From Epithemia pelagica (Eukaryota; Protista; Bacillariophyta), in the NCBI GenBank assembly GCA_946965045.2, contig OX337228.1:744001-808000 (forward strand): 64,000 nucleotides of DNA, written 5' to 3'. The notes beneath the pieces are model-generated. The model ran no database searches. It saw only the letters and a program-made list of their open reading frames with translations, and was not told where the DNA came from. Positions 1-64,000 of the stretch are shown piece by piece. A program made the position numbers and the translations under genes. Each line of letters starts with the position of its first letter. The first letter of the stretch is position 1.

Positions 1-19
1 TATCAACGAAGTCAAGCCC

Positions 20-541
20 ATGCTGAAGACATTAGCCAAGAACCTACCTGACGGTGTCACCCTACCCTACCAATTCAACCTCAAGTTCCTTGGCTTCCGA
101 ATGTGGTTGGAATACCGTTCTGTCCGTGGTCAAGACCTTGATGCTGGTGCTTATACTGGTGACGTAATCACCAAGTGGATGAGACGCGTAACGGAACTCG
201 CGAATGCCACCACCACTGATGGTCAGGATGACCCAGTACCACCCAAAAGGCTAACGAACCTTGCCGATTGGGAACGTCACGACGGAATGTGGCGCACATA
301 CTTGGGTCAGCACCGTAATCCGACGACGGGAGTGCCGCTCACCTACGTATTGCGTGAGGAGTCCGACGTACCGGACGACGCACTAACCGCCGATTACGAC
401 TGCATTGACGACGACCTAGTCGCGACCACTCGTCATGAGGGGGACCAGTACAAAGCCAACCGACGCAGAGTGTATGAGCTGTACTACCCTCTTATTTACG
501 ATGGTCCGGCATGGACGTTTGCTAAAACGCCATTGTGCTAA
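20..541 (+). CDS. gag: Gag N-terminal part, truncated at a deletion junction near 527
   Basis: CoDi-gag-like motifs (GVPLTYVLRE, YDGPAWTFAK). No zinc knuckle or protease follows before the frame switches to pol. Confidence 0.75.
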   Translation: MLKTLAKNLPDGVTLPYQFNLKFLGFRMWLEYRSVRGQDLDAGAYTGDVITKWMRRVTELANATTTDGQDDPVPPKRLTNLADWERHDGMWRTYLGQHRNPTTGVPLTYVLREESDVPDDALTADYDCIDDDLVATTRHEGDQYKANRRRVYELYYPLIYDGPAWTFAKTPLC

Positions 542-3500
542 CTGCCGATAGCCCATGGCAACCTCGTTCTACCGCCTTTGCGGACGCGGAGGAGAAACTG
601 GGTGTAGCTGCCGCTACTGTCGTTCGCAATGGCGATCCGAATTCGATTGCCGCATCCTCCATTCCACGACTCATCAAAGCAGTGCGAACGTACCAGCATG
701 CTTTTGCCAATCCATCACCCGATCTGGACGCCGACGCACAAGGCGACGACCTATACGAACGCTTAATAGCGACGGTCACTGTTCATCCAGAGAAGGAGGA
801 GCCTGATGTAGTCCCGGAGGACAAACGTGAACGTCGGCTGTACATGATCAAGACTGCTAACGAGTCTTCCCCAGCCGATCCTGCTGGAAAGGGAGTACTT
901 GATGCAGCCGTACTGTCACAACGTTGGGGCATTGGTTTACCCAAAGCGAAGAATACGCTTAAAGTGACGACGCAGGCTGGAGTACGAAACGTATTAATCC
1001 CATCTGAGCGTAAGGTCCGTAAGAAGGCACCGTGGCTCAAATTCCCCAATGTGAAAGGCCGTTGGTTCTCGGACGAGATGTTTGCCAAGGAAGTTTCACT
1101 GAACGGGGACACGGGCGCCTCGATCTTTACAGACGGCAAAGGATTCGACCACGTTTATCCCTGGAAGTCGAAAAAGCAACATCCTGAAGGATTGATGTCT
1201 CTGATTCACAATGTAGGGATTCCCCAAACAATGGTATCTGATGGTGCCCGAGAATTGTTCCTAGGGAAGTCCCGTGAAATATGCAACGAGTACCGCATAA
1301 AGATGGAGAAAACGGTTCCTTATAGTCCATGGCAGAACGCCGCCGAAGCGAGCATTCGTGAACTAAAGAAGGGAGTTGTCAAGATTATGAGGACGACCGG
1401 CGCACCACGACGTTTATGGAGCTATGCTCTTAAATGGTGCTCACACGTACGGCAACTCACGGCATCCGATATCCCTGAATTAGATGGACGTACACCGTTC
1501 GAGCATGTAATTGGCTCAACGCCAGACATCTCTCCATTAGCCATGTTCCAATTCTATCAGCCGGTGTATTATCGCATGCCCATGGCACAGTTTCCCTTCG
1601 AAAAAAGACTGATTGGCCGATGGTTGGGTTTAGCCGATGATTGCACCGATGATATGGCCTATGAAATCCTAACGCAAGAGGGCAATCATGTCACACGAAA
1701 AGATGTGTGGGCCATTCCGGAAGACGACCTGAAGAATCCGACGATTCATCAGCAGTTGTTGGACTATGATGCCGCTATTCAAACGCAAATGAAAGAGCCG
1801 CCATCTGATGGCACAACTGGGAGCGATCCACCCCCAGACCTCTTTGACGAAGGTGAACTTCTAGAGCCCTTGTTCCCAGAGGCCGAAGCCCTGGAATCCG
1901 ACGCGTACACGCCGGAGGAACTAGACGAATACCTCACCGCTGAAGTCATGCTGCCGCGAGGAGGTGAAAGCGCTCGAGCGAAAATCATTAGACGCACGAA
2001 AGATGCTCATGGGCGACCTATTGGTGAGCGCGACGCAAACCCAATCCTTGATACCCGGTACTACGATGTACAGTTTCCGGATGGATCGGTCGAGTCGTAT
2101 GCAACCAATATGATCGCAGAGAATCTGTATTCGCAAGTTGATCCGGAGGGCAATGCGTTCAACACATTGAAAGCCATTGTGGGTCACCGCAGTGATGAGA
2201 CCGCAGTTAAGCGAACAGACGCATCGTTCCTTGACGGCACATCACGCCACACAACGAAAGGCTGGGAATTACAATGTGAACTGTCCGATCAATCGACTGT
2301 TTGGCTGCCGCTCAAAGACGTCAAGAATGGAAATATGATTGAAGCCGCCGAATACGCAGTATCCACTGGCATCGCAAAAGAGCCTGCTTTCGCATGGTGG
2401 GTGCCACGTGCACTTCGTAAACGAGACCGTATTATCAAAAAGGTAAAGTCACGTTATTGGAAGCGAACGCACAAGTATGGCATTGAGTTGCCCCACTCTG
2501 TGGAAGAAGCCCTGGCGATTGACCGCCGAACGGGGACTGACTTCTGGCGTAAGGCTATTGAGAAAGAAATGAAGAACGTTGGCATTGCTTTCGAATTTCC
2601 AGCTGATGGCGAAGTGCCTTCTGGATACAAGCATATCCCCTGCCATATGGTTTTTGACATCAAATCAGACCTGCGACGAAAAGCACGGTTAGTGGCCGGA
2701 GGCCACAAAACTGATCCACCCAAAGAATCGACCTATTCTAGTGTGGTATCACGCGATAGGGTACGCATTGCTTTTACTATCGCTGCACTAAATGGTCTAG
2801 ATGTTCTCGTCGGGGACGTGCAAAACGCATATCTCAACGCACCGACTAAAGAGAAGACCTATACCACCGCGGGACTCGAATTTGGACCAGATAAGGTTGG
2901 ACAACCTGCACTGATAGTGCGCGCATTATATGGTCTCAAAAGTTCTGCCGCAAGGTGGCGTGATCACATCGCTGCAACGCTCCGCGATATGGGATTTAAG
3001 ATGTGTCAAGCTGATCCGGATGTATGGCTTCGAGCGAACACTCGACCATCTGATGGGTTCCAGTATTACGAGTATGTTTTGGTCTACATTGATGATCTGC
3101 TGATTGTTAGTCATGATCCCAAAACCGTGATGCAGGACCTGCAGAGGCGCTATACGATCAAGCCCGACAGTATCAAACCGCCAGACGAATACTTAGGATC
3201 CGAAATACGGCGTTATACCATACCCGACACGCAAGATCCGTCGAACCGTGATCGTTGGGCCATGTCCGCTGACAAGTATTGTAAGCGTGCTCTTGCCGAA
3301 GTCGAAACGGAACTGGAGAAATCCGGAGAAAAGCTGAAGTCAAAAGTGACGACGCCGATCGCCGATGGATATCGCCCGGAATTGGATGCGACTCCTGAAC
3401 TCGACGCAAGACGTGCGAACTATTACCAAGGACTGATCGGTATCCTCCGTTGGATTGTTGAACTCGGTCGTATCGACATTACAACCGCAGTCTCCCATAT

Positions 3501-4179
3501 GTCCCGTTTTATGGCGAATCCACGAGAAGGACATCTCGAGCAAACGTTGCACATTTTCGCGTATCTAAAGAAGTACGATAAATCCGCCATTGTGTTCGAC
3601 GACACAACCCCTGACTTCGACGAGTCACGTTTTACCCGACCGGATTGGTCTGAGTATTATCCTGATGCTGCCGAGCCGATTCCGCCAAACGCACCAGCAC
3701 CGCGTGGAAACGCTGTCACCACGACTTGCTTTGTCGATGCTGATCATGCTGGATGTCGTGTCACACGGCGCTCTCAAACAGGAGTCCTACTGTTCATGCA
3801 ACGAGCACCGATCATGTGGTATTCAAAACGACAAAACACTGTTGAGACGTCTACATTTGGCAGTGAGTTCGTGGCGATGAAGACTGCCATTGAAATGATT
3901 GAAGCATTTCGTTATAAGTTGCGAATGATGGGTATCCCGTTGGATGGAGAGACGAATGTGTTTTGCGACAATGAATCTGTGTTTAAGAACTCGACTCAGC
4001 CAGAATCAGTCCTAAAGAAGAAGCACAATGCAATTGCTTATCATCGGACTCGTGAAGCGCAAGCTGCTGGACTTGTGCGCATTGCATGGGAAGAAGGTGA
4101 AACGAATCTTGCCGATATCCTAACCAAACTGCTACCCGGACCTCGATTGCGATTCCTGGCCCAACGTATCATGTGGTAG
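535..4179 (+). CDS. pol: Pol: integrase, reverse transcriptase and RNase H; uninterrupted but lacking protease
   Basis: Integrase D,D,E (FSDEMF / VSDGARE / QNAAEASIRE); RT VYIDDLL and ALYGLKSS; RNase H FVDADHAG, GSEFVAM, DNESV, NLADILTK. Confidence 0.95.
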   Translation: MLTADSPWQPRSTAFADAEEKLGVAAATVVRNGDPNSIAASSIPRLIKAVRTYQHAFANPSPDLDADAQGDDLYERLIATVTVHPEKEEPDVVPEDKRERRLYMIKTANESSPADPAGKGVLDAAVLSQRWGIGLPKAKNTLKVTTQAGVRNVLIPSERKVRKKAPWLKFPNVKGRWFSDEMFAKEVSLNGDTGASIFTDGKGFDHVYPWKSKKQHPEGLMSLIHNVGIPQTMVSDGARELFLGKSREICNEYRIKMEKTVPYSPWQNAAEASIRELKKGVVKIMRTTGAPRRLWSYALKWCSHVRQLTASDIPELDGRTPFEHVIGSTPDISPLAMFQFYQPVYYRMPMAQFPFEKRLIGRWLGLADDCTDDMAYEILTQEGNHVTRKDVWAIPEDDLKNPTIHQQLLDYDAAIQTQMKEPPSDGTTGSDPPPDLFDEGELLEPLFPEAEALESDAYTPEELDEYLTAEVMLPRGGESARAKIIRRTKDAHGRPIGERDANPILDTRYYDVQFPDGSVESYATNMIAENLYSQVDPEGNAFNTLKAIVGHRSDETAVKRTDASFLDGTSRHTTKGWELQCELSDQSTVWLPLKDVKNGNMIEAAEYAVSTGIAKEPAFAWWVPRALRKRDRIIKKVKSRYWKRTHKYGIELPHSVEEALAIDRRTGTDFWRKAIEKEMKNVGIAFEFPADGEVPSGYKHIPCHMVFDIKSDLRRKARLVAGGHKTDPPKESTYSSVVSRDRVRIAFTIAALNGLDVLVGDVQNAYLNAPTKEKTYTTAGLEFGPDKVGQPALIVRALYGLKSSAARWRDHIAATLRDMGFKMCQADPDVWLRANTRPSDGFQYYEYVLVYIDDLLIVSHDPKTVMQDLQRRYTIKPDSIKPPDEYLGSEIRRYTIPDTQDPSNRDRWAMSADKYCKRALAEVETELEKSGEKLKSKVTTPIADGYRPELDATPELDARRANYYQGLIGILRWIVELGRIDITTAVSHMSRFMANPREGHLEQTLHIFAYLKKYDKSAIVFDDTTPDFDESRFTRPDWSEYYPDAAEPIPPNAPAPRGNAVTTTCFVDADHAGCRVTRRSQTGVLLFMQRAPIMWYSKRQNTVETSTFGSEFVAMKTAIEMIEAFRYKLRMMGIPLDGETNVFCDNESVFKNSTQPESVLKKKHNAIAYHRTREAQAAGLVRIAWEEGETNLADILTKLLPGPRLRFLAQRIMW

Positions 4180-4301
4180 CACCCCTTTTAGATCCAAAAT
4201 GGGATCGCCCCCTTTTGAAGAATAGTCCGACGTACTGGACCGGCCTCTGCTGACATGACGAACTAAACGAAGTTGCCCACCCCGATTTTGTTCGCGGGGA
4301 C

Positions 4302-4541
4302 TGAATAAATAATCACGGGCGCCCCCTTTGTAACCTACGAAAGGCCTCGCCATGCCTCGCTACGCACCGCCTGGCATCGCCCGGCCCCTAGCTATGTGTT
4401 CGCTAGTGGGTACCGTGGTCGCTATTTGGCCCCTACGTGAGCGATTTGCCCCCAAAGGGCACCCCTAGTTTAGTCATCATAATTTCTGATAGTTTGATTG
4501 TTGCAAGCCGTATATTGCGTCTGGCCGTCAGTTTTTATTCA
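4302..4541 (+). repeat. Putative 3' LTR of element 1
   Basis: Starts TGAATAAA directly after the PPT-like tract (4291-4301); TTTATTCA at 4534-4541 is its exact 8-bp reverse complement. An alternative end is CTTATTTCA at 4669. No 5' LTR is in the window to confirm. Confidence 0.5.
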
Positions 4542-5205
4542 AATCATCATGTCGGATGGTCGTTTATGAGTAGTATTCTTGTTGCGGAACTCGGAACCGA
4601 GTTCTCACTCCCACACAAGCCCGACGGATCCACGAGTCACGGTTCCCGCGGTGCTACATTCTTATTTCATGAGAACATAGTCACCCTGCCAATAATGAGA
4701 AATAAGAATTTAGAATCTATCCCGGTACATCTTGAATCTAATCTTACCCAACCGAAAAGCGAAAAGTTGAGCTGAATCATTGCTGATTCCCGCACGAGGG
4801 TGGGAATTCGTGAATGAAGTAACGTTACGGTTTCTAATCGTAATCTGTGTTTGTTGCCGTTTGCATCGATGTTTCTCATAATTTGCCGCAACGAGAAACA
4901 AGTTTTGTTGTCCTTGTTAGAGCAGGCCGGAGAAAGATCATCATCTTCAGCCTCCTCGACTTGTTGTATTGAGCAAGTGAAAACTGTTTTGTTTCTTGCG
5001 AGGATGCTCCACCAATGTTCGTGTTCGATCAACAGCAACAACATCAAAAATAATGAGGCTGTTGTGACCCGAGAGTGCACGGACGACAAGTCATTCCTAC
5101 CACTCATGCCTGTCCACTTGCCGTGATCACCACGACAACGGCGACAAGACATGAGCAGATTTTGACAAGTTTTTACATTCCCACGATTTGAAAGACACTT
5201 GCAGG

Positions 5206-5504
5206 TGTTGAGTAGAGTGTCGTAGCCGTCAGCTTTGCCCACTATACTGTAAAGTCGAAAATGATCCTAATTTACTGGCTTGATTGTTTCCAAAGAATGA
5301 GCTCTAGACTCATTTGTTGGCGATTTGTTCGCCTTTCCTCTTCTGACTACGTCAGCGAATGTCACGCGTGCGGGGCTCGTCCTGCTCGCTTTATTCTCCA
5401 TAATATTCTTCATTGTCTTTGGTCTTGCTTGCATTGTCTTTGGTCTTACTTCGTCAGGCGTTCCCGCGTCGCAGTGTTTTCTTTCTTGCTCATTATTTCC
5501 AACA
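5206..5504 (-). repeat. 3' LTR of element 2 (299 bp)
   Basis: Identical to 11200-11498 except one substitution (ttggCGattt vs ttggCAattt); contains an imperfect 21-bp tandem duplication (CATTGTCTTTGGTCTT core). Confidence 0.98.
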
Positions 5505-8500
5505 CGCTCCTCACAAGACGTGGGGACGTCGTGTGTTTGTAGAGTGCTGATGGGTTTGTGTCCCAACAGTACGTCCCGGAATTTGTTGAAAAGTGCTCCT
5601 TGTAGTGGTTTTGTGTAGAAATCCGCTAGCATCTCCTCGGTAGGGCAGTAGTGGATGTCGATCTTCTCTTGTTGAACTTGATCCTTAATGAAGAAGTATC
5701 GGATGTCCACATGCCTTGATTGTTTTCCTGCCGATGCCCTTCCATTTTTCTCGAGTCGTATGGCGCTTTGGTTGTCTTGTGCAAAGCGTGTGCTCTTAAT
5801 ATTGTATCCTTGGGCCTCGAGAAACCGTTTAGCCCATAGGGTATTCGGGATGTAATCACTGGCCCCAACAACCTCCGCTTCCGTAGAGCTTTTCGTGTTA
5901 AGCTTTTGCTTCCTTGATTTTGCCATGATGGCACCTCGTCCAAGTGACATCGCGCCTCCTGTGTGGCTTTTCATGTCTTCGTGCACGGCAAATGATGCGT
6001 CCACCCAGTTGAGAAGATGTGGGACGTCGTCCGCTCCCACGATGTATTCCATCTCTTCAGTAGCGTGTAAGTACTGAAGCACTCGTCTGAGTTTGTCCCA
6101 ATCCTCAGTGGTGGCCTTTGAAACGCGTGTATAGAGGAAGGCGATTGCCGTTTGAATGTCAATTCTTGATCTTTGTGACAAATAGAGCAGTTTGGCGACG
6201 ATGCTGTGGAATTTCTCCTTCCGTTTCGGATCCAATTCGGGCGCACTTTTGATGTTGAAAAGGCCCTTCTTTGCAGGTGAGGATGCCCCTTGGGACACGT
6301 CTTCACCGCACATTTCGATTGCTTCCTTTATATATTGCGGCATCAGGATACTGACTGCGCCGTTTTCGTTGATTGTGATGTTCATTCCCAAATACGTGTG
6401 TTTGTTCCCTCTGCATACTGTCATCTTCCCGAACTTGGCCTCGATCGTGTCGATAATTTGTTCGACGACTTCTTCTTCCACGTGGGATGCCTTGAGATCG
6501 TCCACATACCATGTGATGGTGCGCTGTTTGCCGTTAATGATCTTGTTCGCGACACACGGATCATAGGGGTTTAGCTCAAAACCCATTTCTTTTAGAGTCG
6601 ACGCGAACAATTCATACCAAAGCAATGCGGATTGTACACATCCGTATAGCGCCTTGTTGAGGCGTACATATAGTACTTTCACGCCATCTTCCATGACGAC
6701 GTACTTCTCGTATTTCTTGTCCAGTTTGCAAAAAATGTCAACGACCTCCTGTCAGTCGCATTAGAACGAAGTCTTTCATGTAGGCGTTGAGATAGGCACC
6801 GGCAATGTCAGCCGTGATAACCTTTCGTCGTTCTTGAGCGTCGATGACGAGGGACATGATGAGGGCATCCACCGAAAGCGCTGGTGATGCGGTTTCACTT
6901 TTGTCGTACAGGGTCCGTTGTGGTCGACCGTCTGCACATGAACGTCCCTTCAACTTCCCACAACGTTTCTCCTTGATTACGTTGACTGATCGTAGGGCAG
7001 CCTTTTTTTGTTGGGGGGTTAATTTGGATGCATCCTGTGGGTCGAAGGTATCTTGGTTGTCCAACTGAGTGAGCTCTTTCAAGAGTGCATCGATAGCACG
7101 TTGTCCATGTTTCTTGATGCCTGCCTTCGCGGACATCTGAGTAAAGATGAAGTTTGCCATCAAAGAGTGGATGGGTGTCCGATCATTCACGTTGGTTGTG
7201 GCGTGTTTGATGGCCTGTTGCAGGAGTTGCACGTGTAAATAGGAGGTTGCACCATCCGTCATGTCCATCTGATGATCGAGCCGGTGGGCGTACGATCGCT
7301 CCCGGTTTCCTCGAAGGCTGTATTCGTGCCTAGTCTCGGCGTTGTCGGTTGGTTCGTCCATGTCATGGTCATCCTCGTATTCTTCAGATACGTCTGGGAA
7401 CTCGTCGCGCTCCTCATTTTGCGCTCCTTCGTCCTCCACGTTTTCTATTTCGTGATTGTCGGTGTTGTCTCCGATATCGGTCACCTCTTTGTCCTCATCG
7501 ACATCATCGATGGGGTCATCCTCTGTGTTGTTTCGCTGTTGTCGTCGGAAGTGGATACCACATGCCGTTCGCTGTCGGAGCTGTCGGGCGCTCCTTCATC
7601 GATGTCGTGTTCGTCTGTGTCGTCACTTTCTTCGCCCGCTCCTTCGTCGTTGGCGTTGTGGTGGGCATCGTTGTTCGCTCCTTCTTCTGCTCCGTCTTCT
7701 TCCTCCAAATCGTCCTCGTTTGCGATGTCGTCATCGTGGTCTTCTATGGGTACGTTCGGTGCCCATTCGAAAACGAGCTCACCGTTGATGATGGGCTGTT
7801 CCTGTTGTTCAGCCAACTCCTCAACCCGGTTAATCACATCCTGTGTGATGGGCAGTTCCGTCCACTGTTGTCTGGAGATTCTTGCCCCGGTCGTGAGTGA
7901 TAGGAAGTAATAACTCCCTTGAGCATTTCCTGTTGGGTTGAGTGCTATGGCCCCAATGGTACGTGGCGCTGTGGTGCTAGTCTGTCGTCGCTCCTCGAAC
8001 ACTTGGGCGTACTGGCCAAACTCGATCCTCATACTGTTGTAGTCTGGATCGGGAAGGCCAGTTATGATTTTTCGGGGGCTCATGGTTGGCAAGATTCCCT
8101 TTCGGTTCGGCAATTGGTTCAACGTGCGGACGGACAGGGTAACTAGCTCTCGCACCATGAGGACAGGGTATCGTCGAAAAGGGAGTCCGTGGACGGTCGC
8201 CCGCACCCGCTCCTTAATTGTCCGGATGGAGCGTTCCACCTGTCCGACGTGGTCATCTGCTGCCACGATGTTGGCGATGACTGGTCGGATGTTCGCTTGG
8301 AGGGGGGCGAACTCATTATCGGCATGCATATCGACCACTTCGAAACCTCTGGATGAGTAGAGGTGGAAAACGTCCTTCAGTTCTCGTTCCAGGGTGGCCT
8401 TGCGTCGGTTCTCGATTGCCGCAACAGTTCGGAAGTTGATGTTTCGTGATATCGTGTGGCAAAAGATGTGGCCTTGAACGTAAAAATTGTCTGCGCATAT

Positions 8501-10537
8501 CGTCACGCGTTTGTGTTCTTGTTGGATAGTGTCGGGTAGGGCCGTTGCTGTCTGTTGTGGGACGCCGGCGGAGGACCGTTTAACCGTTTTTCCTTTTAGG
8601 GTTGCGGGGTCGGGTCCATAAATTTTGAGGGCGCGTCGTGCATCTTCGGGGGTGACGGGGCAGTTTCGGATGATGTTGTTGGTTAGGGCGTCGAGGAAAT
8701 CGCGTTGGGAGGGGCGACCGAGTTGTCTGTACAGAGTACGGGCACGATCTGCTCATTCGACCTCCCGGGGCGAAAAACCAGTCGCATTACGAGGGACCGA
8801 GTTAAGGAACAGATAGGGAGTAGAGGTAGAGCTAATAAAGTTAGACGGGTCTGCAACATCAAAATAGTTAAGTCCCATCGCACTTTCACGAAAAATCGTT
8901 ACCGAGCCATCACGACGATGGACTGAGATGGAGGGATCACCGGCAGTGTCCATAGTGATGCGGCACCTTTGCCGAACGGCGGCGAGGGAGAGGATGTTGG
9001 CCAAGGACTGGGGGTTGTACCAGACCTCGCCAAAGTTGGGAATGTTGCCGAGGAGTCGGGACACCTGGTGACCACCATTGGTGTAGACGGTCAACGGATG
9101 GGCCGAGGGCCGAATGTTGGAAAGGAGGGAGGCATTCCGAAAGACCGAAATAGTCGACTGACTATCAAGCAAAACCCAGGTGTCGGGGATGGAACATCGT
9201 GGTGGTTGTGAAAAACAACAATCAACAAGGGCGAAGGTGAAATTGTACGAAGAAGGGGAGGAGCCATGTTGTTGAAGCATGGTGACGCCCGAATTACCAC
9301 GGGTCCCACTGGTGGCACCATTATCATCGCCGCGCAGAGGGCACTGACTGGCGTAATGGCCAGGCCCCTGACAATGAAAGCACGTAATGCTCTCATGGAG
9401 GATGCCGTCGAGACCAGGGACAGGGGATGTGGTTTGAGCAAATTGTAAACCACCACCACCACCGGCAGGGATCAAAGCTGGTGTCCCAGAGGATTGGGAA
9501 ACGGTGGAGGCCTGCTTCGGACCACGGTAGCTGACCAGCATCCCGTAGGCGGATGTTAGGTCTGGAGGGTATTGATCGGTTCCCCGGGTGAACTGATTTT
9601 CCAATTCAATCAACAAGTTACCAAATCTCTTTCGATCAGCACCCTTTAAAAATTGGATGGCAAGGGTGCGCTCGCGACTGATCCGTTTCTTCTCATCGGA
9701 GGAAGTGGACTCGTCGGGGTCCAAATACTTCTCCACTAATTCTTGGGATCCTTTATCAATTCCGACCGACCCACCATAATGCTCCAAAACGTCGATGTTT
9801 TCTTTAAATTGGTGGAGGTAATCGGCGAGACTTTCCTCTGCTTGCTGTCGATGCATCTAGAAGTTCGTGTATGCGTCGTTGAGTGACGAGTACCCGTAGC
9901 GTTTTTCTTCAAACTTGTGTCGAATTGCCTTGATTTGAGTCAACAACCAACCACAGTCACACGCATCGCGGGTGGTGTTATACTTTTCGAGGCCTTGGAG
10001 CTTGGCCTTCATGGCTTCACTACACTGACCCCATATGACCGCATATGCCGCTTGCAGGTTACTCTCAAGGATGTCGCAACGCGTCACGTATGCGGCAACC
10101 TTCTTCTCGAAAATCGCTACCTTGAGGCGACTGGTTTCTTCTTCGGGCAAATCCGGTGGTTCTTCAATTGTCGGGTTCTGCAGCTCTCTTGTGAGAGTAG
10201 TCATATCTCCTGCATGCTTCAAATTCTTTGCGAAGTATTCTTCTAGTGCCTCAATTGTTCGTGTAAACTGTCGCTTGTCATTACACTCATAAAAGACTTG
10301 AAAAACATGACTGTTCATGTCGTCAGTGATTCCTTCGAACGTACTGGGGTTGGTAGCGTAACCACCGCGTCCACCACGTCCTCCTCGTCCACCTCGGCCG
10401 CGCCCTCGTCCCCTTCGTCCTCGTCCTTGGTTGCCTTGACTCGAACTTGGAGTTCCGCCGTCATTAGGCGGCGTGGTACCGGGCGTAGTTGGGGCGCCGC
10501 CCGGGCTTGACGGGTTGGACCCTTGCGTATTGCTCAT
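5267..10537 (-). pseudogene. gag-pol: gag-pol of element 2, broken by two in-frame stops (TAG 9857-9859, TGA 8753-8755) and two frameshifts (~7520, ~6745)
   Basis: RGG-rich gag start; zinc knuckle CFHCQGPGHYASQC; protease WVLLDSQST; integrase CADNF/HADNEF/QVERSIR; RT WYVDDLK; RNase H WVDASFA/STEAE/QDNQSA/ADFYTKP. The frame continues across both stops (REVE*ADRARTLY...), and the ORF ends inside the 3' LTR. Confidence 0.95.
5505..5512 (-). other. Polypurine tract of element 2
   Basis: Minus strand reads GAGGAGCG immediately before TGTTGG (start of the 3' LTR). Confidence 0.8.
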
Positions 10538-11150
10538 CCCGCTGAGCCGATAGATAACGGACGTTGCCTTGTCCTCGTCTTAGGTCGTGACCGCTGTCGG
10601 TATGGATGACCACTTGCTTCTCGCACACCTTGGCCACAACTCCTGTTCCGTCGCGGATCGTCGGTGCACAGGTGGAAAAACGTGAGGCTGGGTTCAGGAC
10701 CTTGACGATATCACCCACGCAAAATTTGCGTCGTCTGGGGTGTATGAAATATCGCTTCCCTGTGACGTCGGACGTCCACAGACTGCAGCCGGATTGCAAT
10801 GCTGCTCTCTCAGCGGGAGTGTAGATCACCTGATTGTTTGATCTGGGGGGAAAAGTGCCGACAACTTCAACTGTGGAACTGGCAATGCTCGCACTTGAGA
10901 CCGACTCCCGGCTTGTCTTGAAAGTTCCGATGTGTTCTTCAGACGCTTCCTCTTCGTCTTCACTGTCTCCTGTTTCGTATCCACTGGGCTGTGCTCTTGC
11001 CACGGGCACGGTAGCCACGGGCGTCGATGATGGATCTCGTAGGTCCTTGAGCCTTCGGATAATCTCTTGCTGGCGAACACTCAGTTCGGCAAGTTCTTGG
11101 ATGAGTTCGTCGATTTCTTGTAGGTGTCTCACTGTAGGGTCAGTATTCAT
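10464..11150 (-). CDS. Extra ORF (228 aa) upstream of gag: N-terminal coiled coil, acidic linker, C-terminal KOW/SH3-like barrel
   Basis: Intact ATG-to-stop ORF 36 nt after the PBS, overlapping the gag start by 74 nt in another frame; motif KFCVGDIVKVLNP...GTGVVAKVCEKQVVIHTDSG...R...N. Confidence 0.7.
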   Translation of the reverse strand: MNTDPTVRHLQEIDELIQELAELSVRQQEIIRRLKDLRDPSSTPVATVPVARAQPSGYETGDSEDEEEASEEHIGTFKTSRESVSSASIASSTVEVVGTFPPRSNNQVIYTPAERAALQSGCSLWTSDVTGKRYFIHPRRRKFCVGDIVKVLNPASRFSTCAPTIRDGTGVVAKVCEKQVVIHTDSGHDLRRGQGNVRYLSAQRDEQYARVQPVKPGRRPNYARYHAA

Positions 11151-11185
11151 GGAGAAGAGATGCTTTGAAAAGAGAGAAAAACGTT

Positions 11186-11199
11186 TTCTTTGGAAACAA
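11186..11199 (-). promoter_or_regulatory. Non-tRNA primer-binding site, complementary to the element's own LTR
   Basis: Minus strand TTGTTTCCAAAGAA directly follows the 5' LTR. It lacks the TGG start of tRNA PBSs and is the exact complement of LTR positions 11291-11278. Confidence 0.75.
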
Positions 11200-11498
11200 T
11201 GTTGAGTAGAGTGTCGTAGCCGTCAGCTTTGCCCACTATACTGTAAAGTCGAAAATGATCCTAATTTACTGGCTTGATTGTTTCCAAAGAATGAGCTCTA
11301 GACTCATTTGTTGGCAATTTGTTCGCCTTTCCTCTTCTGACTACGTCAGCGAATGTCACGCGTGCGGGGCTCGTCCTGCTCGCTTTATTCTCCATAATAT
11401 TCTTCATTGTCTTTGGTCTTGCTTGCATTGTCTTTGGTCTTACTTCGTCAGGCGTTCCCGCGTCGCAGTGTTTTCTTTCTTGCTCATTATTTCCAACA
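11200..11498 (-). repeat. 5' LTR of element 2 (299 bp)
   Basis: Direct repeat of 5206-5504, followed on + by the TSD GCAGG. Confidence 0.98.
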
Positions 11499-12794
11499 GC
11501 AGGTACACCAAAGTGCTTTCTTGTCTCTCGAATCCTCTCGTTCTTCATGACGGATCCGGAGATTTGCAAGATGTACGACCTGTTACAAACAAACATGTGA
11601 CGTTTTCGTTTTGCTGACATTCCCACGAGTTTCAATGTGTGAGCGGTTCACACTCATGTATGACGATTCCCACGATATCACGCTTGTTCTTGTCTCGAGC
11701 AAGTAGCGTCGTTCTTTGACCCAGCCCCCTCTGTCTCTTTTTACAAGACACCACCATGGACAACAATTCCACGACTTTGAAAACAACAGCGATACAGTCT
11801 TGTGGACAGACTACTGGTATCTTACATCTTTAATGTTGTTGGTTCAGACAACACTGATATCTCGAGACTCTCGAGACTCTCGAAACTCTCGAAACTCGAA
11901 ACCCGAAACCCTGTTTCGCTTCTAATGGAGAACAACAGCTTTTCGACCCCCAAGAAACTGTTTCTCTCTTCCATGGACACTGCCCACGATACTTTACTTT
12001 GCCATCTCTTCTTCTTCTACTACTTTCTTCTGGACAATGAATTGGTCCCTCCCACAATGGACACAAATTCCCACGAAACAACAGGCACAGTTGTACCACA
12101 CTCGCATTGCATTTTTCACGGTCGTTGCCGTGACAACAAATGTTGTATGAGTATGGACTTCTATTCTCTCCATCGTGTGTGTTGCTGGTTGTTCGATATC
12201 CTCCCCCTATCCCACCACACGATCCGACAGTTGAATGGTTCGTTTCACGTCTCAACGACAATTCACTGTTTCCTCCTTCCTGAGTTTCCCCATCACACTG
12301 TCCTGGCAATACACATAGTTTTTGTTCTAAAAACACTACTACTACCTAGTAACCCCGCAACTTCTTGGTTTCGTTGTCTCTTGCTAGACTACTTTGGTGT
12401 CACTGGCATGTTTGTCCCCCCAAAAATCGGATTGACCAGCGACACTTTCCTTCCAGAACGATTGTTTGGACAATCTCGTTCGAATTGCGCAGCCCTGTCC
12501 AGCATAGCACAACAACAACCCGTCTTGGGCAGAGACCAAAAAACAACCACGACTGTTTGAAGGTCGTTCTATTTGCTGCGTTTTCGGGACATGGACCTTG
12601 ATGGAAACGGAACGGCCATGGATCTCCTTAGGGAGGAACAAAACCGATGGATGACTACTATTGTAGGAATAGTCTATCTCCTCCGATTGTGCTCGTAGAG
12701 AGCCTAGCATATTCCAATAAATCATACGATTCTTCGAAGTACTCGGTGGTGAGAATGACTGGGGCGCGTCCCAGTTCTCATTTGGACTGCAACC

Positions 12795-12901
12795 TACCCC
12801 CAAGCATGGGGTGAGTCCAATCACGCGTGATTGAATGCACTTCGTGCATTCGTCTACTCACCCCCACGGCTCGACCTGGTCTCTCTCGACTCAGATACAA
12901 A
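12795..12901 (+). repeat. Left TIR of the Pack-type element
   Basis: Shares blocks TACCCCCAAGCATGGGG, GTGCATTC, TCACCCCCACGGCTCGA and TCTCGACTC.GATACAAA with the reverse complement of 15223-15332; internally palindromic. Confidence 0.85.
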
Positions 12902-12966
12902 ATTCATGCAACACACCCTCATTCATCACGGTGGTGGAGGTGCAGTGGTCCAGAACATCTTCTTTA

Positions 12967-13933
12967 ATGTCGTCTTCCTCCCACAAACGGCACCGCCTCA
13001 CTCAGAAGGAAGTAAGGGAGCTATTTGACGCCCGCAGTGTTTCCGAAAGGTCGACGGCGTCTGTTAACAACCAAGATGAAAGCATCGCCAAAAACCAAAC
13101 CACCACCCCATCCACCAGCAACAACAATCCTTCGTCTCTGCCTCGTTTCGCTTCCTTTCCCACGGTCGATCCGCAAGCCTATTAGAACCCCTATGGCGCA
13201 GAAGGATCCATTGGCCCATCCAAGTCACACTGTCCACCAATACCACCTCCAACGTGTTGATTTCTTCGGTCCACGTGTACCCGCTTCCTCAATTCTTTGT
13301 CAATCTGTCGGTATTGGACGATGATTTGGACGTGAAGGAACTCGAACGAAAACTACAATTGGCAACGAGTTCCTACCTAGAGCTGTCCTTTCAAGAAATT
13401 GACTCCCTTTTTCGCAAGGAAAATGAGGAACGATTTGATCCGGTGCAAATCACATTTGATCGTTTTGATCGAGCCTTTCAAGGAACCGAAAGCAATACTG
13501 ATCCAAATTTCCATAACATTCCAACCTCTTTGATTTGGCCTCCATTCAAGGGTATTTAAGGTTTGTTACGGACGTGACCAATCACCAGCATGAGGTTTCA
13601 CAAAAGGAAGTTCAACGCATTGAAACCATTATTCAAACGACTCTTCGTTTTGCCTTTGAAGATCCCATCGACCGTCTGTTGCCTTGGTACCATGATCACG
13701 ATCCAGTGCTTCTTCGAGTAGTGGAGCAAGTCCAAGTCACTGTGGAGGATGTACCCATATTACTTGAGAAAAAGGGTACTGCTACAAACGACAGCGAGTC
13801 TTCGTGTCTCAAGGAACAAGAAGACTACCTGTTTTACGTTGCCATTGGCGTTGCCTTTTTCCTCACGGCAACTGGAATATGTGTCATTTTTGGAGCTTGT
13901 CAAGTACGGACCGTCATGAGGGGCATCCAATAA
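12967..13933 (+). pseudogene. Captured, interrupted gene fragment(s); the C-terminal part looks like a single-pass membrane protein
   Basis: ATG at 12967 (MSSSSHKRHRL...), followed by stop- and frame-broken ORFs 13254-13559 and 13535-13933 ending in a hydrophobic helix (YLFYVAIGVAFFLTATGICVIF). Confidence 0.5.
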
Positions 13934-14854
13934 ATGGCCGTTTGGGCCGTGTATTCGGGCAAGTGATACAAGGTGTGCAAGAGTGCTTTCAATGACTCAA
14001 TCAGGGGTGTATGCAAAATGGCATGGACCATTGCCGACAGGAGGGCCTGGACTTGGGTCACGGGCCACTTGGCTTCTCCATCGCTGTCATCAGTTTCATC
14101 TTGTGGAATGCGGGTATGCGCCGTACTGGTCGTCGGAGCAGATGATTCTGCACCGTAGCAAATGACGTCGGCCGTTCGAATGACTCGTGAACCTTCCCAT
14201 AGATCTGTGAGCTCCCGACGTCGCCAACCAATCAAGAGGACCATTCCCAAACAGCAGGGGACCAAGTACAAAAGTGCCGGTTGGCCCATATCCATCCAGT
14301 ACACAGCAGCATTTGCCATGGACAGTCCAACAGCATAGGCAAATGACACGAGGCAAAAAGTAGCCACCGTTCCAGCAAGTACTTCCGCAATATTTTTGTT
14401 CGGGACAGGGATAGGACCGTCCCAACGATCCATTGCCACCACCCATGACACCCAAAAAGCTCTTGGCTGAATCAAAGCGTGCAGCAAAACTGATCAGTAA
14501 TCCGGGCACGACAATGTCGCCGATACCCAAAAGGTTGGACCCGCCACGATAGTCGGCAATGTGCGGTATGGTGAACAGCATTGGTAGGGGATTCCCCCGT
14601 TGTCGGCAATAGAGGGGATCTTTGTGGTACTTTTCACACCAGTCTGGATCGGGAGGAGGACCTCCACTGGTACCAACAACCAGCATTACGCTGTTCTTGA
14701 ATATAAGAGGACTGACAAAGACAAAGAATATATCGTAGAAAAAAGCACTGTGACGAGGCAAACAATAGGACAAAAGACATGGTCCGAGAGGACTTGGCAG
14801 AGTAGGACGTCTCTCTGCGACAAGCAATACGTACTGCAGGCATCGACTTGCCAT
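13900..14854 (-). pseudogene. Captured C-terminal half of a signal peptide peptidase-like (A22B) intramembrane protease, frameshifted
   Basis: FFYDIFFVF (YD), LGIGDIVVPG (GxGD) and GQPALLYLVP (PAL) motifs split over two frames (shift near 14350); the N-terminal half is absent. Confidence 0.88.
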
Positions 14855-15222
14855 GCCCGGGCCGTCTTTCTATGCCATCCTCTGAATACTGAGTTGATTG
14901 ACGTTCGAGTAGAGGAAGCCCACAGGCCTTATTGGTAGTTGAAAGAGGAGTGGCCGGAGGGTTTCGGTTGTGGCAAAAAAAGGATGCTTGACGTTTTACG
15001 ACAGGGTCATCTGGTTTGTTGTTTTTACTTTGTTGAAGGCTTGAATTGAGAGTGTCTTGGTCCAATGAGTAGAGGCTTTGGAGAGCCGGCGCCTTCGTAG
15101 AGTCATCGTGGGTAGTATTGGTGAGAGCCTTGTGGTCGGGGTTGGAGGTGCGGGTAGCCATGATGGATGTAATCGTCCTCACTAGTTTGCCTCCGTGGTG
15201 GCTCTGTGGAGGTGAAATGCAG

Positions 15223-15332
15223 TTTGTATCAGAGTCGAGAAATTGGCGATTTGGGGCCCTCGAGCCGTGGGGGTGACTAAGGGAATGCACTTAAAAAGTG
15301 CGACTGACCGGGTCGCCCCATGCTTGGGGGTA
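15223..15332 (-). repeat. Right TIR of the Pack-type element
   Basis: Inverted counterpart of 12795-12901. Confidence 0.85.
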
Positions 15333-16111
15333 GACTGCAACCATGGACATTGGAAGCTTCAATTTCTGGTTGGGTTCATCAAAAAGGGACATTTGAGAGT
15401 ATAGCCCTATCCGACCGTTGGGCGCATTCACCGGCCCAGGGCATATGCCTCTTTGCCGTTAGAACTATCCAGCGCCTGATATCAACAGATCATAAGACTT
15501 TGTGACTACTTTTCCCCCGGAAACCGATAGAGAGTTTGAACAGGACGTCCTGTCAGTCGTGCGACGTCCCGCGGGTTTCTGACACCGTCTCCGCATCCCC
15601 CCATCGGGGGTCGCCAAAAAACGAAAAACACGTGCGCTGCCAGCCTGCCTGCCGTGACGTACGTGCGCGTTGAAAGGGATCCTGAAGTCACTCTTGTAGA
15701 GTGCGAGCGAGCAGACTCGTTTGAGAGCCGTTGGCGACTGGTCGTGATCTTGGTGATCCTGGAACAGCTTTTCCAGACTATGGTCCACGAAGTACTACGT
15801 TTACGACCGGGATGACTCTGGAACAGTGTATGAACCGCACTCTACCATAATAAAGAGGTGCGTCGGCCGACTTTGGGGCTGCGTGTTGTGATTTGTGATT
15901 TGGCCATTTTTGGGGAACCTCGTCATCTTCTCCTCTCCGTTTGTTGTGTTACGATCTCTCTCAACTCTCAACTCTCTAAGCCGATGAGAAGAGACGATTG
16001 CATTCCGTATTCGTTTCTATCGTGGTAGTAGAAGACAAAACGAGACACACTACAAGACAGTTTGCTCGTACGAGTTATCAAGGAATCCCTCAATCTGCAA
16101 ACGACAACAAC

Positions 16112-18169
16112 ATGGGTCGTAATTCTAGCAGCATTGTCCATCCAGTGGAATGGGATGAAGTTCGGGTACCTGAAGGAGAAGAAGTAGTGGAAGAAGACGT
16201 TGATTTCGAGGACAATGACGACGACAATACCCCGCACGAACAATGGCCGTGCGTCGAACTCTTGTCGCAGTATCAATCCAATCGAACGTCTCAGTCTCAT
16301 CGCCAACTCTTGTTTCTCGACTCGATGGAATTGTCCACGGCCGTTTTGAAACAATGGCGAACGGACATTCAACAATTTCCCGAATCGCAACGACCTCGTG
16401 AATTGTGTTTGGAACAGGTTCAATTCAAACACAATGTCGAACTCCATCATGTCACGCGGTTTCTGACCGTCTGTCAGGAATTGCAAGCCATTTTGTTGCT
16501 GGGGGATCGGGAAGCGCGATATCCCTATCCTCACGATTCCCTCGAACCCTACAGTTTGTTGCTACAAACCTTGAATCCACGACGGCCCTTTGTCAGTCCC
16601 TGTCCACCCCTGTCACCGACCAAGTGTCAAATTCAATCCCTCTGTTTGTCACGCTTGCGATTGCAAGGACAAGTCATGGGACAATTGCTCATTGGAGCCA
16701 TTTCGACTCATTTGAAGGAATTGCACATTTCGTCCTGCTACATGGATCTCGCCTTTGCGCAAGGCTTTGCCACCGCCTCGGCCAATACGACTGATATTAC
16801 CGCAACGGCCACAACCAGTACTGTTTCCAGTTTGGGAGTGACTACAGAACTAGCACCACCACAACAACAAGGACCGCAAAGTAAACATGCTACTTCAACT
16901 GCCAAAGACGAGACACATACGGACAATGTCAACAACAGCAATCGTCCTCGCGCCAATACCAACACGAGCAGTTCCTGTGGGACTTTGGTTTCCTCCGGTT
17001 GGACGGTGGCACCCTTGCATACCTTGGAAATTTCCAGTTGCAATGTCACGGATGCCATGATGCTGACCTTTGCTCAAGACAATGAATGGGACGAAAATTG
17101 TTTGCAAGTGTTGAGTCTCAAATTCAATGCCTTGACGGCCGCCTCCTTGTCACACGTGGCACATTTGGTGCGACAACACACGGCCAGTCTCCAACAGTTG
17201 TGCTTGGCGGGCAATGCCGACTTGTTTGTGTTGGAATCGTCCTGTACAGAGGAGGTAGTCTCACAGGAAGAACAACAACAACGACAAGACATTGACGAAC
17301 AGGAACACCTGCTCTCTGACATAGGTAGCAGTAGTAGTAGGATTGGATGGAGATCCTTCTTGCAGGCATTGGAATCCTTGACACGGCTGGAAAGCTTGGA
17401 TGTGAGTCATTGTCCCATGACGGTATCCATGGCGGCCGAACTCGTATTGAGTTTACCACCCTCTTGCAAGGAATTGAATTTGGATTATACGCACTTGTTT
17501 CAATCTACCAGTCACCACCACAATCGCGACGAACCATCAACTAGAATACTACCACCACCATCCGCCGACCAAATCAACTTACCACCCGGTGCACGGCAAT
17601 TCTTTGCCGCCCTCCACCACCAAACTCATGTGCAAGTGTTGCATTTGGAAGGCTGTAACATTACCAATGACAGCGTAGGTCCCCTGTTTCAAGCCTTGGA
17701 AACCACAAGAGTGGAGCGACTCCAATTGTCGGGGAATGAATTCACCACCGTCACACCGTGGGCCGGTAGTCTGCCCCGCCTCGAGACCTTGCGCGAATTG
17801 CAAGTGCCACCCGCCGTCGGCTCGGCCGACACTTGGTCCATGTGGTACGATTCCTTGTTAGAAACACGGAGTTTGACCGAATTGCGAGGGACAGTCTTTG
17901 GTCGCAATCCGGAATGGTCCGAAGCCATGGAGGCCATTTTGGAACGGAATCGCTCCAGTCGGAGCAACCGGCGGGCCTTTTCGTGGCGGCCTCATAGTCC
18001 CAAACGATCTTCCACCAAAACGAATACCAAAGCAGCAAGAACATCAGCCGCATCGCGAATTGGTTCGTCCTCCGTCTCAACGGCATCATCCATCTCCTCC
18101 ACTTCGACACGCCTCAAACAATGGTTGTTGGCCTGTTGGTTTAAAAACAATCTCCATCATGCCAATTAA
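16112..18169 (+). CDS. Leucine-rich repeat (RNI-like) protein, possibly N-myristoylated
   Basis: LxxLxLxxC/N repeats (LQVLSLKFNAL, LQQLCLAGNADL, LESLDVSHCPM, VQVLHLEGCNI, VERLQLSGNEF); first ATG at 16112 gives MGRNSS. Confidence 0.85.
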   Translation: MGRNSSSIVHPVEWDEVRVPEGEEVVEEDVDFEDNDDDNTPHEQWPCVELLSQYQSNRTSQSHRQLLFLDSMELSTAVLKQWRTDIQQFPESQRPRELCLEQVQFKHNVELHHVTRFLTVCQELQAILLLGDREARYPYPHDSLEPYSLLLQTLNPRRPFVSPCPPLSPTKCQIQSLCLSRLRLQGQVMGQLLIGAISTHLKELHISSCYMDLAFAQGFATASANTTDITATATTSTVSSLGVTTELAPPQQQGPQSKHATSTAKDETHTDNVNNSNRPRANTNTSSSCGTLVSSGWTVAPLHTLEISSCNVTDAMMLTFAQDNEWDENCLQVLSLKFNALTAASLSHVAHLVRQHTASLQQLCLAGNADLFVLESSCTEEVVSQEEQQQRQDIDEQEHLLSDIGSSSSRIGWRSFLQALESLTRLESLDVSHCPMTVSMAAELVLSLPPSCKELNLDYTHLFQSTSHHHNRDEPSTRILPPPSADQINLPPGARQFFAALHHQTHVQVLHLEGCNITNDSVGPLFQALETTRVERLQLSGNEFTTVTPWAGSLPRLETLRELQVPPAVGSADTWSMWYDSLLETRSLTELRGTVFGRNPEWSEAMEAILERNRSSRSNRRAFSWRPHSPKRSSTKTNTKAARTSAASRIGSSSVSTASSISSTSTRLKQWLLACWFKNNLHHAN

Positions 18170-18703
18170 ATTGGTACGATGATTTCCACTACAACCAAAT
18201 GAAGGAGACCTCGCACACACACACGCTATATAGTTCGTCTCAGTTTTGCATCTACAATACCCGAACGCGCACATCTCTGTCCGTATAGAGCATACTAGTA
18301 TAAACGAAATTTCGGTCCTTGATTTTCAGTGGAGGGTAGAGGCTTGTTCATCCAGTGACAAGTTGTGTGGAATTAGTCTACCTTCGTGTGGATTGTCATT
18401 GCGGTGACCTCATGGTAAGCGCAAGTGTCTAGCGATCTATTCCTCTACTCTACTCCTCGTCAACTGTACTCCCCGAAAAGTAGGAGTAGCTCAACGCTAC
18501 TGAGTTTGGTTGAACTTCCCAACAACTTCAAGCGAGAGGGATTGTGTGAGTACTTTTTGTACCTATAGTGAACATTACGCGTAACATAAAAATCTATATG
18601 GGTAGAAGGCAATCGATTTTTCTTTCGTGGTGCGTCCACGGCAATGGATCTGTTCCGCTCACAAATAATTGCAATCCAAAAACCAAAACCAACCAAACAC
18701 AAC

Positions 18704-19633
18704 ATGTACTTCATCAAATCACTTTCTTCTGTGCTCCTGACTACTTTGATGTACCGCGGTACGAACGGCTTCCTCAAGGGATCGTCCTCCTCATCGTTTT
18801 CCAAAGGCAAAGACACGAAAGGACGCGGCTTGTCGGAATCGTTCACGGCCGATGCGTCCGTCAAGGTCCTAGACAGCAGTGATTGTGGAATTGAGTTGGG
18901 CAGCGGTTATGAGGACAAATTCATCGTCTTGGGAGAAAGCATGAACTGTGACAATGACAGCTTAAGGGGCATAGGCGTTGCCATTACTATTTCCGCACCA
19001 GGAATGACCTTGGATTGCAAGGACTTTAATATTCAAAAGCCCGCAGACAATCAAGCTACCAATACAGGAGTGGGAATCCGTGTGGTTGCTGATAATATCT
19101 TTCTCAAAAACTGCGATATTTCCGGTTTCGAGGACGGAATCCACTTGGGTCAACATGGCACGATCTCCTACAAAAGTATCCACCTTTCCAACATCAACTC
19201 GCACGACAACACCCAGGATGGCCTAAATGTGCGCAGCAGTTTCACGGACGTGACAGTCGTCAACTCGCAATTCAATGACAATGACGCGAATGGATTTGAT
19301 GGTGCTGGAAACGATGTTGTCTCTCTGACCAATCTGTTTTTGTCCGCTGTTGAGGCCAATGGAAACGGGAACGATGGATTTGAACTTAAGAATATTCAGA
19401 AAGGACTTTTGATTGGCGTGACCGCCACTGGAAACACGGAGGATGGATTAGACTTGTCGCCAGACAATGGCCCATTGTCAATTCAGGCCTCGACGTTTTG
19501 TAAAAATGGAGAACAGAGCACTCTTGGAAACGATATTGATGGTTCGCAGTTTTCCGCCTTTTCGCATCATTCCATTACATGCGATACACAAGCCATTGGT
19601 ATTGACGACATTTGTGATTGCCCTTGTCCCTAG
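18704..19633 (+). CDS. Secreted right-handed parallel beta-helix (pectin-lyase-like fold) protein
   Basis: Hydrophobic N-terminus; TLDCKDFNI; repeated N..N..DG.. coils (NSHDNTQDGL, QFNDNDANGF, ANGNGNDGF, ATGNTEDGL); Cys-rich end; intronless. Confidence 0.8.
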   Translation: MYFIKSLSSVLLTTLMYRGTNGFLKGSSSSSFSKGKDTKGRGLSESFTADASVKVLDSSDCGIELGSGYEDKFIVLGESMNCDNDSLRGIGVAITISAPGMTLDCKDFNIQKPADNQATNTGVGIRVVADNIFLKNCDISGFEDGIHLGQHGTISYKSIHLSNINSHDNTQDGLNVRSSFTDVTVVNSQFNDNDANGFDGAGNDVVSLTNLFLSAVEANGNGNDGFELKNIQKGLLIGVTATGNTEDGLDLSPDNGPLSIQASTFCKNGEQSTLGNDIDGSQFSAFSHHSITCDTQAIGIDDICDCPCP

Positions 19634-20649
19634 CCAATCCCTCTAGTAACCATAATACCATCCCTTTCTTTGTGCACTGGCCACGTTGTATAGCACCCAC
19701 ACTAGTAGCATGTACGGCACACATACCCAGGCACATCAAATCCACAACAAGAGACCATCCGGGTATCGTGAAGAATGCAAAAGGCATGAGCAATCCTCGT
19801 TGTGGTGATGGTGTGGTTTGGCCGTTGTTGTGGACGGTATGTTTCTGTGGTTGGTCTTTGCAGGCCCTCGTGTGGCCGACATGCCGTGGTTTCAACACAG
19901 AGTGTGGCTCTTGGACGACGACTTCTTCTTGTTGTGGTCACACAGTGAGACGCAGCCAAAAGTCAATGGCAAACAATGACTGTATTGGTTGTTGGTTGTT
20001 GTGACCTGCAGTTCCACACGAATGTCATGAATCAGGATGAGGTTGAACTTTACAAAGCGGAAGGACCAAGAAGCGAGGAGTGCACATGGCCCTCGTCGAA
20101 TCCTTTCCGTTCATTGCGTTGGATGGATGGCTGTGTGCATACCATCGGTGGGTATACGACGGGGATCCTCATGGTCTGCTCCCAAAAGATGCACCGTATT
20201 CGGATATATGTGACGTACGCGCTTTACTCTCTATCGCGCGTAACGGTCAACTCAATGCAAATACCTTGACCTTATATACTTTGTAGACGTTAGGTTGTTA
20301 CGCGCGTGCCAGGTTCCGTGACAGACAGTCAGTGGATCGAACTGAGAACACAGAATTCCAAAATCACCATGGCCTCTCCTCTCCCATCGTGAAACGCACC
20401 TCTCGCGTTGTAGCACAGTGTGTGGGAATCATGATGGATATCGACCCAACTCATCTCTGACGGTTCCATTTCCAACAAGGCATCATGTACAAGTAGGGAG
20501 GATGGAGACCGTGTGGTTTTCCACACGAATCGGTTTCCAAACCCATCACGACGGAAGAGAGATGCCACTCCACGGATCGAACGAGATTGGAATGCGGCAC
20601 GATCTCATAATCCACAATCCTTGCCAAGCAGCAGCGAGACTCGAGTCGA

Positions 20650-22227
20650 ATGGTCCACGCTACCATGTCCCATCCAACCACACCGACGACAACCACCCCC
20701 ATTCCCACTACGGTTTCGTCATCGCCGTCCTCTTCCACGGTCTACACCCCGTCGTGTCAACGACCCTCCGAAACCACCACCAGCACGGTACGTTCCTCGT
20801 GCATGGAGCAGTACGACCGAGAGGAACGGACTCGGTCTCCTCGAACCGTCGCATCCACGACAACGTCCTTTGTATTGGACAAAGAACCCCAGAAGAAGGC
20901 CGCCCAGTCACCAGAGCAAGACTACAACGAACCACCGCCACCAGACGATCAATGGGTTGATGTCGAGTTGGGTCCTCCCCACTCACCCGTCGTGAAACGA
21001 GCCACTACCCATTCCAAAGAGCACGGGTCCACAACAAGCCCCGTTCCAGCAGCCGCCACCACAACAACAGCTCCCTCCACGTCTCTGCTGCTCAAGACTG
21101 GGATTCCAAAGAGCAGTACCGGCAGTGTACGTCGATGGATCGAACGGTTCATTTTGTACGGGCGGCGGGATCGGTCGATGCAATTTGCCGTGGGGGCCGG
21201 AGGTATTTTGGTATCGTATCTGGTCCATGGCTATTTTCAAGAAGACTTGTTTGCCTATGTGTCTCCTCACGATGGACGGAAATTTACCTTTGCCTGGTTC
21301 TTGCAATGTATCGAATCCTTGGTCAATGTACTGTTTGCCTACATGTTTATCGTACAACAACAACAACCACACAAGGAACCGGATGACGACGCCCAGGACG
21401 CGAATGAAAAGGACGACGACAAGGACCAGGAACCACCCAGCAGCTTCTACCAGCCCAAGGAGTTGCCACTCTGTCGTTTGTTTGCCGTTGGGACCGTCCA
21501 ACTCTTTGCCAAGACCTTTACCAACATGTCCTTGGCGGCCGGTTTGTCCTTTCCCGTTTGTACCCTGTCCAAATCGGCCAAGATGGTACCCGTCATGATG
21601 GGACAATTGGCCGTGGGTGGCTCTACCTATACCTGCAAGGACTATGTCGCAGTCGGAGCCATTGTGTCGGGCACAGTTCTCTTGTCGTTGGGATCCTCGT
21701 CGCCGTCGTCGTCGTCCAGTGACGACACGACTACTACTGGTGGCTCTTCTACGACACTGCCGGGTGTGGCCTTTATTCTGTTGGCCTTGGCCATGGATGG
21801 CGTGACGGCTGGCTTGCAAAGCAGTCTCAAATTGAAATTGCAACAGGCGGGTCAAACCCTCGACACATATGACATGATGTTTTGGGTCAATGTGTCGATT
21901 TGTGTCTGCGCCTGTGTGATTTCCATTGGCACGGGCGAATGGAGTGCTGGAATGCACTATTTGCAGGAGAATCCTCCCGTCTTGGCCATGATTGGGATTA
22001 CCTGTCTTTATTCCGTCGTGGGACAATCCAGTGTATACTTTGTCATTACCCAATTTGATACCTTGGCCTGTACGACCGTCACCACCTCGCGCAAAATGTT
22101 GACCGTCTTGTACAGTCTTGTCGCCAAGGGACATGCCTTGGACCATTGGGGTGTGGTCGGTGTCGCCATTGCCTTGATGGGATTGGTGTTGGAAACCAAG
22201 AACCAAACGAGCAACCGTCACGAATAG
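20650..22227 (+). CDS. UAA-family nucleotide-sugar (UDP-galactose-type, SLC35B-like) transporter
   Basis: Multiple TM helices; GYFQEDLF, LSKSAKMVPVM, DGVTAGLQ and TTSRKMLTVL motifs; low-complexity N-terminus. Confidence 0.9.
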   Translation: MVHATMSHPTTPTTTTPIPTTVSSSPSSSTVYTPSCQRPSETTTSTVRSSCMEQYDREERTRSPRTVASTTTSFVLDKEPQKKAAQSPEQDYNEPPPPDDQWVDVELGPPHSPVVKRATTHSKEHGSTTSPVPAAATTTTAPSTSLLLKTGIPKSSTGSVRRWIERFILYGRRDRSMQFAVGAGGILVSYLVHGYFQEDLFAYVSPHDGRKFTFAWFLQCIESLVNVLFAYMFIVQQQQPHKEPDDDAQDANEKDDDKDQEPPSSFYQPKELPLCRLFAVGTVQLFAKTFTNMSLAAGLSFPVCTLSKSAKMVPVMMGQLAVGGSTYTCKDYVAVGAIVSGTVLLSLGSSSPSSSSSDDTTTTGGSSTTLPGVAFILLALAMDGVTAGLQSSLKLKLQQAGQTLDTYDMMFWVNVSICVCACVISIGTGEWSAGMHYLQENPPVLAMIGITCLYSVVGQSSVYFVITQFDTLACTTVTTSRKMLTVLYSLVAKGHALDHWGVVGVAIALMGLVLETKNQTSNRHE

Positions 22228-22904
22228 CAACCACAACAAGAACACAAAATATCACACGGAATGAGGAGCTGTGTGTGATTGTCACTGTCAAGGTAGGACC
22301 AAGACGCGGCAAGATTGGATGCAGAGTACGAGTATATAGTTGGTATTGCAGGCACCAGAGTTCAGACGGTATACGATTTTTCCAACGTTCCTCTGTGTCG
22401 TAAACCACTAACAAAGTCTAGATAGGTACTCCTACTCGTCTTTTCCCACACTCACATAGCACATCCTACATAGCTATCCTACCTACCTAGGCGGCTTCGT
22501 TTTGCCGCGACCGCATCTCCGAACCCCCTTCCAGATTTCGGAAGACGCGTTTTTGCTTGGGATGGATGGAACGGATGAGCGCCTGCACAGACCCAACCAA
22601 GAATTGTCGATCGCATGACTATGACAGAAACTGTACAAACGCATATTGAAAAGGACGCCCAGGACAGTATTAACGGCGCTTTATACTGTCACTGTCACAC
22701 GCCATTTCTGGAAGCGTGCTGGGAAACAACCAAAAACACGACACAAGAGAAACGGCAATGGACCAATCTCGCCGTTGTCTCGAGAATTCTCATCTTCAGT
22801 TGCTCGGTTGTCCATTCTTGCTCCTCTCGTGTAGATAATAGAGGACGAGACAGATTCAAAGACTTGTCCTTGGCACAACGCTGGAAGGACGACTCTACCA
22901 CACA

Positions 22905-25900
22905 ATGAAGGAAGAGGAGGTCACCCATGAAGTGAAACCGTCTCCCTCTCTCGAGAAGCAACAATCACAACAAGAAGTGCAAGTCTATGTTCAATTCCGT
23001 CAGCCTCCACCACCCCCGCCGGAACCAAAAACAAAGAAAAAGTCGTACTTTTCCGATTCCTCCGCATCGTCCGATTCCGATGACTCGGATTCCGACAGCA
23101 GTGACGACGACAACGACAATACGGAGGGCAATCACCCAGCCTTTTTGTTCCTTCCTTCTTCACCATTGAATACCATTTCAATTACGCGCCACATTCCTAC
23201 GGCAGTCGCACACAAGAAAAATAAGGCACCGAATCGAAAGAATGCCAATAAACCGGCCGAATGGACGGCCACATTTGATCATATACAAGTCGACAATTCG
23301 AAACAACCAGAAGAGGAAACGGAAACGAGCCATCAACAACGTTGGACCCGACATGTGGCAGAGGAATTGGTGATTCATGGTCGACCATGCCTAGTGGCTG
23401 CCTATGGTGCTAGTCAAACTGGAAAGACACAGGCCTTGTTTCATCCATCCGAATCCAATCCTTCCGAGAGCAGTATCACCCTGGCCTTGATGGAACACAT
23501 TTGGGACTGTTTGCAACACCACGCAGAAGGAGGCAATCATCAAGTCATGCTACAAGTTTCGGCCATTGAAGTGTGTCACAACAACAACAGCAATACAGAG
23601 AAAAAGTCTTCTTCGTTTTCTTCCACCACTCGAGATTTGTTGTTGGTGGACCAGCCTCAAAACGAGTCCTCTCATCCAACGATGCGCGTTCAATCTAGTA
23701 CGGGACGGATACTGGGATGCACCGCCCTTTCCTGTGTCTCCTTGGCCGATGTCCATGCTGTCTTGCATCACGCCTTGGCCCATCGTACGGCGAGCAATAA
23801 CAAAAAGGATGAAACAACGGTCCTACGAGATTCTCCCCATTCGTCTCTGATACTCCAAGTGCATCTCGTACAACAACAACAACAATCCAATCATTCTTCC
23901 TCACCAAAAAACAAATCTTCGATATTGCACATTGTGGATGTTGCCTCCTGTCATGCGCATCGAATAAATCTCCAGTCCAACGAGTCCTCATCATCCGCAG
24001 CAAAAGCAACAACAAAAGCCAACGAAGTAGGAACCCTCCCTCTCTTGTTTCAACTCTTGGGATTAGAGTTTGAAAAAGCCGCCACCACCACCACAAGCAG
24101 GACGACGCCCTCCTGTTGTTATCCGACTCCCTTGACCCGCTTGATTCTCACCATCAATCCTATTACCACGCCCTTGTCCACCACACGATCCGTCCTGGAA
24201 TTTGGTCAACAATTCCAACAACTCCAGACGGATGATCAATCGAAACGACCGGTTCCCTCCAATGCACTTTTACAGGACGAACCACAGGACGCGGGTTGGA
24301 AAACCTTGGTCCAAGCCTTGGCATTGGAGTGTATACGACTGCAAAACAACAACAACGACAATAGCAAGGAGCCAAGTCCACCAGCTACCAGTAGCAGCAC
24401 GCGTGCCAAACCCAAAACTTTGTGGTCATTGATTCATCAAATTGAACAATTGCAACAACAACGACAAGAATCACAAACAAAGGACAGCAAACAACCACAG
24501 GACGATACGGCGGAAACACAACATTCCTCCTCCTTCTTGGAACACTGGACCTTGGTGCCACGGTCGGAATCCATGACGACAACAACGACAACAAACAAAG
24601 ATGGCAAGGCCCTGAGTGGCGATGGCTCGTCACCACCACCCTTGCCACCAAACAATTCCAAGGAAACCAAGCCACCTTCAAACGACGATAATAACGACAA
24701 TGCATTGGTTGGTCGCCTCCAAGCACAATTACGTACCAGCCAATTTCGGGAAGCCGAAGCGGTCGTCTTTTTGCGGCACTATCATCGATTTTATACCCGA
24801 ACCTTGCAACAACAAATGGCAGCCGTGGTGGCAACGGAGAATAGTACCAACACTGCCATTTCCACCAGCCACATTTTGGAAACGCTATTGGAATCCTCCT
24901 CACAGGCCTCAACGGATTTGTTTGATTTGGAACAAGCCATGATGGACAGTGGATTGTTGGAGGAAACACCCGAAACCATCACCCGTACGGATGCTCCCAC
25001 TGCCACAACCAGTGCCAGTACCGCCACGACTGAAGATGCGTCTGGTGTTCTCCTGGGGGATTATCGACCCTCTCCCATGGCCTTGGCCCAAAGTGCCAAA
25101 CATGCCGACCGAGCGGCCGAGGCCGATAGCGTGGCACAAATCGCCATTAGAAAGCAGAGAGACGAGGAAGATCCTACCAACAACACCGCTGCCAGAACGA
25201 TACCACCCTTGGCATCCTTGTCGTCCTCGTCCTTGTCATCCTCTGTATCCAATCGAGAAAGTGGAGACCTGACGGAAGCACGACAAAAGGCCTACCGGAC
25301 ACCGGCTGGTGAATACATTGAGTTGAGAGAACAAGACTTGGAGCAGACGGTGGCCCTGCTGTCTCAAAACTGCGTGCAATTGACAACGGAATTGCAAACG
25401 GTCCGGGCGGAATTGGAAGCCGTTCAACATGCTGCAGCGGCCGCTGCGGCCAATCATAGTCCCAGGAGCCGGGGAAATCTCGAAGAGATCCACACCGCCA
25501 ATGAGCTCTTGATGAAGAGTGCCAACAATTTGGCTCGGCACAAGTTTGAAATTGAATTGAATCAAAAGACGGATGCTTTGAATGCTCTAGCTTGGAAAAT
25601 GGAAGATATCCAGACGGCCAATCAACTCTTGGTTCAAAAGATTAAGCATCGCGATGATCTCATTGCCGCCCTCCAGGAATCTCAAGTAGTTGCACAATCC
25701 ACTCCAAACAAGAAAGATTCAGCAAAGGATCCCCTTGATGACGACATGGATGATATGTCGAATCCTTTGGATCAAACCGACAAGCCAATGACAAGTACGC
25801 CACTGTGGCAATTGTCATCCTCCACGACGACATTGGGGTTACCCTCTGGTGTTGTCTTACCACCACTTCAAAGTCGTGTCGTGGTTCCGTTCTGCCCCAA

Positions 25901-28763
25901 TCCTCCGTATCGGACCGTCTTTGATGACAGTGAAGATAATGACATGGAAGATATGAGTCTTCCTGGCCGACGGCACTCCAATGGAAAATTAGCCCTGGAA
26001 TCCAATACCGTGGCTTGGAGGCAGCTCCTTGAAGCGGCTGCATCTTTGCATGAGGAACGAGAACCCACCATGGTGGCTGACATGCAAGTACAAACAGACT
26101 TGTCGGGGCCGGATTTGGACAAGGCTATGAGCACGTCCGAACATGGAAAGCCACCACCCAAAGCCGTGGCGGAACGACCCAAACTTTCTGAATTGCCAGT
26201 ACGGCAAGTGACGCGCCGAGGATCTCAATCGTCCAATATATCGGCATTGTCCTCACCACCAGGATCTCCCATAGCCACGGCTGGTCGCACTACCAAATCC
26301 AAAATTGTTGGTGGGACAACAACAGCACCACCGCCACCCTGGGCCACCAGCACAACCACCGCCACCACAAACAACAACAACAACAACAACAACAACAGTA
26401 GCCTCAAGACGCCGCCGCAAGGAAACACAGCACCTCTGGCTCCCAAGGGGCTGTTCGAAAACAAAACCACAAACTCGTCATCAGTTCCACAAGCCAAACC
26501 ATCAAGCTATAATCAGGCTGTTAACCAAGATCCTGTCCCTCGTCCTACACCACCTGTTTCAAGTGGTCCGAAAGCAAATAACAATCAGGGTGCGGCCTTG
26601 TTTGGGACTTCTTCATTTCGCGGTACATCTGGATTTGCGGCAGCCAAGGAAGCAACCAATCACCAATCCAATGGAAACCAGCAAGATATGGTTGGTGCGC
26701 TTGTCGGAAAAGAGAAAATGGAGCAAAGGCGTGGGAGTTTAAACTTTGGCTCTAGCGATCCCTACGACGGTGTTTCGGTCTTGACGGATGATTTTCAAGA
26801 TCACCATCATTACGATACTACTTACAACAAAGCATTTCGACGAAATTCTGGAAATCACGTGGTTCCTCCACAAACCAACACCACAACAACTACGACCAAC
26901 GTGACACCATCCGCCAATAAATGGAGGTCTTCTGTGCTTAACAAAAGTCAAGAATCAACACCCAATCCCTCCGCTTCTTCTTTGAAAACACTATTTTCGC
27001 CAGGTCGTATCAATTCACCCCCAAGGAGAGATTTGCTTGGCAACCCGTTGCCGCCACGAGCAGATTCTATTCGTGATTTGACAAAATCATCGCCATCGGG
27101 CGAGGCTGAACGGGGAGACGACGAGCTAAAGAAAAAGTTTGAAGCGCTACGATCAAGAAATGTCGAGGAAGAGGTTATTGAAAGCTCGGGAAATGCAGAA
27201 GCAAGAGACTACACTCGTACGAGCTTTGGAGAGTCTCTGAAAAAGCAGACATCAAACGTGCCAGAAACTACCAAAGCAGTCCCATCCCTCGGTTCTGGCG
27301 AGGTTATTACAAGTACATTTGGACGTCGACCCTTTCGAAGAAATCTCACCGTCCCTCCGGAGGTGCAAAATATGGGAAGTATTCTCGATAGTCCAGCACC
27401 GGAAGCCAAAAAGCCGACAGTCACTTCTGCAGACGTCACCACGAGTAGACCACGCGGGAATAGTATTGGGAGTCGACCATCGAACCTATCCGAAAATCGG
27501 TCGATTTCACCGACTAGTAGAGCGTCGAGGTTCGGCTCATCATCGACCAAGACTGATACTGTTGCCAAAGACCTTGTCGGAGGAAACACTGCAGTGGTCA
27601 AAAGTACGGAAGACGAACTGAAGGAAAAGTTTGGAACCATCGGGTCCAGAAATACTGATGTGCAAGTGATTGAAGCATCGGGAAGTGCTGAAGCGAAGGA
27701 TTACACTCGTACAAAGTTTGGTGAATCTCTAAAACGCAACGCTGAAGTCCCCGATAAATCGGTCCCCAAGTTGGGATCGGGTGAGGTTATCACCAGTTCC
27801 TTTGGAATGCCGAGAAAACCAAGAACTAACAACCCTTCTCCAGGGATTTCTAGGAACTCGTCGTATTCGCATGAGCATCAGCAGCCGCCACAAAAGCAAC
27901 CCGCTTCATCAAACCAGGTACGTGCGCGGTCTCAGTCACCTTATGGATCTCGTTTGTTACCGCCGCTTCACACATCGACGAAAACAAAAAAGACAACAGC
28001 GCAAACGCGGGAGGCGTCCCAGACCAAGGACATCGGACACCAGAAGACTGAGGAAGAGTCATTTGATCCAGCAACACTCAAAAGCAAATTTGCGGCGAAA
28101 GCTGCAAATTCTAAGCCTCTACTACCGGTATCAGATCCATCCATGTACAAACAATCTTCTTGGAGAGAGAAAGACAATGATAAACACACTAATGTAATGC
28201 CCAAAACCAGTGCTGGGGGAGAGACAAAGCATGCGTCGGAAACTTTATCCACTTCGAATTCTCTGCTCACGGCATCTCCACAGCGATCTCAACGCTCGCT
28301 GGTCGCGGCATCTCCAAAGGGATCCCAACGCTCGCTGGTCACGACATCTCCAAAGGGATCCCAGCGATCGCTGGACGCGGCATCTCCACAGAGATCCCAA
28401 CGCTCGCTTGGTCGTAGTCGTTCCGGATCACGTTTACCCAAAGGTGAAGGAGGAGAGACGAAACGGACTCCTCGACGGAATTCTCTCCAACAAACGGACA
28501 ACCGATGTGACGAATCCAGAAGCACAGTCTCGAATTCCACCGGAACAAGGAGCCGCGAAGACAATAAATCCCCCGCCGCTAGCAAAAGCGATGCGCCATT
28601 GTTTCAGATTGTGAATGGTAGGCTTCTCAAGAACGACGAGGATTTGATCAAATTACACAAAATGAAGAAAAAGAAAAAGAGTTCGAGAAAAGTGTCCGTC
28701 AACTCGTCTCATCATCGAACAAACTCACGGGAACACGTCAAGAAAAAAACGAGGGGATCCTAG
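22905..28763 (+). CDS. Kinesin-like protein (1952 aa) with a degenerate motor domain, coiled-coil stalk and long disordered tail
   Basis: Kinesin order of elements: LVAAYGASQTGKT (P-loop), LQVSAIEV..RDLL, SSLILQVHL, ILHIVDVAS, TRLILTINP, TRSVLEFG; coiled coils follow; basic C-terminus. Confidence 0.75.
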   Translation: MKEEEVTHEVKPSPSLEKQQSQQEVQVYVQFRQPPPPPPEPKTKKKSYFSDSSASSDSDDSDSDSSDDDNDNTEGNHPAFLFLPSSPLNTISITRHIPTAVAHKKNKAPNRKNANKPAEWTATFDHIQVDNSKQPEEETETSHQQRWTRHVAEELVIHGRPCLVAAYGASQTGKTQALFHPSESNPSESSITLALMEHIWDCLQHHAEGGNHQVMLQVSAIEVCHNNNSNTEKKSSSFSSTTRDLLLVDQPQNESSHPTMRVQSSTGRILGCTALSCVSLADVHAVLHHALAHRTASNNKKDETTVLRDSPHSSLILQVHLVQQQQQSNHSSSPKNKSSILHIVDVASCHAHRINLQSNESSSSAAKATTKANEVGTLPLLFQLLGLEFEKAATTTTSRTTPSCCYPTPLTRLILTINPITTPLSTTRSVLEFGQQFQQLQTDDQSKRPVPSNALLQDEPQDAGWKTLVQALALECIRLQNNNNDNSKEPSPPATSSSTRAKPKTLWSLIHQIEQLQQQRQESQTKDSKQPQDDTAETQHSSSFLEHWTLVPRSESMTTTTTTNKDGKALSGDGSSPPPLPPNNSKETKPPSNDDNNDNALVGRLQAQLRTSQFREAEAVVFLRHYHRFYTRTLQQQMAAVVATENSTNTAISTSHILETLLESSSQASTDLFDLEQAMMDSGLLEETPETITRTDAPTATTSASTATTEDASGVLLGDYRPSPMALAQSAKHADRAAEADSVAQIAIRKQRDEEDPTNNTAARTIPPLASLSSSSLSSSVSNRESGDLTEARQKAYRTPAGEYIELREQDLEQTVALLSQNCVQLTTELQTVRAELEAVQHAAAAAAANHSPRSRGNLEEIHTANELLMKSANNLARHKFEIELNQKTDALNALAWKMEDIQTANQLLVQKIKHRDDLIAALQESQVVAQSTPNKKDSAKDPLDDDMDDMSNPLDQTDKPMTSTPLWQLSSSTTTLGLPSGVVLPPLQSRVVVPFCPNPPYRTVFDDSEDNDMEDMSLPGRRHSNGKLALESNTVAWRQLLEAAASLHEEREPTMVADMQVQTDLSGPDLDKAMSTSEHGKPPPKAVAERPKLSELPVRQVTRRGSQSSNISALSSPPGSPIATAGRTTKSKIVGGTTTAPPPPWATSTTTATTNNNNNNNNNSSLKTPPQGNTAPLAPKGLFENKTTNSSSVPQAKPSSYNQAVNQDPVPRPTPPVSSGPKANNNQGAALFGTSSFRGTSGFAAAKEATNHQSNGNQQDMVGALVGKEKMEQRRGSLNFGSSDPYDGVSVLTDDFQDHHHYDTTYNKAFRRNSGNHVVPPQTNTTTTTTNVTPSANKWRSSVLNKSQESTPNPSASSLKTLFSPGRINSPPRRDLLGNPLPPRADSIRDLTKSSPSGEAERGDDELKKKFEALRSRNVEEEVIESSGNAEARDYTRTSFGESLKKQTSNVPETTKAVPSLGSGEVITSTFGRRPFRRNLTVPPEVQNMGSILDSPAPEAKKPTVTSADVTTSRPRGNSIGSRPSNLSENRSISPTSRASRFGSSSTKTDTVAKDLVGGNTAVVKSTEDELKEKFGTIGSRNTDVQVIEASGSAEAKDYTRTKFGESLKRNAEVPDKSVPKLGSGEVITSSFGMPRKPRTNNPSPGISRNSSYSHEHQQPPQKQPASSNQVRARSQSPYGSRLLPPLHTSTKTKKTTAQTREASQTKDIGHQKTEEESFDPATLKSKFAAKAANSKPLLPVSDPSMYKQSSWREKDNDKHTNVMPKTSAGGETKHASETLSTSNSLLTASPQRSQRSLVAASPKGSQRSLVTTSPKGSQRSLDAASPQRSQRSLGRSRSGSRLPKGEGGETKRTPRRNSLQQTDNRCDESRSTVSNSTGTRSREDNKSPAASKSDAPLFQIVNGRLLKNDEDLIKLHKMKKKKKSSRKVSVNSSHHRTNSREHVKKKTRGS
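28272..28411 (+). repeat. Coding tandem repeat, ~4 x 36 bp (ASPQRSQRSLVA-type)
   Basis: GCATCTCCA(C/A)AG...CAACGCTCGCTGG units, in frame within the kinesin-like tail. Confidence 0.9.
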
Positions 28764-29001
28764 AGTTCCACAGTATTGAGAAGGATACGATGGACATTCG
28801 CGGTCTGTCTGGACTATCTTTCCCCGAACGAGCAGGAATCATGCTCATCAGAACAACAGTACGAGAAGATTCATCCGCTCATTTCTTTGATAGCAGCTCA
28901 AGTCTGCATCTCGGAGAAACTCATTCAGAAACATTGCGGTCCATAGCCATATGGAGAAAGAACCGCCTTTTGTAATGCCAGTATTAGTATGTCTTGTATT
29001 T

Positions 29002-32000
29002 TTAGGTCACCGGCGGCATTCTCGAACCCACTTGCGGAGAATCATTCTCCAAGGCTTGCTGTACGAGTTCCTTTAACTGCGCTTTCTCATCCGACGTAAA
29101 GGGTGAGTTGTGTCCACAATGAAGTCGAATCAAACTGCCCACTTGGCCATTGTCCATGTCATGTTCGTTCCTGGGCATTTGCATCGAACGTTCGCGCAGC
29201 GCCGTTTCCGTCGACACCGAAGAAAGCAATCGCGCTTGAACATATCGCAATGTACTTGCGACATACTGCAATTCATGATGGACTGTCATCCAACACAGTG
29301 GTGGTGAGTGACAGCACAAACGAAACGATTTAAACACTGGAGCTGTCATGGATTTAGGAACTGGTTCACTTACGTTGTACCACGGTTTCGCCGGTTGGTT
29401 GGGATTGGTCTCCTCCTCCACTACTACTTTCTTGAACAATTTGTTCCAATCGATCGGCCACGACGGGTATGGGTGTAGGTGGTTGTGGAGCTCCCTCTGG
29501 CATTCGTGGAGCTGTGGAACCAAAGTCTCGTGGTTCCACAACCACTACCCCATTGTTGGTAGACGTAATGGTATGGGCCATTCGTTGTTGGGCCGTCACA
29601 ACCAACCGTTGTCCCCCATATACCACGGTGGTACACAACCAGGCCACGGTGGAATCCAAGCCTCGTTTCACGGCCGCTCCCAAGGGAAATCCCACCAGTC
29701 CATCACACGTGGCAAGATATCTCCAAGCTTCCATCACCAAATGGGCAGTGTGGTCCGTCATGGCCTCCTCCATGTCACTGTAGTTCCCGCCGCCGCTGCC
29801 TTGTTTCTTGTACAGAGTGGCTAGTTTTCCAATCCGTTTGCAACAGGCGGCGAAATGAAAGGCTTCTTCCAAACTCACACGCTTGTCCGTGGGCCATACG
29901 GGTGCCGTCACCACCGCTCGGGCCGTATACGTGGTCTCGTGCGAAACGTACCGTGTATCACGGACCGATACATTTTCGAGTTCGGCCATGCGATACCGCA
30001 AGGGTGTTTCTCGAATCCACCCAATGGAATGAGTCGAAGCATCGAGACTGTGTCCACTACGACTGCCGCTGGATATTGTGGCTGCGGTTTCTTTCCAAAG
30101 GGCAATGCCAGCTTTTAAACTCGCTTCATCGGCTATAATGGCATCGGCAGCATCCTGAGCAATAATTTTGGGACAAGAGGCGGCCAAAAAGTCGCCCGCC
30201 ACATTGGTATTCCATCGAGCCAAGGTCAAGCCTCGAATAGCATGTGCCGTCCAATCTCCCACCAACCGTTGCGCAACCGCCTCCAAATTGCAAAAGGTTC
30301 GATCGCATACCAAGACGACCGAGGGTGGTGGTTGTGACGACATGGTCGTTGTCGTCGTCAAGTGTCGCGCCACACCGCAGGCCGTCATGCCTCCAATACT
30401 TTCTCCATGAATCACCAGTGGTCCAACCGGGCCACCCGCAGGAAGGTTGGTTCGCATCGACTGTTGTTGTAAGATATACTGTGCCACGGCGATCCCATCG
30501 CTCTTCAAGGTATCCGGTCGCGGGGTAAAGCCACACACACACGAAACTCCAATCCGTCGTAATCGCCTCGACAGTGTCATGGACGACGAGGATGAGGATG
30601 ATGCCAGACACCCCGTGGGTCCCTGACTCCGTCCATACCCCGCATAATTAAACACATAGACATCCAATCCCAATTGTTGCAGATAAAAATCCACCCACAT
30701 GGTATCCTCCTCACCATTATTAGTATTCTTGTTGTCCGATGCCACGACATTGCCACCCACCAAACTCAATCCGGTCGACACTTCCATGAGACCGGCATTG
30801 GGATTGCAATACAAGACGGCTCCGCGAGAAGGATTCGTGGAGCTATTATTGGGAGCGGGAAAATGCAAGACATCAATACGACCTCCATCCGGACGGGGGA
30901 CCCAGATTTGACGAGCCCCTCGATAGCGGCTGTTCACAGACAAATCAACAGAGACAACAAATATCGAAAACAATGAGTTTTGTGAGTACCAGTTCTTCCG
31001 TGTAACCACATCGTTTGGCTGCCTGACAAAACTCCCGATACACTCAATCCATGCATGTCTCTGACACGTTTGCCAAACATGCTCAACGACCATCCTTCTT
31101 TCGTTTTTCGTACCTCAAGACACATCCTCTCAAGACGGACATTCCAAAAATGGAGGCATGTGGGGGAGGATCCAAGAGTGGCACGAGGGACGCGAGGCCC
31201 GATTGCGCGGCTCCCCAAACCGTGGTAGTAGTATTGGTGTTGGACGACAAGGCCTCCTCCTCGTCCGCAGCAGCAGTATGGTCATTCTCATCCGATTGGT
31301 TGGATCGTGCTTGTACCAAGGGTGGTTGCAAAACATTTTGACACATGTCCAAGGCCGTCGTACAGGCCGTGACCAATTCCTGTGCCGACGCCATTGTGGC
31401 TTGAGACGACGACGGTGGTTGTTTCTTCGCCTCGGAGAGCACCGTGTCGGACAAGGTGAGGATCTGCGACAAGGTTTGCAACAAGAGACGACCTTGTTCT
31501 TGAGCAGAGATTGCAATATGGGGATCCACAAAGGATCCAATGTCCCCTTGAATGGGATTGTTGCCGTAGCGTGTCAAGGACGACGACGACGAGGTATTCG
31601 TATTTGTCGGGCCGTCCTCCATGGCTTGCAAGACTTGGACGACGACGGCCACGACCCGATTGCGTAAGGATTCTGCTCGGTGGCACAAGGAGGGAAGCAA
31701 TTGGGGAGGACCCGTCATGGTGGTTGTTTGGGCTTGCACTACACCGGCGGCCGCTTCCCGCAAGGCTTCCAAGGCCGTCACCAACATGCGAAGGAGGTAC
31801 CGTGCAAATTCCAATTCCATATCCAACGTCATTTTGCGAGACGCACCGGGAAAGGCCAAGAATCGGAGAATGGTACGACCGACTCCAAACACTATTGTAA
31901 TCCCCAACACATACAGGCCCAGTTCGGTAAGGAGCCAGGAAAGACACCAGAGCGGAATCCACAACGAAACGAGCGCCAAATTCACCAAGACAAAGGCAAT

Positions 32001-32462
32001 GGCCGTAGTACCACCACCACCGTGCAAAATAGAGTGAAAAGGAATTTCGGGCACCGCATCGGCAGCACAGGGTTGGGTCACGAGTCGAATCACACAGGCT
32101 TGCATCCAACTGGGACAGTAGCCCGTCCACAAGTTCAGCAAGGGCCCTCCCACTCGACGACGACAATACATCCACAGGGAATGGCTGTTCGCATTGCTGT
32201 AGGAGGGAGATGGAGAAGTGGTCTCCACTTGCATACTGCTGCTGCTGCTCGTGTTGTTGTTGTTGTTGGATGACGTAGAAGATCGATGATACATTTGTCC
32301 TCCTCCCACCATGGAAGTGTTGTTGTTGGTATTATTGGTGGCTGAGGAGGAAGTTTCGGTTGCTGTCGTTGTTGCAATTGTTGTCAAGAGTGGTGTAACC
32401 AAGGCGTCTTGTACGTCGTCTTCCTCTTCCGCCACGGAAACGGCCAATGGAGAAGAACGCAT
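29002..32462 (-). CDS. Alpha/beta-hydrolase (ABHD-like) with N-terminal TM region; join(32462..31114, 30929..29374, 29282..29002), ~1061 aa
   Basis: LYCNPNAG, VFNYAGYGRS, IHGESIGG (GxSxG) and DRTFCNL motifs. Predicted GT-AG introns 31113-30930 and 29373-29283 keep the frame (3186 nt total). Confidence 0.8.
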
Positions 32463-33659
32463 TCACACCAACCACGCAAAAGAAAGAATGGAGCGCTACT
32501 AATACAACAAGAGGAATTGCTGGGTCCAACCCACAAACTGTCGCTTGCGAGTCTTCAAAGTACAAAGGCTTTCCGAAATCGATTGCCAGAGAAACAGAAA
32601 CCAACGTGTGTTTTACGTTCTCTCTTCCAGTCTTCCAGTTCAAAACAAGAAGGACTTTAGGGGAAAAGCACACAAAAAGAAGAAGAAGAGCCTATTGTCG
32701 TAACTGGAATCCTTCTCCTGTCAATCAAATCGATTCAAGGAGGACAGAAAACAAGGAGTAAGGTTACTCCACAATTGACACAGAGAACTTGAACAACAAC
32801 AATTCATGGAATCTCGTCCACCGCCATTGTCACACACACCTCTCTTCGAAAACCTTTTGCTCGACGCGCGCGCCACAGGTGCGTTTGGAAACCGGGAATG
32901 AATCTTTCGCGTGACTGAAAGATGAATCTGTGGCGTTCTGTATTCTCAATCATTATATAAAGTTTTAGACATGTATGTATTTCTCTCGCTGAGACGTTTT
33001 ATGTATCTCCGGGTCATTGAATCATATCAAGGAACTATGTAAGGAAACGGAGGAATTCATGCTATTGGATGTTTTATGCACCATAGCTATAGGGTGGAAA
33101 ATAGGATAAGGAAAAAAATGTTCCTAATTGCGTCAATGGAAGATTGTATCGAAGCCTCTTTGACTCCAAGCGATTGGATATGAAACTCCGAGAGTTTCTA
33201 GACACAAGATTGTTCGTTCCCAGGGTGGATACTGTTGGTGCGGATGGTCAATGAATTCCACAGACAGTCCGATCCCCTTTCGACAAGATGCTAGGAGTAT
33301 TCTTTGTGGATCTGCCACAGTTACAAAGCAGGCCAAAGCATATTTGAAAGGCATTCGCCATATTGCAGAAGTGGACCGACTTGGGTTCGAACCCGTTTCT
33401 TCGTGGCAGAACGTCTTGAGCGCATCCCATCGAATGTCGGTGTGTGATCAATCGACGAGTGTAGTACAGTCACGATTCATACCGGTCAAGACCATTGCAA
33501 GTAGGAACAGGCGCGTGATTCGCAAGACAATGAATGTCGTGCGTGTGTGCCGAACCAAGCGTGCACAACAGTTACACTATAGCCATGACAGGGAGTGGAT
33601 GCGCAAACAGCACTCTTGGTAGCGCATGGTTCGGGTTGTTCCCATACAACGGAGGGGTC

Positions 33660-36600
33660 TCATCCTGTCAGTTTGGTGGTTGCCATTGTTGGAACCACAT
33701 TCAAAAAGGTGCATTGGATTTGGGGAGGGCAAAACAAAGGAGGAGTCCTTCCGTTCCCGTCCTTGACCTGAGACGAAATGGAATGGGCAAAGCGTCGAGT
33801 CGTTTCGGATCCCAGTAGCACCAAGGTATTGTGACGCACATGAACCCGTTGCGGTGCCAAGGAAGCAGCAGTGCCCGAAAGAGCAACAACAGCCTCCGGG
33901 TTGTTGGTGGAGTGTGGATCCAATTCCAAAACACGATCGCCTCCCAAGAACAAGGCCGCCACAAAACTTTTGGATTGCAACTCCAACAACCTTGACGGGT
34001 CTTGCGAAGACGACGACGACGACAGGGCGTGGATGGATTCCTTCTCTGTCAACGATCCGGCCCATGCCGTGCTCATCGAGGCGCCGTGTCGTTGGATTTG
34101 ACACATGTTAAATGCGTGTCCTGTTTGCGATTCGGCCAGGCACTGGACTCGTTTCATCACTTCGGAAAAGCCACGCATGTGGCATTCTTCCTCCAAGTTC
34201 CAGGGTTGCAAGGAGCCCTCCTCCGCACGAAGATATAGTGGACATTCGCGGTTATTCTCGGGATGCGTGGACAAAGCTGGGCGCCTGGATGGCATGGGTT
34301 CATGAATGTGACTGGAGAAGGAAGAAGTACTGAACAGAATGGTTTGAAACAATTCGGTAGCCTGTGCCTTGTCCAGGAAATCAGGAATAATGACAGAATC
34401 TCCCGCACCAAAACCCGAGAGACGCCCAATGGCATCAAATTCCAAGAGACACGTACTGGACTCTTCTTCGCTCACGACACTGGCATCCACTTCGCTCTCG
34501 GACGGCAACAACAGACTGTCATGGGTAGGTTCCGTCGTGTGGTCCACATCCATACCGTAGCAGGGATCTGGAGACACGACACTGGCAATCGTTTGATCCT
34601 TATGGAGCAAGACGGAATAGTACGTTTGCAATTTTTCCAACGTCGCAGCTAGTTGAGACTCATCAATTTGAGTCGTCCCGTTACTGCTCAAAATGACATT
34701 GTATCCATGATTGGATGCCGATCGGACAGTTGCCGCAACCGAGTGGTTGGTGGAAACACCACACACAACCAAGTGCTTGACTTGAAGCCGTTGCAATTGA
34801 CCATGGAGAGTCGTCCCCATAAAGGCGGAATACCATTCCTTGATGAGGACGACATCTTCTTGACTGTTTGGATGACCGTCATTGGCACATGCCATGACCT
34901 GTTTCACAACGTCGGGATGAAATTCGGCACCCGTGGCACTTCTCGCATCAGAATTCGAGTCTCGCGGATGTAATCCGCCACTCTGTGTCGCTGCTGCGGC
35001 TTGACGTCGCTTGGAGGAAGACGGCGACCAGGCACCATAACGGGATTTGAGGAAGAAGACAACGCCACCCATGCTCCGAACTTGATTGGCCAAGTCTCCA
35101 ATCCGTTCGAGCAAGGCAGCTCGACGCGGTGCCATGGAAGCGCCCATTTGACACAAGAAAAAGGAGGGATCGTCATCACCCAAAAAGTCATTTTGCAGGT
35201 CCAAGGCCAACAGGGCAATGCCATTGTGATGCGAAACACGCTTGCGTGATCCATAACTGCGTTTGCTGTTCGTACTCTGGTGTGTGCGCAATGACGCCGA
35301 AGGGGAATCGGGTGCCTTGTGGATCCACCGTTTCGACAAAACGCTACTCGACTCATCATCATTAGTATTATGCTCATTTTTGAATGCGACCTTTTCCCGA
35401 TATCTGGCAATGGTTCGAATCAACGAGTTGTCATTGACATCCAGCAAACGAATTGCATCCCTGTCCACGGTACTTTCTACACCTGCACTACAAACCTTGG
35501 ATAGCGACGTACATGCCGATGGCCGTCGAGATGCTGGAACAACTGGGAGATTGGACCAGTCCGAGGCCTCGTTCTTTGGATTCTCATGCACAACATGTAA
35601 AGAAACTTGCTTGTCTTCTTCTTCGTCGTCGTCGTCATCCATGTAGGTATGGTCGGGAGTCAGGGTTGTTGTAATGGTGGTGGTATCCGAAGTGGAGGTG
35701 GAAGCTTGACTCGAAGAATCCTCCTCCGAAAACACGACAATCGGACGACGAGCCAAGGGTTTGGACATGTTGCGCAACGATGGGGAACTACTCGTCCGTT
35801 TCTTCTTTAGTGGAGAATCCACGCCGACACGGTGGTCCCTGTGGGGCAACCCCGGTGGGTTAATGACGTTGGTGTTGGGTGGTTTCGGGATCACGTCCTG
35901 CGCGGTTGTAGTAGTCCTACTCCGAAACGACCGCACGGGTCGATTCCCGTCCCCACTTCGAATGCGACCCAGGGCCACTCCGGCCAACTGCGTCAAGGTG
36001 GTGCTGGTCGTACTGGCAGCCTTCGTGGACGACGACGACGACAAGGACCGTGGCAGCTTTTGCTGTTTCGGTTTCGGTTCGATCGAGTCGTCGAGAGGCT
36101 GGTGCTGGTCCATATGGGGAGTGGCGGGAGTCTTGGAGACCGTGGTGTCCTTCGGATGGGCGGTGGGAAACGCGACTTGCGTGCTCTTGCCCGTGGAAAC
36201 TTCTTGTTCGTTTGTGGTTGTTGTCGTGTCCTGGTCTTGTTCGTGGAGCAAGGGGAGTGTATGGGCCACGGTCGTCACATACTGAAAGGGACAAACGGAA
36301 AAGCCGGGTTGGTAATAATAGGAGGAATCAAAATCGGCTCGTCCCTGTTCCAACAAAAAGGCTGTCTTGAGTCGTTGCCGGGCCACCAATTCCTGCGTCG
36401 CCGGAATGGACCATGGAGCCGTTTGACGACCACAACTGTGATTCTTTGTAGTGTATTGCTGTTGTTGTTGTTCCTCCAGGGCTTGTGCCAAGGTGGCACA
36501 GGGCGCACCCTTGCCAAAAATGGTTCCCGTCGATGCATGTTGATATGTGGCGACTTGCCGAAAGGTGATGCAAATATAGTACTCATCGTCGTCCTTGTTG

Positions 36601-38379
36601 TGGTCGTTGTCATTCTGCTGGTCATGGAGAGGAGAGTGCACCGACGCTGGTGGTTCTGCGACAACAAGTTCATGGGTCATGAGACGATTGGTTTCTGGAC
36701 CTACCACCAGAATGGATCCCATGGGAATTTGCGCTTCCACGAGGGACATGGAAGACAAAGACGTCATGGCGGATGATAAAGATGCTTCCGACGAGGCCAC
36801 CTTGCTGCTGCTGCTACTCGTGGAGGTGGCAGTGTTGGTTGGAGTTGAAGGAGGAGCATTGCGTTTGGGTCGCAATCGGAGAGTGGTGCATGTGGTGGAG
36901 GAGGAGGGACGGGCCAAAACCACCATGGCCACGGCCGAATCCTCCACCAAATCCAAGGTGGGACAACATCGTTCCGCGACAACAAGAGTGGTACTGGTCG
37001 GCCCATCACTACGACGAATGCGAGTCACGACGGCATGATTCCACAAGGCAGGTGGCACCTTCATGACATGAGCCACATGGTCCCGCAGTGCTTGCATCGT
37101 GGGTGTCCAGGACGTGAGCGGCGGTTGATACTCCACGGAACCGTCGCTGTGTGTATATAAAGAGTGTGAATCAAGAGGTATCCAGAGTGTGCCACACAGA
37201 ACCAATCCAACCAAACCAAATGTAAGAGAGAGACACAGGAATAGCAATAGTAGTGAAGCAGCAGTAGAATTTGGATCGACGGGGTGAGAGGACGAACCCA
37301 ATCCAATTCCGGGTGCAATCGTACTACTCGAGAGACACACACGTTTGTTCTCAACGGAAGAAACGTACGCACCGATACAAAGGTTCCACTTCTCCTCCTG
37401 GTTGCTGATGAATAGTGCCTTGGACGACCATCCATGGGTGTTCTTTGGATTGTTGTTGGTGTGGTCGCGCCAACTTGTGGTTGGTTGTTTTCTTGTGGGA
37501 CCTGCCAGAGGACGACGGTAGTTCGGTCCAAGACGGTTGCAATTCGTGCGCCAGGAGGTCGTACCAATCCTGCTTGGTTTGGTGGTTGTGATGATTGGGA
37601 GGAGCATGGCGAAACTGCCAACAATCGTAGACAATGGGTTCGGGAACGGCCCCCAATGGCAGTTGTGATTGTTGTTGTTGTTGTTTGGGTGGTTGTGGTG
37701 GCACTGTCTGCTCTGGAACCGTGCTCCTCCTCCTAGTACTACGACTACTACTCGTGTCCATGGGAGGGACACTTGGTGGTGGTGGTGATGATGATGCGCA
37801 GGCTTTCAAGGGCGGTCGGTCGATTGTATCTGGGCCAGTCGGCGGCGCTTGCGGTGGTGGTGGTGGTGGTGGCCCTGGCTTGTGGTTGTGGTTCCCAGTG
37901 GAACGGCGAACCCCTACCGGTGGTGGTGGTGGTGGACCCGCATGGATTCGACGACCGTGCCGAAACGAAGCAACGGGGGTGGCATGGGTTGGAGAACCTC
38001 GTGGAAAAGGATGTCGAGGTGGTTTGGTGGGGAAGGTCGCTCCTACTCGACTCGTCGTTGTGCGTGTGGTTGTGGTGCTTGTGGGTTTGGAACGGCTGCT
38101 CGTTAATGGTGGCAGTGGTACAACAGAAGACGACTGTGGTGGGTGTCGTGGTCGTCGACGAGGTTCGGGGAGAAAGAATCGTGGTGGTGGTTGCGAGTTG
38201 CAACCACCCACCAAAGAATCATTGGCAGACTCGGCAGGAACCGATTCTTCCTTCTGTTTCGTTGTTTCCGTCGTCTGTACCAATACAGGGGAGGAAGAAG
38301 AAGAGAAACATGTCGTCGTCCTCCATGGAAGTGTCGTGGTGGTGGTGGGTGTCGTTCGGATGGGGTCGTAGAGACGCAT
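33660..38379 (-). CDS. Multidomain protein: AlkB-like 2OG-Fe(II) domain + isochorismatase-like domain + second degenerate AlkB-like domain; join(38379..37373, 37146..33660), ~1497 aa
   Basis: Intron GTGCGT...ACAG restores YRDGSVEYQP. Isochorismatase motifs LALDLQNDF, IKEWYSAFMGTTL, VVCGVSTNHSV; AlkB-like segments (ICITFRQV..; GFGAGDSVIIPDFL). Confidence 0.75.
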
Positions 38380-39247
38380 GGTGGTTCGTTCCGACGACTC
38401 TCGAGGTGCTGGACACGGTCAACCAGAGGAGTTGAGGATGATGGACGTGGAAGACTTGATCATTCCGTTGGACAATCCACAATTCGTTTCGAACGTAACG
38501 ACGTATAAACAAAGACTATTGAAACGCGATCACGATGATGGTTGTACACGCTCTTCACAAGATCCACGATACTACCGGTAGATGCAGTTTGTTGGAACGA
38601 ATGAATGAGGCCAATCGTAAGACAGGATTCGACAGGATATGTATACTAATAATCAGAGAGTGGACGAGTACGCGCAAAACTGTCCCGTTTGGAATTTTGG
38701 AAAGGGCGGAACGGGGACCGAGGTCAACAGTACCACTATAAAGCTTGCAGTACTCCGTCCGAACTCCAAACCTTCCCTCCACAACAGCACGGTCGACGCG
38801 CGCGCCTTCGGATTCTCGTACTTAGCATCATCACGAATTACATACGATTATCAAAGAATGACCAAGACCAAACAAGACACCGATCCGTGGAGGACGAGAA
38901 AGTCCCTCCCTGAAAAGTTCCCTGTCTCATTTTTTCAGATGTACGTGTGAAACGAGACTTTCGAGAGTCTCACGTGTTGGACTTTGCGGAGAACAAAAAC
39001 AGAACCAAAACGATGATAGCGATCTCAGCCTCACGTCGCACAGTTCGGGCGTGGGGAGTGTCACCGCCCAACGAGACGACCAACTAACGAACCGCACACT
39101 CCAACCGGGTTTTGAGTGGACGCTCCAACGTTTGTGTTGCAGGAACGGCCTTGAGATACACATAAAAACCAGTGTGGTTCACTCCGTGGTTGTGAATAGC
39201 TGGTGATTCCCTTCCTGCACATTCACATCCCATCCTTCGTATCGACC

Positions 39248-41856
39248 ATGACGACAGTAGACCCGCCACGAAACAAGAAGCCACGAGAGTCCCCGTGGAC
39301 CATCGATACGGCCGTGACTGACACTGGAACAGAGAAAGTCTCCGTTCAAGTCTACGACGAGAATGTAGTCACGGCACTCCAACAAGAAATGGACGTGCTC
39401 CAAGACAAGGACGGCACGAACTCCCTGGCGGAATGCTTTGGTCAGTGTGTGACTTATTTTGGGGGAGACAAGAGCCAACGAGTAGTCGAGATCGCGATGG
39501 AGTTTGACTGTGGTGGTGGAGACAAGAGTAGCGGCCAGGGTCTCTCCAGTCCCAAAGAAGAAGCTTGTGAAAAGGTTGTAGCCTCGGATGGTGAACTTAC
39601 CGTTGGCCAAGCAGTGAAAGAACTGAAGAAAATGGTGGCCAAAGAGGAAGGCATCTCTGCAGGCATCGTGTACAGGCGAGTTGGAGAACATGATACGCTG
39701 ACAGTCTCTGTCATGCAAATGGGCGGAGAACCGGCAGTACATTGGGATACAGAATACGAAGGCACGGGCAAGGAGTCTGCGTCCTTCGTCACCCTAAATT
39801 TCAAACGTTCTGAGCCCATTACAGTCCGTCCTGTACAGAATACCAGCTACTCAGGGCAACTCAAGATACATCAGGTATTGTGGGAGTAATCCAAGCCCAA
39901 ACAGACAAAACAGTTACAAACACTTTGATTGATGGAATGCCAGTTTGGCCACTCAACCACGAGTATGTCACCCCGTCTCATAACAGCCTCGGTGGCTTCT
40001 TTGAAGATGTTGTAGCATCTGACAAGAATTGGACAGTGGTTGTGGCTGGTGAGAGTGGTAGTGGTAAGACTGTTTTGGCATGCACGGCACCATCCAAGTT
40101 CGGCTATGCGACGTTGTACACAAAAGTGGGTGAAGAGGAAATCAAATTAAAGCCCGGAACTCTCCTGTTCCATACATGGCGAAAGCTGCTCCAAGCGGCA
40201 ATGAACGTTGTCCAAGAAGAAAAACGCCCGCTGCCCCAGGGAATGTTGAAATTCAAGTCAGCGCTGAACATTTATCGGAATCAATGGGCACGGCAAGTCC
40301 TGCTCTCTGTGATTGGTCGGGCTGTCGAGCATGACAAAACATTGGTGGAATGGTGGGGTAGATCTAAGCATGGGTTGGAACCCTCTTTGGAACAGGCTCC
40401 AGAGAAACTTGCGATTGTTATCGACGAAGCCACGGATCTTGATTTGGCTAAGGGAATTGTGGACATTGGCCGCCAATTCTGCCGCGATTTTGCATCCTTA
40501 GCGACGGAAAAGAAGATTCGATTAGTTGTTTGTGGCACGGGGCTAGACGATCTAGACGCTGCAACAGAGAAAATTGCCACAGACGAATCGAAGAGTAAAA
40601 CAATCATTGTGCAGGGGCCCAACATTGAGAGAGTGCTGGAATCGGAAAAGCTATTTCGTGTTCCTCTGAACCAGGTCTTTGATCAGAGCCGTATCGCGAA
40701 AGCTCTGTCATCCAATACCCGCATGCTTTTTCGTGGGCTTCTCACGACACTTTTGCTCGACATGCATTTCCGTGACTCTCTAGCGAACACGCGAGATTCA
40801 TCGAATTCTGCTGTGGTCGGTCGGCTTGTTGAGCTTTGCAATACTCCGGCGTTTATCGGCTATGCTGCACGTTTGTACATTGGCAGCAACAGTGTCAAAA
40901 ATCTAGCTCTATTGGACGAGGCCTTTGTATTTCACCTCTTGTCCGAGACAAAGGGTTTGGACAATGATTTTGTGACGATGGTGAAGGGAACGGAAGCTGC
41001 CAAGCGAAGGGAGGTCAAACCAGATGCAATCTTTCACAGGGGACTGGCCCGAAGAGGATCTACATCTGCAGCTTTGCGATATCTCTCGTGTTGTGGGTTG
41101 TCCTGTCCTATAGACATGGCAAGAGGTGCCGACTTTGAAACTCTTGTATCTTTTCATCTGTCGCGTGTCATGCAATTGCAGGGTAAGACTGTCTCCCGCC
41201 TTGAGCTCAAAGAGGCGTGGCCTCGACCGAGTGGGGGCGGAAAACTCAGCCTGAAACGAATCCAGCGTCTGAGAGAAAATCTTCGAGAGATGCCAAAGGG
41301 TAGTCGCCAGAATGATCACATCAAGGATATGCTGGGAAAAGCAAATGGATGCATTGTCTTTCTTCAGCGGTACCCGATGGCTCAGGGCCCCGACATATTT
41401 GTTGTTTTTGTTGACGGAAGGAAACTTGTGATTCATGTTATTCAATGCAGGCACTTGAGGGTACTCCCCGAATTTGCAGCAACGAACACGTGGTGGAGTT
41501 CGCTCGGGGTTCATGTATCTGGGAGTGGGGAAAATCTCAAGTGGAATTGTGACCGAACGTGCCTCTGCCCCGCGGCATGGGCAAAAGTCGGAATTGAAGG
41601 ATTTGCGCAACACCTTCTAAGAGTGACAGGCCTTGACGAGTATACGATCCAAAAGAGGGTGATGGCAACTTCCCAGCCCTATCACGTCATGGAGGCACAC
41701 ATTCCCATTAACAACGACCTTGGTTGTCAATTCCTTTCGTTGGAGATGTTGCAGCCTACGTACTTGGTATTTTCTCCGGAGTACAGGTCAATAACTGAAG
41801 AAGAAGCATACATCGAAACCATTCATGGTTCTAGTTTGTCGTCGGACAATGAATGA
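39248..41856 (+). pseudogene. Crinkler/RHS-like P-loop NTPase + PD-(D/E)xK nuclease, copy A; 1-nt frameshift at ~39835 (downstream 39880-41856 frame intact)
   Basis: Walker A VVVAGESGSGKT, Walker B LAIVIDEATD, C-terminal GPDIFVVF...VIQCRH. cctgtacaga vs cctgtaacaga in copy B explains the split. Confidence 0.7.
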
Positions 41857-42464
41857 AGAAGTTGACTATCACCAGCAGTGACCAAGTGTATTTCCACGCC
41901 TCCATATAACATAAAACGAGACTTCCTTCTAGATAACATACGTAGTGGGTAGGATGGCTTGTCGTTGTGGAAAACGAAGTTGTCCGTGATAGATGGTCGG
42001 GGAGATTGTAAATCATGCGGCCGTTTTGGACCAGTGAGGCTCGAAAGGGAGTTGCGGTCTCGTTGTTTTGTTCCAATGGCACGACGCCTTGTTCGGGACC
42101 TCTACGGATACATTCATTTGCAAGAGTCGTTGGAATATGGTCGAGACTCGGCCGCTGACACGGGCTCGTTTCGCGATCGAGTCGGCGGATGTTCCAATCT
42201 CATCGTCGATGTTGCTGCCGTCAGTGTCAGTCGCCGTGTTTGAACTTTTCCGCCTATTCCCCCAGAGGCTCATCCGCAAGATACTGTTGCTGTGATTCTG
42301 AATCGAGCTGCATCATATCATCATCGTCATCATCGCGATCCAGCCGTGCCGCCTCTTCCTTCCCAACGACTTTGGTGCTACCATATCATCATCCTCAACT
42401 TCCTTTTCTGCTGATTCCTCTGCCGATTCTGAGTGTCGTTTCAAATTTGGAAGGACTGAAATCC

Positions 42465-42830
42465 ACAGTCAGTACCGTCCAAAGTCCAAACCCCAAACGC
42501 TCCCTTCACAACCGCATGGTCGACGCGCGCGCGTTCGGATTCTTGTACTTTGCAGCAACCATATGACACTCCTATCAAATAACGTTTTCCAGCATGGCTC
42601 GCGAAGAGACCAAGACCAAACAAGACACCAATCCTTTGAGGGCCTCTCCCTGTCTCATTTTTTCAGATATACAGCAAAGGCAGTGACGTGAAACGACTTT
42701 GACCTCCTATCTATTACCTCGTTTCACGTTTTGGACTTTGCGGAGAACCAAAACAAAACACAACACAACAAGATCATATTCTCAACGCCAGCCTCACGTC
42801 GCACATTTCTGGCGTGGGGATTGCCCATTG
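42465..42830 (+). repeat. Third, orphan copy of the ~350-bp module found upstream of the NTPase-REase genes
   Basis: GGTCGACGCGCGCGC, ACCAAGACCAAACAAGACACC, CCTGTCTCATTTTTTCAGAT and GCCTCACGTCGCACA are shared with 38745-39060 and 46185-46510. Confidence 0.85.
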
Positions 42831-43323
42831 TCACACTCTTGGGGTTCGAGCGATTCATCACAGCGCTCTCCGTGGTCCCTCCTTCCGACTGCAACAACGA
42901 CTGAGGGTTGTTTCGGGAGATGCTTGTGATCCGATTCTCAGCCAGACGACGTTCTTTTCCCGCTTCCAAAAGTTGGTTCTATTCGTCTTGTGGCGGTGCT
43001 CATGTTTGGAATATCTTATTGTTCCGACCTAGTCTTTTACGTTTGGACCTTGGTTTGCCCCACTGGCATTCCAAAGTGCCACTTTTCTGGTCCACAAAAC
43101 ATTGAGTCCAGGTACGAGGAGTGTTCTACCTACAATACTAGATAGTCAAGGCATATACGAGAGAGTCAATACCTATAGTGCCTGGGTCAACCGTGCCACA
43201 GTAGTAATAGTAGGCAATACACTTTGCGAGTCAATACCAATGACAATGACAGTGCCACATGTGGTGATTAGAGAGCAAACACAAGAACTGTGTTATTAGT
43301 TGCAATGGATCGTTCATATATGC

Positions 43324-44439
43324 TCATTTCATTGCATTGAGATATTTGGGGTACAACGCAGGGGTTTCTTTGGACCAAGTCAGTAAGCGTGCAAACATTG
43401 CTGAGTTCTTCTCCATTAATGGAAGAACTTCACCACAACAGTCTCCTTGGATCCAACCAATCATGGTAATTCCATGTGACAACAGCAACATGTTTGCCAA
43501 CAACGACGCCCCTGTTGGTGGTGGTTTTGGAAGACTCCACAGAACATTTATCTGAGGGTCAAGGACAAGCACAGTCTTCAGGCATTGCACAACAAGGCAT
43601 GATCCCATGCTTATCACGGAGGCGTACACACCATTGGTGTGAAGGAACAAGTCCGGGTGTTCGTGCCAGCAAGAAGTCCACTCCGATGGACCAGATGCAT
43701 TTGCATTTTTGACTGCCCATTCTTCATCAAACTCCCAAGATTCGACCGACTCTACTAGTGCCATGTTTTCTTTCATTCCACCAACGGCGTAGATTCGAGA
43801 GCCAATGGCGGCCATTCCAAAAAAGGTTCGAGTTTGGTTCAGGCATGGACCCAAAGTGACAGTATGCTGGCCGTTTGCGGCCGCCGTGTCAATGATCTGT
43901 ACCTCCGACGTAGTAGTACCATTACTATTTTGAACGCCATGGACAACGATAAAACGATCCCTCACAGCTGTAGCAGAACATCCGGCTGCGTTAAAGAACA
44001 ACCGACATTTTAATTTGGTCCACAGTTTCTTGTCTTGGAGATTAGGATTGGTTGTTGTTTGAAACAAATCTGGAATGTCAATCTTCTCAACACTGCGAGC
44101 TGTGCGACTATCCGGACTCCCTCCAATAGCATATAGCCTCCCATTGCAGACAACGCCAGCATGGCAAGCTCGTTTCTTGTTCATTCTGGGTCCTTCACGC
44201 CATTGTGGATTTTCATCCCCAACATTGAGATAGAATACTGAATCAACATGTTCAGGAGAAGTGTATCCTCCAAACACAACAACATGCTCTATGTCAGGAT
44301 TGTCAATATTGCGAACAACAACAGAGGCATAATTGACAGCCAGATCTCCCGGTAGCTTTGGCCATTCCAATTTCTGCCATTGTGGCTTCTCATGGAGGAA
44401 CCCAAGTCCGGACAAATAGGCTTGCTGTTGAATTGACAT
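43324..44439 (-). CDS. Kelch-repeat (beta-propeller) protein
   Basis: VVVFGGY...W.EGPRMNKKR, GRLYAIGG, DRFIVVHG, SRIYAVGG...W repeats. Confidence 0.85.
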   Translation of the reverse strand: MSIQQQAYLSGLGFLHEKPQWQKLEWPKLPGDLAVNYASVVVRNIDNPDIEHVVVFGGYTSPEHVDSVFYLNVGDENPQWREGPRMNKKRACHAGVVCNGRLYAIGGSPDSRTARSVEKIDIPDLFQTTTNPNLQDKKLWTKLKCRLFFNAAGCSATAVRDRFIVVHGVQNSNGTTTSEVQIIDTAAANGQHTVTLGPCLNQTRTFFGMAAIGSRIYAVGGMKENMALVESVESWEFDEEWAVKNANASGPSEWTSCWHEHPDLFLHTNGVYASVISMGSCLVVQCLKTVLVLDPQINVLWSLPKPPPTGASLLANMLLLSHGITMIGWIQGDCCGEVLPLMEKNSAMFARLLTWSKETPALYPKYLNAMK

Positions 44440-44925
44440 GCGGATGAAAATGGATCACTTAAATTCAGTGTGTTCTACCTTGAGTACAATCACTGCTTCA
44501 ATTTTGTGTCTTCCACCTTGAGTACAGGCTTTGCGTTGACCGAGTGATGTAGTCGAAGACCGCGACGGTCTTGGATACGGCGTGGATGCCTGCGTCCACG
44601 ATCGTGAATTGTTCACACATACAAAACCAGAGGGTATCTCATAACAATTTGACATAGAGGGCACGTTTCCCCTCGTTCGTCCATGGATCAACGTGGAAGC
44701 ACTATTTCTTGAAAGGAATTCAATACACGGGTCCTGCTAACTCGGAAGCTTTTTGGAAGATGGCACGATCCAGCAACCAAACTCGACAGACTGATGTATC
44801 TAAGTAGCGCCGTCTGTCTCAACCTCCCTCGGACTACCAGAATGCGATTATTGGCAAACGCGCCTCCGCGGAACGATATTGTCATTGTCATCACGGTTGT
44901 TTCGTTTGTTGATTGACGGATTACA

Positions 44926-45891
44926 TCAATTGAACGGCCGGTGCGACCTTGACGGTGAGGGTTCGTCGATCGTAGTTGCTGCGTTGCATGGCCACACTGT
45001 GTCCGACGCATTGGTTTCCCCCCGGACATGGGTGACCAAAATATCGCGCAACAAGAGTGGATTGACTTTGCGTCCCGTCCCCTTGAAGCACGATCGCGAG
45101 ACACGTTGAAAAATGGAATCGCTCGTCATGGGTTTTCCCGTCCGAGATTGAACCAACAAACAATTGGTCAAGGGTTCCAAACAGGGTCGCCAGTGCTGGA
45201 CAAAGTCATCCAAGGCTGGTGTCAGTTCGGCCGCCAAATGCAAGGCGGGACGTTCCCCATAGTGTTTGCCTGTCTTGTAATCTTCCGGTCCATGCTTGAC
45301 CATCCAATCACCCGTTGTACTATCCTTGAGCAACGTTCGGCCAACTTCCAGTTCTCGAATGGTCCGTTGTCGATCGGGAATACTCGCAAAAATGGCCAGA
45401 ATGAGGTATCGTTGATAGGCCTCGGCGACACGTTTTGCGGCACTCTCTGCTCTGGAACCGTCCTCGTTCTGGTACCTCGGAATTCGACGGCCTTGTGGAG
45501 CATGCCCGGAAACCGCACGGGTGGTGGCATGCGTTTGAGAAACTCGTAGCGAAGAATGTCGAGTTGGTTTGGTGGCTGTGGCCGCAACTCGACGGCTCCT
45601 GGGCAGTGGTGCCGAAAAAGACTGTGGGGAATGTCGTGGTCGTCGACGAGGTTCGGGAAGGAACAGTCGTGGTGGTGGTGGTTGCGAGTTGGAACCACCC
45701 AACGAATCATTGGCAGAATCCGTAGAACGCGATCCATTCTTTTGGTTCTACAGTGTGTGCATGGTTCTCGTGGGTTCGGTCCTTTGTACCAATACAGGGG
45801 AGGAGGAGGAAGAAGAAGAGGAACATGTCCTCGGCCTCCATGGAAGTGTCGTGGTGGTGGTGGGTGTCGTCCGGACCGGGTCGTAGAGACG
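44926..45891 (-). pseudogene. Chimeric pseudogene: 5' part of the AlkB/isochorismatase gene fused in frame to the recombinase catalytic domain
   Basis: MRLYDPVRTT... start, in-frame TAG at 45748-45750, junction near 45438, then KRVAEAYQRYL...; HxxR mutated to LLLR and the MGHS segment deleted. Confidence 0.8.
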
Positions 45892-46666
45892 CATTCTGGC
45901 TCTTCTCTTCTTTCCGACTCTCGAGGTGCTGGACACGCCGAGAGGGCACAGTCAAAGCTCTCTTCTTCCAGAATGATGCTGATGATGGTGGAAGAAGACT
46001 GTCTCATAAGTCATTTCGACACAATCATCATCAATTTGTTTCGATCCAACGAACGTACTCTCTATAAGATCCATAAGAGTATGGAAGGCATTGAACTGCA
46101 TTGTACTGCTGTGTATTGGACAGCGATTCGGAAACAAGAGCCAGAACGCCCATGGTCATCGAAGGACAGGATTTCACATGATGTAAACGTTCCCTCCACA
46201 ACCACATGGTCGACGCGCGCGCGTTCAAATTATCGATAATTACATATGGCTATCAAATAGTACAACGGTCCGCTTTCAAGCATGGCTCGCCAAGAAACCA
46301 AGACCAAACAAGACACCGATCCGTGGAGGGGACAAGAAAGTCCCTCCCCCTCCAGCCTCCTGTCTCATTTTTTCAGATGTACACAACAAACGCTGTTTGG
46401 AGAGCGGACAAACCTCATCTCACGTTTTGGACTTTACGGAGAACAAAAACAGAACCAAAACGATGATCGATCTTAGCCTCACGTCGCACAGTTCGGGCGT
46501 GGGGAGTGTGAGAGACGACAAACTGCGACAACGGAAATCAAACCGCCACACGCTCCAGCCGGGTTTGTGTTGCAAATGACTTGAGATAAACAGAAACCCG
46601 TGGTGGTTGTGGGATTCCCTGGGTTGTGACTCCTTCAGTATTCACGTCCAATCATTCGTATCGACC

Positions 46667-49265
46667 ATGACAGAAGAACCGCCACGAAACAAGAAGCCAA
46701 GAGAGTCCCCGTGGACAATCGATACGGCCGTGAGTGACAATGGAAAAGAAAAAGTTTCCGTTAAAGTCTACGACGAGAAAGTAGCTACGGCACTCCAACA
46801 AGAAATGGACGTGCTCCAAGACAAGGACGCCACGAAACTCCTGGCGGAATGCTTTGGTCAGTGTGTAAAATATTTTGGGGGAGACAAGAGCCAACGAGTA
46901 GATGGAGTTTGACTGTGGTGGTGGAGACGAGAGTAGCGGCCATGGTCTCTCCAGTCCCAAAGAAAAAGCTTGTGACAAGGTTGTAGCCTCGGATGGTAAT
47001 CTTACCGTTGGTCAAGCAGTGAAAGAAATGGAGAAAATGGTGGCCAAAGAGGAAAACATCTCTTCAGGCTTCGTGTACAGGCGAGTTGGAGAACATGATA
47101 TGCAGACAGTCTCTGTCATGCAAATGGGCGGAGAACCGGCAGTACATTGGGTTTCAACATACAAAGGCACCGACAAGGCGTGTGCGTCCCTCGTCACCAT
47201 AAATTTCTTTGATTCTAAGCAAATTCGAGTCAGTCCTGTAACAGAATACCAGCTACTCAGGGCAACGCAAGATACATCAGGTATTGCGGGAGTAATCCAA
47301 GCCCAAACAGACAAAACAGTTACAAACATTTCGATTGATGGAATGCCAGTTTGGCCACTCAACCACGAGTATGTCACCCCGTCTCATAACAGTCTCGGTG
47401 GCTTCTTTGAAGATGTTGCAGCATCTGACAAGAATTGGACAGTGGTTGTGGCTGGTGAGAGTGGAAGTGGTAAGACTGTTTTGGCATGCACGGCACCTTC
47501 CAAGTTCGGATATGCGACGTTGTACACAAAAGTGGGTGAAGCGGAAATCAAATTGAAGCCCGAAACTCCCCGTTTCCATACATGGCGAAAGCTGGTCCAA
47601 GCGGCAATGAACGTTGTCCAAGAAGAAAACCGCCCGCTACCCCAGGGAATGTTGAAATTCAAGTCAGCGCTGAACATTTATCGGAATCAATGGGCACGGC
47701 AAGTCCTGCTCTCTGTGATTGGTCGGGCTGTCGAGCATGACAAAACATTGGTGGAATGGTGGGGTAGATCTAAGCATGGGTCGGAATCCTGTTTGGAACA
47801 GGCTCCAGAGAAACTTGCGATTGTTATCGACGAAGCCACGGATCTTGATTTGGCTAAGGGAATTGTGGACATTGGCCGCCAATTCTGCAGCGATTTTGCA
47901 TCCTTAGCGACGGAAAAGAAGATTCGATTAGTTGTTTGTAGCACGGGGCTAGACGATCTAGACGCTGCAACAGAGAAAATTGGCACAGACGAATCGAAGA
48001 GTAAAACAATCATTGTGCAGGAGCCCAACATAGAGAGAGTGCTGGAATCGGAAAAGCTATTTCGTGCTCCTCTGAACCAAGTCTTAGATCAGAGCCGTAT
48101 CGCGAAAGCTCTATCATCAAATACCCGCATGCTTTTTCGTGGGCTTCTCACTACACTTTTGCTCGACATGCATTTCCGTGACTCTCTAGCGAACTCGCGA
48201 GATTCATCGAATTCTGCTGTGGTCGGTCGGCTTGTTGAGTTTTGCAATACTCCGGCGTTTATCGGCTATGCTGCACGTTTGTACATTGGCAGCAACATTG
48301 TCAAAAATCTAGCTCTATTGGACGAGGCCTTTGTATTTCACCTCTTGTCCGAGACAACGGGTTTGGACAATGATTTTGTGACGATGGTGAAGGGAACGGA
48401 AGCTGCCGAGCGAAGGGAGGTTAAACCAGATGCAATCTTTCACAGGGGACTGGCCCGAAGAGGATCTACATCTGCAGCTTTGCGATATCTCTCGTGTTGT
48501 GGGTTGTCCTGTCCTGTGGACATGGCAAGAGGTGCCGACTTTGAAACTCTTGTATCTTTTCATCTGTCGCGTGTCATGCAATTGCGGGGTAAGACAGTCT
48601 CCCGCCTTGAGCTCAAAGAGGCGTGGCCTCGACCGAGTGGGGGCGGAACACTCAGCCTGAAACGAATCCAGCGTCTGAGAGATGATCTTCGAGAGGTGCC
48701 CAAGGGTAGTCGCCAGAATGATCACATCAAGGATATCCTGGGAAAAGCAAATGGATGCATTGTCTTTCTTCAGCGGTACCCGATGGCTCAGGGCCCCGAC
48801 ATATTTGTTGTTTTTGTTGACGGAAGGAAACTTGTGATTCATGTTGTTCAATGCAAGCACTTGAGGGTACTCCCCGAATTTGCAACAACGAAAACGTGGT
48901 GGAGTTCGCTCGGGGTTCATGTATCTGGGAGTGGGGAAACTCTCAAGTGGAATTGTGACCGAACGTGCCTCTGCCCTGCGGCATGTCCAAAAGTCGGAAT
49001 TGAAGGATTTGCGCAACATCTTCTAAGAGTAACAGGCCTTGACGAGTATACGATCCAAAAGAGGGTGATGGCAACTTCCCAGCCCTATCACGTCATGGAG
49101 GCACACATTCCCCTGAACAACGACCTTGGTTGTCAATTCCTTTCGTTGGAGATGTTGCAGCCTACGTACTCGGTATTTTCTCCGGAGTATAGGTCAATGA
49201 CTGAAGAAGAAGAAGTATACATCGAAACCATTCATGGTTCTAGTTTGTCGTCGGACAATGAATGA
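46667..49265 (+). pseudogene. Crinkler/RHS-like P-loop NTPase + PD-(D/E)xK nuclease, copy B; 11-nt deletion at ~46901 (ORF 46902-49265, 787 aa, intact from an ATG)
   Basis: Same Walker A/B motifs; GPDIFVVF...VVQCKH; lacks TCGAGATCGCG, which is present in copy A. Confidence 0.72.
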
Positions 49266-49665
49266 AGAAGTTGACTATCACCAGCAGTGGCCAAGTATTT
49301 CCACGCCTCCATATAACATAAAACGAGACTTCCTTCTAGATAACATACGTAGTGGGTAGGATGGCCTGTCGATGTGGAGAACGAAGTTGTCCGTGATAGA
49401 TGGTCGGGGAGATTGCAAATCATGCGGCCGTTTTGGACCAGTGAGGCTCGAAAGGGAGTCTCGTTGTTTTGTTCCAATGGCACGACGCCTTGTTCGGGAC
49501 CTACGGATACATTCATTTGCAAGAGTCGTTGGAATATGGTCTAGACTCGGCCGCTGGCAAGGGCTCGTTTCGCGATCGAGTCGGCGGATGTTCCAATCTC
49601 ATCGTCGATATTGCTGCCGTCAGTCGCCGTATTTGAACTTTCCGCTCCAAGACAATGCAAGCCGG

Positions 49666-49794
49666 TACCCCCAAGCTGAGGGTGAGTATTTAGTCGCATA
49701 TAAGTCGTACCTGAAGGGTAAAGGAATGCACGTACGAGTACAATAGTGCATTCGACGTATGTGCGACTAACAACTCACCCTCAGCTTGGGGGTG
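49666..49794. mobile_element. 129-bp foldback MITE of the same TIR family as 12795-15332
   Basis: 21-bp perfect IR ACCCCCAAGCTGAGGGTGAGT (49667-49687 / 49773-49793), extending imperfectly to ~41 bp; inner GAATGCAC/GTGCATTC IR; 10-bp TSD TGCAAGCCGG at 49656-49665 and 49795-49804. Confidence 0.92.
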
Positions 49795-49974
49795 TGCAAG
49801 CCGGCTTGCTGACTCCGTCTGTAAGTCAGCCGTTTCGTGAAGGCGATGAAGATAATCGATGGCGGTGTGAGTTTCTTCTCGTTTGCTTCTATCAGCAGTA
49901 TGATATTCTTGCAATTCTGTCCCGTCCATCGAAGCACTTGAGAGACACATAGGTCGAGTAAGCAAAGAGGAGGA

Positions 49975-50901
49975 ATGTCAACGGAAGACGTGGAGGATGA
50001 TAGCACAGCTCGTGGTAAGAGAGATGGAAGGGGCGGAAGGAGGGGCCGCGGGCGCGGTCGTGGTCGCAACAGAAGCAATAATAACCGTGGCGGCGGCGGC
50101 GGTGTTGACCAGAGCAAGTGGAGAGCGCTAGAGAGACCATACCGTGAATGGCTGGTGTCGTCGGGAATTGCCATAAACGCTGCAGCTTTCAATAGTCTAA
50201 CGGTCGAACAACTTATTTCTGCAAGGTCCGCGTACGGGTCAGCCAAGTCCAGGACAACGGAGGAGTCAGACCTAATGATTCTCCTGAGAAGTGTGCTCAT
50301 TTCTCAAACAAATCCTTACGCTGTGATTAGTTACTCACACGATTCGAAAGAGGATTCAGAGGAAACGAAAGAGCAGTCGATAGCTTTCTATGGACTAGGC
50401 AACAAAAGTTTCTGCCAAGTACTTGGCCAGCAACCAGAGCAGATCAAGATTGTCAACGCACATGTTTGGCCTCGGAATGGAACGTCAACTCTCCCAGTCT
50501 TTGGTTTGCAACCGGATGATGTTCATAATCCAAGAAACGTTCTTAGATTGCACCAATGTATTGAAAGGGCTTTTGATCGAAGGCAGATGGTCTTTGTTGC
50601 GGATGCCCATGATCGAATTGTTGTCAAATTGCTTGCGTCGGAGATACGTTCGACTTTGCTGAAGGGAACCGCAACGACTTTTTCGGATATCGACGGTTTA
50701 CCTTTGATCACTAAGGTAGCGGGCCATTTTCCTTACAGGCAGCTTCTGGCCCACCACTCCGTTCTAGCGCATCGTTGGGCGAGAGAACAGGGCTGGATCT
50801 CGGACGATTTAGCCGCCGAAGAAGTGAACGCCGCTGCTCTAATGGGACATTCTCTTGATCCAGAAGCCCAAGAACGTATCAAACTGCTGTGGCGAAAATA
50901 A
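49975..50901 (+). CDS. HNH endonuclease (HNH_2 / Crinkler-type) with an RGG-rich N-terminus
   Basis: CQVLG...VNAHVWP...DVHNPRNVLRLHQCIERAFD...PYRQLLAHH signature. Confidence 0.8.
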   Translation: MSTEDVEDDSTARGKRDGRGGRRGRGRGRGRNRSNNNRGGGGGVDQSKWRALERPYREWLVSSGIAINAAAFNSLTVEQLISARSAYGSAKSRTTEESDLMILLRSVLISQTNPYAVISYSHDSKEDSEETKEQSIAFYGLGNKSFCQVLGQQPEQIKIVNAHVWPRNGTSTLPVFGLQPDDVHNPRNVLRLHQCIERAFDRRQMVFVADAHDRIVVKLLASEIRSTLLKGTATTFSDIDGLPLITKVAGHFPYRQLLAHHSVLAHRWAREQGWISDDLAAEEVNAAALMGHSLDPEAQERIKLLWRK

Positions 50902-51428
50902 AGCACACCGACACCAAATAGGGTCCGAAAACTGTGGTCAAGGGGCGGTGGAAGAAATCCCACTGTCAACGACAATTGTGGCTTTTACAACGACAAATCA
51001 AACAGTCGACTCGTAATTTTGTGGGAGGAAGTCATCAAAACGATTGCATGTTTGAAGGTGGCATTCTTATATTATGCAATCTGGTTGTAGTCGTCCAAAA
51101 AAAAGTCATCGCGTGTTGCTTCATGGGTACTACTAAATCTATGATATCTACTGTGTTCCTTCCGTTATGGTGAATTTTTCACACATACAAAACCAGAGGG
51201 TATCTCTCAGAAATTCGACATACAGGGCACGTTTCCCCCTCGTGAGGAAAGGAATTCGATGCAAGGGTCCTGCTAACTCGGAAGCTTTTCGGAAGATGGC
51301 ATGACCCAGCAACCAAACTCGACAGACTGATGTATCTAAGCAGCTCCACCTTCGTCGGACTACAAGATGCGAAACTTGGCAAACGCACCAACACGGAACG
51401 ATAGGTCCAACAAGCGTCGTGATTGTCA

Positions 51429-53696
51429 TCACGGTTGTTTCGTTTGTTGATTGACGGATTGCATCAATTGAACGGCCGGTGCGACCTTGGCGGTAAGGGT
51501 TCGTCGATCGTAGTTGCTGCGTTGCATGGCCACACTGTGTCCCATGTACAAGGCCAAAGCTTCCAATTCTTGTTCCGACGCATTGGTTTCCCCCCGGACA
51601 TGGGTGACCAAAATATCGCGCAACAAGTGTGGATTGACTTTGCGTCCCGTCACCTTGAAGCACGATCGCGAGACACGTTGAAAAATAGAATCGCTCGTCA
51701 TGGGTTTTCCCGTCCGAGATTGAACCAACAAACAATTCGTCAAGGGTTCCAAACAGGGTCGCCAGTGCTGGACAAAGTCATCCAAGGCTGGTGTCAGTTC
51801 GGCCGCCAAATGCAAGGCGGGACGTTCCCCATAGTGTTTGCCTGTCTTGTAATCTTCCGGTCCATGCTTGACCATCCAATCACCCGTTGTGCTATCTTTA
51901 AGCAGTGTTCGGCCAACTTCCAGTTCTCGAATGGTCCGTTGTCGATCGGGAATACTCGCAAAAATGGCCAGAATGAGGTATCGTTGATAGGCCTCGGCGA
52001 CCCGTTTTTGTTCCAAACTGTATTGCTGTGGTTGTACTGTCGCTTTGGTACTGAACTTGTGCTTGGAGGGTGGCAATTTGTGGTACTCGTCCAGGAGTTG
52101 GAGTAATTCTTGCTTGGTCTGTTCAATCACCCTCAAGTATTCGGGCCAGGTGATCCACTTTTTTTGTTCATCACTGCTCCGCGGTGCCAGTCGTTGTCGT
52201 CGATTGGCATTTCGATGCAATTTGCGACATTCTTGAATGAGCTCAATATCTTCAAAGGTATGACGGCCATCCTGGCAGGTGGATTCCTGGGCAAAGCGGA
52301 ATTTCAGTAGTTTGATGAGACCTCGCAACAAATTGGCCTCGTACGAGACGGAAACCTCTCGACCACGCAACCACAAGACAAAGTCAATAATAACGGTCGC
52401 CGATTCCTTGTCACTGCTAGGAACGATATCATGCAATGAAACAAAGTCGAGAGGTGGATCCCTATCCACGTCAGAATGACGCTTGGTATGGTTCTGGTTG
52501 TACGAGGAGGCGCACCACCATCCCAAAAAGAGTTTGGCATGTCGCAGATAAATCTTGGCCGTGGCAGGTCGAATGGGATCTTCTTGGGAATGGGTATTGG
52601 GCAAGGTCATGAATTTGTAAAAGTCGTCCAGTTCCAGTGCCAAGGTAGGATATCGGTGCTCATAATCTCGGGGCAAACCATAGGTATAGTCCGAAGAGGA
52701 AGAATCAGTGCCAGTCTTGGTGTTGTTGTGATTGTTGTTGTTTGGCATAGGAGAAGAAGGGTCCGATGATGGGACGTTACCATTACCAATCCGACGACGT
52801 CGTTTCTGTGCCTTTGGATTGACAATGGTAGCATGAAAGGCCTGATTGTTGAACTTGTTGGATTCCGTGTCTGGTGTTGTAGTGTTGTTGTTGTTGCTTC
52901 CTTCAGGATTGGATTGGAAGGTACCGTCATTGGTTGGAACCTCCTCTTCCCGAACAGGCACGTCGTCTGGTTGTGGCAATGCTGCACCTTCGTCCGTCGG
53001 AGGTTTGAGTAGTTTGTCATTGTTTGCGTCTTGTTGTTGTTGTTGTTGCAACAGTGCCATGGCCAAGGCTCTGGTTTGATGTGCCACCAGAGGTGGAAAT
53101 TGAAAATCCGACATGAGTACGGACGAAAAGACTTCGGGACGATCGACAAAGTCTTGTGCCACCAACAAGAGTGGCATGTCATCCTGGTGTGTGTTATCGT
53201 TGGCATTCCGATTCGTTGGTTTCGCATCCTGAGGTGGAATCCACAATCCAGCCTTGTACAAATGCTCCAGAATTGGTTGCCTATGGTGCGATACCAATCG
53301 TTGTCCATGTGCCGTGGCAAACAATGGATGATCCTCGTGAGGGTCGTCTTGTCCAAGAAGAGTATGTGCGTCGTCGTCTGTGACAGAGGCTCTCAGGGCC
53401 CAACCTGCACAACATGCAGAAGCGTCCCTTTTCGTCAGCTGCAAGGTTCCAAAAGTAGTGATGCCACGTAATGGTTGGAAGGTGGGCAAACCAAATCGGC
53501 TCAAATTTGTTCTGGTTCGTGAAGTGACAAGGGAATGGCTTGGACCAAGACAGCACCACATTCCAATAAGGGAGCACAGGATTGCATTTTGATACAACCA
53601 GCTGCGGCTGCCCATGCACTGTTGGGTCGTTCTTGCTGCTGCTGCTAGTGGTTCATTATTTGTTTGATGGCTGCACCGGTTGCGGCTCCTCCTCAT
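51429..53696 (-). CDS. Tyrosine recombinase/phage-integrase-fold protein; probable start 53615 with a bipartite plastid presequence
   Basis: Catalytic set in order: PDRQRT (R), DYKT (K), PHLLR (HxxR), MGHS (H), NYDRR (Y). From M28: hydrophobic signal peptide, SHS|L cleavage, then an S/T/R-rich acid-free stretch. Confidence 0.8.
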   Translation of the reverse strand: MRRSRNRCSHQTNNEPLAAAARTTQQCMGSRSWLYQNAILCSLIGMWCCLGPSHSLVTSRTRTNLSRFGLPTFQPLRGITTFGTLQLTKRDASACCAGWALRASVTDDDAHTLLGQDDPHEDHPLFATAHGQRLVSHHRQPILEHLYKAGLWIPPQDAKPTNRNANDNTHQDDMPLLLVAQDFVDRPEVFSSVLMSDFQFPPLVAHQTRALAMALLQQQQQQDANNDKLLKPPTDEGAALPQPDDVPVREEEVPTNDGTFQSNPEGSNNNNTTTPDTESNKFNNQAFHATIVNPKAQKRRRRIGNGNVPSSDPSSPMPNNNNHNNTKTGTDSSSSDYTYGLPRDYEHRYPTLALELDDFYKFMTLPNTHSQEDPIRPATAKIYLRHAKLFLGWWCASSYNQNHTKRHSDVDRDPPLDFVSLHDIVPSSDKESATVIIDFVLWLRGREVSVSYEANLLRGLIKLLKFRFAQESTCQDGRHTFEDIELIQECRKLHRNANRRQRLAPRSSDEQKKWITWPEYLRVIEQTKQELLQLLDEYHKLPPSKHKFSTKATVQPQQYSLEQKRVAEAYQRYLILAIFASIPDRQRTIRELEVGRTLLKDSTTGDWMVKHGPEDYKTGKHYGERPALHLAAELTPALDDFVQHWRPCLEPLTNCLLVQSRTGKPMTSDSIFQRVSRSCFKVTGRKVNPHLLRDILVTHVRGETNASEQELEALALYMGHSVAMQRSNYDRRTLTAKVAPAVQLMQSVNQQTKQP

Positions 53697-54653
53697 GGTG
53701 TGGTGAGAGTCTTGATGCTAAACTGCCTGACTATTTGCAATCTTAGTTCGATAATGTGCCAGGGGGGACGTTGTTCATTGCCAAAAAGGTATCCAACCTT
53801 TTGTTGAACACCACACACACACAAAATGTGGAGTGTCCCAATCTTCTTTTGTTGTATTGGAATGTCAGAACCAAAGGTGGACTTCTTGTTGTCTAGCAGT
53901 GGTGGACCGCTCCTGCACACAAGCACAAGATGGTTCTTCTGGTCGTGACTGTTCTTTGGCCCCCGTTTTTCTCGCTTCGTTTTCTGTTGCGTCGTTTTTT
54001 GATTTTGTGCCATGGTCGTCGGCTTGATGGGAGCACTGACCACATTATTTGCACTTGTTCTTGTATAGAGCATACAGTACTAAATACTTCGATTGTCTGA
54101 CACACAAAGAGGGTATGCCGGCGCATAAAGCTACCCATTCCGATTCCGTGTATCCTCCTAGGAGTACGAATATAGGTACTCCTAGTACCTCTAGAGGAGT
54201 AGGTAGATCTATCGTCTTCAAAATTCATATAGATGTACATATCCATCCGCTCTCTCTTTCCTGTACCAGAGTGTCGTCTGTTTCATTATGTGTGATATCG
54301 TTTATAGGATTCCTGGATATAATAGTATACTACGGTCTCTCTCTCTTCCCATGTGTGTGTCGTGTTCGTTTGCGTGTTTGGATGAATTTATGGTAGTGTG
54401 TGAGTTTTGCTTGCGGTGGTGTAACTGCGGTGGGTTGGTTTTGGAGACACAAACCACAACAACACCCAACAAAAAGAGGCACAAAGGAGAATCATCATGT
54501 GTGTGTGTGTGTACGATTGGCTGAAAATAATATGTATATAACTCGTGGGGGTACCCATAATGGCCACCTCTAGACTGTTGTTGTTGGTGGTGCTGCTGTT
54601 GTTTCTCTCCATGTTGTGTCCCTGTTGTTCGGTTGTCTGACTGTCTCCAGTAT

Positions 54654-57029
54654 TTAGAAATCCTTGAACATGGCTTGCTGCGTCGCCGAAAGTGCCGGTC
54701 GATTGGAGGGAGGTTCGTTCTCCAAATGACGGTACGAATCGAAATGCGTCGCATCCAAAGGATCCTTAATACGAGGGATCCAAGGAGGAGGAATTTGTTT
54801 CTTGAGGAGCTTGTCGACGTCAATGATACTGAACCACATGTGATCGCGCACATCCATGTCCCCGCGTGACAAGCAACCCAAACGATTGGCTTGTCGTCGA
54901 ACAATCAAGCGTTGAATCAAATCTTGTGCCATGTCGTGCACCATACCGCCATGGGGGAAGGAATACTTGACTTGCACAATACGCTTGAACAAACTCACTT
55001 GATCGGTACCGTAGGAATAGAACGGCGATCGTCCCACCAACATTTCGTAAATCAAGACACCAAACGCCCAGTAGTCTACTCCCTTATCATGACCCTTGGA
55101 AAGAATAATTTCAGGAGCCAAATACTCGGGAGTCCCACAAAGAGTGTATGTCTTGTCGACCACGATTTTGGCAAATCCCAAATCGACCAACACACAGTAA
55201 CCCCGCTGATCAATCAAAATATTCTCTGGTTTCAAGTCGCGATAGCAAATGCTTCGGTGATGCAAGTGAGCCAAAGACTCCAATATACAGGCAGCGTAGA
55301 AACGAGAGTTTCCATTTGGAATACCGTCACGCGTTTCCGTGTGGATCACCGAAAACAATTCACCACCCTGTACAAGCTCAATCAACATGTACAAAAATCG
55401 GTCGTCTTGGAATGTCGCAACAAGGTTGACAACGAATGGATGATCCAAAGATGCCATAATGTTCTTCTCACGGATGACTCCCTCCACTTGATGATGACCA
55501 ATAATTTCACGCTTGCTAAGTTGCTTGAGGGCGTAAGGCGTGCCGGTACGCTTGTGACTGACCAACCATACTTTTCCAAAGGTTCCCACACCCAAAATGC
55601 GAAACTTGACCAAATCCTTGAATCGAATCGATTTGTTCAAATTGGCCGACGCCGGTGCCAGAGGTTGTCCAAGGCGACCAATGTTCCCGATCACCGCCTC
55701 AATATCACGACGAGTCAACATTCCGCAAGAGGTTTCCGTTTGAACCGTAATCGTTTGCTTGCTGAGAAAGCCGTCCTTTTGTTTGAGGAATTTGTCACCA
55801 AAGTAGTCGGCATCTTTCAAGTTGTTAATTACACCGTCATCGTTGGCCACTGCGACATTTCCAGAACGAATAATGTACAAGCATTGATTCAATGGCTTGC
55901 CTTCCTCCGCCAAGATGGTCCCTGGTTGAAAGACGTGTTCCGTGATCAAGTCGGTCAGGCGAGCCAGTTCGTGGGGTTGGAACTGAGAATTTGAAAAGAT
56001 GGGCACACCCAACAACGTTCGCTTCTTCATGGAGGCATCAATCAAGCCTTGGAGAGGTCCCAAAACCTTTTCGAAGGTATCACGCGAGAGACACAGACAG
56101 GTACAAACAGATGTTGCTGTCACATTGGCCACCCGAGGATCTCCCGTGATAAGTGCACGTTCCCCAAAATAGTCTCCCGCCTGCAAGGGTTGATCCACGT
56201 ACGTGGAATCTCCAAACCCAATGTCATGTACCTTCACTGAACCTTCACGAACAATGTAAAAGACTTCACCGACATCCCCCTTGTTGATAATGCGTTCCCC
56301 CTCTGGAAAGGTGACGGAGGTCAAGGCATCCGAAATTTTTAGCAAATCACGGTCATCCAGTTCGGCCAAGAAGGGTACCTTTCGCAATACATCGTTAATG
56401 TCCTTTTGTTGTGCGCTGGTATTGTTGGCAAGCATGTATCGAAACGTCTTCTGGTCCACCTTCCACAATCGGCATGCTGTATTTGCCAGACAGGTAGCTG
56501 CTCTTGGACAATTGTACAAAAGCGCCAATTCTCCAAAGGACCCTCCTCGTCCGGTAGAACCCACATGCTGGTTATCGACAGCAAAACTGACATGACCCTC
56601 TTCGACAACGTAAAAGAAATCTCCCACTTCGCCTTGTTTGATGATAACTGTCCCGGGGGGAACCGATTCGAGGACCATGGCATCAATTAACAGGCGTCTT
56701 TCATGCGGGGAAAGACTGGCAAAAATAAAGTTATCTTCCAAGGCAGTGTCAATGAACTGGATGGCGGCATCGGACTTGGGAAAGCGAGGCGTTTGAAATT
56801 CTTCATGCAAATCAATGGATGGTGCAAAAATGTTCTCACGCTGTTCCTTTTGACGATTGGCACGAACACGATTGTGAATGTTAATATTCTCTTCTCGCTT
56901 CACGGCCGCGGCTTCTTGAGGATCAGTGGCACCTCCATTGGCGTCCCCGTCCGCCGCAACTTCGGCAGACTTCTCGGGGACTTCCTGTGGAGCTGGATAC
57001 TCTTCCACCGGTGGCGGAGCAGCGGCCAC
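54654..57029 (-). CDS. Cyclic-nucleotide-dependent protein kinase (PKG-like architecture: 3 cNMP-binding domains + AGC kinase)
   Basis: FGELALLYNCPRAAT, FGERALITGDPRVAN; GVGTFGKV, YRDLKPEN, DLGFAK, TLCGTPEYLAPE; AGC C-tail. Confidence 0.95.
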   Translation of the reverse strand: MAAAPPPVEEYPAPQEVPEKSAEVAADGDANGGATDPQEAAAVKREENINIHNRVRANRQKEQRENIFAPSIDLHEEFQTPRFPKSDAAIQFIDTALEDNFIFASLSPHERRLLIDAMVLESVPPGTVIIKQGEVGDFFYVVEEGHVSFAVDNQHVGSTGRGGSFGELALLYNCPRAATCLANTACRLWKVDQKTFRYMLANNTSAQQKDINDVLRKVPFLAELDDRDLLKISDALTSVTFPEGERIINKGDVGEVFYIVREGSVKVHDIGFGDSTYVDQPLQAGDYFGERALITGDPRVANVTATSVCTCLCLSRDTFEKVLGPLQGLIDASMKKRTLLGVPIFSNSQFQPHELARLTDLITEHVFQPGTILAEEGKPLNQCLYIIRSGNVAVANDDGVINNLKDADYFGDKFLKQKDGFLSKQTITVQTETSCGMLTRRDIEAVIGNIGRLGQPLAPASANLNKSIRFKDLVKFRILGVGTFGKVWLVSHKRTGTPYALKQLSKREIIGHHQVEGVIREKNIMASLDHPFVVNLVATFQDDRFLYMLIELVQGGELFSVIHTETRDGIPNGNSRFYAACILESLAHLHHRSICYRDLKPENILIDQRGYCVLVDLGFAKIVVDKTYTLCGTPEYLAPEIILSKGHDKGVDYWAFGVLIYEMLVGRSPFYSYGTDQVSLFKRIVQVKYSFPHGGMVHDMAQDLIQRLIVRRQANRLGCLSRGDMDVRDHMWFSIIDVDKLLKKQIPPPWIPRIKDPLDATHFDSYRHLENEPPSNRPALSATQQAMFKDF

Positions 57030-58471
57030 GGCCGGGGGCTCTACTTGCTGAAGGGATTAAAAAGAACGGGAATAGAGACATGAATTACAAAACCCGAACG
57101 GCAATGATTGTGGAAAACAACGTTTCGATCGGGGCAAATAAAAACAAAAGCGTGAGAGGTCTTTACTATAATCGAAACTGCTTCATCCAAATATTCCTCT
57201 CATTCTTCCAGAACTCTTCTCGTTGAATAGTGATGCTGTGACTGTATTCCTGCCACTGGAAGACGACCCCCATTTGCGGAACTCTATAGTACAGTCATTC
57301 AGCGATATTCAGAGACACAAACGGCACGCACCATATCATTGCTACTCCGATTGCTGTCTTTGTTGGAATCTTTGTTGGACCGTGACGAAGATTTCGATGA
57401 CTTGGCCGGTGCCGTAACATCTTTGGAACTGTTTTGTTTCTTTGCTCCGCGTTTTTGCTTCAAGAAGGGGAAACTCCTCATCCTCACGTAAGGTCAACAA
57501 TAATTCAGATCTAAACCACACCACCACAACAACAACGGAAATGACCAGAAAGGAACAACCTCTGATCAATCACAGTCTCTCTCAGTTAATCTCGATCAAA
57601 TCCGTCTCGGGGTCTCTGGTCGTATGCGTTTCGCTTTTGCGTTGGAAGCAACGACAAAAGCCGAATCTTCGACGCAACACACAAACAGAAAGAGATTGGA
57701 TGAAGAAGGGTGGGGTGAGGGTCTTAGGTCTTGCTTCGCTTGGGTGTCCTCTCGGCTTGGGCCACCTTTTGCATGTAGAAAAAACCAGGGGTCAACCAAG
57801 AGGCTCCTCCCTCTCTTTCGAATGTTCAATCCCCCAAATCAAAGGGATGGATTCGCCACAACCTGAAAGTTCGTACTTTGCATTTTTGCAGTGTACCTTT
57901 TTTTATCCCCATTGCTACACCCCGACCCCCGAAACCTCACCCCGATCAATCGACGTTCCGGTCCACCCCCATATATCTACCCATCGACAATTTTGGTGGA
58001 GGTCCCGGACATAATTCATCAGCGGCTAGTTTCATTTCTTGTCATACAATATCAACTACAAGAATGACCTCACATCTCGCTCGAGAGTTCCAAAACTCAA
58101 TGCCGTTTTCATTTTGCATCCAATGTCCCGGTCATTTTTCATTTTTCCGATTTTCCAAATGACTGCGACAAATCCCCCACTCACCGAGTATTATTTATTA
58201 TTTGTGCGACTTTTCCACGATCACGAACTGCTCGATATCGGCGACTCCGCCATAGAAACGAGGACGTGGTGGCATTGCGACTGTAGTAGGGGTGGGTTTC
58301 TGCTCTCCTGTTCAATGGCCATGGACTCTATCCCTTTGCGTGTTCCATATATTATAGCGCAATAAAGCGGATCGATCTGCCTGCTTCCCTCGGGTCCCTT
58401 GGGTTTGGCTGGTTGTTCTCTGGTTTCTTCTCTCTTTGCGTTCTACTGGTTAAAGAGAAGCCGAAAGAAGA

Positions 58472-58699
58472 ATGAAATGGCGGCGGTTACTTCTCGCAAT
58501 CTCAGTCCACGTTGCGGCATTCTCAACGAGTAGTGGTGCATTGGCAGAAGACGAGGATGCATCGTCCATTGTGTCAGAAAAGGAACCTCATCGACAGAAC
58601 CGTCCAAAAACGGAGAGAGCGAACGTAAAAGAAGCAAATCAAGCTTGGGAATCGACCGGTTCCTCCGAAACAAGAAAGCAGACACCAACAAGAACCACG

Positions 58700-58737
<38 letters not shown>

Positions 58738-61654
58738 GAATGAAGATGAGTGGAACGAACTGGATTCGTCCTCTTCTGCATTGACAGACACGACAGTATC
58801 TTCTTCTCCAAAGACTTTAGATGCACCTGAAACCAAGAGCGAGAACGACGGAACCGATGCCACTCGCGAGGAGTTGGTTGCGTATCGAAAGGAACAATCC
58901 GTATATTGGATGACAGGACCCAATGGCATTCCTCAAGTGCTACAGTTGGCCTTGGAGAATCGCAACAGTACTGGTAGCAGTCGAAACAACAACGACAACG
59001 ACAAAGCAAGTGATGAAGATGAGATTGCCCTCCTCTTTGTGCTCTTGTATACCCCCTCTTGTTTTCAACAACAAGACGATTCTACCACTATTAACATTTT
59101 GGCCACCTGGCAAGCGGCAGCACAAGAATTGGAAACAAAAATGACCCACCAGTCCAAGACAATGGACTTGTCGTCACCCCCGCTTTTGGCAACCATGGAA
59201 TTGTCATCCTTTTCTCATTATTGGAAACAACAGCAACAACAAGCATCATCGTCCAAAGACCAGAATCCTTTTCCTCCCCTTTTGCAACGTCATCCCTCTA
59301 CAGCAAAAGACCCTAGCTCGGCAACGTCACTGGAGGTAGAAACGCTACCAGCCATTGCGATTGTGGTAGGACATCGCACCCGTTTCCAAGATCAGCACGA
59401 CAACAACGGCATGATCAACGAGGTTGAATTGTGGAATGTCATTCAAGATGTCCATTACGACTACCCCATGACAGAATCCTCAGAAGGGAGTAAAGATGAA
59501 GACGACGGACACTTTGGACAACGGACTGTCCAACGATGGTTGTTTGAATCCTCTTCCTCGATTGTGGATTTGTATTGGCATTACTATACTCGATTGGTGG
59601 CACTTCCGACCCAACTGAAGCAATTGGACGGAAACATTACAGGTACTGCCATGAAAAAGGAGGAGGAGGAGGACGCCAGAGGCAACCAGAACCACCAGCA
59701 ACTCCGAACCAACACAGTGCGTCCCCTTCGTGTGGATTCCTTATCTCATGTCCACACCCTTGTCTGTGATTGGTTTGACAAGCTCTTTTCCGTTGTTCCA
59801 TACCTCCCCCTTCCACATACGACCTTTTTGCGGGAACACAATCGTCGTAGGAATCTTATCCATCATGGACCTCAGTCGTCGAACAACCGAAACCAAGATG
59901 ACTTTGTCGTGTTTATACATTGTCAACATCACAATTATTCGGCATGGTCCGCTCCTCAGGAGGGAACAAAACACAATAGAGGCCGAGACAACAAGAGGAA
60001 AAACAAGACAACAGATAGAAATCACAAGGATATCAACCATGTCTTGTCCATGGATCGACTATATGATGCCTTTCAACTACTTGCCCACACCATGTTTCCC
60101 CGCCAAGATTTGTTGCATGTCACAGTTTCCAATTGTTGGGATCCTCACAATGGGCGAGAAATGACAAATGGATCCGTGGCTGTCTGGAGATATAATAGCA
60201 GCGGCATCGATGACGACAAGGACAAGAACGTTTGTCATTTGCTGTCTTCGCATGAATGGTCGCCCGCGTGGAATGACTCTGACAACCATGACGAAAGGAA
60301 AAAAGACGAGGAAAACAACAATAGGGATGAAGTCGTGGACAGTCTTGTTCGTTTTCACAATGTCCACGCCACTCCGACAGTCATTTGGTATGATAGTAAA
60401 CTGGCGGCACCCATTTTGCTGGATCATCCGGTGCAAGCTCTCTTGTTTGTTAATTTACATCCCTTTCCTCCCGACATGTCTGTCTTTACCGGCGGACAAT
60501 CGTTCGATGGACCATCCAACGCAAAGCAACAACAAGAAGATCAACAAGTCGAATTGGTTCGACAGTTTGGGCGGTTGTGTCAAGACTGGCGCCATGGCTC
60601 TCATCATCAATGTTCCCCTCACAATGACAATGACACTACCATGATTTGTGTCCTGGTTCCGAGTACCGAAACGCGGTTGCTGACGACCTTTGGAGTGGAT
60701 ATCTGGAGTCCATTGGATCAACATTTAGTGGAATCAATGGAATTGCTGGCTTCTGGAGGAGCCAGTGATGTGGATCCCAAACTACTACGGCCACCACAAG
60801 TGGTACCACAGCTCGTCATGGTGGACAGCCGACCACGACAACACGGCAACACCTCACATATTCCAAACAGCGGTCCACAGAAACGAAAATTTGGAGGACC
60901 TCTGGAACTCTATCGCTTGACGGAACCAACGACAGCATCCTTGACTGATTTTGTACAGGAATTTTGGGATAACCAATTGCTACCGGAACGCAAATCGTCG
61001 GCTTCACGAACATCATCCGGGGCCATCTATCTCGACGAGGACAGCAAAGATAGGAATGAGGATGCCCTTCCTGTTCTTGAATCCAATGAATATGGAGTAT
61101 CCAAACTGACGGGGCATTATTGGAGGCAAGCATCGATGGCCGGCAGTCGTCCTGGGCCCGCGTCCCCACCAACTCATTCACTCATTTTGTTTGTATCGCC
61201 GACCTGTGGGCACTGCAAACGGATATTGGTAATGTTCAATCAACTGTCGGTACTTTTTGGAAAAGCACCTGGGTGGCGAGACTTGTTAAAACTCTTTGTG
61301 TTGGATGTGTCCACGGATCAAATCACGACAGTGCACCCCGTTCGATGGGTTCCGGAGTTGCTCTTTGTCAAAACAAGGACAAGTACATTCGGCAGTGGTA
61401 ACAAAACACATCCTCACGACCTGCAAAACGACTATGGACAACAGTACCAAGTGCCCTTCAACCAAGAACCATACGATCCTAATCGACCGCATCATCGAAA
61501 GTATTCCTTGTTGGGAGAGATCCCCCATTATACTTCCATGCTGGAATGGCTGATCCAAGTCATGGAACTCGACGATGACACTCAATGGAAAACACTATTG
61601 GAGGACCTGCAAGAACATATCCAAAAACAGAAAGAGCAGAGATCACCGCTTTAG
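58472..61654 (+). CDS. Secretory-pathway thioredoxin/PDI-like protein
   Basis: Signal peptide (MKWRRLLLAISVHVAAFS); several degenerate thioredoxin-like segments; C-terminal FVSPTCGHCK...WVPELLFV; no KDEL. Confidence 0.75.
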
Positions 61655-61947
61655 GGAGGTAATTTGTTTATTCGGGAAGACCAATGTCGAATATTGCATA
61701 GAACCGACAAACCAACACCTTTTCCTTTAGCGCGTCATGAATACTCCTACTCCTAGAAACCAACCGCTATTTACACTTATACTATAGAGCTCGAAACAAA
61801 CACTTGTGATTAACTGGTTCTTTATCCATATATGACATTTAGAGCACAGAACTGATTGGCGGTCGAAACGGAGACTTATAGTTCGACAAAAACCAAATCA
61901 AGCAGGTGATGTATCTTTTATCTAATGGGCAGGATGGATGCTGAGTA

Positions 61948-64000
61948 TTACGGTTCGAGCAGACCTCGACCATGGCCTGTTGGAACAGGGTCCAAACCTT
62001 CCCTTCGAGATTCGTTTTGACTGTGAAACTGCTGTGACCTGATTTGTTGAATGAGTGGGTCTTCATCGTCGTACAGTGATGACGATGTAGAGGAGAGCGT
62101 GGACGTTGGGGCGGTGGGCATATTGTCAACCGTAAACGCAGAAGGAATGGAAACATTCATCGACGGAGATTGTTTCTGTGGAGGGGTTGGTTTCAGGGTC
62201 TCTTTGTCTTGTTTGGGTGTTGGTACAACAGACTTCTTTGTTGAGGGACTTGGCTGCTTTGTCGCCTTTGTAGGAGAAGCGTTCGACTTTTGCTGTTTCG
62301 TCTTTAGGGGAGAACTGGCGCGTTGTGTTCTGGTGGGAGTAGATGGAACACGTTTGGGAGGAGGAGCCATTCTCTTTTTGGGTTCAGGAGTGCTCTTTGG
62401 AGGTGTGGTTGTCCTCTTGGGTTCTGTCGTTGTTTTCTTGGATTCAGGGATACTCTTGTTCCGTTTCCCGAAAAAGCCAGAACCGTTCTTTCCACTAGCC
62501 GATTCGTTCGATGTCGAAACCTTCTTACTCTTATCTTCGTTGCTTTTGATTGAATCTTGATTCTTATCTGCAACGTTCCTTTTGGTGGGTACTGTTGGTG
62601 TCGATTTCTTTTCCACCTTTGGTTTCTCTGTTTTCTCTGTATTCTTCTTGGCACTGGACGTTCCAGAAAGCGACCGAAACGAAGATGTTCGCTTCATTGG
62701 TATTTTTGGAGGTGGTGCCTTGTTCGATGCCGATGGACTTTTCTTCGGTGACTCCTTGGTCAAGGAGCGGAGGGAACCTTGTCTTGTGGGTGTTCCTTGT
62801 TGTCTACCTTGACCAAAGAACCCTTTTCTTCTTGGACTCGGACTGCGGTCCGTCAAGCTATTGACAACCACAACGTCCAGTTTGGGACTTTTGGATTTTT
62901 CTTGACTCATCGGAGGCCTTGGTGCAGTCGAGAGACTGACTTTGCTCGACGATGTGCGCTTGAACGTGTAGGGCATCTCCACCGCTCCTTCGCCCACCAC
63001 GGGTTCCGATTCACCACCTTGCGGTGCCTGTGGTGGGACTTGACTCTTGGGCAGCGTCATGGGTATGGGAATGGCCATGGACGTGCGCTTCACACGAGGT
63101 GGAGTTGGTTCGGTCTCGGCCGCTAGTTGCTGTTGGGCGACCTCCCGAGTTTTCAGGACCTTTTGACTTGGTAATACTGCCTCTGGAGTTGGGTTCGCCT
63201 CTTGATTTGGGTGAGCCGTCTCTCGTGTTTGGAGAATCGTTTGACTCGGCAGAGTTACCTCCGGAGTTTCAACCACGTTTTGACTTGGGGGTGTTACTTC
63301 CTGTGTTGCTGCCTCTTGCTCTCGAGAGGCCGTTTGGCCTTGAATTTGAATTTCCACAGCGTGTTCTTTCTTGCCAGGAGGTTCTCGTTTCTTCTTGCCA
63401 CGTCCAAACGAGGCAAACAGGCCACCTACTGTTTTGGTGGCTGTGGCAGTATTGCCTTCTTTGTGTTTGGTTTCAATGGCAGGTTCGAGAGCTGCGTCCG
63501 GATCGACCTGGACCGTTGCAAGAGTCTCTTTGTTCACGGCTTCCTTCTTTGTGTCCACCACGTCCGTTGTTGTCGTCTTTGTCGTCACTGGGAGAGTTGC
63601 TGCCTGTTCGGAGGAATGCACTCTGTACTTATCGGTCGAGACTTGGTCGTCGTCGTCGTCATTGTCATTGTCCAGCACCACAGCTTGAGGAATCACTGGG
63701 GACTCGACAATGGTAGGAGCAACAAGAGTGGAACGAGTCGTCTCTTTGGGTTTCTGGAACGAGGCTTCGTCCTGCGAAAAGGATTTTGGTTGAATCGAGT
63801 ACTTGTCGTCCTCGTCGTCGTCGTCCTCATCCTCGTCACTGTCTTGGAGTTCCATGGCTTGCACATGGGTAATCATGGCGGTCGCATCGCGTTCGTCGGC
63901 CACTTGTTCTTCGACCAAGGAATCCCAACTCTTTTGAATCAACAGAGCTGGCTGTACGCCCTTGGGTGCCGGAACAAAGGTGGTGGGAACTTCTGGTGCA
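61948..64000 (-). CDS. Low-complexity S/T/K/P-rich hypothetical protein; 5' end outside the window
   Basis: The frame of ORF 61948-63942 stays open to the window edge; no recognisable domain. Confidence 0.7.
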   Translation of the reverse strand, partial: APEVPTTFVPAPKGVQPALLIQKSWDSLVEEQVADERDATAMITHVQAMELQDSDEDEDDDDEDDKYSIQPKSFSQDEASFQKPKETTRSTLVAPTIVESPVIPQAVVLDNDNDDDDDQVSTDKYRVHSSEQAATLPVTTKTTTTDVVDTKKEAVNKETLATVQVDPDAALEPAIETKHKEGNTATATKTVGGLFASFGRGKKKREPPGKKEHAVEIQIQGQTASREQEAATQEVTPPSQNVVETPEVTLPSQTILQTRETAHPNQEANPTPEAVLPSQKVLKTREVAQQQLAAETEPTPPRVKRTSMAIPIPMTLPKSQVPPQAPQGGESEPVVGEGAVEMPYTFKRTSSSKVSLSTAPRPPMSQEKSKSPKLDVVVVNSLTDRSPSPRRKGFFGQGRQQGTPTRQGSLRSLTKESPKKSPSASNKAPPPKIPMKRTSSFRSLSGTSSAKKNTEKTEKPKVEKKSTPTVPTKRNVADKNQDSIKSNEDKSKKVSTSNESASGKNGSGFFGKRNKSIPESKKTTTEPKRTTTPPKSTPEPKKRMAPPPKRVPSTPTRTQRASSPLKTKQQKSNASPTKATKQPSPSTKKSVVPTPKQDKETLKPTPPQKQSPSMNVSIPSAFTVDNMPTAPTSTLSSTSSSLYDDEDPLIQQIRSQQFHSQNESRREGLDPVPTGHGRGLLEP

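Follow-up and report, generated by a model that had tools for sequence, protein, structure and literature searches.

Pack-type transposons are defined as elements found in plants (PMC8903248), and the literature that we searched describes the capture of gene fragments by such elements as confined to plants, with Mutator and CACTA elements as the drivers. Pack-MULEs and Pack-CACTAs, as far as the sources used here describe them (Jiang et al. 2004 as cited in PMC6446971; PMC6379663; PMC8903248), are non-autonomous elements with terminal inverted repeats (TIRs) and no transposase. Unrelated host fragments adjoin inside them in different orientations and form chimeric ORFs, introns are retained, as expected of capture at the DNA level, mobilisation occurs in trans, and a single transposon family can hold several independent captures. 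The element described here is like them in each of these respects, and is unlike them in its host, which is a diatom, in its driver, which is a family with a DUF6589 transposase and a RecQ-like helicase instead of Mutator or CACTA, and in still carrying the dead 5′ ends of both genes of that family.

Among known systems the driver comes closest to AcademH, a lineage within the Academ superfamily (Kojima 2020, Mob DNA 11:15; quoted in PMC10045372 and PMC10799480). According to these accounts, AcademH transposons are cut-and-paste TIR elements with a large transposase and an SF2 helicase (DEAD/Helicase_C, RecQ-like), and they are reported from animals and fungi, unlike the present diatom family; their target-site duplications (TSDs) are given as 9 or 10 bp, compared with 3–4 bp for AcademX (PMC10045372). 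We found no description of Pack-type Academ derivatives in the literature searched. An active diatom DNA transposon, the MULE of Phaeodactylum tricornutum (bioRxiv 10.1101/2023.01.02.522487), resembles the present family in having long TIRs (∼200 bp) and 9-bp TSDs, but its transposase is a canonical one of the MULE plus SWIM type and its second gene is E3-ligase-like; it has neither helicase nor DUF6589, and is not a Pack-MULE according to its authors. KolobokH and Kolobok-1_CCri also combine a DDE transposase with a RecQ helicase, which in the red-algal family lies on the complementary strand (PMC9587614).

Structure of the element and origin of its parts

The window, that is the whole stretch of 64,000 nt that was analysed, comes from the diatom Epithemia pelagica, whose genome holds more than 10 full-length silicon-transporter genes. 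A TIR element of 2,538 bp occupies positions 12795–15332. The initial annotation had described TIRs of about 110 bp, a perfect 17-bp terminus, a perfect 10-bp TSD and the absence of a transposase, and matches in the window together with alignment of the two ends confirmed this description; no intact transposase lies within the element, and only relics remain. The terminus TACCCCCAAGCATGGGG occurs in the window exactly twice, at 12795–12811 (plus strand) and 15316–15332 (minus strand), against a chance expectation of 0.10 matches. The 10-bp sequence GACTGCAACC likewise occurs exactly twice, each copy directly outside one terminus (12785–12794 on the left and 15333–15342 on the right). The left TIR (12795–12910, plus strand), in which conserved blocks follow the perfect terminus, and the right TIR (15215–15332, minus strand) align as inverted repeats over ∼110–120 bp in conserved blocks, with indels and a mean column identity of 79%.

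Both terminal regions are shared with autonomous members of a transposon family. The left region (12795–13226, plus strand) comprises the TIR, the 5′ leader and the start of the transposase gene, ∼87 codons long, and is 92.8% identical to positions 1001–1441 of the autonomous element L034 and 98% identical to the sister element L037. The transposase relic starts at ATG 12967 and runs into a premature stop at 13183–13185, so that its ORF ends at codon 73; the residues MSSSSHKRHRLTQKEVREL... match the transposase N-terminus. The right region (14837–15332, minus strand) comprises the beginning of the RecQ-like helicase gene together with the right TIR, and is 86.9% identical to positions 1501–1996 of the autonomous element L055. 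Its ORF from ATG 15161, which begins MATRTSNPDHK..., had been read as a captured N-terminal piece of a host gene; we reject this reading, because the ORF is nearly identical to the N-terminus of the 642-aa helicase ORF of the family and is thus the 5′ end of the family's own gene. Sequence comparison identifies the autonomous element at C6:3281976-3298047 as the source of both ends.

The interior of the element consists of fragments of three host genes whose intact parents lie elsewhere in the genome. Fragment A (13227–13922, plus strand), the membrane-protein piece noticed initially, corresponds to codons 52–281 of a gene for a 431-aa signal-peptide/transmembrane protein at C4:1468274-1468964, with 93% identity, 44 mismatches and one frameshifting indel. 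A 4-nt filler, GCAT (13923–13926), separates it from fragment B (13927–14071, minus strand), whose 145 bp correspond to codons 492–540 of a 656-aa ORF at C5:1109251-1109398 with 87% identity. Fragment C (14071–14834, minus strand) overlaps fragment B by 1 nt, is followed by a 2-nt filler, TG (14835–14836), before the right terminal region, and is 95.7% identical to a signal-peptide-peptidase gene at C1:5356288-5357052. It contains a whole 87-nt intron (14748–14834) and most of the last exon, is frameshifted, and encodes the GxGD and PAL half of the peptidase; the Peptidase_A22B profile is matched on the minus strand at profile positions 139–218 and 227–283, in two frames. Together with the C1 donor this upholds the assignment of a catalytic half of such a gene in the initial annotation. 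That annotation had also counted at least two and probably three unrelated host fragments; the number of three stands, and the third of them is the piece at 13927–14071 instead of the one from ATG 15161. Frameshifts or stops are present in all three fragments. In a predicted chimeric ORF of 195 aa (13900–14487, minus strand), the C-terminal peptidase sequence continues in frame into fragment B, and the frame terminates within antisense fragment A. The donor loci on C4, C5 and C1 match the cargo only, each lies inside a long intact ORF, and no terminus-like sequence is present within 1.5 kb of any of them.

The transposon family and its classification

A genome search for the family terminus gave 138 matches compared with 7 for the control, and yielded many further TIR pairs. 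TSDs of 9–10 bp flank 15 of 17 end pairs, and the remaining two can be explained by recombination between elements or by ends wrongly paired. These TSDs have no common sequence, and the termini are 5′-TA...TA-3′. Autonomous members were also found; they are 7.8–16 kb long and encode a DUF6589 transposase of 1,600–1,700 aa and, on the opposite strand, a RecQ-like helicase. The helicases (642–729 aa, DEAD/Helicase_C) are present in four diverged subfamilies of the elements, and their best solved relatives are RECQ1, BLM and RecQ (recQ_fam, E 1e-19). Among Pfam domains DUF6589 alone is matched, both by the transposases of the autonomous partners and by 29 of 50 homologues, and none of MULE, Transposase_mut, DBD_Tnp_Mut or SWIM was matched at E up to 10 across the 50 homologues. 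An AlphaFold model of the transposase, for which 717 homologues are available, reached pLDDT 90 and has an RNase-H-like DDE fold with a large helical insertion and with conserved D213, D456 and GDLH506 (numbering of the modelled segment). Its fold matches, with Z scores in the middling range, are led by Hermes (Z 9.3), followed by integrases, Tn5, the P element, ISCth4 (Z 6.6) and RAG1. Foldseek with the whole 861-residue model returned nothing significant, and when the PDB was searched with the transposase, by sequence and by profile, no match appeared. An earlier model built from a shallow alignment of 11 close sequences had pLDDT 45 and was discarded.

The initial annotation had taken the element to be Mutator-like, hence a true Pack-MULE, i.e. 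a non-autonomous member of the Mutator superfamily mobilised by a MURA-type transposase. TSDs of 9–10 bp and TIRs of ∼110 bp are indeed typical of MULEs, diatoms do have canonical MULEs with 9-bp TSDs (bioRxiv 10.1101/2023.01.02.522487), and the fold matches include ISCth4, a transposase of the IS256 family. However, the ends of the element are those of autonomous copies whose sole transposase candidate matches DUF6589 and never a MULE-family domain, these copies always carry a RecQ-like helicase, which MULEs lack, and ISCth4 is outscored by Hermes, a hAT transposase. Mutator affiliation is thus improbable. A KolobokH-type element is still less probable. The gene content and strand layout of the present family equal those of Kolobok-1_CCri and KolobokH (PMC9587614), and the homologue P0136, at whose locus no TIRs were found, fuses DUF6589 and helicase domains as KolobokH does; yet Kolobok TSDs are 4-bp TTAA and Kolobok termini are 5′-RR...YY-3′ (PMC9587614), whereas the present family has 9–10-bp TSDs of unrelated sequence and TA termini, and the C/DxxH signature is non-canonical in it (GDLH). 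The AcademH lineage agrees with both the TSD length and the presence of a helicase besides the transposase. Hence, because TSDs of 9–10 bp, a RecQ-like helicase and DUF6589 occur together and no MULE domain was found, the family is best filed as AcademH-type, an assignment that follows gene content and TSD length as given in PMC10045372 and in which the reference Academ transposases were compared by description only.

Route of capture and mobility

Capture recurs in this family, since two further non-autonomous members hold other host fragments. A 2,158-bp element, present on C11, C10, C7 and C17, carries 1.13 kb of C3:2161796-2162923, a region that takes in the 3′ ends of two genes, one for an ABC ATPase and one for an LRR protein, and a 6.1-kb element on C2 contains a 1.6-kb stretch that is 99% identical to a Metallophos gene region on C4. 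The proposal that this lineage has a Pack-type family is thereby extended to two more members, with the correction that the family is best filed as AcademH-type and not as Mutator-like. Two other candidates were rejected: L048 (7.2 kb) is a short element with a nested high-copy repeat, and L033 is a plain deletion derivative.

Fragment C was captured at the DNA level, because it retains a complete 87-nt intron. The host pieces might instead derive from spliced cDNA, and it is true that the cargo of three sister elements lacks stretches of 105–693 bp found at the matching loci, which include C7:1417267-1418408, C17:847280-848494, C5:1567613-1569020 and C4:1417136-1418930, and that fragment C starts exactly at the first base of the intron. 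Nevertheless, the intron itself is kept in full, the 171-bp gap of the C2 element shows an overlap of 3 nt (TGC) and does not accommodate a GT-AG or GC-AG intron, and the 1.13-kb cargo of the 2,158-bp element covers the intergenic region between two convergent genes, so that an RNA route is very unlikely for the present element, though spliced cDNA may have contributed to the cargo of its sister elements. From the different donor identities of fragments B, A and C (87, 93 and 96%) we infer that the fragments were acquired stepwise. Because the junctions show overlaps of 0–1 nt and fillers of 2–4 nt, capture most likely took place while a double-strand gap in an internally deleted element was being repaired, through template switching or end joining, as judged from only four junctions.

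The element has transposed as a unit with its cargo. A second copy at C3:2185795-2188332 has the identical length and 24 mismatches (99% identity), lies between unrelated flanks and has its own 10-bp TSD, GCCCGATAAT; a third, truncated copy is present on C17. No empty site was found within assembly G000, where the flanks of the window insertion are unique. A second public assembly contains single-TSD alleles for both full copies: L077 joins the flanks of the window element through a single GACTGCAACC (at 5212–5221), and L081 is the empty site of the C3 copy with a single GCCCGATAAT. The occupied allele L078 is 100% identical to the window. Thus, both full-length copies inserted recently enough to be on one haplotype only. 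The initial annotation had named three outcomes that would speak against it, namely a lack of other TIR pairs, of intact parental loci and of an empty-site allele; all three were checked, and each result favours a mobile element with captured host fragments. The notion that two solo transposon ends by chance enclose host genes in their native, syntenic place or a local rearrangement, for which one could cite the examples of solo ends and of recombinant pairs that this genome contains (L008, L017, L018; flank swap of L038/L039), is refuted by the second copy at an unrelated locus with its own TSD and by the precise one-TSD empty-site alleles of both loci, and the cargo consists of internal fragments of genes that are intact elsewhere.

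Taken together, the element is very probably a Pack-type, non-autonomous member of an AcademH-type family of diatom DNA transposons that captured host DNA and was mobilised in trans. Such an element would retain only what the transposase requires in cis, that is the TIRs and roughly 430–500 bp of each subterminal region, with the dead 5′ ends of both element genes included, and copies of genomic DNA from three unlinked host genes would have taken the place of its interior. Autonomous elements would then excise and insert it in trans, with staggered cuts 9–10 bp apart in the target.

Gene capture by diatom transposons

What is new here is that Pack-type members of an AcademH-type family have been shown to have moved. 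Gene-fragment capture is now documented in a diatom and in a little-studied, helicase-carrying superfamily, with donors, a second copy and sister-haplotype empty sites, and this broadens transposon-mediated exon shuffling both in its taxonomic range and in its mechanisms. In the annotation of diatom genomes, these elements give rise to gene models that are false or chimeric, half signal-peptide peptidases among them. Moreover, the modelled fold lends support to a DDE transposase function for Pfam DUF6589.

More tentatively, AcademH-type transposons may be a gene-shuffling system of diatoms, whose derivatives repeatedly copy, fuse and spread gene pieces while they segregate, and which arose independently of plant Pack-MULEs and Pack-CACTAs; the RecQ-like helicase of the family might favour template switching during gap repair. 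We regard this wider view as possible and still doubtful. The insertions in hand are hemizygous, and the family has therefore been active recently and is perhaps active at present, which makes it a candidate mutagen or molecular tool for diatoms.

Ends and mobility of the window element

Across the 64 kb searched, the terminus TACCCCCAAGCATGGGG had its sole exact matches at plus-strand 12795-12811 and minus-strand 15316-15332 (0.10 expected), and the 10-bp sequence GACTGCAACC occurred twice in the window, each time abutting a terminus on its outer side. Moreover, inverted-repeat alignment of the two ends of the window element showed conserved blocks in common over ~110-120 bp, with indels separating the blocks. 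The terminal inverted repeat (TIR) and target site duplication (TSD) structure claimed in the initial annotation was thus borne out: the insertion duplicated 10 bp of its target, and the cis ends present in the element are those of its family (transposons with the same termini), with no enzyme of its own between them.

A second copy on contig C3 (2185795-2188332) has the same length, 2,538 bp, and differs from the window element by 24 mismatches and no indels; it lies between flanks unrelated to those of the window element and is bracketed by a perfect TSD of a different sequence, GCCCGATAAT. A third copy, on C17, is incomplete (truncated). Haplotypes were compared in a second public assembly (ENA ERZ21939226), in which both are present. 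At the window locus, the occupied haplotype (ctg1325l) matches the window at 100% identity, and the empty one (ctg1332l) joins the flanks directly with one GACTGCAACC; at the C3 locus, the insertion is present in ctg1247l, and ctg1344l is empty with one GCCCGATAAT. The single-TSD alleles sought on the suggestion of the initial annotation thus exist at both loci, where the insertions are hemizygous and precise, and therefore the unit recently transposed together with its cargo. These insertions likewise rule out that native genes merely happen to lie between two solo ends. At L081 4984-5005 (the empty allele) and L032 4539-4560, the C3 copy's target directly adjoins ATACCCCCTAAGGGCTGGGG, which is similar to the family terminus and may derive from an older, decayed end or reflect a preference for end-like targets.

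Captured fragments and their donors

In the left terminal region (12795-13226), the TIR is accompanied by a leader and by ~87 codons from the start of the transposase gene. Its identity is 92.8% with an autonomous copy's left end and 98% with a sister non-autonomous element; the transposase relic starts at ATG 12967, matches the N-terminus (E 9e-9) and has a premature stop at 13183. The right terminal region (14837-15332), 86.9% identical to the autonomous copy's right end, holds the start of the helicase gene. Because the protein start from ATG 15161 (minus strand) is nearly identical to the N-terminus of the family's 642-aa helicase, this minus-strand piece, previously read as a host fragment, is a remnant of a gene that belongs to the element.

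Three host fragments lie between these regions; the membrane-protein and signal-peptide-peptidase pieces of the earlier reading stand as A and C, and the third is B in place of the minus-strand piece. Fragment A (13227-13922) matches C4:1468274-1468964 at 92.7%, in an intact gene for a 431-aa protein that has a signal peptide and a transmembrane helix; the piece corresponds to codons 52-281. For fragment B (13927-14071), the match is C5:1109251-1109398 at 87%, inside an intact ORF of 656 aa (codons 492-540). Fragment C (14071-14834) matches C1:5356288-5357052 at 95.7%, in a signal-peptide-peptidase gene with two exons, one matching Peptidase_A22B at positions 3-139 and the other at 139-282. 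It keeps a whole 87-nt GT...AG donor intron (14748-14834, minus strand), so that the template was genomic DNA, not cDNA. It also starts at intron base 1 (GTACGT), which may be chance or a hint of where copying began. No family terminus was found within 1.5 kb of any donor locus of A, B or C. The source of the cargo was thus genomic DNA at three loci, all still intact, as the initial annotation had expected of parental genes. The captured fragments contain frameshifts, and a chimeric 195-aa ORF (13900-14487, minus strand) reads in frame from the C-terminus of the peptidase into fragment B.

We propose that a deletion derivative of an autonomous copy would have gained host DNA stepwise, probably B first, then A and C last, judging from the identities of 87, 93 and 96%. 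Acquisition may have occurred during double-strand-gap repair, by template switching or end joining, because the short fillers, GCAT (4 nt) and TG (2 nt), and the minimal overlaps (0-1 nt) at the four cargo junctions fit such a route; the same route has been proposed for plant Pack elements (PMC6379663). A contribution of the element's helicase to capture is speculation.

Autonomous members and their transposase

The window spans C1:744001-808000 of an assembly of 60.5 Mb in 23 contigs, in which the family terminus with ≤2 mismatches occurs 138 times, compared with 7 for the reversed control. Direct duplications, mostly 10 bp and otherwise 9 bp, with no sequence in common, flank 15 of the 17 end pairs examined, confirming that further TIR pairs with such TSDs exist; at one pair, L046, none was found, and at L038/L039 the flanks are swapped (below). 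Mini-elements of 112-118 bp consisting of two termini only, MITE-like (L031, C1:584511-584628; L045, C2:1058663-1058774), each have a perfect 10-bp TSD. Another member, L033, is a plain deletion derivative, and some further short members hold internal sequence.

Three loci with ends 7.8 kb apart (L038-L040) carry two genes on opposite strands, a 1,732-aa ORF with DUF6589 as its only Pfam match and a 698-aa DEAD/Helicase_C protein. L038 (C4:2025227-2033035) and L039 (C4:3401457-3409265) are inverted copies with swapped 9-bp flanks, AGTGACCGG and CGCTCCATT each occurring once beside each copy, as reverse complement, which is the signature that a ~1.37-Mb inversion through recombination between them would leave. 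The autonomous member predicted initially was found in the exact subfamily of the window terminus at C6:3281976-3298047; it encodes a 642-aa helicase and a transposase of 1,615 aa that shares 52% identity with the L038 enzyme. Because this layout is repeated in paralogues of only 51-63% identity, the helicase belongs to the family's core genes and is not cargo. Among solved structures, its best relatives are RECQ1, BLM, RecQ, WRN and RECQ5, and it matches NCBIfam recQ_fam at E about 1e-19, with a score under that model's own cut-off.

A profile search of 1.84 billion representatives gave 717 relatives of the transposase, one of them from a dictyochophyte transcriptome. A 1,677-aa relative from another sample fuses DUF6589 and DEAD/Helicase_C in one frame (L079, 6001-11034; ENA ERZ25039508 contig_75023), and no TIRs were found around this gene. 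An AlphaFold model of an 861-residue transposase segment from a 78-sequence alignment (pLDDT 90, pTM 0.87) was compared, over residues 205-742, with 48,161 solved chains. The highest score was that of the Hermes hAT transposase, Z 9.3 over 289 aligned residues with an rmsd of 7.7. Retroviral integrase cores scored Z 6-8 at an rmsd of about 3, and further matches were Tn5 (Z 7.8), the P element (Z 6.9), ISCth4 (Z 6.6) and RAG1 (Z 5.5); the Z-scores are middling, but the matches are uniformly transposases or integrases, and the predicted fold appears to resemble RNase-H-like DDE enzymes. In the numbering of this segment, D213 lies on the first strand, D456 follows the fourth and a GDLH motif (503-506) the fifth, as this fold would place the conserved acidic residues, and D456, G503 and H506 are nearly invariant in the alignment. 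A helical domain of ~200 residues is inserted in the model ahead of the helix bearing E704, D708 and E712, one of which we infer to be the third catalytic residue.

Among the eukaryotic superfamilies described, a large transposase with an SF2 helicase and 9-10-bp TSDs is given as the signature of AcademH (PMC10045372), and by this gene content and TSD length the family probably belongs there. KolobokH shares a RecQ helicase, but it makes TTAA duplications and has RR/YY termini (PMC9587614), neither of which the family shows. Of the Pack-MULE reading, the mobile TIR element carrying gene fragments is supported and the Mutator link is not, since MULE and Transposase_mut models, like those of hAT, P and KDZ, had no match in the transposase or 50 of its homologues, among which DUF6589 was the only recurring domain model.

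Recurrent capture in a diatom family

Host-fragment capture is recurrent in the family. A 2,158-bp element with copies on C11, C10, C7 and C17 carries 1.13 kb matching C3:2161796-2162923 (94.5%), a locus without family termini that takes in the 3' ends of two genes, an ABC-type ATPase gene and an LRR gene, together with the intergenic spacer between them. On C2, a 6.1-kb element of another subfamily carries 1.6 kb matching C4:1417136-1418930 (99%) that takes in part of a calcineurin-like phosphoesterase, and a nested Harbinger also lies inside it.

The C10 copy of the 2,158-bp element is interrupted by a ~1.3-kb insert (L036, 3075-4379) and the C7 copy by a Copia-type retrotransposon with RVT_2 (L035, 1066-7419). 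The C2 element has left ends at C2:2168981 and 2180961 (plus strand), 12 kb apart, and one right end at 2187068 (minus strand). The interiors are 100% identical, pointing to a local duplication in tandem that took in the cargo-carrying element. Sister cargo lacks stretches of 105-693 bp found at the matching loci (L047 versus C4:1417136-1418930; L041 versus C7:1417267-1418408; L044 versus C17:847280-848494 and C5:1567613-1569020); a 3-nt overlap excludes a GT-AG intron for one of 171 bp. At L048 (C1:4610545-4617719), a short family member contains a nested ~5.4-kb repeat (interior 855-6220); this repeat has >20 copies at 97-99% identity and encodes ORFs of 602 and 388 aa without clear Pfam family, with a weak RING match.

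The assembly contains >10 full-length silicon-transporter genes (Pfam Silic_transp, E down to 1e-226), and therefore the host is a diatom. Like the initial annotation, we found no description of Pack-type or gene-capturing DNA transposons in diatoms, or in AcademH, in the literature searched; a diatom MULE is stated by its own authors not to be a Pack-MULE (bioRxiv 10.1101/2023.01.02.522487). Pack-TYPE elements are defined as plant elements (PMC8903248), whereas the window element has a diatom host and another driving superfamily. Thus Pack-type capture itself is known, and what is new is the host lineage and the superfamily that drives it.
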